From the NCBI GenBank assembly GCA_019058015.1, contig JAHLWH010000199.1, positions 1-18,442 of the forward strand: a stretch of 18,442 nucleotides of DNA. Direction: 5' to 3'. Numbering within the stretch: the stretch's first letter is position 1; every line of letters begins with the position of its first letter. This DNA is from Promethearchaeota archaeon. GTDB lineage: Archaea > Asgardarchaeota > Lokiarchaeia > Sigyniarchaeales > SOKP01. A model generated the notes under the pieces. It saw only the letters and a list, made by a program, of their open reading frames with translations, ran no database searches and had not been told where the DNA came from. A program made the translations under genes and the position numbers. Shown one piece after another: positions 1 through 18,442 of the stretch.

Positions 1-1
1 A

Positions 2-1204
2 ATCAATAGAGATTTTTAAATTAATCGTTTCCAAAAATTCATTTAATAATTTTTGGAATTTATATAGCCAAATACCTAATTTCTTTAAAGATTTTATTTT
101 GCTTTCAATCTCATTACTATCAAATTCTTCTAACCCTTTCGAAAAAAAGTCGTCTAAATTGGATTTAAACAGATTTAAATCCTTTATTAAGAGATCACTT
201 TCATTTTTAAAATACTTTTGATTGAAACTTTCAATTTTTATAATTTCTTTAGTGATATTTGCAATATTTGATTTGATTAAGCTTATCGGTCTTATATGAG
301 ATAGTTCTTTTAAACCAGATTCTGTTATTTCATCCAATTTATTTAAATCAATAACTTCTTCTAATTCCATTCGAAGATTTTTTATTTTTTTCTTATCAAT
401 TTCAAGATTTTCTTTTAGGTTATGATAAATTTTATCAAATTCTTTAAATTTAGGCATATTCTGATTTAATTTATATTGGGAATTTTCAATTTTTTGCTTG
501 ATATCGTTAATTTTATCTCTTAGAATTTTAGCATTTTTCCTTAGGGTTTCAATTTTTTTATTTTGATCATTACTCTGGCTTTCTTCTTCTCGAGTAAGAA
601 TATTAATCTGATTAAAAATTTCCTTTTGTTCTTTTTTAAATTTAATTTGTGTTTTTTTTAAATTCCCGAGATTTTCTTCAAGCATTTTTTTTTGATTTTT
701 AATGGATAAATAATCCTCTTCAAATAATTTTAATCTAGTGTTATATTTAATAATTGAATCATTTAATTTATTAAATAGAGTTATTTTAGTAGCAATTTCT
801 GCTGATTTATTTCTTTCTTGGGCAATCTTTAATTCGGTATTTAATTTTTTTTTTTCAAAATTGAGCTGGTTTAATTTTAAGAATGAAATACAATTTCCTA
901 AAAAAGAGATATATTTATCTAAAAATTCAATATTTTTTTGAGTTGTTTGAGTATATTTTGCTATAATTTCAATAAAATTAATATTGTCAATCAGACTTTT
1001 CTGTTCTTTAGAATTTTTTTTATATAAAATCAGTAACTTTTCTAAGCTTATTTTTGGAATTTCATCAAGAAGGTAGATATAATTACCCAATTGAAGTTGA
1101 TCTAAATCCTGAGAAAGAAATTTACCTTGAATAATATTAAATTTATTTTTTATTTCTACTGAAAAATCTTTAATTTTTATTATAAATGAATCAGAATTAA
1201 TCAG
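2..1204 (-). CDS. Long coiled-coil protein, 3'-truncated by the window edge (>=400 aa); missing from the ORF track
   Basis: My translation of the minus strand is open from 1204 to 2 (LINSDSFIIKIKDFSVEIKNKF...KLNTELKIAQERNKSAEIATK...KNAKILRDKINDIKQKIENSQYKLN...NEFLETINLKISID), with extensive K/E/L heptads. An in-frame TAA lies five codons upstream. The start is most likely CTG at 1204 or ATT at 1201, both overlapping the upstream gene's TGA and following an AGAGGT SD-like motif. Confidence 0.85.
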   Translation of the reverse strand, partial: MINSDSFIIKIKDFSVEIKNKFNIIQGKFLSQDLDQLQLGNYIYLLDEIPKISLEKLLILYKKNSKEQKSLIDNINFIEIIAKYTQTTQKNIEFLDKYISFLGNCISFLKLNQLNFEKKKLNTELKIAQERNKSAEIATKITLFNKLNDSIIKYNTRLKLFEEDYLSIKNQKKMLEENLGNLKKTQIKFKKEQKEIFNQINILTREEESQSNDQNKKIETLRKNAKILRDKINDIKQKIENSQYKLNQNMPKFKEFDKIYHNLKENLEIDKKKIKNLRMELEEVIDLNKLDEITESGLKELSHIRPISLIKSNIANITKEIIKIESFNQKYFKNESDLLIKDLNLFKSNLDDFFSKGLEEFDSNEIESKIKSLKKLGIWLYKFQKLLNEFLETINLKISID

Positions 1205-2268
1205 TCTAAACCTCTTTTAGTTTTTTTTTGAATTTTATTTAAGTGTTTTTCAAATTCTTCTTCCTTTTTTTGCTTTCTTTTTCTAATAACTTTTAAAGGA
1301 TCGATATCAGCTTCATTATTTTCTATTATATCTCTACTAAATATATCTTGTTTTGTGGTTTGGGTTGATTCTTCTTTCTTTTCCATTTCCTTTTTTTTAT
1401 CAGCAGGAGGGTGTTCTTTTTTTTCTAATTTAGATAAAGAATCTAATTTTTTTCTTTTTTTTTTACGTTTTAATCTTTGAAATTCATCTTCGGAAAGAGT
1501 AAATAATTTATCATAAGATTTGAATCGTGTATCTTGTTTTTCTTTTAATCTATCAAGCTCATCCATTTTCTTTTTTTTGTCTAAAGTAATCTTTTGGGTG
1601 GCAAATTTATTTTTAGGAAATCTGGATTCTGAAGTTATCATGAATTCTTTAAAAGAAATTTTGTTTTTTATGTATTCTTTTTTAAACTCATTAATAATTT
1701 TATAGTCAATGTTTTTAGGAATTTTATTTAGTTCAATATTTAATAGTCGTTCCATCTCATTTTGATAAAATTTTTTTATTTTATTTAGGGTTGTTAAAAA
1801 ATCAGGGTTATTCTTTAATACATCAACTATTGACTCCCAAAAATCAACATCGAGTGAAAAAATAAAACTTGTTTTTTCTAAAAAAGATGATACTTTCTTG
1901 TTTTTAATTAATGAAATACCGACTTTTTTAAGAGAGTCTTGAGAAATGTTTTTTTCTGTTAAAATGTTTTTTATTGTAAGAATATATTGAGATAATAGTA
2001 AGTCTTTAAACAATAACCAATTTTCTAAGTTAAGTTCAGAGTTTTTAGATAAATTTGAATATATTGCTTCTAATAAGTTATCTAAATCATTAAAAAATTT
2101 TTTTCTGTCATTCTCTATTAGATCTGGTTTTTTGAGAAAATTTTTTAGAGTTTCTTTATAATTGAGATATAATTTACTAATTAAATTTAATTTTCCTTGA
2201 ATTATATCTATAGAATTAGTTAATTCTTTTATTCTATCTACAGAAAAGATTATATTCTCTGATTCCAT
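1201..2268 (-). CDS. Hypothetical protein with helical N-terminus and highly charged K/E-rich C-terminus
   Basis: 355-aa ORF with ATG start, co-oriented with its neighbours; its stop overlaps the next gene's start. No recognisable motif. Confidence 0.8.
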   Translation of the reverse strand: MESENIIFSVDRIKELTNSIDIIQGKLNLISKLYLNYKETLKNFLKKPDLIENDRKKFFNDLDNLLEAIYSNLSKNSELNLENWLLFKDLLLSQYILTIKNILTEKNISQDSLKKVGISLIKNKKVSSFLEKTSFIFSLDVDFWESIVDVLKNNPDFLTTLNKIKKFYQNEMERLLNIELNKIPKNIDYKIINEFKKEYIKNKISFKEFMITSESRFPKNKFATQKITLDKKKKMDELDRLKEKQDTRFKSYDKLFTLSEDEFQRLKRKKKRKKLDSLSKLEKKEHPPADKKKEMEKKEESTQTTKQDIFSRDIIENNEADIDPLKVIRKRKQKKEEEFEKHLNKIQKKTKRGLD

Positions 2269-2330
2269 CTTTCGATTTTTTATTTATTATTTTTATATAA
2301 TCAACAGGAAATTTTTGGATATATTAATTA

Positions 2331-3407
2331 TTAAATTTCACGAGGACCTTCAAGATGATTATGGTTTATTCTTAATATTTTTTTATCCCTGGAATATTTC
2401 CTTTCAGAAGCACTCAAAAAATATTGTTGTTCAACATGGATTTTAGTACCTCCCACTAATTCCAAGGAATGGACAAAATTTTCATAAGTTAAAATGTCAG
2501 ATTTTAATGCTTTAAATAGAGCAACTCTCACTCCACGCTCTAAATCTGCACCTGTGTATCCACGCGTTAAAAATAAAATTCCTCTATTTTCGATAATTGT
2601 TTTATCATTCCATAATGCATTCGAATCTTGTATGGATTTCTTTTTACTCATTAAAGATTTTAATTTTTCTTCCTTAGATTTTAATAATGCATATTCTTTG
2701 TTTAAACTAACAAGAATTACATCATCTACCCCAATTTTTGCGTTACTAATTTTATTAATAAAAGACTCAATTATTTTTTTCCTGAGATGAAATGAAGGAA
2801 AATCAAATTTCAAATGAAATGTAAATCTTCTCCAGATTGCAGAGTCTAATTGGTCTTGATGGTTAGTAGCACCTATAATTGCTAATGGTGTTCCAAAGTA
2901 ATTTATTTTATCAATTATTTGTAAGAAAGATATTACAGCTCTTTTAATTTCGCCTACTTCGTGAATATTCGATCTTTCAGAAGCAATTGCGTCAATTTCA
3001 TCAAAAAATAATATAAAAGCTCCATTTTCTTCAGCAATCTGAGCTGATAATTCCACTACTTTTCTAATATTTTTAACGGTATCGCCTAATAGTGCAGAAA
3101 CTAATCTGTCAGACTCTACTACACACAATGGGATATCAAATTCCTTTGCAAATGCTCGAGTTAAAGAAGTTTTTCCAGTTCCAGGTGGTCCATATAGGAG
3201 GACAGTTAAATTTGGAACTAATTTAGTCTTTTTCAATTTTTCAACAACTTCGGTATATTTTTTTAACGAACTGAAAAAATCTTCAAGCCTTTCCTTTAGA
3301 ACCTCATTTCCTAATATATCACTAACATTCTCTATTATTTCATTCGGTAAATAAACCGTTCCATACTTATCAAGCCTTTCTTTAATTTCATCATCTGTAT
3401 ATGTAAT
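2331..3407 (-). CDS. Single-domain classical AAA+ ATPase; true start probably ATT at 3407 rather than TTG at 3236
   Basis: Walker A GPPGTGKT, Walker B ILFFDEID, sensor-1 GATN, second region of homology LDSAIWRRF, lid GYTGADL. The frame stays open for 59 codons upstream of 3236 and encodes VSDILGNEVLKERLEDFF, matching the conserved 'DIxG.e.vK..l.e' opening of AAA domains. Confidence 0.9.
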   Translation of the reverse strand: MTYTDDEIKERLDKYGTVYLPNEIIENVSDILGNEVLKERLEDFFSSLKKYTEVVEKLKKTKLVPNLTVLLYGPPGTGKTSLTRAFAKEFDIPLCVVESDRLVSALLGDTVKNIRKVVELSAQIAEENGAFILFFDEIDAIASERSNIHEVGEIKRAVISFLQIIDKINYFGTPLAIIGATNHQDQLDSAIWRRFTFHLKFDFPSFHLRKKIIESFINKISNAKIGVDDVILVSLNKEYALLKSKEEKLKSLMSKKKSIQDSNALWNDKTIIENRGILFLTRGYTGADLERGVRVALFKALKSDILTYENFVHSLELVGGTKIHVEQQYFLSASERKYSRDKKILRINHNHLEGPREI

Positions 3408-3413
3408 TTTTTC

Positions 3414-4682
3414 TTACACCCCTTCTTTATTTTTTTTTCTTATTTTATTTAAATATTCACTTAAATCTAAAATTAGTTCCTTAATGCAATCTATGCTAGA
3501 ACCTGCAAAATTAAAAATTTCTTTTCTATATTGGACAGAATCCCGGATTTTCATCCTATCTAATTTTAAATAGTTATTAAAGCATAGAAGTTTCATCATA
3601 TAAGGTATTACTTTTTCTTGAGTTTTCAAACTAGTAAAAATAGGATAGAAAATATTATGATCACTTAATTGACATTTTAAAATTGTCGAAAAAATAATAA
3701 ACGCAAATGTCATAGAAATCCAATTAATTAGTTCTTTAGATAAAAAACCTCGACGTAAAGAAACGAAGGCAAGATAACTTAAAATTAGAGTCTCATTACT
3801 GAATTGAGGTATCAACCTAATCTTGCCATCGGATTGTTTATTTTCTCTAATGAAATCATTTTTAATTAACACATCTATAAAATCATACTTAGGAGCAAGA
3901 AAAATTTCATCTAGAACTCTTAATCCTAAGCGTTCGCAAATTTTTTCAATTGCTTCTTGCTCTTCATGAGCAATATTATCAATAAACGCTTCAAAAACAT
4001 CATTGATCAAGATTACCGGAATTTCTATGTTAGAATCTTCAGGACAAGGATAATAATTAGGATCCAAGTTGTATAAAGAGGTTATATTATTAATTATTTG
4101 GTATAATTTTGGAGAAATACCGGGAATTTCGAAGAAATCCGGGTTATCCACAGTTTCCCTATAATATGTATGTGGGATCATCATATACCTTTGACATTCA
4201 TACCAATTTACTGATGTTTTATTCAACTTCATATAAATTTCTTCAAAATTTTTACCAATAGGCAACAAAAGATCTTCTAAATATTTGTAAAGAAGATATA
4301 AATATGTAGAATTTAATTTTTTTTGATCTGGGTTTGTAATATTTATTAATATTTGTAAAGCACTTATGCATTCATCAAAAAATTCAATTAGATAATCTTT
4401 AATATCTATAGGCTCTAAATCCTCAGAATATTTGTATATAAAATTTTTAATATTTTCAAATACTTTACCTCTATAATATGCCGAGAATTCGGATAAAGCC
4501 CTCACTCTCTTCACTAATCGTTTTTCTTCGTCCATTTTTATCTTATCAAAAATCTTTATGTCCATCATCACTTCCAAACTCATATTTTGGACAGTTCTTT
4601 TTGTTTCTTTGAGGATTGGAACCAGATGACTTAAATATGTTAGATATCTTGCGAAAATGTCTGTCCATTTTTCTCTAACCAT
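3414..4682 (-). CDS. Hypothetical protein (422 aa, mainly helical)
   Basis: Long ORF, ATG preceded by AGGAG, tightly packed in the cluster. The segment FIDVLIKNDFIRENKQSDGKIRLIP could be a winged-helix wing (weak). Confidence 0.8.
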   Translation of the reverse strand: MVREKWTDIFARYLTYLSHLVPILKETKRTVQNMSLEVMMDIKIFDKIKMDEEKRLVKRVRALSEFSAYYRGKVFENIKNFIYKYSEDLEPIDIKDYLIEFFDECISALQILINITNPDQKKLNSTYLYLLYKYLEDLLLPIGKNFEEIYMKLNKTSVNWYECQRYMMIPHTYYRETVDNPDFFEIPGISPKLYQIINNITSLYNLDPNYYPCPEDSNIEIPVILINDVFEAFIDNIAHEEQEAIEKICERLGLRVLDEIFLAPKYDFIDVLIKNDFIRENKQSDGKIRLIPQFSNETLILSYLAFVSLRRGFLSKELINWISMTFAFIIFSTILKCQLSDHNIFYPIFTSLKTQEKVIPYMMKLLCFNNYLKLDRMKIRDSVQYRKEIFNFAGSSIDCIKELILDLSEYLNKIRKKNKEGV

Positions 4683-4707
4683 AAAAGTCTTCTCCTAAAT
4701 TCTTAAT

Positions 4708-5850
4708 TTAATCTTCAATAGAAGTATCTACTATTACTTCTGCGAAAATTGAACCTATACTCACGAATATATCAATTTCGACACGACACAACTCCCCGAG
4801 AATCCAACGGTTTATATCCTTCAATATAAAGCGAGTCTGGTTGTGGATCTTTCTTCTAACCTCTGTTGTGTCAATTGCTTTCAACCACTCTCCACCACCC
4901 AATCGATAGGCGACAATCTTTATGAGCGGCTCTAATAAGTCTAACAACACCTCTTTCATCATCCAGGACTTGGGAATAACACTCATCCTATTGGAATCGT
5001 ATGAAGGGTCTTTAAGAATTGGATTGGTCTCATCAACGTCAAGTTTAGGCATAAGTGAGATCAAAAAAATTAAACTAAATATGTTACAGATACCGTTTAC
5101 TGTATAAACACCGCCTATTTTCTTTAGATCATCTCTATGAACTGAAATATTGGCTAAAAACAAAGAGATGAAAACTGTTTTATCGAATTTTTCTGAGACC
5201 ATTTTTTCTCCAAGTACTTCATCAGTATAAACATATTCACCTTCTAGGATTTCTAATATTTTTTCAGGAAACGTGTAAAAAGTATAAACTTTTCGCTCGC
5301 TTTTCCTTTTATCTTTTTCAACGATCAATTCTTTCGCTTCTAAACCGAATAAATCCACAAGATCTTGCAAACTCTCTTTTACATATTTACGTGCTTTATT
5401 GGGGTCAGAAAACATTGCGTAAAATTGATGATCTACAATTTGAAAATCCGGTCCTTTACTAAACGCCTCAACTAATCTATCAATGACAGTTCCTTGAACA
5501 TTTAAAGCGATTGTTTTGCTTCTTGATGATATAAAACCATTAATTAATTCATTTATTATAAAATCTTGATCATGAGAGCGAGATTTTATGATACGCTCAA
5601 ATGCTTCAGCCAGATCTTTGGTTTTTGGGAAAAAAGCATTTTGAATTTTCTCATTAATTGATTTTATAAATAGATCTCCATTATTTTGTGGAAAATAATC
5701 TCTCATTACTTTCAATCGTTCGATCAAGGCTTGCTTAGCACCAGGAATATTATCAATATCTCTTTCTTCTAGTTTCTTAATAGATCTATCAATATTTTTA
5801 GAGAATTCAGTAAGTAATTTTTCCCATTCAAGATTATCGATCCCACTCAT
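4708..5850 (-). CDS. Hypothetical protein (380 aa)
   Basis: Long ORF with an AAGGTGAT SD upstream of ATG. A helix plus hairpin segment (YVKESLQDLVDLFGLEAKELIVEKDKRKSERKVYTFY) is weakly winged-helix-like. Confidence 0.8.
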   Translation of the reverse strand: MSGIDNLEWEKLLTEFSKNIDRSIKKLEERDIDNIPGAKQALIERLKVMRDYFPQNNGDLFIKSINEKIQNAFFPKTKDLAEAFERIIKSRSHDQDFIINELINGFISSRSKTIALNVQGTVIDRLVEAFSKGPDFQIVDHQFYAMFSDPNKARKYVKESLQDLVDLFGLEAKELIVEKDKRKSERKVYTFYTFPEKILEILEGEYVYTDEVLGEKMVSEKFDKTVFISLFLANISVHRDDLKKIGGVYTVNGICNIFSLIFLISLMPKLDVDETNPILKDPSYDSNRMSVIPKSWMMKEVLLDLLEPLIKIVAYRLGGGEWLKAIDTTEVRRKIHNQTRFILKDINRWILGELCRVEIDIFVSIGSIFAEVIVDTSIED

Positions 5851-5888
5851 TTATTCAATCACCTTAATCGTTTGTATTAAATTTTATC

Positions 5889-6857
5889 TTATTTAGCCCA
5901 ACCTATTTCTTTTTGTAATTTTTTTAAAGCATCAATTAAAAGAGGGACTTCTGATTTATCGTAAATATTTGGTGAGCCTGTTCCTTTTTTTGTAGTCCAA
6001 GATAGTTGTCCTCCATCACCAGCTTCATAATATCCGTATTTTAATAGTTGTTGTAAATTCCTTTCCCATGCATAGAATCTTAACCATTTCTTATTGGGGT
6101 TATCTTTTGAATATATAACAGCTATAGCTTTCCATAAACTCATTAACCATTCTATAGTAATACCCGCTACAGGGAGATAAAAATTAATAGGAAAATTGGT
6201 TGAGAATTCTAATGGGAGATCTTTAGGATCAATATTAAAAATAGGTTCATTACGAGATTCCAAGATGATGATCTCGCCACAGTGTTCACATTCATAATGT
6301 GTTTTTCTTTTACTTAATGTTAATTTTTTACTACAATTCGGGCAAATTTTATTTTCGAGAATTCTATACTTTAGAATTTTTAAACGCTCATTTTGAATTG
6401 CTTTATCTTCTGTTTCTTTTTTTTTTTTTTCAAATCCTTTAAAATTACCCCAATATTCGTCAAATGAAGAATTTATTTTTTCCAAGGATTTGATTAAATT
6501 ATTCAATACTGCTGATTCAGTTATTTTGAAAAAGCCTGCATGTGTATTTATTTCTTTTTTCCACCAACTAAGTCTGATATATTTAGAGTTGCTTAAATAG
6601 GAGCTATGACAGAGTAATGCTGCCACCCACCTATTTGGAGATTTAGAAATGGTAATTCCTTTTTCACAAATTTCATATTTCTTATTTAAACTAGCGTTGT
6701 TATGAAAATAATCTCCTTCTTGAATTTCTCCAATAGTAGTTTCTTTCTTTTTTTCAATTTCTTTGATCTGTCCTTTAATTATTTTTTTACACTTTGGACA
6801 TTGAAATATTTGCTGAACGAGTTGTTCCATCTCAACGTTACATACAGGGCATTTAAT
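5889..6857 (-). CDS. Internally duplicated [Zn-ribbon + PC4/YdbC-like domain]x2 protein; start probably ATT at 6857 (or 6860)
   Basis: In-frame sequence upstream of ATG 6830 encodes I-I-K-C-P-V-C-N-V-E, completing a CPVC...CPKC ribbon. A second ribbon is CPNC...CEHC. Each ribbon is followed by a similar GITI...W.A......K(Y/W)(I/L)R...W....LI..L.K domain. The PC4-like call is an inference. Confidence 0.8.
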   Translation of the reverse strand: MKCPVCNVEMEQLVQQIFQCPKCKKIIKGQIKEIEKKKETTIGEIQEGDYFHNNASLNKKYEICEKGITISKSPNRWVAALLCHSSYLSNSKYIRLSWWKKEINTHAGFFKITESAVLNNLIKSLEKINSSFDEYWGNFKGFEKKKKETEDKAIQNERLKILKYRILENKICPNCSKKLTLSKRKTHYECEHCGEIIILESRNEPIFNIDPKDLPLEFSTNFPINFYLPVAGITIEWLMSLWKAIAVIYSKDNPNKKWLRFYAWERNLQQLLKYGYYEAGDGGQLSWTTKKGTGSPNIYDKSEVPLLIDALKKLQKEIGWAK

Positions 6858-6876
6858 AATCGGGCACCTTCCTTAT

Positions 6877-7983
6877 TTATACATTTATAATTCTATATCG
6901 TTCATAATCTAAATTAAGTAGCTTTATTTCATTTTTTTCAAATTTAGATACTTCTTTTTTGATATTTACTAATTCTTCTCTTAATTTGACTAATTTATCT
7001 TTAATTTGATTTAAGATATTATCTTCGTTGTATGATATTTTAGTAATAAATTCTAAATAGGTATATTTTTTTCCCTTTCCAGAATAGTAATTTTTAATTT
7101 TACTTAATTCTTCATCAATTTCATTTAATCTATTTCGTTTTATAAGTAAATTTATAAGGATAGAATGCCATTTTTTAAAAATTTCATTTTCTTTATCTAC
7201 AACTTCCTCCAGATCAAATTTAGCAGGTAATTTTTTTACGTTTTCTTGCATATATTCAAGAATGACTTTATTAATGTCTATTGCCTCTTTGATAATTCTG
7301 AGATTTGATTTTTTATTTAATATAGGATCATATAGTTCAATGAAATTGGAGACTTTTTCTAATAATTCTTTAAACCTGTTATAAAATTCATTAATTGTGG
7401 TTTCGACCTTTATTGTTTGATATGGATTTCCTAAATCATCTAAAATTTCATACAGATCGTCTGCTAATAAATAATTTTCCTTACCAATTTCAAATAGAAA
7501 AGGATGAATTATATCGCTATTTTCGCACATAATTCCCTTCAACCTTGAGATGGCATAGTGAAAATTTCGTTTTGTTAAAAATGTGAATTTTTTTGAGATA
7601 ATAGGAAATAATGTATTTTCTGGAACAATTATCTTATTCTCTTCAATTCTTATCGGTTCCAAAATTTTAATTAAAAAATCATCTTCTTTCTTTTCCAGCT
7701 CTTTTAAAGATCTTAAATTTTTAATTATTCCTAAATCTATTAAAATTTCGGTCAGTTCTTTATTTGAATATAATTCCAAATCGCTTTTGAGAATTTCATC
7801 CAAATTCATTAATCTTTTAAATGAATTGAGCCAAGATTCATCTAATAAATTTTTTAACATATCGTTTCGAATTATGTAAAGATATAATAGAATATAGCGA
7901 ATCTCAACATTTTCAAATACTTTATTTATAAGATTTTTATCTACTTCAATGGATAATTGCTTATGCTGTTCCATTTCTTCCAA
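6877..7983 (-). CDS. Hypothetical protein with globular N-terminus and coiled-coil C-terminus; first gene of the left cluster
   Basis: 368-aa ORF (TTG 7983, or ATG 7974); heptad-rich C-terminal half (LNEIDEELSKIK...IKDKLVKLREELVNIKKEVSKFEK). Confidence 0.8.
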   Translation of the reverse strand: MEEMEQHKQLSIEVDKNLINKVFENVEIRYILLYLYIIRNDMLKNLLDESWLNSFKRLMNLDEILKSDLELYSNKELTEILIDLGIIKNLRSLKELEKKEDDFLIKILEPIRIEENKIIVPENTLFPIISKKFTFLTKRNFHYAISRLKGIMCENSDIIHPFLFEIGKENYLLADDLYEILDDLGNPYQTIKVETTINEFYNRFKELLEKVSNFIELYDPILNKKSNLRIIKEAIDINKVILEYMQENVKKLPAKFDLEEVVDKENEIFKKWHSILINLLIKRNRLNEIDEELSKIKNYYSGKGKKYTYLEFITKISYNEDNILNQIKDKLVKLREELVNIKKEVSKFEKNEIKLLNLDYERYRIINV

Positions 7984-8201
7984 CCTACTTTAATTTATAT
8001 GATATTAAATAATTTGATCTAATCAATGTAATCTATTCCAATAAGATAATTAAAAAGAGATACTAAAATTATTATACCATAACATAAAAATTTTTCTATT
8101 TTACGGGAAATGGGTAAATTAAAAAGAGAAAAATTTTTTACTCTTAAAAATTATTAAAAATTAAAAGAAAAATAACAAATATTACAAAGACGGGAAATTT
8201 T
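7984..8201. promoter_or_regulatory. Divergent intergenic promoter region between the left cluster and elf1
   Basis: 218-bp AT-rich non-coding gap between oppositely oriented starts. Several TATA-like words are present but none can be assigned uniquely. Confidence 0.5.
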
Positions 8202-8933
8202 ATGGGCCGAAGGAAGAAAAGAAAGAAAATTTATAAAAAATCGCGCAAACTTCCCAAAATCTTCACATGTCCATCATGTGGCTCTAAATCAGTTAAAATA
8301 GAGAAGAAAATAAAGTTAATTACATATTCAATAAAATGTATTGATTGTGAGCTAGAATGGGAGGCACATCTGCGCTCAGAAAATGAGTTATATGATATAA
8401 ATGGGGAAAATGTAAAAAACTGCTCTATTTGTGGTGGAAAATTAAAAAAAACAGAATTAAAAGATAAAATTGTCAATTTAGTTGAAGTTAAATGCGGAAC
8501 TTGCGGATTACAAAAAGAGGTTTTAGCCCGTTCTATTGAAGCTGCTGTAGATTTTTATGGGTCATTTATTGACATATATTTTACAGATCAAGAATATCAT
8601 CGTTTAAAGGGTAATATTAAAGAACATCAAAAAGAGAAAAATTGGAACGAATTAGCTTTAACTTATTCACTTCTATCAGATATTACAAAAATTAAAGCCT
8701 CAGAATTATCTAAAGAATATATTTCAACAGGAGAAGAAGAATTACTAGAAGAATCTAATAAATGGAGAGATGAAGCAGCAAACTATAAATTATTAGAAAG
8801 AGATTTACGTGAAAAAATTAAACAAGAAGGTACTGGCGTTGATCTTGAGGAAGAAATAGAGGTAGAAGAAAAACTAGCAAAAGATAAAACGCTTGAAGAG
8901 GTTTTTGATGATCCAGGATTCCTAGAGTGGTAA
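8202..8933 (+). CDS. elf1: Transcription elongation factor Elf1 homologue with an inserted second Zn ribbon and a C-terminal helical/acidic extension
   Basis: Basic N-terminus MGRRKKRKK, LPKIFTCPSCG, and later VKCGTCGL...AVDFYGSFID, matching the Elf1 pattern (F.CP.C ... C..C ... vDvY..wiD). Confidence 0.85.
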   Translation: MGRRKKRKKIYKKSRKLPKIFTCPSCGSKSVKIEKKIKLITYSIKCIDCELEWEAHLRSENELYDINGENVKNCSICGGKLKKTELKDKIVNLVEVKCGTCGLQKEVLARSIEAAVDFYGSFIDIYFTDQEYHRLKGNIKEHQKEKNWNELALTYSLLSDITKIKASELSKEYISTGEEELLEESNKWRDEAANYKLLERDLREKIKQEGTGVDLEEEIEVEEKLAKDKTLEEVFDDPGFLEW

Positions 8934-8937
8934 TCTT

Positions 8938-10704
8938 TTAAAATTTTTCTTTTAATTTAGAAACTCTATTTCTTATTGATTGTTTTGGGTTTTTAGCGAA
9001 GATAATCTTTTCATTTGGATAAGATTTAAAATAATTCATAATTTCATCTGGGATATTTTCCCAAATTGGTATTTTTACGAAATAATCGAAAAAATGTTTA
9101 AATTTTATATTTTTCTTTTTGAAAAAATAAGCCCATCTATAATATGCTATTCGATTGAACGTTTTTATTAAACTGATACCCATTGGATTATACTTGGAAC
9201 TTAAGAACGTTGCGAGGTAAGACCACATTTTTTGAGTTTGTGGTATAGATTCTGGATAAACAGAATCTGATAAAGGTCGTATAAAAATCTCATGAATTGT
9301 TATAATTGGTATCAATTCATCTACTAATTTTAATATTTTTTCTCTATAATTAGGATCATTAACAGACATTGTAGTAATTTTCATCATTTTTCTTTTTGCA
9401 TAATTAAGATGTCTCTCTTTAAAATATAACCACATCTTTGCCATGTCATCTCTTAATTCCTCAAGCTTTTCAATGATTTTTTCTTCATTGAACTCGATTT
9501 TATATTTATTTCCATATTTCCTTACTAATTTTAATAAAATTGAATCAGATTCTTCTTGTTCTAATTCATATAATCCATTTCCCTCTTGAGTATAACTGAG
9601 CTTATGTTGTTTAGGAGAATGAACTGTATGAGTATATAATGGAGTAGTCCATAATTTTTGTCTAATTTTATCTAAGATAATATTTGTTAACTCAATATCT
9701 TTTACTTTTTGCAAGTCTTTCGATAAAGGAATAACTTTTCCTTTCCTTAATTTAAATCTTATTTTATCAATAAGTGAAAATTCCTTTAATTTTTCTGCGA
9801 TTTCCTTTCTTAATTCTTTAATTCTTAGAGTAATAGCGTTATTAGATGAAATTAATTTTTTAATATAAGGGTAAAAATCAATATGATATTTTTTTTTTAT
9901 AAAAGTATTATCAATAAGGGGGATTTCCTTAAATCTTTGCCCTCTATATTTCAAAATACTCATTGCATGATCTCCTATTGAATAAGAAAATACAACATTT
10001 TCTAAGGTTTGATTTAAATTATCATAATTTCCGATTAATTTAGGTCTTTTTATTTTATAACCATGTAAAAGTGTGTCAACTCCTTTAAATCCATCTTTAA
10101 ATTCTGAAATTATCACAGATTCAAATTCTCCAGGATGATGTCTATTTAAATTAAAACGTTTTTCAACAAGGGAATTCGCTTGATTTACTTTATGAAAAAC
10201 TGTATAGCCCCATTTTAATAATGGATTAAGGAATCTCAATAAACCAATATTATGTTCATAAAATAAGGGATTAAAAATGATTGGAAAACCAAATCCACGA
10301 GAAAAATTGTAAATAAACTGAAATACAGACCTTTTTTTTTCATTTGGTAATACACCTGGAAAATCAAAGTTAAATGCAACTCGTGGAAAAACAGCATCCA
10401 TTCCAAGATTCATCCATGCCTCAAACAAATGTATTGCATCGGGAAATCGAAAAGCATCATTTTTTTTCATAAATTCTATATTTAGAGAATTCAATGTGCT
10501 CGGAACAGAAAATAACCAATCGGAATTTTCTTCTAATTCTTTTATACTCTTTTTAAATCTTTTTAAAACAATTGGTTTCATTTTTTTTTGAATATCCTTC
10601 TTTTTTCTATAGTAATTATTCATCACTCGTAATAGTGATATAATTTCTAGAACCCTCTTCTGAGAATCATGTATTACCTTTACTGTTTTTATATTTTCAG
10701 TCAT
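8938..10704 (-). CDS. Hypothetical protein (588 aa, basic, aromatic-rich)
   Basis: Long uninterrupted ORF converging on elf1 with a 4-bp gap; no family motif recognised. Confidence 0.8.
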   Translation of the reverse strand: MTENIKTVKVIHDSQKRVLEIISLLRVMNNYYRKKKDIQKKMKPIVLKRFKKSIKELEENSDWLFSVPSTLNSLNIEFMKKNDAFRFPDAIHLFEAWMNLGMDAVFPRVAFNFDFPGVLPNEKKRSVFQFIYNFSRGFGFPIIFNPLFYEHNIGLLRFLNPLLKWGYTVFHKVNQANSLVEKRFNLNRHHPGEFESVIISEFKDGFKGVDTLLHGYKIKRPKLIGNYDNLNQTLENVVFSYSIGDHAMSILKYRGQRFKEIPLIDNTFIKKKYHIDFYPYIKKLISSNNAITLRIKELRKEIAEKLKEFSLIDKIRFKLRKGKVIPLSKDLQKVKDIELTNIILDKIRQKLWTTPLYTHTVHSPKQHKLSYTQEGNGLYELEQEESDSILLKLVRKYGNKYKIEFNEEKIIEKLEELRDDMAKMWLYFKERHLNYAKRKMMKITTMSVNDPNYREKILKLVDELIPIITIHEIFIRPLSDSVYPESIPQTQKMWSYLATFLSSKYNPMGISLIKTFNRIAYYRWAYFFKKKNIKFKHFFDYFVKIPIWENIPDEIMNYFKSYPNEKIIFAKNPKQSIRNRVSKLKEKF

Positions 10705-10724
10705 ATTCTACTTAATAAATTTAG

Positions 10725-10790
10725 TTAAAATATTAATGAAAATCTTATTTAAAACATTAATGATAATAAAAATCTTATTTAAAATATTAA
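10725..10790. repeat. Short direct repeats upstream of the 588-aa gene
   Basis: AAAATCTTATTTAAAAYATTAA at 10739-10760 and 10769-10790 (30-bp period, one mismatch), plus a third TTAAAATATTAA at 10725-10736. Confidence 0.6.
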
Positions 10791-10992
10791 AACTATTATA
10801 AAGTAATTATTTTTTAATCTTTAAACAAAATATATGAAATGAGTAATTAATTCGCAATTTGAAAGAGAGAAAATTATATTTTTACTTTTATTTTATTAAT
10901 AAAACGAGAGAGAAATAAATATTAAATTTTATTAATCGAGAATCAAAATTAATGAATTAGGTATTTTATTGAGGGTGAAATATATAAAATTA

Positions 10993-11400
10993 TTATATTT
11001 TTTTTCTTTTAGAAAACAATTCTTTGAGCTCTCCCATAATAGCACCTCTTAGAGAGATTGGATTAGCTGCTCTCGCTGGTTCAGGACCAGCGGGTGGACG
11101 TCCCGGAGGTGGTGGAGGCGCTCCTGGCGGAGGTGGTGGAGCTCCTGGGGAGCGAGCCAGACTTCCAGCTCCTGCTGATACAGCCGTAGCTCCTTGAGCA
11201 GTTCTTGTTTCCAGTGAAGTGAGCCTTCCTTCAATTGAAGAAATTCTTGAATTTATAACAGATAAGCTTTGATCTACTAAATTGGGAATTTTTAACACAA
11301 TTTTCATTATACTTTCAATGATATCTGCAAGTCCTTGGAGTTTTTCATCAAGTGGTGCTTTCCGGGTTGCAGCTAACATTGAATTAAATTCTTCGGCTAT
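10993..11400 (-). CDS. Small coiled-coil + polyproline + C-terminal basic amphipathic helix protein (candidate actin regulator); start ATA 11400 or ATG 11379
   Basis: Heptads LSVINSRISSIEGRLTSLETR, a Gly/Ala linker, PGAPPPPPGAPPPPPGRPP, then LRGAIMGELKELFSKRKKI. In-frame ATA-GCC-GAA-GAA-TTT-AAT-TCA precedes the ATG, and an AGGGG motif lies 9 nt upstream of the ATA. Confidence 0.8.
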   Translation of the reverse strand: MAEEFNSMLAATRKAPLDEKLQGLADIIESIMKIVLKIPNLVDQSLSVINSRISSIEGRLTSLETRTAQGATAVSAGAGSLARSPGAPPPPPGAPPPPPGRPPAGPEPARAANPISLRGAIMGELKELFSKRKKI

Positions 11401-11523
11401 TTTTATCTTCCCCTATGAAAAAAAAATTTTTCTATATAATTATAATCGATTAAATATTTATTTTTAATTATTTACCTTTTTATTTTTCAATGATTCTAAA
11501 CCAATATTTAAATTTTTTTAAAT

Positions 11524-12144
11524 TCAGTCAAATCCAATAGTAGAATCTTTTAATTTATTCCATAAAGAATTAACTTCATTCCTCGTCGATTCAATATGTT
11601 CAACCTTCTTCAAATAACGTCCTTTAGATCTGTCAAACTCCTTTTGTATGTTTTTAAATTCTTGGTCCAACATTTCTAGTTTCTCTCCTTCAATTAATTT
11701 GTTCTTAGATATTTCGATTTTTAAAGCTTTATGAACAACTGCTTTTCTTTTTGAAGATACATCCTTTAATGCTTCAGTTAATTCTTGAAATTCTTTATGT
11801 AGATATTCTCTTTGTAATCCTAGATCTTTTATGGCGTTAAGAAATTTTTTATTATTTTCATATATTTGTTCATTATCATGAATTATTTTTTGAATTATTT
11901 TCCCATCGTTCTCATCGATATTAGACATTTTTTCTCTTGCTAGTACTTTCATCTGTTTATACACATCTCGAGCAGTTCTTAAAAAAACTTCTCGTGCAGA
12001 ATTTTCTTTGATTATAAGGTCAGATAATTTCATATGCGCTGCTGTAACACTCTTTTGAGAGCCAATCATTTTATTCCAATTCTTTACGAGTTCCACTTCA
12101 AATTTTGCTAAATCTATCTCATCCTCGGGTGTTAATATCGGCAA
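11524..12144 (-). CDS. All-helical ~200-aa protein, possibly BAR-domain-like
   Basis: 206-aa ORF (TTG start), no Pro after residue 6, continuous amphipathic heptads, and a basic patch SSKRKAVVHKALKIEISKNK. The BAR call is an inference from size and pattern. Confidence 0.65.
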   Translation of the reverse strand: MPILTPEDEIDLAKFEVELVKNWNKMIGSQKSVTAAHMKLSDLIIKENSAREVFLRTARDVYKQMKVLAREKMSNIDENDGKIIQKIIHDNEQIYENNKKFLNAIKDLGLQREYLHKEFQELTEALKDVSSKRKAVVHKALKIEISKNKLIEGEKLEMLDQEFKNIQKEFDRSKGRYLKKVEHIESTRNEVNSLWNKLKDSTIGFD

Positions 12145-12220
12145 TTTGATTTACTCTTTTTTTTATTATTTTATTTTATATATGTTTTTAATATTTTTTA
12201 AAAATTTACTAATATTTAGG

Positions 12221-13249
12221 CTAATTCTCAATAATTCCCGTTAGTAAATTTTCTTCTCGTTTTGATTTGATGATCTTTGTATCAATTTTCTTTCCAATTA
12301 GTGGAATATTTTTTTGAGTTTTATTTAGTAGAACTTTAATACCCCAATCATCATCAATTTTTGCAATGTATTCAGTATCCCATCTACCTATAGAAATTAT
12401 TTGGCTTTTAACTAAATTTCCCTTCTGAATTGAAAGAGATAAGCTTTTTCGTTTATGAATTCTAAAATCTCTAGGTCCTAATTTTAATTTCATATTATGC
12501 TTCTTTTCTAAAGTATTCAACTGTTTGTAAAAAAAACCCCAACTTTTAGGTCTAATTTTTTTTATTCTCCTTCCAGTTTTATAAATTAAGTATTTTTGAA
12601 TTCCAATTCGAATTTTATTAGGAGTATCTACTTTATTCTGGTAATTCTTTACAAACCGAATTAATTCTTCGATATCTTGATCATTTACCTTAGGAATCCA
12701 AACGGGGGCAATAACAAGATCAATTTTGGATTCCATAAGAAAATCAATCATGGCCAAAAGGTGTTGGAGTTGATATCCTTTATAATCACTTAAATATTCT
12801 GCTTTATCTTGATCAAGTGTATTTAGACTGATATTAATTTGAGATAATCCAGCTTTTTCAAGCTCAATGATACTTTCTTTACTCAATAACAGCCCATTAG
12901 TTTGCATAGAAATTTTGTATATTCCATCTATTAATTTTAATTTTTTAATTAGCTTAATTAAATCCTTATATAGTAAAATTTCTCCGTATGGGGCGATATG
13001 TATTTCTATATCGTTTTTTCCCTTGATTTCGATTAGAGGGACAATTTTTTCAATTAAATAATTAGTATCGACTATAAAATTAGTGATATAATCTCCCGCA
13101 CTTACAAAACAATATTTGCAAACAAGATTACACTGAGTTAGAGGTTTGATTTCTAAAATATTTGTCCCACGATCTATTATTCCGATAAAATCTAAACCAT
13201 ATAGGGGAATTTTAGAGTTTTTATCTACATATATTATCTCAGAAGGCAT
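12221..13249 (-). CDS. Archaeal radical SAM protein with C-terminal TRAM-like domain (COG2100-like)
   Basis: IPLYG..FIGIIDRGTNILEIKPLTQCNLVCKYC (CxxxCxxC), YGEILLY, SMQTNG, INISLNTLD, and a beta-rich C-terminus. Confidence 0.85.
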   Translation of the reverse strand: MPSEIIYVDKNSKIPLYGLDFIGIIDRGTNILEIKPLTQCNLVCKYCFVSAGDYITNFIVDTNYLIEKIVPLIEIKGKNDIEIHIAPYGEILLYKDLIKLIKKLKLIDGIYKISMQTNGLLLSKESIIELEKAGLSQINISLNTLDQDKAEYLSDYKGYQLQHLLAMIDFLMESKIDLVIAPVWIPKVNDQDIEELIRFVKNYQNKVDTPNKIRIGIQKYLIYKTGRRIKKIRPKSWGFFYKQLNTLEKKHNMKLKLGPRDFRIHKRKSLSLSIQKGNLVKSQIISIGRWDTEYIAKIDDDWGIKVLLNKTQKNIPLIGKKIDTKIIKSKREENLLTGIIEN

Positions 13250-13277
13250 GTCATAAAATTTTTTTTCTAAATTAAAT

Positions 13278-14345
13278 TTAAATCTTATATCTTAATATAG
13301 CAGCAATACTTCCGAAACTGATTAATTGTTCTCCAGCAGAATGCTCACTACTAAAAATTTCTATTTTCCCGGTTTTTTTTTCAATTATATTTAATATATC
13401 TTCAAGTTCTGATCGTTTATCAAATGAGAGTCCTCTTAATAATTTATCAGAAATTAGTAGTATATCAATCGCTCCCATTTTCGCTGCATTTTTTATCTGA
13501 TCCCAACCATAGGATACCAATCTAGTATCTTTCCCTAATTGTTCGATAAATTTTTCCATTAGATTAGTTTCATAAATTATTCGTGAAGTTCTTTTAATTT
13601 TTTCTAATTTTTTTGATTTCATAACTTCTTTTATTGCGCTAGAGGTTGCGGAACTCGAATTAATGACTTTAATTTTGTGAGCTAAACTTGGGTGACTCTT
13701 TTTTAATAGATCTATATATTTTTCTTTAAAGCCTCCGGCACCAGTAATAATAATTAAGTTTATATCAATTCGCTCTAAATTATCTGCAATAATTGTGTCA
13801 ATTTTTCCAAAAAATTCCCCAATTTCTTTATTTCTTAGTGTTTTTTCATATCTTTTTCCGGGGATGTTATGCTTAATACTGGTTATTATTTTTTGACTAT
13901 AATCCGAAATAATTGCAACCGTTGCTAATCCTGATTCAATAGCGATAATAAGGATTCGAAAAATTTGAACCTTTGAACATTTTTCTATTCGATTTAAATC
14001 TTGTTTCATCCATTTCTTTTTAATAATAGTGATTATAGAGCCAACAGAAACATTTAAAGTGTGATAAGAGCCAAGAGAAATTAAATCTTCAGGTCCAGAT
14101 AAAATAATTCCTTTAATCCTCAGACGATTTGAATATTCATGAAATGCTACATCTTTTACTTCAAGAGTTAAGATCATAGGTTTGCGATCTCCAGAATCAC
14201 CTTCCCTAAGGACAATACGTCTTGTAGTTTTCGATATAGCTTTATCATCCTTGTAAATTACATTAAATAAGACCCAAAGATCATTTAAACATTCTATTTG
14301 AACTTTTAATTCTCCTTTCTTATCGTCGAAATGCTTAATTTTCAA
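13278..14345 (-). CDS. pelA: mRNA surveillance / ribosome rescue protein Pelota (Dom34)
   Basis: NDLWVLFNVI..DD....TTRR, RLRIKG, GSYHTLNV, IPGKRY, YG...I..AA.MGAI..LLISD, SSEHSAGEQL..FG.IAAILRY are the typical aPelota motifs. Confidence 0.95.
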   Translation of the reverse strand: MKIKHFDDKKGELKVQIECLNDLWVLFNVIYKDDKAISKTTRRIVLREGDSGDRKPMILTLEVKDVAFHEYSNRLRIKGIILSGPEDLISLGSYHTLNVSVGSIITIIKKKWMKQDLNRIEKCSKVQIFRILIIAIESGLATVAIISDYSQKIITSIKHNIPGKRYEKTLRNKEIGEFFGKIDTIIADNLERIDINLIIITGAGGFKEKYIDLLKKSHPSLAHKIKVINSSSATSSAIKEVMKSKKLEKIKRTSRIIYETNLMEKFIEQLGKDTRLVSYGWDQIKNAAKMGAIDILLISDKLLRGLSFDKRSELEDILNIIEKKTGKIEIFSSEHSAGEQLISFGSIAAILRYKI

Positions 14346-14466
14346 AAGAATTTCTCAAGCTCATAAAGATTAAATTTATCCATCTAGAAATAAATATAAT
14401 ACTCTATTTTATTAAAAATCATTAGACTCATTTAATTTTTCTATTAAGATTTATTCAAATTATCAC

Positions 14467-14747
14467 ATAAAAGCATCTGAAGTCTTAAATCTATTGAGAG
14501 TATCAAGACCAACATTAACTAACTACGGAAAACAAGGATTGGATTTAATTTATTTCAAAGATTATTTAGAGAGTCCGGAACCGAGATAATTGTTATTAAT
14601 GATTTAGAGTCTATCTTTACTGAACAAGAAATGTTTCAAGATATTATTTCCTTATTACATTGTTATGCGATGTCAATGTACTCACGGAGAATAAAAGAAT
14701 TCATAAAAAAAAAGAAGGAGGAATTTAAAAACGAGATTAGTGTATAA
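14467..14747 (+). pseudogene. tnpA: IS607 TnpA (serine recombinase) with internal deletion and frameshift
   Basis: From ATA 14467: IKASEVLNLLRVSRPTLTNYGKQGL (MerR-like HTH of IS607 TnpA). In another frame from about 14535: RIGFNLFQRLFRESGTEIIVIND...EQEMFQDIISLLHCYAMSMYSRR...stop at 14747 (IS607 TnpA C-terminus). The catalytic YARVS region is absent. Confidence 0.9.
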
Positions 14748-16008
14748 ATTTAGGTATCATAAAAGTGTTCATTTAGATGTACTATGTTATATTTCCAAAA
14801 AGCTATATAATCACGCAAATTTCTATGTAAGACAAGATTTCTTTAACTTAGAGAATTGGCTTCGCTATCAAGATTTGAATTTTATTTTGAAAAATTCTGA
14901 AAGCTATAAATTATTAAAGGCACAGACGTCTCAACAAATGTTAAAAATCTTAGATAAAAATTGGGTAAGCTTTTTCAACTCACTAAAAGAATGGAGGAAA
15001 AATCGAAAAAAATTCAACGGAAGCCCCAGACCGCCGGGATATAAAGAAGATACTTGTTATTTTCTGATATTTACTAATCAAAACAGTAAAATCGTGAATA
15101 ATAAGATCGTGCTTACCATGTCTAAATTTTTTAAAAGCACTTTCCCTCAATTTAAGGATTCAATAGAAATTAACATTCCTAAATATAAAAATAAAAATTT
15201 TAAGGCATATCAGCAAATACGCATTTTACCAAGAAAAAGATTTTATGAAATTGAAATTATATACATAAAATCGGTGGAGAAATCAAAATTAAATAATGAA
15301 TTATATTTATCTATTGATTTTGGATTGAACAATTTAATAACGGCTGTAGAAAATAGAAATTCTGTGCCAATAATAGTTTCAGGTAAAGTATTAAAATCCA
15401 TTAATAGACGATGGAATAAAAGAAAAGCCAAACTGTATTCTATAAAAGATAAGCAAAAATTAAGGTGGACAACCCAACTTGATTTTATTACCATAAATCG
15501 AAACTCAGTTATTAACGACTATTTACATAAAACATCACAATTTATAGTTGGTTATTGTTTAAAAAAAAAAATAGGAAATATTTGTGTAAGAAAATTGAAA
15601 GATATAAAAAGAAATATAAGAATTGGCAAAAGAAACAATCAAAATTTTGTTAATATCCCAATTCAAAAACTCAAGCAAATGATAACTTATAAAGCTAAAC
15701 TTGTAGGAATTAAGGTCCATGAAGTAGATGAGTCGTATACTTCGAAATGTAGCTCATTGGATTTAGAACCTATTGAAAAACACCATAATTATATTGGGAA
15801 CCGAATTAAAAGAGGGTTGTTTAAAGGCTCAAATTATTTACTCAATGCGGATGTAAATGGAGCCTTAAATATCTTAAGAAAAGTAGTCGGAGATGATTTT
15901 ATACAAGATCTATCCGATAGGGGTTGCTGGTTTCAACCCGTGCGAATAAGGGACATGTTCCAAACTTCACATGAACAATTTTTATTAAAACCTATTAGTA
16001 TTATTTAA
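14740..16008 (+). CDS. tnpB: RNA-guided endonuclease TnpB (IS607-associated)
   Basis: SKKLYNHANF, AQTSQQML, RuvC-I SIDFGLNNL, DYLHKTS, NNQNFVNIP, YKAKLVGI..VDESYTSKC, RIKRGLF, RuvC-III NADVNGALNI. Confidence 0.95.
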   Translation: MYKFRYHKSVHLDVLCYISKKLYNHANFYVRQDFFNLENWLRYQDLNFILKNSESYKLLKAQTSQQMLKILDKNWVSFFNSLKEWRKNRKKFNGSPRPPGYKEDTCYFLIFTNQNSKIVNNKIVLTMSKFFKSTFPQFKDSIEINIPKYKNKNFKAYQQIRILPRKRFYEIEIIYIKSVEKSKLNNELYLSIDFGLNNLITAVENRNSVPIIVSGKVLKSINRRWNKRKAKLYSIKDKQKLRWTTQLDFITINRNSVINDYLHKTSQFIVGYCLKKKIGNICVRKLKDIKRNIRIGKRNNQNFVNIPIQKLKQMITYKAKLVGIKVHEVDESYTSKCSSLDLEPIEKHHNYIGNRIKRGLFKGSNYLLNADVNGALNILRKVVGDDFIQDLSDRGCWFQPVRIRDMFQTSHEQFLLKPISII

Positions 16009-16050
16009 CATTTTTAATAAAATTGATAACCTAGTGAATATTTTAAAAAA
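15880..16050 (+). ncRNA. Putative TnpB omegaRNA/reRNA overlapping the tnpB 3' end and the right end; boundaries approximate
   Basis: Expected position for TnpB guide scaffolds. Visible stems: GGGTTG/CAACCC (15921-15939), TGTTC/GAACA (15956-15977), TTTTATTAAAA/TTTTAATAAAA (15980-16022). Confidence 0.5.
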
Positions 16051-16080
16051 AAAGTGAGGAAAAAAATAATTAAAATAAGA
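16045..16080 (-). terminator. Oligo-T archaeal terminator candidate for the 50-aa gene
   Basis: The minus strand reads TCTTATTTTAATTATTTTTTTCCTCACTTTTTTTTT directly after the TAA stop. Confidence 0.5.
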
Positions 16081-16233
16081 TTATTGCTTTTCTAAAGCCT
16101 CTTTTACTTTTTCCAATTCTTCCTTTCTTTTTTCACGTTCGGCTTTTATTCTGTCTACTTCTGTTTGGTCAACAGGGCTTAAAGTTTTACCCTCTTTAAT
16201 CGCTTTCTTTATCTCATCATCAAGTTGTGGCAT
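16081..16233 (-). CDS. Unannotated 50-aa microprotein with a WH2/actobindin-like motif
   Basis: MPQLDDEIKKAIKEGKTLSPVDQTEVDRIKAEREKRKEELEKVKEALEKQ*. ATG preceded by AGGGATAAGGAAA, TATA-like TTATAAATA upstream, T-tracts after the stop, and higher GC than its flanks. Confidence 0.8.
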   Translation of the reverse strand: MPQLDDEIKKAIKEGKTLSPVDQTEVDRIKAEREKRKEELEKVKEALEKQ

Positions 16234-16287
16234 TTTCCTTATCCCTACATCTATTGTTTATATATTATGATCATACAAAATCGGTAT

Positions 16288-16296
16288 ATTTATAAT
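16288..16296 (-). promoter_or_regulatory. TATA-box candidate for the 50-aa gene
   Basis: Minus-strand TTATAAATA about 55 nt upstream of ATG 16233. The AT-rich background limits certainty. Confidence 0.4.
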
Positions 16297-16318
16297 TATC
16301 TAGATATTTTTAAATCAA

Positions 16319-16783
16319 CTACAACTTGAGTTTCATCAAATTTGATGAGGCTCCAGATTCATAATAGTTATCAATTATTTTGATTACTTTAAAACCATAC
16401 TTTTGATATAAATGAATTGCGACATCATTGTCAGTTTTTACATTTAGAATAATTGATTTAAATTTATTTTTATTTTTTATTTCTTTTAATGTCCTTTTTA
16501 ATAGAAAGGAGCCTAATCCTTGATGTTGATACTCTTCTCTTATTAAAAGATTTATAATATTTGCCCTATTTTTTACACCCTCAATTGAAATAGAAAATCC
16601 AAGGATTTTTTCTGTTTCATCTACTAATTTTATGAACAATAATTTATTTTTAAGTAATTTTTTTAGAAGATCCATAGAAAATGCATCTATTCCAAACATT
16701 TTTTCTTCTAAATAAGAGATCTCCTCTATATCTTTATTTGTAACATTTTTTATTATCATTGATAATGGCAATTTCATGAGCAA
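16319..16783 (-). CDS. GNAT N-acetyltransferase, RimI/Ard1-like
   Basis: IINLLIREEYQHQGLGSFLL (acetyl-CoA-binding Q..G.G), LNVKTDNDVAIHLYQKYGF, NYYESG. The exact start is uncertain because there are several Met/TTG codons. Confidence 0.9.
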   Translation of the reverse strand: MLMKLPLSMIIKNVTNKDIEEISYLEEKMFGIDAFSMDLLKKLLKNKLLFIKLVDETEKILGFSISIEGVKNRANIINLLIREEYQHQGLGSFLLKRTLKEIKNKNKFKSIILNVKTDNDVAIHLYQKYGFKVIKIIDNYYESGASSNLMKLKL

Positions 16784-16800
16784 CTTTACTAATAAATATA

Positions 16801-17931
16801 TTATTCTTTAAAAATATTAATTAAGCTTATTGGTGTTTTCTCAGTTATTTGATAATACATGCCGCGAAATGGTGTTCCTTCAATAATATAGCACTCTAAT
16901 TTGTATTTTTTTAATTCTCTGACAAATTTTTGGTGAATTGGAATATACCATGGTAAATAAATTTTTGACTCTTTAAAAGAAAAGAAATTCTTAGGTAAGT
17001 TTAATTTTGATATGACATTATCGCGAAACTCCCTTAGAGACACTTCTTTACCTTCAATTTGTGCATAAATAAGAAGACCTGCATTATTAACTACTTCATA
17101 GGGCGCCTTAATACTTCTTGCTCTCCGTTTATATCGATTTTTTAATTGATAATGATCCTTTAAAATAATGGGACAATAGTGAAGATTTAACTTTGTTTTT
17201 TTTGCTACATTTTCAATTAGTTTGAGAGCTGATTCTTCGCTGTTTTTAACAGATGCAATTGTTCCTTCTTTTAATAAAAATCCTTTAGATTTAAGAGTTT
17301 CACTATTTGGAAAACACATTTCAAATTCATTTAAATTGATAAAATCACAATTAATTTTATCTAAATAAAAGATAAATTCTTTTAAAGTTTTCAAATTCTT
17401 TTTATCAGGAATTACCGGAACTTCTGCACCCACAGACATACTTTTATTTAACGCATATTTAATATTATTCCAATTCTCCTTAAAAGGATGAAATCTTATC
17501 TCATCTAATCCTGCCAAGGATAATTTTTGCGCTAATTGCTCATTAAAATTAACTCCATTGGTATATAGATGTATATGAAAATTAGAATCCATTTTTTTTT
17601 TTAAAAAAATTATATAATCCAGGGTCTGATTTATATTATTAGGGGCAAGAGGTTCTCCACCAGTTATTGAAACACCATTGGCCTTTATAAGATTAATTTC
17701 TTTTAATACATCTTTAGAATCTTTAACCTGAATTTCATCAGCGTATGTTATTTGTTTATTTTTTCTTTCTTCTGAGATAGGACAATACCAAGAACAATGA
17801 TCAGGTTTCTGACAAATTCCATTAAGGAATAGAACGACCTTTTGTCCCTTTATACAATATTTACATCCCTTAGGAATCCCACGAATAAAATAAGATTCAC
17901 CTTTGGTTTTATATAATTCTGCTCGTGTCAA
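16801..17931 (-). CDS. Radical SAM protein, archaeal COG2108-like
   Basis: PKGCKYC.KG.KVVLF.NG.C, YCPISEER, GVSITGGEPL, FHIHLYTNG, AGLDEIRFHP, GAEVPVIP, FINLNEFE, HYC. TTG start preceded by GAGGT. Confidence 0.88.
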   Translation of the reverse strand: MTRAELYKTKGESYFIRGIPKGCKYCIKGQKVVLFLNGICQKPDHCSWYCPISEERKNKQITYADEIQVKDSKDVLKEINLIKANGVSITGGEPLAPNNINQTLDYIIFLKKKMDSNFHIHLYTNGVNFNEQLAQKLSLAGLDEIRFHPFKENWNNIKYALNKSMSVGAEVPVIPDKKNLKTLKEFIFYLDKINCDFINLNEFEMCFPNSETLKSKGFLLKEGTIASVKNSEESALKLIENVAKKTKLNLHYCPIILKDHYQLKNRYKRRARSIKAPYEVVNNAGLLIYAQIEGKEVSLREFRDNVISKLNLPKNFFSFKESKIYLPWYIPIHQKFVRELKKYKLECYIIEGTPFRGMYYQITEKTPISLINIFKE

Positions 17932-17943
17932 TCTTATTTAACC

Positions 17944-18441
17944 TCAATCGTTCATGAGTATCCTTCTCACAAGAGAATTTCGATCACTAATATCCTTTAA
18001 CACTTTTTCAAAATTATCCTCTAAATTTAATTTTTCATGTAGGAAAACTCCAGTTCTGCCAACATTATCCCTTCTAGTTAAAACGCGTTTTCTTTGAAAT
18101 ATAAATTCTAGATCAATATTCAACAATTTTGAAGCATATAATTCATTATTTTTAAGTTCAAGCTCATTATGACCGTATTTAGTTGGTATCTTTAATATTA
18201 AATTTTTGTCTGTGCCTGGAACCCTTTCATTTTTTGAAAGTTTATCTAAATCAAGACAACCACCAAATTGATACAGTTGAAATGATTTTTTTATGAACCT
18301 TGTTAAAGGAACTGTTAAACATTCTTGCTCGGATAAGTAAATATTTGCCTTAATTGTATCTCCCGGAGTTGCTTGAATTATATCCTTTGCAAAAATATAT
18401 TCTCCATTCTTATCAATAATAACCTCTAATTTGTATGTAGG
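17944..18441 (-). CDS. Archaeal Pol-beta-superfamily nucleotidyltransferase (COG2413-like), 5'-truncated by the window edge
   Basis: The frame is open to the window end: PTYKLEVII...IIQATPGDTIKANIYL...VPLTRF...YQFGG...RVPGTDKNLILKIPTKYGH...RVLTRRDNVGRTGVF. The 60-aa ORF in the track is only its tail. Confidence 0.8.
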   Translation of the reverse strand, partial: PTYKLEVIIDKNGEYIFAKDIIQATPGDTIKANIYLSEQECLTVPLTRFIKKSFQLYQFGGCLDLDKLSKNERVPGTDKNLILKIPTKYGHNELELKNNELYASKLLNIDLEFIFQRKRVLTRRDNVGRTGVFLHEKLNLEDNFEKVLKDISDRNSLVRRILMND

Positions 18442-18442
18442 A

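Follow-up and report, generated by a model that had tools for sequence, protein, structure and literature searches.

Results

Four genes with conserved sequence upstream of the first canonical start

The window analyzed here comprises 18,442 nt of contig JAHLWH010000199.1 from a Promethearchaeota archaeon (class Lokiarchaeia; assembly GCA_019058015.1). A preliminary description of the window proposed that four genes have coding-like sequence upstream of their first ATG, GTG or TTG and start instead at ATT, ATA or CTG behind Shine-Dalgarno (SD) motifs. The genes encode an AAA ATPase, a Zn-ribbon protein, a coiled-coil protein and a polyproline protein. The motifs and positions given there all occur in the sequence, on the minus strand, and relatives bear out three of the four cases. 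NCBI translation table 11 permits ATT, ATA, ATC and CTG as starts.

The AAA ATPase frame extends from stop to stop over 2331–3413 (360 codons, open from 3413), and its first canonical start is TTG 3236 at codon 60. With the start revised to ATT 3407 (codon 3407–3405), the gene occupies 2331–3407 on the minus strand, with 358 codons and a stop at 2331–2333. As had been described, the SD-like word GGGGTG (3417–3422, minus strand) lies 9 nt 5' of this ATT, within the terminal codons of the gene upstream, and the same spacing occurs at the ATG-started gene at 5850 (AAGGTG, 9 nt, ATG). Across 20 orthologous loci, the codon at this position is ATT in eight, ATA in one, TTG in two and ATG in three, while ATG is found one codon downstream in one locus and a canonical start further upstream in the other five. 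The loci with ATG or TTG at the codon come from other genera, and the nine ATT or ATA loci have no canonical start 5' of the conserved N-terminus. Among 16 orthologues from outside the genus, the N-terminal 57 residues share 64% identity compared with 67% over the remaining sequence. It is the orthologue alignment, and not the Pfam AAA domain, that shows these added codons to be conserved, since the Pfam AAA model begins at residue 71, downstream of TTG 3236. The proposed ATT start with a conserved extension holds, although describing the extension as the conserved first AAA segment was an overstatement.

The upstream gene (3414–4682, minus strand) ends in a TAA (3416–3414) that is in frame with the ATPase, and in the window and in the same-genus genome G001 this single codon separates the two frames. 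Read-through of the TAA, which would fuse the ATPase to the 422-aa product of the gene before it, has next to no likelihood in our assessment. The upstream gene lies in another frame in four of the ATT/ATA orthologues (L006, L008, L013 and L015), locus L012 has two in-frame stops, and relatives have their own ATG or TTG at the orthologous ATPase codon. Because the frame of the upstream gene varies in this way, read-through is excluded and a fused gene was rejected; judged from the orthologues, in which it is not conserved, the in-frame arrangement in the window is incidental.

The 5' end of the Zn-ribbon gene (5889–6857, minus strand) matches the arrangement described earlier, with AAGGTG (6870–6865), CCCG, ATT 6860 and ATT 6857 in succession and the first CPVC upstream of the first ATG (6830). 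The SD-like word is 4 nt 5' of ATT 6860 and 7 nt 5' of ATT 6857. The codon just 5' of K-C-P-x-C is ATG or TTG in 17 of 25 loci, all from other genera; the four closest loci have ATT ATT, and another four have a canonical start upstream of that codon. Every one of the 25 loci keeps the first CxxC of the four-Cys ribbon. The comparison upholds an ATT start and a conserved extension and corrects the start to the second ATT (6857), which is the orthologous codon, with ATT 6860 as the alternative.

In the coiled-coil gene (revised extent 2–1201, minus strand, running past the contig end), CTG 1204 and ATT 1201 follow an AGAGGT word (1210–1215) that is 7 nt before ATT 1201, counting from the GGTG-aligned position, and the first canonical start, TTG 1090, is codon 43. 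ATT 1201 overlaps the TGA of the upstream gene (1203–1201) by one nucleotide, the shared A of TGATT. All five loci of the genus keep ATT AAT TC, whereas CTG 1204 is CTA in all three close relatives, such that the proposed motif, overlap and ATT are retained and the CTG is not. Among 20 informative loci of the family, eight have no canonical start 5' of a conserved IxIKDxFxLIxGKF motif, eight have ATG or TTG 12–20 residues ahead of it, and four are ambiguous. ATT 1201 is 17 residues ahead of the motif, a position that matches the relatives' starts approximately, and a GTG two residues before the motif in three relatives from the genus could serve as a start.

One way to read these three genes is that TTG 3236, ATG 6830 and TTG 1090 are the starts used and that the in-frame sequence upstream of them is a chance-open, untranslated leader. 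This is what gene callers report, the nearest public AAA ATPase proteins being 327 and 278 aa, and a Pfam AAA model that begins past TTG 3236 is in keeping with it. We consider it quite improbable, however, since the supposed leaders are conserved at the protein level across genera as well as the remaining sequence is (0.64 versus 0.67; 0.53 versus 0.56), the Zn-ribbon leader holds the CxxC kept in all 25 loci, relatives have ATG or TTG at the 5' end of the leader, and TTG 3236 and ATG 6830 both lack an SD. As judged by sequence comparison, the alignments show extensions that are coding and conserved, with the near-cognate codon on the position of the orthologous canonical start and shared across independent assemblies.

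Near-cognate codons at conserved starts elsewhere in the genome

Of 20 candidate open reading frames (ORFs) tested across the genome, 10 have the beginning of a Pfam domain within their start-less 5' extension, examples being Nop5, POR, ETF, AcnX, small GTPases, E2 and Roadblock. Among 26 Nop5 loci, the start is ATT in four, all from this genus, ATG in 20, TTG in one and GTG in one. An ETF-alpha-like gene has ATA in all four loci of the genus (TGA TTT AAA ATA), at the place where a sister family reads TGA TTT AAA ATG, and one further gene has CTG in three genomes of the genus, TTG in two and ATG in most other genera. The orthologue alignment suggested in the preliminary description places a near-cognate codon on the canonical position in the AAA ATPase, Zn-ribbon, Nop5, ETF-alpha-like and CTG genes, and the proposed recurrence extends to the genus, the family and other genes.

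An alternative mechanism by which the ATT codons may be used is termination-reinitiation coupling, in which ribosomes finish the upstream gene and re-initiate nearby, with codon identity of minor importance and the SD-like word incidental. Such coupling at overlapping gene pairs is described for archaea and bacteria (PMC10666635). The three ATT codons resemble the pairs treated there in lying −1 to 19 nt from an upstream stop, namely 6 nt past it in the AAA ATPase gene, 19 nt after it in the Zn-ribbon gene and in a 1-nt overlap in the coiled-coil gene. Such coupling has been described for canonical starts. It appears unlikely as the explanation, because tight junctions of this kind show no genome-wide excess of SD-anchored non-canonical candidates: 27% are within 20 nt of an upstream ORF on the same strand, whereas the figure is 22% for canonical starts as a whole and 37% for those led by an SD. 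Moreover, the Nop5 ATT is preceded by AT-rich sequence and an SD, and no upstream reading frame extends as far as this codon. Coupling is a mechanistic variant that is compatible with SD-led initiation at AUU.

A private lesion or base error in the polyproline gene

The polyproline gene (10993–11400, minus strand) has AGGGG followed by ATA 11400, as had been described, and also ATA 11406 and AAG 11409. ATA 11400 falls on the ancestral Met of a widely conserved M-A-E-E-F, and the next ATG is at 11379. In 24 of 25 loci, ATG or TTG is found at M-A-E-E-F or one to three codons 5' of it. Three same-genus genomes (L073–L075) have the sequence GGG ATG ATA AAA ATA GCC, and its counterpart in the window is GGG AAG ATA AAA ATA GCC, so that an AAG (11407–11409, minus strand) replaces their ATG; one other genus has TTG. 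Either the start has been lost in this assembly alone or the AAG is a sequencing or assembly error, and this gene drops out of the proposed ATA habit. In the relatives the mRNA may be leaderless, which would call for a start codon at its 5' end and a TATA-like box about 25–30 nt upstream; in the window, ATTATAATTATATAG is found 21–35 nt upstream of 11409.

A further reading is artefact or decay, with base errors arising in a metagenome bin or start codons lost from young pseudogenes, and it applies to the polyproline gene, whose AAG is private to this assembly. Among 307 orthologue pairs with G001, the 36 with at least 20 start-less codons were examined, and three of these have private lesions: a second ATG-to-AAG change, on another contig, a nonsense codon and a frameshift. 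Fourteen further extensions among the 36 are clearly non-coding. For the AAA ATPase, Zn-ribbon and coiled-coil genes, however, artefact or decay is very improbable, since the same ATT is present in three to four other species-level genomes of the genus (G001, G002 and G004 among them), the AAA ATPase ATT is also found in other genera, the three genes are still under purifying selection, and the essential Nop5 has ATT in four genomes.

SD words and genome-wide counts

The 3' end of the 16S rRNA reads GGATCACCTCCT. Before canonical starts, the SD spacings used are 4–10 nt, with a mode of 7 nt in this genome, and the words of the three retained cases fall within this range (9 nt for GGGGTG, 7 nt each for AAGGTG and AGAGGT). 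In this genome of 29% GC, about 3% of interior codons have an SD-like word at suitable spacing. Since an SD word with an in-frame ATT or ATA is not rare by itself, it is only the orthologue and domain evidence that takes the cases beyond chance.

Over codons 1–12 of ORFs that have at least 20 start-less codons, an SD at 4–10 nt precedes 29 of 326 ATT, 17 of 232 ATA and 5 of 19 CTG codons, compared with 171 of 4296 codons overall; for ATT, ATA and ATC pooled, the odds ratio is 2.5 (p = 7e-7). Behind GGTGA near ORF 5' ends, 45 sites have a canonical start, 27 have ATT or ATA only and 20 have neither, whereas control words give 41 with ATT or ATA only and 103 with neither. When SD words are pooled and set against control words, the odds ratio is 1.8 (p = 0.017). 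A 5-nt SD is found at about 15% of canonical starts and at 8–9% of candidate ATT/ATA starts against a background of 3–4%, and SD dependence is therefore a tendency and not a rule. The suggestion that start selection is SD-driven is borne out only statistically, as an enrichment before ATT, ATA and CTG.

Start-less extensions of at least 40 codons occur in 4.2% of cases in frame versus 1.0% off frame in this genome, and in 2.9% versus 1.8% in a better assembly from the same genus; at 20 codons or more, the latter shows no excess (7.4% versus 7.8%). Crude genome-wide counts are inflated because of the private lesions of the assembly studied here. We estimate that near-cognate starts account for about 1–3% of genes. 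Other Asgard lineages were sampled at 400 kb, which is too small to show a lineage-specific habit.

Discussion

The AAA ATPase, Zn-ribbon and coiled-coil genes probably start at an SD-led AUU, as a habit of this genus and several sister genera that affects an estimated 1–3% of genes. The three genes would be translated from an AUU 7–9 nt behind an SD-like GGTG or GAGGT word. Initiation would occur physically at the near-cognate codon and with methionine, and AUU is most likely decoded, through a third-position mismatch, by the usual initiator Met-tRNA with anticodon CAU; the initiator tRNA candidate is ordinary. The SD may offset the weakness of the near-cognate codon. AUU, AUA, occasionally CUG and possibly ACG would take the place of AUG or UUG at conserved starts, with Nop5 among the housekeeping genes concerned.

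In E. coli, infC and pcnB reportedly start at a conserved AUU that follows an SD. The Lokiarchaeial genes are similar in that a near-cognate codon at SD distance is conserved in relatives, most likely served by the ordinary initiator tRNA and missed by gene callers. The E. coli cases are isolated genes, whereas here an estimated 1–3% of genes with many functions are affected. Moreover, the infC AUU is said to serve autoregulation through IF3, while the factors here, aIF1 and aIF2 among them, are of the archaeal/eukaryotic type and the genes show no apparent regulatory logic. In eukaryotes, near-cognate initiation (at CUG, AUU, ACG and others) is policed by eIF1. Homologous factors (aIF1/eIF1, aIF1A and aIF2) choose the codon in both, and the near-cognate family is the same, but positioning here is by the SD or a short leader in place of scanning. 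Eukaryotic near-cognate starts mostly yield minor isoforms or upstream ORFs, whereas those described here are apparently the sole start of the main protein.

AUU or AUA as a frequent sole start of housekeeping genes is, to our knowledge, unusual for any prokaryote. In their treatment of archaeal starts, two reviews name AUG, GUG and UUG only or leave AUU unmentioned. Our literature search for prior reports of such Asgard starts found only a remark in PMC13394414, concerning a protein from another Asgard class that was deposited without its first beta-strand and in which an upstream ATT at a plausible ribosome-binding distance restores the strand. As in the genes studied here, the front end of an Asgard gene is recovered by an upstream ATT; the remark, as it stands in that text, concerns a single gene without orthologue or genome-wide analysis, whereas the present cases span several genes and three codon types with codon-by-codon orthology.

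Several well-conserved genes probably start at ATT, and elsewhere in the genome also at ATA or CTG, in place of ATG, GTG or TTG, and thus lose their front ends in standard gene calling. The mis-annotation foreseen in the preliminary description is evident in the public calls for the closest AAA ATPase relatives, which are truncated at 327 and 278 aa, compared with the 353–372 aa of relatives with canonical starts; these calls are 31 and 80 residues short for the AAA ATPase described here. With callers restricted to ATG, GTG and TTG, an estimated 1–3% of genes would lose tens of residues at the N-terminus, among them zinc ligands, first beta-strands and entire N-terminal domains. Structural and evolutionary studies of how eukaryotes arose draw on metagenome bins for such Asgard proteins as small GTPases, E2 enzymes, Roadblock, Nop5 and AAA ATPases.

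The initiation factors of this lineage have homologues in eukaryotes, and Lokiarchaeia in culture would bring these starts within experimental reach. PMC6237735 describes Sulfolobus aIF1 as discriminating against non-canonical starts. A bolder reading, which we hold only tentatively and consider rather doubtful, is that a changed initiation machinery has heritably lowered the stringency of start codon selection in this Lokiarchaeial family, such that each genome has dozens of genes, essential ones among them, for which AUU, AUA or CUG is the sole start. Of the Asgard families sampled, this one has the aIF1 that departs furthest from the SUI1 profile; after the basic loop, '..F.GN.D..' takes the place of the '..EGID..' segment usually found, and some genomes have a second aIF1 paralogue.

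Results

The window is contig C203 of a metagenome bin (G000) of 3.84 Mb in 283 contigs that is 94% complete and has a GC content of 29.4%. The nearest public proteins to the AAA ATPase of the window carry the source names Promethearchaeota or Candidatus Lokiarchaeota, and the window genes for pelota, Elf1, radical-SAM enzymes and TnpB are consistent with an Asgard archaeon. Since the 16S rRNA terminates at its 3' end in GGATCACCTCCT, the Shine-Dalgarno (SD) consensus is GGAGGTGA. The preliminary description had proposed that four genes, encoding an AAA ATPase, a Zn-ribbon protein, a coiled-coil protein and a polyproline protein, start at ATT, ATA or CTG codons behind SD motifs, and the motifs and coordinates quoted for all four were found on the minus strand of the window. 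About 3% of interior codons of any kind in this genome are preceded by an SD-like word, and an SD-like word with an in-frame ATT or ATA, taken alone in an AT-rich genome, is weak evidence. We therefore consulted orthologues. For the first three genes independent assemblies were used in place of raw-read support; sequencing runs containing the window came from 9 studies (20 rows), and no RNA run was among the matches listed.

From 3413 onward the frame of the AAA ATPase is open, and its first canonical codon (ATG, GTG or TTG) is TTG 3236, which is codon 60 and sits 11 residues ahead of the Walker A strand. We compared 20 loci from the genus, family and order in an alignment that begins at residue 1-4 of the stop-to-stop frame. 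At the position of ATT 3407 the orthologous codon is ATT in eight loci (G000, three more species of the genus and four other genera), ATA in one, TTG in two (one from the same genus) and ATG in three, with an additional locus having ATG one codon downstream; the other five have a longer N-terminus with its own ATG, TTG or GTG. No canonical codon lies ahead of the conserved N-terminus in 9 of the 20 loci. Among 16 non-genus orthologues, the 57 extra residues show 64% identity versus 67% for the remainder of the protein. With the extension conserved and the orthologous codon varying among ATT, ATA, TTG and ATG, the proposed start at ATT 3407 is well supported. An alternative is read-through of the upstream in-frame TAA into the AAA ATPase. 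The upstream gene, however, ends in another frame in four ATT- or ATA-bearing orthologues, so the TAA is incidental and read-through is excluded. At 95% and 89% identity, the nearest public clusters have lengths of 327 and 278 aa, whereas most public relatives at 63-68% identity are 353-372 aa with the full query covered, a length class that resembles the loci where canonical starts were read. The short public calls are a consequence of the non-canonical start.

The first ATG of the Zn-ribbon gene, at 6830, is downstream of the first CPVC, and this first CxxC is kept in 25 of 25 loci. ATG or TTG stands immediately ahead of K-C-P-x-C in 17 loci of other genera, in 4 more a canonical start lies a few codons farther upstream, and the four closest genomes read ATT ATT AAA TGC. 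Because the relatives' ATG or TTG occupies the codon directly before K-C-P-x-C, the orthologous start is the second ATT (6857). A non-canonical start holds for this gene, with the first ATT (6860) as the alternative codon. AAGGTG lies 7 nt upstream of ATT 6857, and 7 nt is the modal SD spacing of the genome.

A similar correction applies to the coiled-coil gene, in which the first canonical codon is TTG 1090 (codon 43) and for which a start at CTG 1204 or ATT 1201 had been suggested. CTG 1204 is not the conserved element, since it is replaced by CTA in three same-genus genomes, whereas ATT 1201 is kept in 5 of 5 genus loci. The A of this ATT doubles as the last base of the upstream stop (TGATT in the window, TAATT in relatives), and the codon is 7 nt from the SD-aligned position. 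Eight of the 20 informative loci in the family have no canonical codon before the conserved motif IxIKDxFxLIxGKF, and eight have ATG or TTG 12-20 residues ahead of it, with the window ATT at 17 residues; the remaining four are ambiguous, including three genus relatives with GTG two residues before the motif.

The polyproline gene behaves differently. Its first ATG, at 11379, is codon 12; the M-A-E-E-F N-terminus is conserved order-wide, and ATA 11400 falls on the ancestral Met codon. In three same-genus genomes the start is an ATG three codons earlier (GGG ATG ATA AAA ATA GCC), at the position where the G000 assembly alone has AAG (11409-11407), so ATA 11400 does not stand as a start of the lineage type. 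Judged from this comparison, the AAG is a private start-codon loss or base error and not a lineage habit, private meaning seen in the G000 assembly alone among the genomes compared. A TATA-like box lies 21-35 nt upstream of 11409, from which the relatives' mRNA may be leaderless. A second, independent ATG-to-AAG difference at a start codon occurs on the minus strand of contig C83 of G000, at the 5' end of a 138-codon ORF, and further private changes in G000 include an AAG-to-TAG nonsense codon (C241) and a 1-nt indel (C75). The bin carries private A/T changes, or else base errors, to an appreciable extent, at roughly 1% of the 307 ORFs compared.

The coiled-coil gene, a paralogous coiled-coil gene, the AAA ATPase, two unknown proteins, the Zn ribbon and another unknown protein are syntenic in this order family-wide (window 1-11412, loci L005-L096), with the polyproline gene at some distance from the rest of the block. 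The two adjoining coiled-coil paralogues have an N-terminal IIQGK motif in common, and none of the syntenic partners of the AAA ATPase has a Pfam family. In the same-genus genome G001, the AAA ATPase, Zn-ribbon, coiled-coil and polyproline genes are found with pelota at C27:302-318 kb. The block may be a lineage-specific module around the AAA ATPase.

How widespread are such starts in the genome? Our ORF set comprised 3117 non-overlapping ORFs of at least 100 codons, each with an upstream stop and a canonical start. At least 40 in-frame codons precede the first canonical start in 130 of them (4.2%, compared with 1.0% when that upstream sequence is read in its two other frames), and codon usage in these start-less extensions is mostly coding-like. 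Since the separation of classes by codon usage holds on average only, the scores served for ranking candidates and not for deciding. We also sampled 400 kb each from G001, from G038 and G033 (same order) and from G070 and G054 (other Asgard families). In G001, a better assembly, the tail at 40 codons or more is 2.9% versus 1.8% off frame, with no excess at 20 codons or more; the crude excess in G000 is inflated. Three of the outgroup samples, with 30-42% GC, served as a negative control for the method and had in-frame tails near the off-frame values, while the fourth, with 53% GC, had a higher in-frame tail (7.6% versus 3.2% at 40 codons or more). Ratios of ATT/ATA-only to canonical behind SD words were 10:15, 5:13, 10:41, 6:59 and 2:21 in the five samples, none being significant and the samples being too small to establish lineage specificity. 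Of 307 G000 ORFs with an orthologue in the 400 kb of G001, 36 had at least 20 start-less codons and were read manually: 14 extensions, interrupted by indels or stops in the relative, were non-coding, 3 were private G000 lesions (the second ATG-to-AAG change, the nonsense codon and the frameshift), 9 were undecided and 10 were candidate shared non-canonical starts.

A genome-wide count of SD-anchored near-cognate codons, the check originally suggested, found SD words enriched before ATT, ATA and CTG. Within the first 12 codons of ORFs with a start-less extension, an SD word lies 4-10 nt upstream of 8.9% of ATT, 7.3% of ATA and 5 of 19 CTG codons, compared with 4.0% of all codons, 1-2% of AAT, TTA, TTT and TAT, and 15-16% of canonical ATG and TTG starts. 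GGTGA near ORF 5' ends leads to a canonical codon in 45 cases, to ATT or ATA only in 27 and to neither in 20, while seven control words gave 41 ATT/ATA-only and 103 neither (SD versus control words, pooled: OR 1.8, p=0.017). Context-free trinucleotide counts after GGTGA or AGGTGA were without power, and because even ATG rises just 1.1-fold behind these words, cross-genome pattern searching was abandoned. We estimate that non-canonical starts are used in 1-3% of genes, or about 30-100, the lower bound coming from about 28 excess SD-anchored ATT/ATA sites and the upper from the 10 of 307 orthologue pairs.

Of 20 candidate ORFs searched, 10 have a Pfam domain that starts within the start-less extension (POR, the Nop5 N-terminal domain, AcnX, ETF, DUF7065, a zinc ribbon, two small GTPases, E2 and Roadblock). 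Six were neutral: AMP-binding, SepSecS and TPP_enzyme_C domains do not begin before the first canonical codon, Inos-1-P_synth matched far downstream only, and two ORFs matched coiled-coil profiles only. The other four had no match in the Pfam search. Nop5 reads ATT AAG TGT TAT in four loci of the genus, with AAGGGG 8 nt upstream, compared with ATG AAA TGT TAT in 18 other family loci; the remaining codons are one TTG, one GTG and two sister-family ATG. For an ETF-alpha-like gene, the sequence in four genus genomes is TGA TTT AAA ATA, against TGA TTT AAA ATG in the sister family. In one further gene the codon is CTG in three genus genomes and TTG in two, most other genera having ATG. Within the genus, the ETF-alpha-like protein is without the N-terminal 2x[4Fe-4S] ferredoxin domain of about 60 residues (loci L301-L325) that its closest sister-family orthologues and those of most other genera possess, and its ATA is exactly at the ATG position of these longer proteins.

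Discussion

Non-canonical starts were correctly proposed for the AAA ATPase, Zn-ribbon and coiled-coil genes, with the codon corrected in the latter two, and incorrectly for the polyproline gene. The best-supported reading is that the ordinary initiator tRNA would start translation at AUU, AUA and CUG with the assistance of the SD. One alternative is a dedicated AUU/AUA initiator tRNA, which may be missing from a bin that is 94% complete. Among 35 Rfam tRNA matches, one is an ordinary initiator candidate; it is intron-bearing and has A1:U72, an anticodon stem with three G:C pairs and the anticodon CAU. ARAGORN tRNA counts in the bin were few (16 and 21). Termination-reinitiation may add to SD-assisted initiation at the three tight junctions of the window. 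It is not generally required, since non-canonical candidates are at tight junctions no oftener than canonical starts.

Relaxed fidelity is a putative cause. Family aIF1 proteins score 50-70 bits against Pfam SUI1, the lowest of the Asgard families sampled (most score 71-86, and two other families are also low), and beyond the basic loop they have a segment specific to the lineage; two genomes have a second paralogue. This divergence as a sign of relaxed fidelity is a lead only. G000 has two SUI1/aIF1 genes (C75:9202-9417 and C222:16454-16669), as does G023, the other genome with a second paralogue, and the second type groups as its own pair (G000b, G023b); G001 gave one match only. Either a family-level paralogue or contamination of the bin would explain the second aIF1.

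In bacteria, single genes (infC, pcnB) are known to start at AUU behind an SD, and translation Table 11 allows ATT, ATA, ATC and CTG as starts. As far as sequence comparison can tell, the starts described here are a quantitative, lineage-wide variant of this known phenomenon. Our literature search found no systematic description of non-canonical starts in Asgard archaea, only a single-gene remark, in a passage on a Heimdallarchaeial tubulin gene, of a "likely rare ATT start codon" (PMC13394414). Passages of two reviews name AUG, GUG and UUG as archaeal starts and give SD sequences as rare in Lokiarchaea (PMC7531240, PMC12993045), the latter in agreement with the roughly 15% of canonical starts counted here. 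Non-canonical starts have practical consequences for Asgard protein catalogues.

Other features of the genome also merit description. On the plus strand of G000 C75, an ORF of 397 codons from base 20352 holds a P-loop NTPase frame that opens at Walker A (FNPKPSSGKST) just after a TAA and lacks the beta-strand usually found before Walker A. The frame contains 91 start-less codons, against 48 in G001, where the start region is the same; it could represent a split gene, a recoding site or a lesion common to both genomes. SepSecS is encoded at G000 C197:20675-21976 and ARAGORN gives a tRNA-SeC(tca), so an in-frame TGA in this genome is not necessarily a stop. The 16S rRNA gene is divided between contig ends (C111:40453-41294 and C75:22513-23151), the split falling at model position 828/829. 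Immediately past it, C75 has a short duplicate piece that covers model positions 752-824. This arrangement suggests an assembly break or an insertion or intron at the site.

Two genes of the window are on the plus strand. One (14740-16008) is a TnpB/IS605 OrfB-type gene with OrfB_IS605 and Cas12f1-like TNB domains and no adjacent TnpA. The other (8202-8933) encodes an Elf1-type zinc ribbon (PF05129, E=1e-15) that has, in addition, a second Cys-rich segment and about 130 residues of acidic tail, and at 243 aa the protein is far longer than the 79-position Elf1 profile.

Follow-up and report, generated by a model that had tools for sequence, protein, structure and literature searches.

The stretch of DNA analysed here, referred to as the window, comprises 18,442 nucleotides of contig JAHLWH010000199.1 from a Promethearchaeota archaeon. 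Its minus strand carries an ORF for a small protein of 128 aa, with the start ATG at 11379 and the stop codon at 10993-10995. The linker of this protein carries GAPPPPPGAPPPPPG and its C-terminal stretch reads SLRGAIMGELKELFSKRKKI. The features of the small gene and of its neighbour are as follows (coordinates of the window):

10993..11379, minus strand: ORF of the small protein, 128 aa; 58 of the 61 related genomes compared have an orthologue (match at E<=0.01)
11380..11412, minus strand: in-frame upstream extension G-K-I-K-I-A-E-E-F-N-S, which includes the conserved N-terminal 'AEEF' of the family
11272..11358, minus strand: residues 8-36, best-conserved part of the long helix (M25, I31 and D36 invariant, P32 nearly so)
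11182..11271, minus strand: residues 37-66, canonical heptad coiled coil with Ile/Leu at a and d (AF2, heptads, PDB profile matches)
11062..11181, minus strand: residues 67-106, disordered Pro/Gly/Ala linker of a length that varies among relatives
11101..11145, minus strand: residues 79-93, GAPPPPPGAPPPPPG, two poly-Pro tracts (G-x-PPPPPG nearly invariant in the family alignment)
10996..11061, minus strand: residues 107-128, terminal helix with basic end (conservation, AF2)
11524..12144, minus strand: gene of the BAR-like neighbour, 206 aa, three long helices (pLDDT 91.4; Foldseek)

The open frame of the small protein extends upstream to 11412. Relatives start with M-A-E-E-F, and the window has A-E-E-F-N-S in frame 5' of its ATG. 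In the three other genomes of the genus (G001, G002, G004) an ATG is present four codons further up (MIKIAEEF...), at the place where the window reads AAG (11407-11409). The ATG form is also carried by contigs from two further independent studies (runs X5 and X8), the difference being T>A at 11408. As the ATG is found in three congeneric genomes and in the contigs of two studies, the AAG of the window is considered to be either a mutation private to this genome or an error of the consensus sequence. A first reading made from the sequence only (hereafter the sequence-only reading) had delimited the feature as 10993..11400. The end coordinate 11400 falls within the ancestral coding region, given the ancestral ATG at 11407-11409 in the congeneric genomes. 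A 9-base in-frame deletion in the linker, at 11174, was detected in one contig of run X8.

The same reading had described the small gene as the most GC-rich DNA of the window, and this was confirmed: the GC maximum (0.445) lies at 11001-11400, while values elsewhere range from about 0.17 to 0.37, with 0.372 as the next highest. Proline runs of this length are rare in the source genome. Of 4300 six-frame ORFs with a length of 100 aa or more, six contain PPPPP, where composition would predict 0.095; two such tracts are found in the ORF of the small protein only.

Structure prediction with AF2, based on an alignment of 40 sequences, gave a helix at residues 10-70 (block pLDDT of 86-96 over residues 11-60), disorder at residues 68-106 and a second helix at residues 107-127 (block pLDDT of 75-82). 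The heptad register is clear, with 83 % hydrophobic residues at the a and d positions compared to 14-70 % in the six alternative registers, and between residues 39 and 60 the a as well as the d positions are taken by Ile/Leu. ORF translation, AF2 and heptad analysis thus agree with the layout proposed from the sequence, namely a coiled coil, a flexible linker, two APPPPP tracts and a terminal helix. Residues 8-36 exceed an ordinary coiled coil in hydrophobicity, and this part of the long helix is likely to form a partner or bundle interface. The small protein probably oligomerises via its coiled coil as a trimer or tetramer, thereby presenting several arms.

A word-indexed search of a large protein collection retrieved 39 proteins of 113-167 aa, all named 'hypothetical protein' and all derived from Loki-, Hod-, Thor- or Promethearchaeota MAGs. 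The orthologues in related genomes mentioned above include all 27 of the high-quality ones. Across the phylum, the family profile matched at E<=1e-5 in 133 of 251 sampled genomes. Some lineages are rich in matches (f1, 51/54; f2, 5/5; f12, 53/59; f8, 4/4; f13, 5/5) and others have few or none (f19, 0/10; f27, 0/16; f25, 0/7; f10, 2/26; f17, 3/19). HMMER, run exhaustively against 1.84 billion representatives, yielded 245 clusters (50 % identity) at E<=1e-3, 85 of them at E<=1e-10. The window protein itself matched the family profile with an E-value of 1.4e-55 over positions 1-142.

The three-part layout is kept in 20 distant members from other lineages. Its core is the terminal helix, [ILM]-x-x-E-L-K-x-[LI]-F-x-K-[RK], usually with an R three to four residues ahead; the invariant residues in the family alignment are L110, R111, I114, M115, E117, L118, K119, L121 and F122. 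Lack of conservation of this helix had been named beforehand as an outcome that would speak against the sequence-only reading; the helix turned out to be the best-conserved element of the family. In the class of the window, nearly every linker contains four or more consecutive prolines, and such runs are common in family f8. They are not universal across the phylum: linkers of other lineages are just rich in Pro/Ala/Gly/Ser. By these profile matches, the small protein belongs to an Asgard-specific family of putative modular adaptors, which is conserved across many Asgard archaea. No description of the family or of an Asgard VASP/WASP-like factor was found in the literature, of which full texts and preprint supplements were only partly covered, and the available part of a preprint on Asgard Arf GTPases makes no mention of proline or coiled coils (10.1101/2024.02.28.582541).

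The N-terminal helix had been compared with BRK1/HSPC300; as a homologue of it, the protein could be what is left of a subunit of a WAVE-type complex, or what preceded one. BRK1 resembles the small protein in being small and dominated by one coiled-coil helix; it lacks the Pro-rich arm and the terminal helix. An ungapped resemblance had been proposed, and BRK1 (3p8c_E) was indeed recovered when the family profile was compared with all PDB sequences, at an E-value of 0.29 (14.7 bits). This placed it at about the 56th position among the 60 best matches listed, under many unrelated trimeric and designed coiled coils, the best of which were trimeric adhesin stalks and GCN4 fusions (E 2.7e-6). The profile comparison had been chosen in advance as the test of the BRK1 claim, with generic hits named as the result against it, and generic coiled coils clearly outscored BRK1. 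Pfam analysis of 40 family members pointed in the same direction, as only sub-threshold coiled-coil families were found (e.g. Baculo_PEP_C in 30 of the 40), and the ESM Atlas returned no usable named match. The claim of a BRK1-like coiled coil was therefore dropped, and homology to BRK1 is regarded as extremely improbable.

The terminal helix had been likened to those of VASP and WH2. The window protein matched no Pfam family, and the WH2 and VASP models gave no match to it at E<=10; both were also absent among the 25 Pfam families listed for the 40 family members. When nine tails were analysed separately, none matched WH2 (PF02205) or any VASP family at E<=10, a threshold at which the HMMER filters drop most matches above E ~0.1. 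A profile built from 22 tails recovered no WH2-bearing PDB chain at E<=10. In WH2-like segments, the helix is followed by an LKKT/V-type motif, which defines them (PMC9433394). L-[KR]-[KR]-[VT] is not present in the alignment of the 22 tails, which show a basic K-[RK]-[RK] stretch instead. From the Pfam results, the tail profile and the missing motif, membership of the helix in the WH2 or VASP families is not supported. The terminal helix shares with peptides of the WH2/beta-thymosin type its short length, its position after a Pro-rich region, the hydrophobic i/i+3-4 pattern, the basic residues that follow it and its occurrence on many unrelated scaffolds. It differs from them by the lack of both an LKKT/V-type motif and a Gly break after the helix. 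Its first two turns presumably resemble WH2 or DAD helices, a likeness that serves as a lead only.

The weaker matches in the related genomes were the C-termini of Arf/RagA-type GTPase ORFs of 400-480 aa (Pfam Arf and Gtr1_RagA, E 1e-19 to 1e-26), which are also extended at the N-terminus by a conserved stretch of about 125 aa. The tail of these GTPases repeats the whole small protein, i.e. the conserved helix, the coiled coil, the Pro-rich linker and the terminal helix, and the counterpart of residues 8-36 follows their G domain. Comparison of the small family with the GTPase profile by hhalign gave a probability of 98.5 % (E 1.5e-15), positions 5-146 of the former being aligned with positions 292-420 of 424 in the latter. 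By this profile alignment, the small protein in its entirety and the C-terminal tail of Arf/Rag-like GTPases are homologues. Two tail-bearing GTPases, of 412 and 475 aa, are present in the genus of the window (genome G004). No fused GTPase was found in the source genome itself (94 % complete), where the small protein is the sole carrier of the motif, nor was the fused form found by profile search in Candidatus Lokiarchaeum ossiferum (G055) or in genome G044. Judging from these three genomes, the small protein works without a fused GTPase.

Among 22 longer carriers retrieved by the exhaustive search, Pfam identified eight Arf/RagA-like proteins, two Ras-like proteins and one LRR protein, while 11 had no Pfam family; an actin-binding domain was detected in none of the 22. 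In another search, no longer homologue at E<=1e-3 appeared among 8000 scored candidates, a result of little weight as proline words crowd the candidate list. The N-terminal and C-terminal elements are separable. Some proteins keep the helix and coiled coil and end in a Cys-rich motif, and three others (P0189, P0165 and P0123) combine unrelated N-termini with the poly-Pro run and the terminal helix. The terminal helix was also found in Arf-like proteins of 476-511 aa, and at an internal position in a Rab/Ras-like GTPase (L105) and in a protein of 697 aa with a TM-like end (L165). Four or more consecutive prolines lie within 60 residues upstream of the helix core motif in 63 of 116 collected proteins, which were gathered by homology and are hence non-independent; in these 63, the run is always located 8-29 residues before the motif (median 19). 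On these sequences, the succession of a poly-Pro run, a spacing of 8-29 residues and the helix is a portable unit that recurs on otherwise unrelated proteins.

The gene for the BAR-like protein lies upstream of the small gene and adjoins it in 14 of 20 loci, four of which are from one genus; in two loci (L014 and L015) the two genes stand in the reverse order. The top Foldseek matches of the predicted structure were BAR domains of the F-BAR, SNX-BAR, I-BAR/IMD and arfaptin types, with the IMD/I-BAR entries 2d1l, 1wdz and 2ykt among them. The best TM-scores were obtained with arfaptin-2 (4dcn_D, 0.65) and arfaptin (0.61), and no Foldseek match reached E<=1e-3. According to the titles of the PDB entries, the BAR domain of arfaptin was solved in complex with ARL1 and Rac1.

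Two further genes were noted in the surroundings. An Elf1-type zinc-ribbon gene adjoins the small gene in nine of the 20 loci. An ORF of 50 aa at 16081-16233 of the window encodes a microprotein described as WH2-like. Of the 39 genomes that have it, 25, all of family f1, carry it on the contig of the small gene, at a distance of 3.1-4.8 kb. The block containing both genes also holds a radical-SAM gene and an aRF1/Pelota-like gene, so that the proximity of the small gene and the microprotein may be plain family-level synteny. Comparison of the tail with the family of this microprotein by hhalign gave a probability of 4.2 % only.

The position of the terminal helix raised the question of its target. 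As a membrane-targeting sequence, the helix and its basic end would make the small protein a peripheral scaffold, with the Pro-rich stretch as a mere spacer, in the manner of the hypervariable tail of eukaryotic small GTPases or of anchors of the MinD/FtsA type, which likewise consist of a flexible linker followed by a basic C-terminal helix. Terminal position and basic flank are as expected of such a sequence: the motif ends at most 15 residues from the C-terminus in 108 of the 116 carriers, and the net charge over 18 residues is +1 to +4 in all 22 tails. It is also consistent with membrane targeting that the helix ends small GTPases and that the small gene adjoins a BAR-fold gene. The high hydrophobic moment of membrane-targeting helices was not observed in the 22 tails, however. 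Their median (0.20) is ordinary when compared to the genome background (0.22), and the helix of the window stands at the 19th percentile; in shorter windows the tails reach the 77th (11 residues) and 60th (14 residues) percentile. Moreover, R, E and K of the helix are invariant across paralogues sharing about 30 % identity elsewhere, and the conservation of the acidic E117 and of other residues in distant paralogues is unusual for lipid-binding helices. In eight of the 116 carriers the motif lies further inside the protein, and one carrier has a TM-like segment of its own. The family thus differs from GTPase hypervariable tails and MinD/FtsA anchors by its residue-specific conservation, its invariant Glu, its ordinary hydrophobic moment and its internal occurrences. 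Membrane targeting is considered unlikely. Since conservation concerns residue identity and the hydrophobic moment is ordinary, the terminal helix is interpreted as a protein-docking motif and not as a lipid anchor.

We tentatively propose that the small protein is an oligomeric adaptor, whose end helix would dock a protein partner, most plausibly actin, and whose poly-Pro tract would be a ligand site for PPII-binding proteins. The partner of the helix could also be a protein other than actin, such as a regulator or effector shared by the tail-bearing Arf/Ras-like GTPases, or the BAR-fold neighbour. In that case, the small protein would represent the GTPase tail as a separate copy, which co-oligomerises with the GTPase or competes for its partner. 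Except for the LRR protein, all 10 domain-bearing fusions are small GTPases, and the alignment of the whole small protein with the GTPase tail fits such a partner well. The BAR-fold gene next to the small gene in 14 of 20 loci, with arfaptin and its ARL1 and Rac1 complexes as the best structural match, points the same way, and the residue-specific conservation of a helix with an ordinary hydrophobic moment indicates a protein interface in general. A non-actin partner leaves unexplained, however, why the poly-Pro runs keep a short and constant spacing to the helix. It is also at odds with the presence of the small protein without a fused GTPase in the source genome, and with the two genomes (G055, G044) where no fused form was found. 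Such a partner is judged only slightly less probable than actin.

In the tentatively preferred reading, with actin as the partner, the coiled-coil oligomer would present several Pro-rich arms with terminal helices. Each terminal helix would hold a Lokiactin monomer, behaving like a helix of the WH2 or DAD type, and a PPII-binding protein such as profilin would be brought in by the poly-Pro tract. The oligomer could in this way concentrate polymerisable actin at a membrane that is coated by the BAR protein or marked by a GTPase. Functionally, the small protein would resemble Ena/VASP or MIM, with homology to neither.

By analogy, the order of an oligomerising helix, a poly-Pro region and a short basic helix parallels that of eukaryotic actin-assembly factors. 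Ena/VASP proteins consist of an EVH1 domain, a Pro-rich region and an EVH2 domain with G- and F-actin-binding sites and a tetramerising coiled coil. Like them, the small protein combines an oligomerising coiled coil with poly-Pro tracts ahead of a short basic helix, a multivalent design that would suit recruitment of profilin-actin, the binding being putative. Unlike them, it has neither an EVH1 nor a C-terminal tetramerisation domain, its coiled coil is N-terminal and it is a quarter of their size. MIM/MTSS1 and IRSp53 display an I-BAR/IMD domain, a Pro-rich region and a C-terminal WH2 or WH2-like segment, and comparable parts are present in the small protein and its neighbour taken together. 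Here, the BAR-type part and the Pro-rich/helix part are two polypeptides from adjacent genes, and a physical link between them would be putative. Of the oligomeric profilin-actin delivery factor proposed in the sequence-only reading, the conserved modular three-part layout, similar to that of eukaryotic factors, has stood, while homology to BRK1 and to WH2/VASP has not.

The known actin regulators of Asgard archaea, as given in the available parts of two reports, are profilins and gelsolins (PMC12050087, PMC13716822). The profilins of Loki and Odin were described not to bind a poly-Pro peptide of VASP, whereas weak binding was described for Heimdall LC3 and for one Thor profilin (PMC8410842). 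An Asgard nucleation machinery that uses profilin-poly-Pro contacts was stated to be 'yet to be discovered' (PMC9433394). In the source genome, the Pfam profilin model gave no match, and neither did the positive control, so that this result carries no information. Among 207 ORFs of 46 gelsolin loci in 41 genomes, no gelsolin-domain ORF was found to carry the module. The only gelsolin adjacency is that of the 697-aa motif carrier, which follows a two-gelsolin gene in one genome (G050). This adjacency is not conserved, as in none of six other genomes with a homologue of the carrier does the homologue lie on a gelsolin contig.

A bolder proposal, to which a decidedly low probability is given, is that the family represents the missing actin-assembly factor of Asgard archaea, in which the poly-Pro tract and the WH2/DAD-like helix would feed actin or profilin-actin to Lokiactin filaments at BAR-coated membranes. 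If true, the fused Arf- or Ras-like GTPases would carry an actin-recruiting tail and constitute a GTPase-to-actin switch in one chain. Such a switch would predate the eukaryotic logic, in which separate Arf, Rac or Cdc42 proteins activate WAVE/WASP and formins, and the eukaryotic-looking layout would be either convergent or a remnant of a pre-eukaryotic solution. For two questions left by the literature (PMC9433394, PMC8410842), namely the nucleator or elongator of Lokiactin and the native ligand of the Asgard profilins that bind poly-Pro, the family is a concrete, abundant and widely conserved candidate. It offers native poly-Pro tracts, whereas the published binding assays, in the part of the report available, used a VASP peptide (PMC8410842). 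In addition, the portable docking helix marks a set of Arf/Ras-like GTPases. Whatever its partner, the helix defines a new Asgard short linear motif network, which joins coiled-coil adaptors to small GTPases and a BAR-fold protein.

The presence of the family at the protein level was investigated with the published data on L. ossiferum. The genes flanking the orthologue in this genome were identified by exact look-up as UYP45915.1 and UYP45918.1. The orthologue itself, for which the look-up with its own sequence in two start choices gave no exact match (the same was true of the window protein), was assigned by gene order to UYP45916.1 (locus GNAMCCOK_02219), and its tabulated mass of 16.13 kDa compares with 16.14 kDa computed for the ORF of 152 aa. 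UYP45916.1 holds rank 462 in the proteome table (supplementary file 13), and the main text gives a total of 3,061 expressed proteins (PMC13716822). The small protein family is expressed, as its L. ossiferum orthologue is part of this proteome.

The same supplementary file reports UYP45916.1 in the Lokiactin Co-IP with four peptides and nine spectra; it was quantified in two of three actin IPs and in none of three IgG controls, and was flagged as not valid by the authors (PMC13716822). In 44 neighbouring rows of the Co-IP table, the pattern of 2 versus 0 occurs 12 times and that of 0 versus 2 twice. The signal counts for little, given how common the 2-versus-0 pattern is in this table, and it is only compatible with a link to actin. 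The 'Arf' protein reported in the Co-IP (UYP48373.1, 38.1 kDa; PMC13716822) is probably not a carrier of the tail, since neither the family profile (A1) nor profile A2 detected a tail-bearing GTPase in this genome. The orthologue of the BAR-fold neighbour, UYP46261.1, corresponds neither to 'Bar1' nor to 'Bar2' as these appear in the available part of that report; it holds rank 46 in the proteome and shows a log2 value of 0.71 in the Co-IP, with an adjusted p of 0.053 (PMC13716822).

On the minus strand at window positions 11407-11409, AAG stands in place of the small gene's genus-wide ATG start, which is present in three same-genus genomes as well as in contigs from two other studies. The AAG of the window is either a private loss of the start codon or a consensus error. 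A product begun at the following ATG lacks the conserved AEEF.

Two genes recurrently accompany the small gene and are located in the window as follows.

8202-8933, plus strand: recurrent neighbour, an Elf1-type zinc-ribbon protein that carries a long extension at its C-terminus
8938-10704, minus strand: ORF of 588 aa without Pfam match, directly downstream of the small gene

The downstream position of the 588-aa ORF is kept in 9 of the 20 loci compared (L001-L004, L006, L007, L009, L010 and L016). The Elf1-type gene, seen in the window and at L005, L011, L013, L018, L019 and L038, is a neighbour of the small gene in 9/20 loci. In family f2 its place is immediately upstream of the small gene, in the same orientation.

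Further along the window, two additional genes were considered.

14740-16008, plus strand: TnpB/OrfB_IS605 gene, between an aRF1/Pelota-like gene and the microprotein gene
16081-16233, minus strand: microprotein of 50 aa, from a conserved family found in 39/61 relatives

The microprotein family shows the consensus P-Q-L-D-D-E-L-K-x-x-I-K-K-G-V-x-L-x-K-V, and in 25 genomes, all from family f1, a distance of 3.1-4.8 kb separates its gene from the small gene. The spacing is 4.7 kb in the window versus 3.1 kb in three same-genus genomes, which suggests that only the window's own genome (G000) has an insertion here.

One coiled-coil ORF of G000 resembles both the small protein and the microprotein at its C-terminus.

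C272:25996-26748 (its end is locus L134), plus strand: coiled-coil ORF of 251 aa

Its C-terminus begins with R-x-x-V-x-E-L-K, as in the small-family helix, and continues with G-x-x-L-K-P-I-D, as in the WH2-type microprotein. Judging from these motifs, it may represent a bridging form between the two. Profile comparison of the two motifs did not support a relationship between helix and microprotein.

The linker of the small gene varies in length in nature; the helix region is not polymorphic. One natural contig from sequencing run X8 lacks 9 bases of the linker, in frame, at position 11174, and shows many substitutions at 11082-11182. A linker with repeats was found in another genome.

L108 (G041:C166:7600-9100), ORF 409-1002, plus strand: small-family member of 198 aa with linker repeats before the terminal helix

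Four GGAP[LM]PPGM repeats plus PPPPGGPPPPPG form an FH1-like array upstream of this helix.

At locus L165 (G050:C1:1207800-1212600), a carrier of the helix motif follows a gelsolin gene by 135 nt.

ORF 812-1876, plus strand: two gelsolin domains, Pro-rich repeat and zinc ribbon
ORF 2011-4104, plus strand: 697-aa protein with an internal PPPP-plus-helix motif and a C-terminal TM-like segment

This adjacency was not found in any of six other genomes with a homologue of the 697-aa protein.

Besides the small gene, PPPPP occurs in five G000 ORFs (six-frame translation, at least 100 aa), three of which are possible further poly-Pro ligands by sequence.

C200:6365-7732, minus strand: PPPPP ORF
C55:11048-11653, plus strand: PPPPP ORF
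C188:1-777, plus strand: PPPPP ORF

The remaining two (C161, C212) share a near-identical flank.

Follow-up and report, generated by a model that had tools for sequence, protein, structure and literature searches.

WH2 domains (Pfam PF02205) are carried by proteins such as N-WASP, WAVE, WIP and MIM and occur in tandem in Spire, Cordon-bleu and VopL/VopF. For Asgard archaea, the actin regulators named in the accessible parts of PMC12050087, PMC13716822 and the preprint of the latter are profilins and gelsolins only. In Asgard gelsolins, inter-domain LKKT-type motifs in the versions LRRV, LKHV and LVDV/LKDV contact actin in crystals, and, as far as the available portions of these reports extend, WH2-like stretches in Asgard archaea have been reported only inside gelsolins (PMC9433394, PMC7444086, PMC13716822 preprint). 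[quoted passage not shown]

The window investigated here is a stretch of 18,442 nucleotides from a Promethearchaeota archaeon, for which a preliminary description had proposed a hidden 50-aa gene encoding a WH2/beta-thymosin-like peptide. The proposed frame was exact, and conservation and substitution rates identify it as a genuine, strongly conserved gene. The features of the locus are collected in Table 1.

Table 1. Features of the microprotein locus (plus-strand coordinates of the window)
Feature	Position	Strand	Basis and remarks
Microprotein CDS, 50 aa	16081..16233	-	ATG 16231-16233, TAA 16081-16083; ORF list, conservation, dN/dS
N-terminal amphipathic helix, residues 2-13	16195..16230	-	AlphaFold2; proposed actin-cleft-binding element
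Non-helical linker EGKTLSPVD, residues 14-22	16168..16194	-	AlphaFold2; holds G15 and the near-invariant L18
Long charged helix, residues 23-49	16087..16167	-	AlphaFold2, pLDDT 90-93
SD-like stretch TAGGGATAAGGAAA, directly 5' of ATG	16234..16247	-	Read from the sequence
T-rich tract 3' of the stop, likely oligo-T terminator	16040..16080	-	Read from the sequence; function inferred

At E <= 1e-4, the microprotein was present in 63 of 68 genomes of its own family and in 7 of 7 of the sister family, and it was not found in 225 genomes from 28 other families of the phylum. Among the genomes searched, the microprotein family is thus limited to one order of Lokiarchaeia. A library-wide search, with P0028 as its top match (E 2.2e-29), gave 67 relatives, 54 of which were stand-alone proteins of 25 to 77 aa. 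As judged from substitution rates, the gene is under purifying selection: synonymous sites were saturated (pS 0.7 to 0.95, versus pN 0.13 to 0.29), and dN/dS was 0.08 to 0.22 in unsaturated pairs. Across 25 diverse members, E7, I12, K35, R36 and L47 were invariant, and conservation reached at least 90% for L8, K9, L18, E25, E32, E39, L40 and K42; L4 was invariant among the 23 sequences of the window's own family. The gene is also translated in a cultured relative, in which mass spectrometry detected an orthologue (GNAMCCOK_02436 of the proteome table, assigned by mass and gene order rather than by sequence) with 5 peptides, 43.5% coverage and a proteome rank of 519. NCBIfam, PADLOC and PHROGs gave no match for the peptide or its longer relatives, and the ESM Atlas returned only unnamed clusters of about 50 aa, at 0.80 to 0.81. 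In Pfam, HIP1_clath_bdg was matched below the cut-off by 8 of 23 members (best E 2.2e-4) and DUF3006 by 14 of 23; these matches fell on the charged helix and were read as compositional.

The SD-like motif that had been claimed was indeed present before the ATG on the coding strand, and counterparts were seen in 15 of the 19 orthologous loci inspected (AGGTG 6 to 10 nt before the start in 14, AGGAG in 1); in the other four, the loci of the window's own genus, the SD-like sequence took the form GGGATAAGGA. A TATA candidate had been put forward as well. A/T-rich, TATA-like stretches do lie at 16257-16268 and 16285-16299, but they count little as promoter evidence because the surrounding DNA has only 25 to 29% G+C. 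Past the stop, the coding strand carries runs of T7 and T9 (plus-strand A-runs at 16060-16066 and 16045-16053). Oligo-T runs in this position are the usual look of an archaeal terminator; the tract fits this look and probably acts as the T-rich terminator that had been suspected. It sits in native DNA, the neighboring IS insertion having its right edge near 16031. A bacterial-type scan detected no hairpin terminator, and promoter-like sites were no commoner than in shuffled sequences. Rfam gave no RNA family within 14300-16400, no RNA run was listed as containing positions 15900-16900, and four metatranscriptome runs compared at 85% likeness yielded no matching contigs.

The structure predicted by AlphaFold2 (mean pLDDT 88.5) and the hydrophobic moment agree with the shape that had been pictured, namely, an amphipathic helix, a Leu-bearing linker and a charged helix. 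L4, L8 and I12 lie on one face of the first helix, and the moment peaks at 0.71 over residues 3-13; in the second helix it is near zero at residues 23-36 and 0.5 at residues 37-50. The microprotein model thus combines an N-terminal amphipathic helix of the WH2 type (about three turns, with a hydrophobic face) with a layout of the thymosin type (a free peptide of 40 to 55 residues with N-helix, linker and C-helix). Foldseek found no matches to the 50-aa model in the PDB at E <= 10.

The stretch LDDEIKKAIKEGKTLSPV, quoted earlier as fitting the WH2 pattern, was present and was followed by an E/K/R stretch with 54% charged residues. When aligned to N-WASP by HMMER, the residues I12-x2-G15-x2-L18-x2-V21, and L8 four positions ahead of I12, are spaced like those of the WH2 core. 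The pattern alone is at chance level, with 35 occurrences of I..G..L..V in the genome's 4300 frames of at least 100 aa versus 25 to 45 in five shuffles; the signal lies in its conservation. The expectation that homologues would keep these positions was borne out for I12 and L18, which are retained at the canonical WH2 spacing, and, within the window's own family, for G15, but not for V21, which varies between V, P, L and A among relatives. In the window's genus the motif reads LSPV, with S-P at the two basic positions. Most relatives have LxKV or LxKP, usually with a single Lys in place of the basic pair; LKKV occurs in 2 of 25 members, and exact LKKV is seen in the other-family members L090 and L083.

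Scans with the WH2 and thymosin HMMs, suggested as a check in the preliminary description, went against it, since every match was sub-threshold. Pfam WH2 gave no match at E <= 10 in the window's protein or its genome; it matched 1 of 23 family members (E 0.025) and scored 13.3 bits on a related ten-repeat protein, and none of the matches reached the curated cut-off of 23.1 bits. The beta-thymosin HMM (PF01290, cut-off 24.8 bits) did not match the window's protein, and none of its 4 weak genome-wide matches in five relatives fell in the family. Over the six frames of five relatives' genomes, the WH2 HMM gave 11 weak matches of 12 to 15 bits, scores that were no better than the noise seen in 8 of 14 control genomes. 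Three of these 11 fell in the family (the sole match in G044, the best in G041 and the second-best in G050), versus a family share of roughly 0.04% of the genome; three others that were checked were unrelated frames. When a profile of the stand-alone family was compared with 177,635 PDB sequences, the best match was 3m3n_W, which holds N-WASP WH2 repeats (E 4.3e-4, a score that is the sum of three near-identical stretches of 7 to 9 bits each in an engineered chain), and 2vcp_D was matched with an E of 0.1. By these profile comparisons, the N-WASP match is no stronger than one that is plainly spurious, in which the ten-repeat protein was paired with designed TIM barrels (E 1e-3). A profile of 35 tandem repeats alone found no WH2 chain in the PDB and only coiled coils, at E > 0.1. 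Another profile of the stand-alone form also picked up P0087, a eukaryote-like FHA/PP1-binding/SAP protein in which ...IKAG..LR.V is repeated seven times.

The same module of about 46 residues follows Asgard profilin domains in 1, 2 or 4 copies. In L030 (251 aa), which matched the solved Asgard profilins 5zza_P (E 2.1e-9) and 5yed_A (E 1.6e-7) as well as 5zzb_A and 7pbh_A, it occupies residues 148-198, C-terminal to profilin; P0074 and P0070 combine a profilin domain with 2 and 4 modules, respectively. Ten tandem copies make up a protein of about 490 aa, found in 8 of 14 sister-family genomes versus 0 of 101 genomes of the window's family; frames of about 490 aa with weak matches in the latter were membrane proteins. 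A word-based search for homologues of the ten-repeat protein gave only 2 proteins, and exact look-ups with seven candidate starts from three genomes gave no identical entry. According to profile comparisons, the module is homologous in its three forms, stand-alone, profilin-fused and tandem: hhalign aligned the stand-alone form with the tandem repeats over 43 columns (probability 97.3%, E 1.7e-11), and the stand-alone-family HMM scored 58 to 70 bits on three of four ten-repeat proteins, 37.7 bits on the fourth and 36 to 47 bits on the profilin fusions. The sole invariant column among the 35 tandem repeats is the Leu equivalent to L18. In the model of the ten-repeat protein, Leu-bearing linkers with pLDDT below 50 lie between helices of about 37 residues, and the pTM is 0.17; therefore, no compact fold is predicted. 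The module is further joined to RHH-type domains (P0080, P0086, L105 and L106), to LRR plus RHH (P0076 and L103) and to a small GTPase plus RHH (L101, L102 and L104). A canonical Lokiactin is encoded in the window's genome (L022:1495-2637, minus strand); it scored 443.8 bits against Pfam Actin and matched eukaryotic actins with an E of about 1e-160. Three genes of this genome are profilin-like.

Coimmunoprecipitation (co-IP) data for Lokiactin are published in PMC13716822 (supplementary files 7 and 10) and come, according to the accessible text, from formaldehyde-fixed cells. There, the hypothetical protein GNAMCCOK_04085 (56.41 kDa, 44 peptides, 70.5% coverage) is among the most enriched, at log2 4.53 (adjusted p 0.0021), with Lokiactin at 4.44 and the best named gelsolin at 3.97. 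This pull-down is not clean, because three metabolic enzymes were enriched more than actin itself. The monoisotopic masses computed from genome G055 for the ten-repeat protein (56.414), Lokiactin (42.747) and a 69-aa form of the small frame (8.239) match the masses of 56.41, 42.75 and 8.24 in the table, and the gene order agrees too. By mass and gene order, GNAMCCOK_04085 is a candidate for the ten-repeat protein, and a 56-kDa hypothetical protein that copurifies with Lokiactin at least as strongly as any known regulator gains a candidate identity. The orthologue of the small protein was detected and not enriched (log2 0.57, adjusted p 0.105). Profilin fusion and the co-IP of the ten-copy form thus link the module to actin by context.

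The module resembles WH2 domains in its short amphipathic helix and in the flexible linker that comes next and bears a key Leu, in the spacing I-x2-G-x2-L-x2-V as aligned to N-WASP and in being found singly, as tandem arrays and alongside functions related to profilin; the weak WH2 HMM matches in relatives' genomes also cluster in its family. It differs in that all its matches lie under the Pfam cut-off and its actin binding is putative, in the basic pair of LKKV, for which there is mostly just one Lys and, in the window's protein, S-P, in its long conserved charged helix with an invariant K-R, which WH2 domains do not have, and in its restriction to one archaeal order. This likeness to eukaryotic WH2 could stem from descent or from convergence; a lineage-specific origin of the module appears favored because its distribution is narrow. 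With beta-thymosin, ciboulot and actobindin, the microprotein shares the form of a free peptide of about 45 to 55 residues with N-helix, LKKV-type linker and C-helix, and sister-family members add an N-terminal Met-Ser and a linker two residues longer, ...KLKKV (L083). However, at 27 residues the C-terminal helix of the module exceeds that of these peptides in length and carries far more charge, the thymosin HMM does not match, and monomer sequestration by the microprotein is a proposal. Arcadin-2, as described in the available part of PMC5173319, likewise offers a short helical archaeal peptide for an archaeal actin, but there is no sequence likeness, the peptide is one segment of an arcade-cluster protein of 200 residues, and phylum and actin (crenactin) are different, with binding shown there and postulated here. 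The Leu-x-x-Val/Thr element of Asgard gelsolins is, in the reports as available, a four-residue stretch inside the gelsolin fold, whereas the module is independent, with its own helix, and is free-standing or fused to other domains.

We consider the microprotein a good candidate for a WH2/beta-thymosin-like actin binder, a tentative assignment that we place just short of an even chance; archaea may have in it an actin regulator that has so far gone undescribed. For its contact with actin, the geometry of this contact and its role in the cell, we infer the following. The microprotein would bind Lokiactin as WH2/beta-thymosin peptides bind eukaryotic actin, with the first helix (L4, L8 and I12) sitting in the hydrophobic cleft of the barbed face, between subdomains 1 and 3, and the flexible linker with L18 (LxKV in most relatives, LSPV here) running along the actin surface. 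The long charged helix would extend towards the pointed face, as in beta-thymosin, or serve as an electrostatic or spacer element. A single module would buffer, sequester or hand on monomers, and modules fused after profilin (1 to 4 copies) or repeated ten-fold would feed or nucleate filaments. Why K35 and R36 are invariant in the second helix, and E39, L40 and L47 conserved there, does not follow from a WH2 model.

These same residues make the second helix the best-conserved one, and its PDB matches are coiled coils, as might be the case if the module were a general helix-linker-helix adaptor or oligomerization (coiled-coil) element with a partner other than actin and a coincidental likeness to WH2. 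The small protein would then modulate module-bearing proteins (profilin-, RHH-, GTPase- and LRR-linked) by charged-helix pairing. We regard this as possible though somewhat unlikely. It agrees with the fusions to RHH, LRR plus RHH and small GTPase plus RHH, with the lack of enrichment of the small protein with Lokiactin, with the sub-threshold level of every WH2/thymosin HMM match and with the rise of similar motifs in unrelated proteins (P0087 and designed TIM barrels). However, an adaptor of this kind is hard to reconcile with three independent profilin fusions (1, 2 and 4 modules) and with a ten-repeat protein that, as matched by mass, is enriched with Lokiactin above all named actin-binding proteins. 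Moreover, the single column that never varies among the tandem repeats is that of the linker Leu, which is no heptad position, the middle of the second helix is almost without hydrophobic moment and would be poor for a classical coiled coil, and the weak WH2 matches hit the family far above its genome share. Quite improbable, in our estimate, is an actin-linked module that decorates Lokiactin filaments laterally, each subunit taking one module in the manner of nebulin- or tropomyosin-like proteins, instead of entering the barbed-face cleft of the monomer; the small protein would then be a weak decorator with a single site. Co-IP on formaldehyde-fixed cells (in the accessible text of PMC13716822) favors filament-bound proteins, the enriched form consists of ten regular helical repeats of about 46 residues, and weak single-module binding would fit the log2 of 0.57 seen for the small protein; yet fusion to profilin, a monomer binder, indicates G-actin, an amphipathic helix plus Leu linker is the layout of cleft binders, and PDB and Pfam searches revealed no nebulin or tropomyosin sequence likeness.

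The genomic neighborhood, with the small gene set between a RimI-like GNAT gene and pelota, would suggest other roles instead: the small protein might serve translation or the rescue of ribosomes, or the adjacent acetyltransferase might act on it. In 16 of 19 loci of the window's family, pelota flanks the small gene on one side and a GNAT or radical-SAM gene on the other, the remaining 3 show one flank only, and a GNAT gene is also directly upstream in G055. Nevertheless, we judge such a role very improbable indeed: this neighborhood is not retained in 5 of 6 loci from the sister families, intergenic gaps of about 90 to 110 bp and own SD-like sequences suggest separate units, no ribosomal or translation family was matched, and the profilin fusions and the tandem form would be left unexplained. 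As for a chance ORF in AT-rich DNA, a length of just 50 codons, a motif that by itself is no commoner than chance and the lack of an RNA run over the stretch would fit, but the probability is practically negligible, and this reading is already refuted by conservation in two families (including start and SD), by the dN/dS values, by the 67 library-wide relatives and by the peptides of the orthologue detected by mass spectrometry.

If the microprotein is a WH2/beta-thymosin-like actin binder, a broader reading is that one Asgard order derived a full toolkit of this kind from a single module of about 46 residues (the microprotein, the profilin fusions, the ten-module protein and the RHH/GTPase fusions), which in its entirety we think unlikely. 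In such a toolkit, the microprotein would buffer Lokiactin monomers, the profilin-module fusions would deliver them, and the ten-module protein would nucleate or rule filaments. Fusions of the module to RHH or GTPase domains would tie the level of free actin to gene regulation or signaling in an RPEL/MRTF-like manner. Were this true, archaeal actin regulators would comprise a third class next to profilin and gelsolin, and the module would be either the root of WH2 among prokaryotes or a remarkable case of convergence on one and the same hot spot of actin. With a free WH2/beta-thymosin-like peptide and its profilin-fused and tandem counterparts, the archaeal repertoire would gain monomer buffering and perhaps also nucleation, and a 50-residue synthetic peptide would make it possible to test where the most widespread actin-binding motif of eukaryotes came from.

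The 50-codon frame, which runs from an ATG start to a TAA stop and encodes MPQLDDEIKKAIKEGKTLSPVDQTEVDRIKAEREKRKEELEKVKEALEKQ, is a real gene. In relatives, a tblastn-type search recovered small open frames (48-92 aa) that share the sequence pattern; at E ≤ 1, 58/61 genomes overall and 35/36 of the window's family gave a match. At E ≤ 1e-4, a profile of 25 diverse members matched 71/301 genomes of the phylum, including 63/68 of the window's family and 7/7 of a sister family, and 0/225 genomes across 28 other families. G041 and G045, which belong to another family within the order, carry the gene too. When 1.84 billion representative proteins were scanned in full with HMMER, 67 relatives emerged at E ≤ 1e-3, 54 of them 25-77 aa long. 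Pairs without saturation gave a dN/dS ratio of 0.08-0.22; distant pairs had saturated synonymous sites (pS of 0.7-0.95 versus pN of 0.13-0.29). Conservation in two families and the low dN/dS thus bear out the hidden gene of the preliminary description, and it is hardly credible that the frame is not a gene.

The start region is kept as well. TAGGGATAAGGAAA lies immediately 5' of the ATG on the coding strand, and AGGTG was found 6-10 nt before the start in 14/19 loci, AGGAG in 1/19 and the GGGATAAGGA form in 4/19, those of the window's genus. Several orthologues use GTG or TTG at the same codon. Of the flanking signals proposed initially, the T-rich tract is present as T7 and T9 runs 3' of the stop, but TATA-like stretches upstream carry little weight because the G+C content of the region is only 25-29%. 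A bacterial-type promoter/terminator scan added no support at the small gene.

The host genome (3.84 Mb in 283 contigs), that of a Loki-type Asgard archaeon, carries, besides three profilin-like genes and two other members of the actin family, a canonical Lokiactin that scores 443.8 bits against Pfam Actin and an E of about 1e-160 against eukaryotic actins. Within the window's family, the small gene sits in a conserved series (radical-SAM, GNAT, small gene, pelota, radical-SAM), of which at least one flank is retained in 19/19 loci. In relatives, pelota follows about 90 bp downstream of the small gene; in the window, the two are parted by a TnpB-only insertion of ~1.6 kb, which is single copy in this assembly (megablast) and absent from three same-genus genomes that align across the gap. 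The synteny would favor a translation-linked role of the small protein. However, the gene order was lost in 5/6 loci of sister families, the GNAT gene lying upstream only in the relative G055; the synteny was therefore read as inheritance rather than function, and such a role is very improbable. Elsewhere in the window, eight sizeable frames without a Pfam match at E ≤ 1e-3 belong to a same-strand run that also includes an AAA ATPase gene and a frame with a weak zinc-finger match. The Elf1-like zinc-ribbon protein of 243 aa is far longer than the 79-position Pfam model.

Coordinates of features in the window and of frames elsewhere that carry, or resemble, the ~46-residue module
Feature	Position	Strand	Remark
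Small gene	16081-16233	-	50 codons
GNAT acetyltransferase gene	16319-16783	-	upstream of small gene
Radical-SAM gene	16801-17931	-	upstream of GNAT gene
TnpB-only insertion	about 14393/14419 to 16031		parts small gene from pelota
TnpB ORF	14740-16008	+	IS200/IS605-type OrfB, Cas12f-like TNB domain
Eight frames without Pfam match	2-1090, 1201-2268, 3414-4682, 4708-5850, 6877-7983, 8938-10704, 10993-11379, 11524-12144	-	
AAA ATPase gene	2331-3236	-	
Frame with weak zinc-finger match	5889-6830	-	
Elf1-like zinc-ribbon protein	8202-8933	+	
Profilin-like proteins, ~205 aa	C81:4437-5063	-	same genome
	C170:10379-10999	+	same genome
Coiled-coil protein, 248 aa	L002:877-1623	+	same genome, contig C272
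GTPase-module-RHH proteins, 320-360 aa	L101:1227-2285	-	
	L102:648-1733	+	
	L104:889-1857	-	
LRR repeats or RHH domain alone plus module	L103, L105, L106, P0076, P0080, P0086		

AlphaFold2 (25 sequences) predicted two helices in the small protein, residues 2-13 and 23-49, around a non-helical stretch at 14-22 (EGKTLSPVD), with a mean pLDDT of 88.5 and a pTM of 0.47. Helix 1 is strongly amphipathic (hydrophobic moment of 0.71); helix 2 is almost purely charged in the middle (0.05-0.25) and regains amphipathicity at its end (0.5). Order-wide, E7, I12, K35, R36 and L47 never vary, and conservation reaches at least 90% at L8, K9, L18, E25, E32, E39, L40 and K42; members of the window's family share an invariant L4 and keep G15 in at least 90% of cases. 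The I..G..L..V motif behind the initial WH2 reading is present as quoted but alone amounts to no more than chance, with 35 occurrences in the genome's 4300 long frames versus 25-45 in shuffles. Among homologues, its I and L positions hold, whereas the Gly is missing from one sister clade, where the linker is two residues longer, and position 21 varies between V, P, L and A. Between L18 and V21, the window's genus has S-P, most other members have x-K, and L090 and L083 have K-K.

Among 177,635 PDB sequences, the top match of the family profile was the N-WASP tandem-WH2 chain 3m3n_W (E of 4.3e-4), aligned on ..IxxGxxLxKV..; a second N-WASP chain gave an E of 0.1. The 3m3n match is the sum of three near-identical stretches of 7-9 bits each, and by the same repeat effect a ten-repeat relative matched designed TIM barrels at an E of 1e-3. 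A profile of the tandem repeats alone retrieved no WH2 chain from the PDB. Six-frame scanning of five relatives' genomes with the Pfam WH2 HMM gave 11 weak matches, three in the small-protein family, including the only one in G044 and the best one in G041; three others that were examined all lay in unrelated frames. The Pfam WH2 cut-off was reached by no match from the small protein, its relatives, the tandem or fused forms or the genome scans, and the thymosin HMM matched no family member. Thus, the scans place the small protein in neither Pfam family, and its likeness to WH2/thymosin, as judged from sequence, is one of pattern and layout. The profile of diverse members also matched P0087 in the representative library. 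This eukaryote-like protein (762 aa) combines FHA and PP1-binding domains with two SAP domains, and its seven TPLRNEIKAGTSLRQV-type repeats are recognized by the module profile and also, though weakly, by Pfam WH2 (E of 0.0021). This shows that such a motif type occurs in proteins of no known actin link.

The module recurs in larger proteins. Ten tandem copies make up a protein of ~490 aa, found in 8/14 sister-family genomes and in 0/101 genomes of the window's family, the window's own included. hhalign related the stand-alone family to the tandem repeats (97.3% probability, E of 1.7e-11). No column but the linker Leu is invariant among 35 repeats; the K-R Arg is conserved in at least 90% of them. 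AlphaFold2 (8 sequences; mean pLDDT of 64.7, pTM of 0.17) modeled ~37-residue helices joined by non-helical linkers of 8-9 residues, mostly with pLDDT below 50 (among others 24-30, 69-74, 115-121, 211-214, 364-367 and 405-412). No compact solenoid was predicted and the invariant Leu would lie in flexible linkers, a weak indication because the alignment was shallow.

A fusion protein at locus L030 consists of a profilin domain, the module at 148-198 and a small C-terminal domain. Its N-terminal domain matched 5zza_P (E of 2.1e-9), 5yed_A (1.6e-7) and 5zzb_A (4.4e-6), which we take to be Asgard profilins although their PDB titles read "Uncharacterized protein," and 7pbh_A, titled "Profilin" (7.1e-5). 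In Pfam, profilin was the top match of L030 and one of the weak matches of a second locus, L032, both below the cut-off. Two modules follow the profilin domain in P0074 and four in P0070. The full-length one-module fusion was found in one genus only (G020, G027, G099 and, split over two contigs, G033). Profilins extended to ~205 aa are common in the family, and two of the three profilin-like proteins of the window's genome are of this length; their extension starts DPQ(L/M)KS(E/K)I..., similar to the N-terminus of the small protein (MPQLDDEI...) until the register is lost after about ten residues.

The window's genome also encodes a coiled-coil protein of 248 aa that terminates in the module (...AELKGALSKGNPLKPIDPQELKEIKEEREKR...), matched at an E of 6e-7 in a search of the genome's frames. 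A short stretch containing Pro, RRPPTAKTPINP, precedes the module. Frames of 253-265 aa in G001 and G004 show that the genus conserves this arrangement of coiled coil, Pro stretch and WH2-like module. The 248-aa coiled-coil gene has a small-GTPase gene 2 kb upstream. The module also adjoins ribbon-helix-helix (RHH)-type domains, in some proteins on their own and in others together with LRR repeats or a small GTPase. Some of these fusions come from the window's genus; none was found in the window's own assembly. In L101, L102 and L104, the order is small Ras-like GTPase, module and RHH-type domain, with a second module in 2/3.

A crawling-motility study describes a Lokiactin-antibody coimmunoprecipitation (co-IP) from formaldehyde-fixed "Ca. 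[quoted passage not shown] We took co-IP and proteome values from the tables in its supplementary files 3, 7 and 10. The "hypothetical protein" GNAMCCOK_04085 (UYP47766.1; 56.41 kDa, 44 peptides, 70.5% coverage) ranks fourth in the volcano list, with a log2 of 4.53 (adjusted p of 0.0021), compared with 4.44 for Lokiactin and 3.97 for the best named gelsolin, B35_2DGel1 (PMC13716822). The G055 monoisotopic masses are 56.414 for the ten-repeat protein (488 aa), 42.747 for Lokiactin (377 aa) and 8.239 for the small frame read from an upstream GTG (69 aa); these agree with the table masses of 56.41, 42.75 and 8.24, and the gene numbering follows the order along the genome. By mass and gene order, not sequence, GNAMCCOK_04085 is thus a candidate for the ten-repeat protein. 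Acryloyl-CoA reductase (9.18), lysyl-tRNA synthetase (7.72) and GTP cyclohydrolase 1 (5.11) also exceed Lokiactin (PMC13716822, file 7 Fig ED3j, file 10 CoIP). Since these metabolic enzymes top the list, the pull-down contains unspecific proteins; the three are probably antibody or bead artefacts, which tempers any reading of the list. An exact look-up identified WP_371806818.1 of "Ca. L. ossiferum" as a 55-aa form of the small protein. The small protein's entry in the co-IP tables, GNAMCCOK_02436 (UYP46132.1), likewise assigned by mass and order, had 5 peptides, 43.5% coverage and proteome rank 519, compared with 301 for the ten-repeat entry and 67 for Lokiactin (PMC13716822). With a log2 of only 0.57 and an adjusted p of 0.105 (PMC13716822), the small protein is therefore expressed but not enriched.

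The best-supported account, which we hold tentatively and at somewhat less than even chances, is that the module is a putative WH2/beta-thymosin-like actin-binding peptide, of which the window's gene would be the free form. A general adaptor or coiled-coil module with a partner other than actin is less likely; the RHH, GTPase and LRR fusions, the conserved second helix and the lack of enrichment of the small protein with Lokiactin all point that way. Binding to the filament side is improbable. For the WH2/beta-thymosin-like reading, common descent with eukaryotic WH2 is unsupported by the present data because the family is confined to one order, and convergence on the hydrophobic cleft of actin is no less likely.

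In the literature searched, WH2-like motifs of Asgard archaea appear only inside gelsolins (PMC9433394, PMC7444086, and the preprint of PMC13716822), and arcadin-2 is described as a thymosin-like archaeal precedent (PMC5173319). The full-text literature searched contained no paper on UYP47766, UYP46132, WP_371806818 or the locus tags, nothing related on Asgard, actin and microproteins, and no description of an archaeal WH2-like module, free-standing or profilin-fused. If the module binds actin, its fusions to GTPase, LRR and RHH domains could be actin-sensing regulators.
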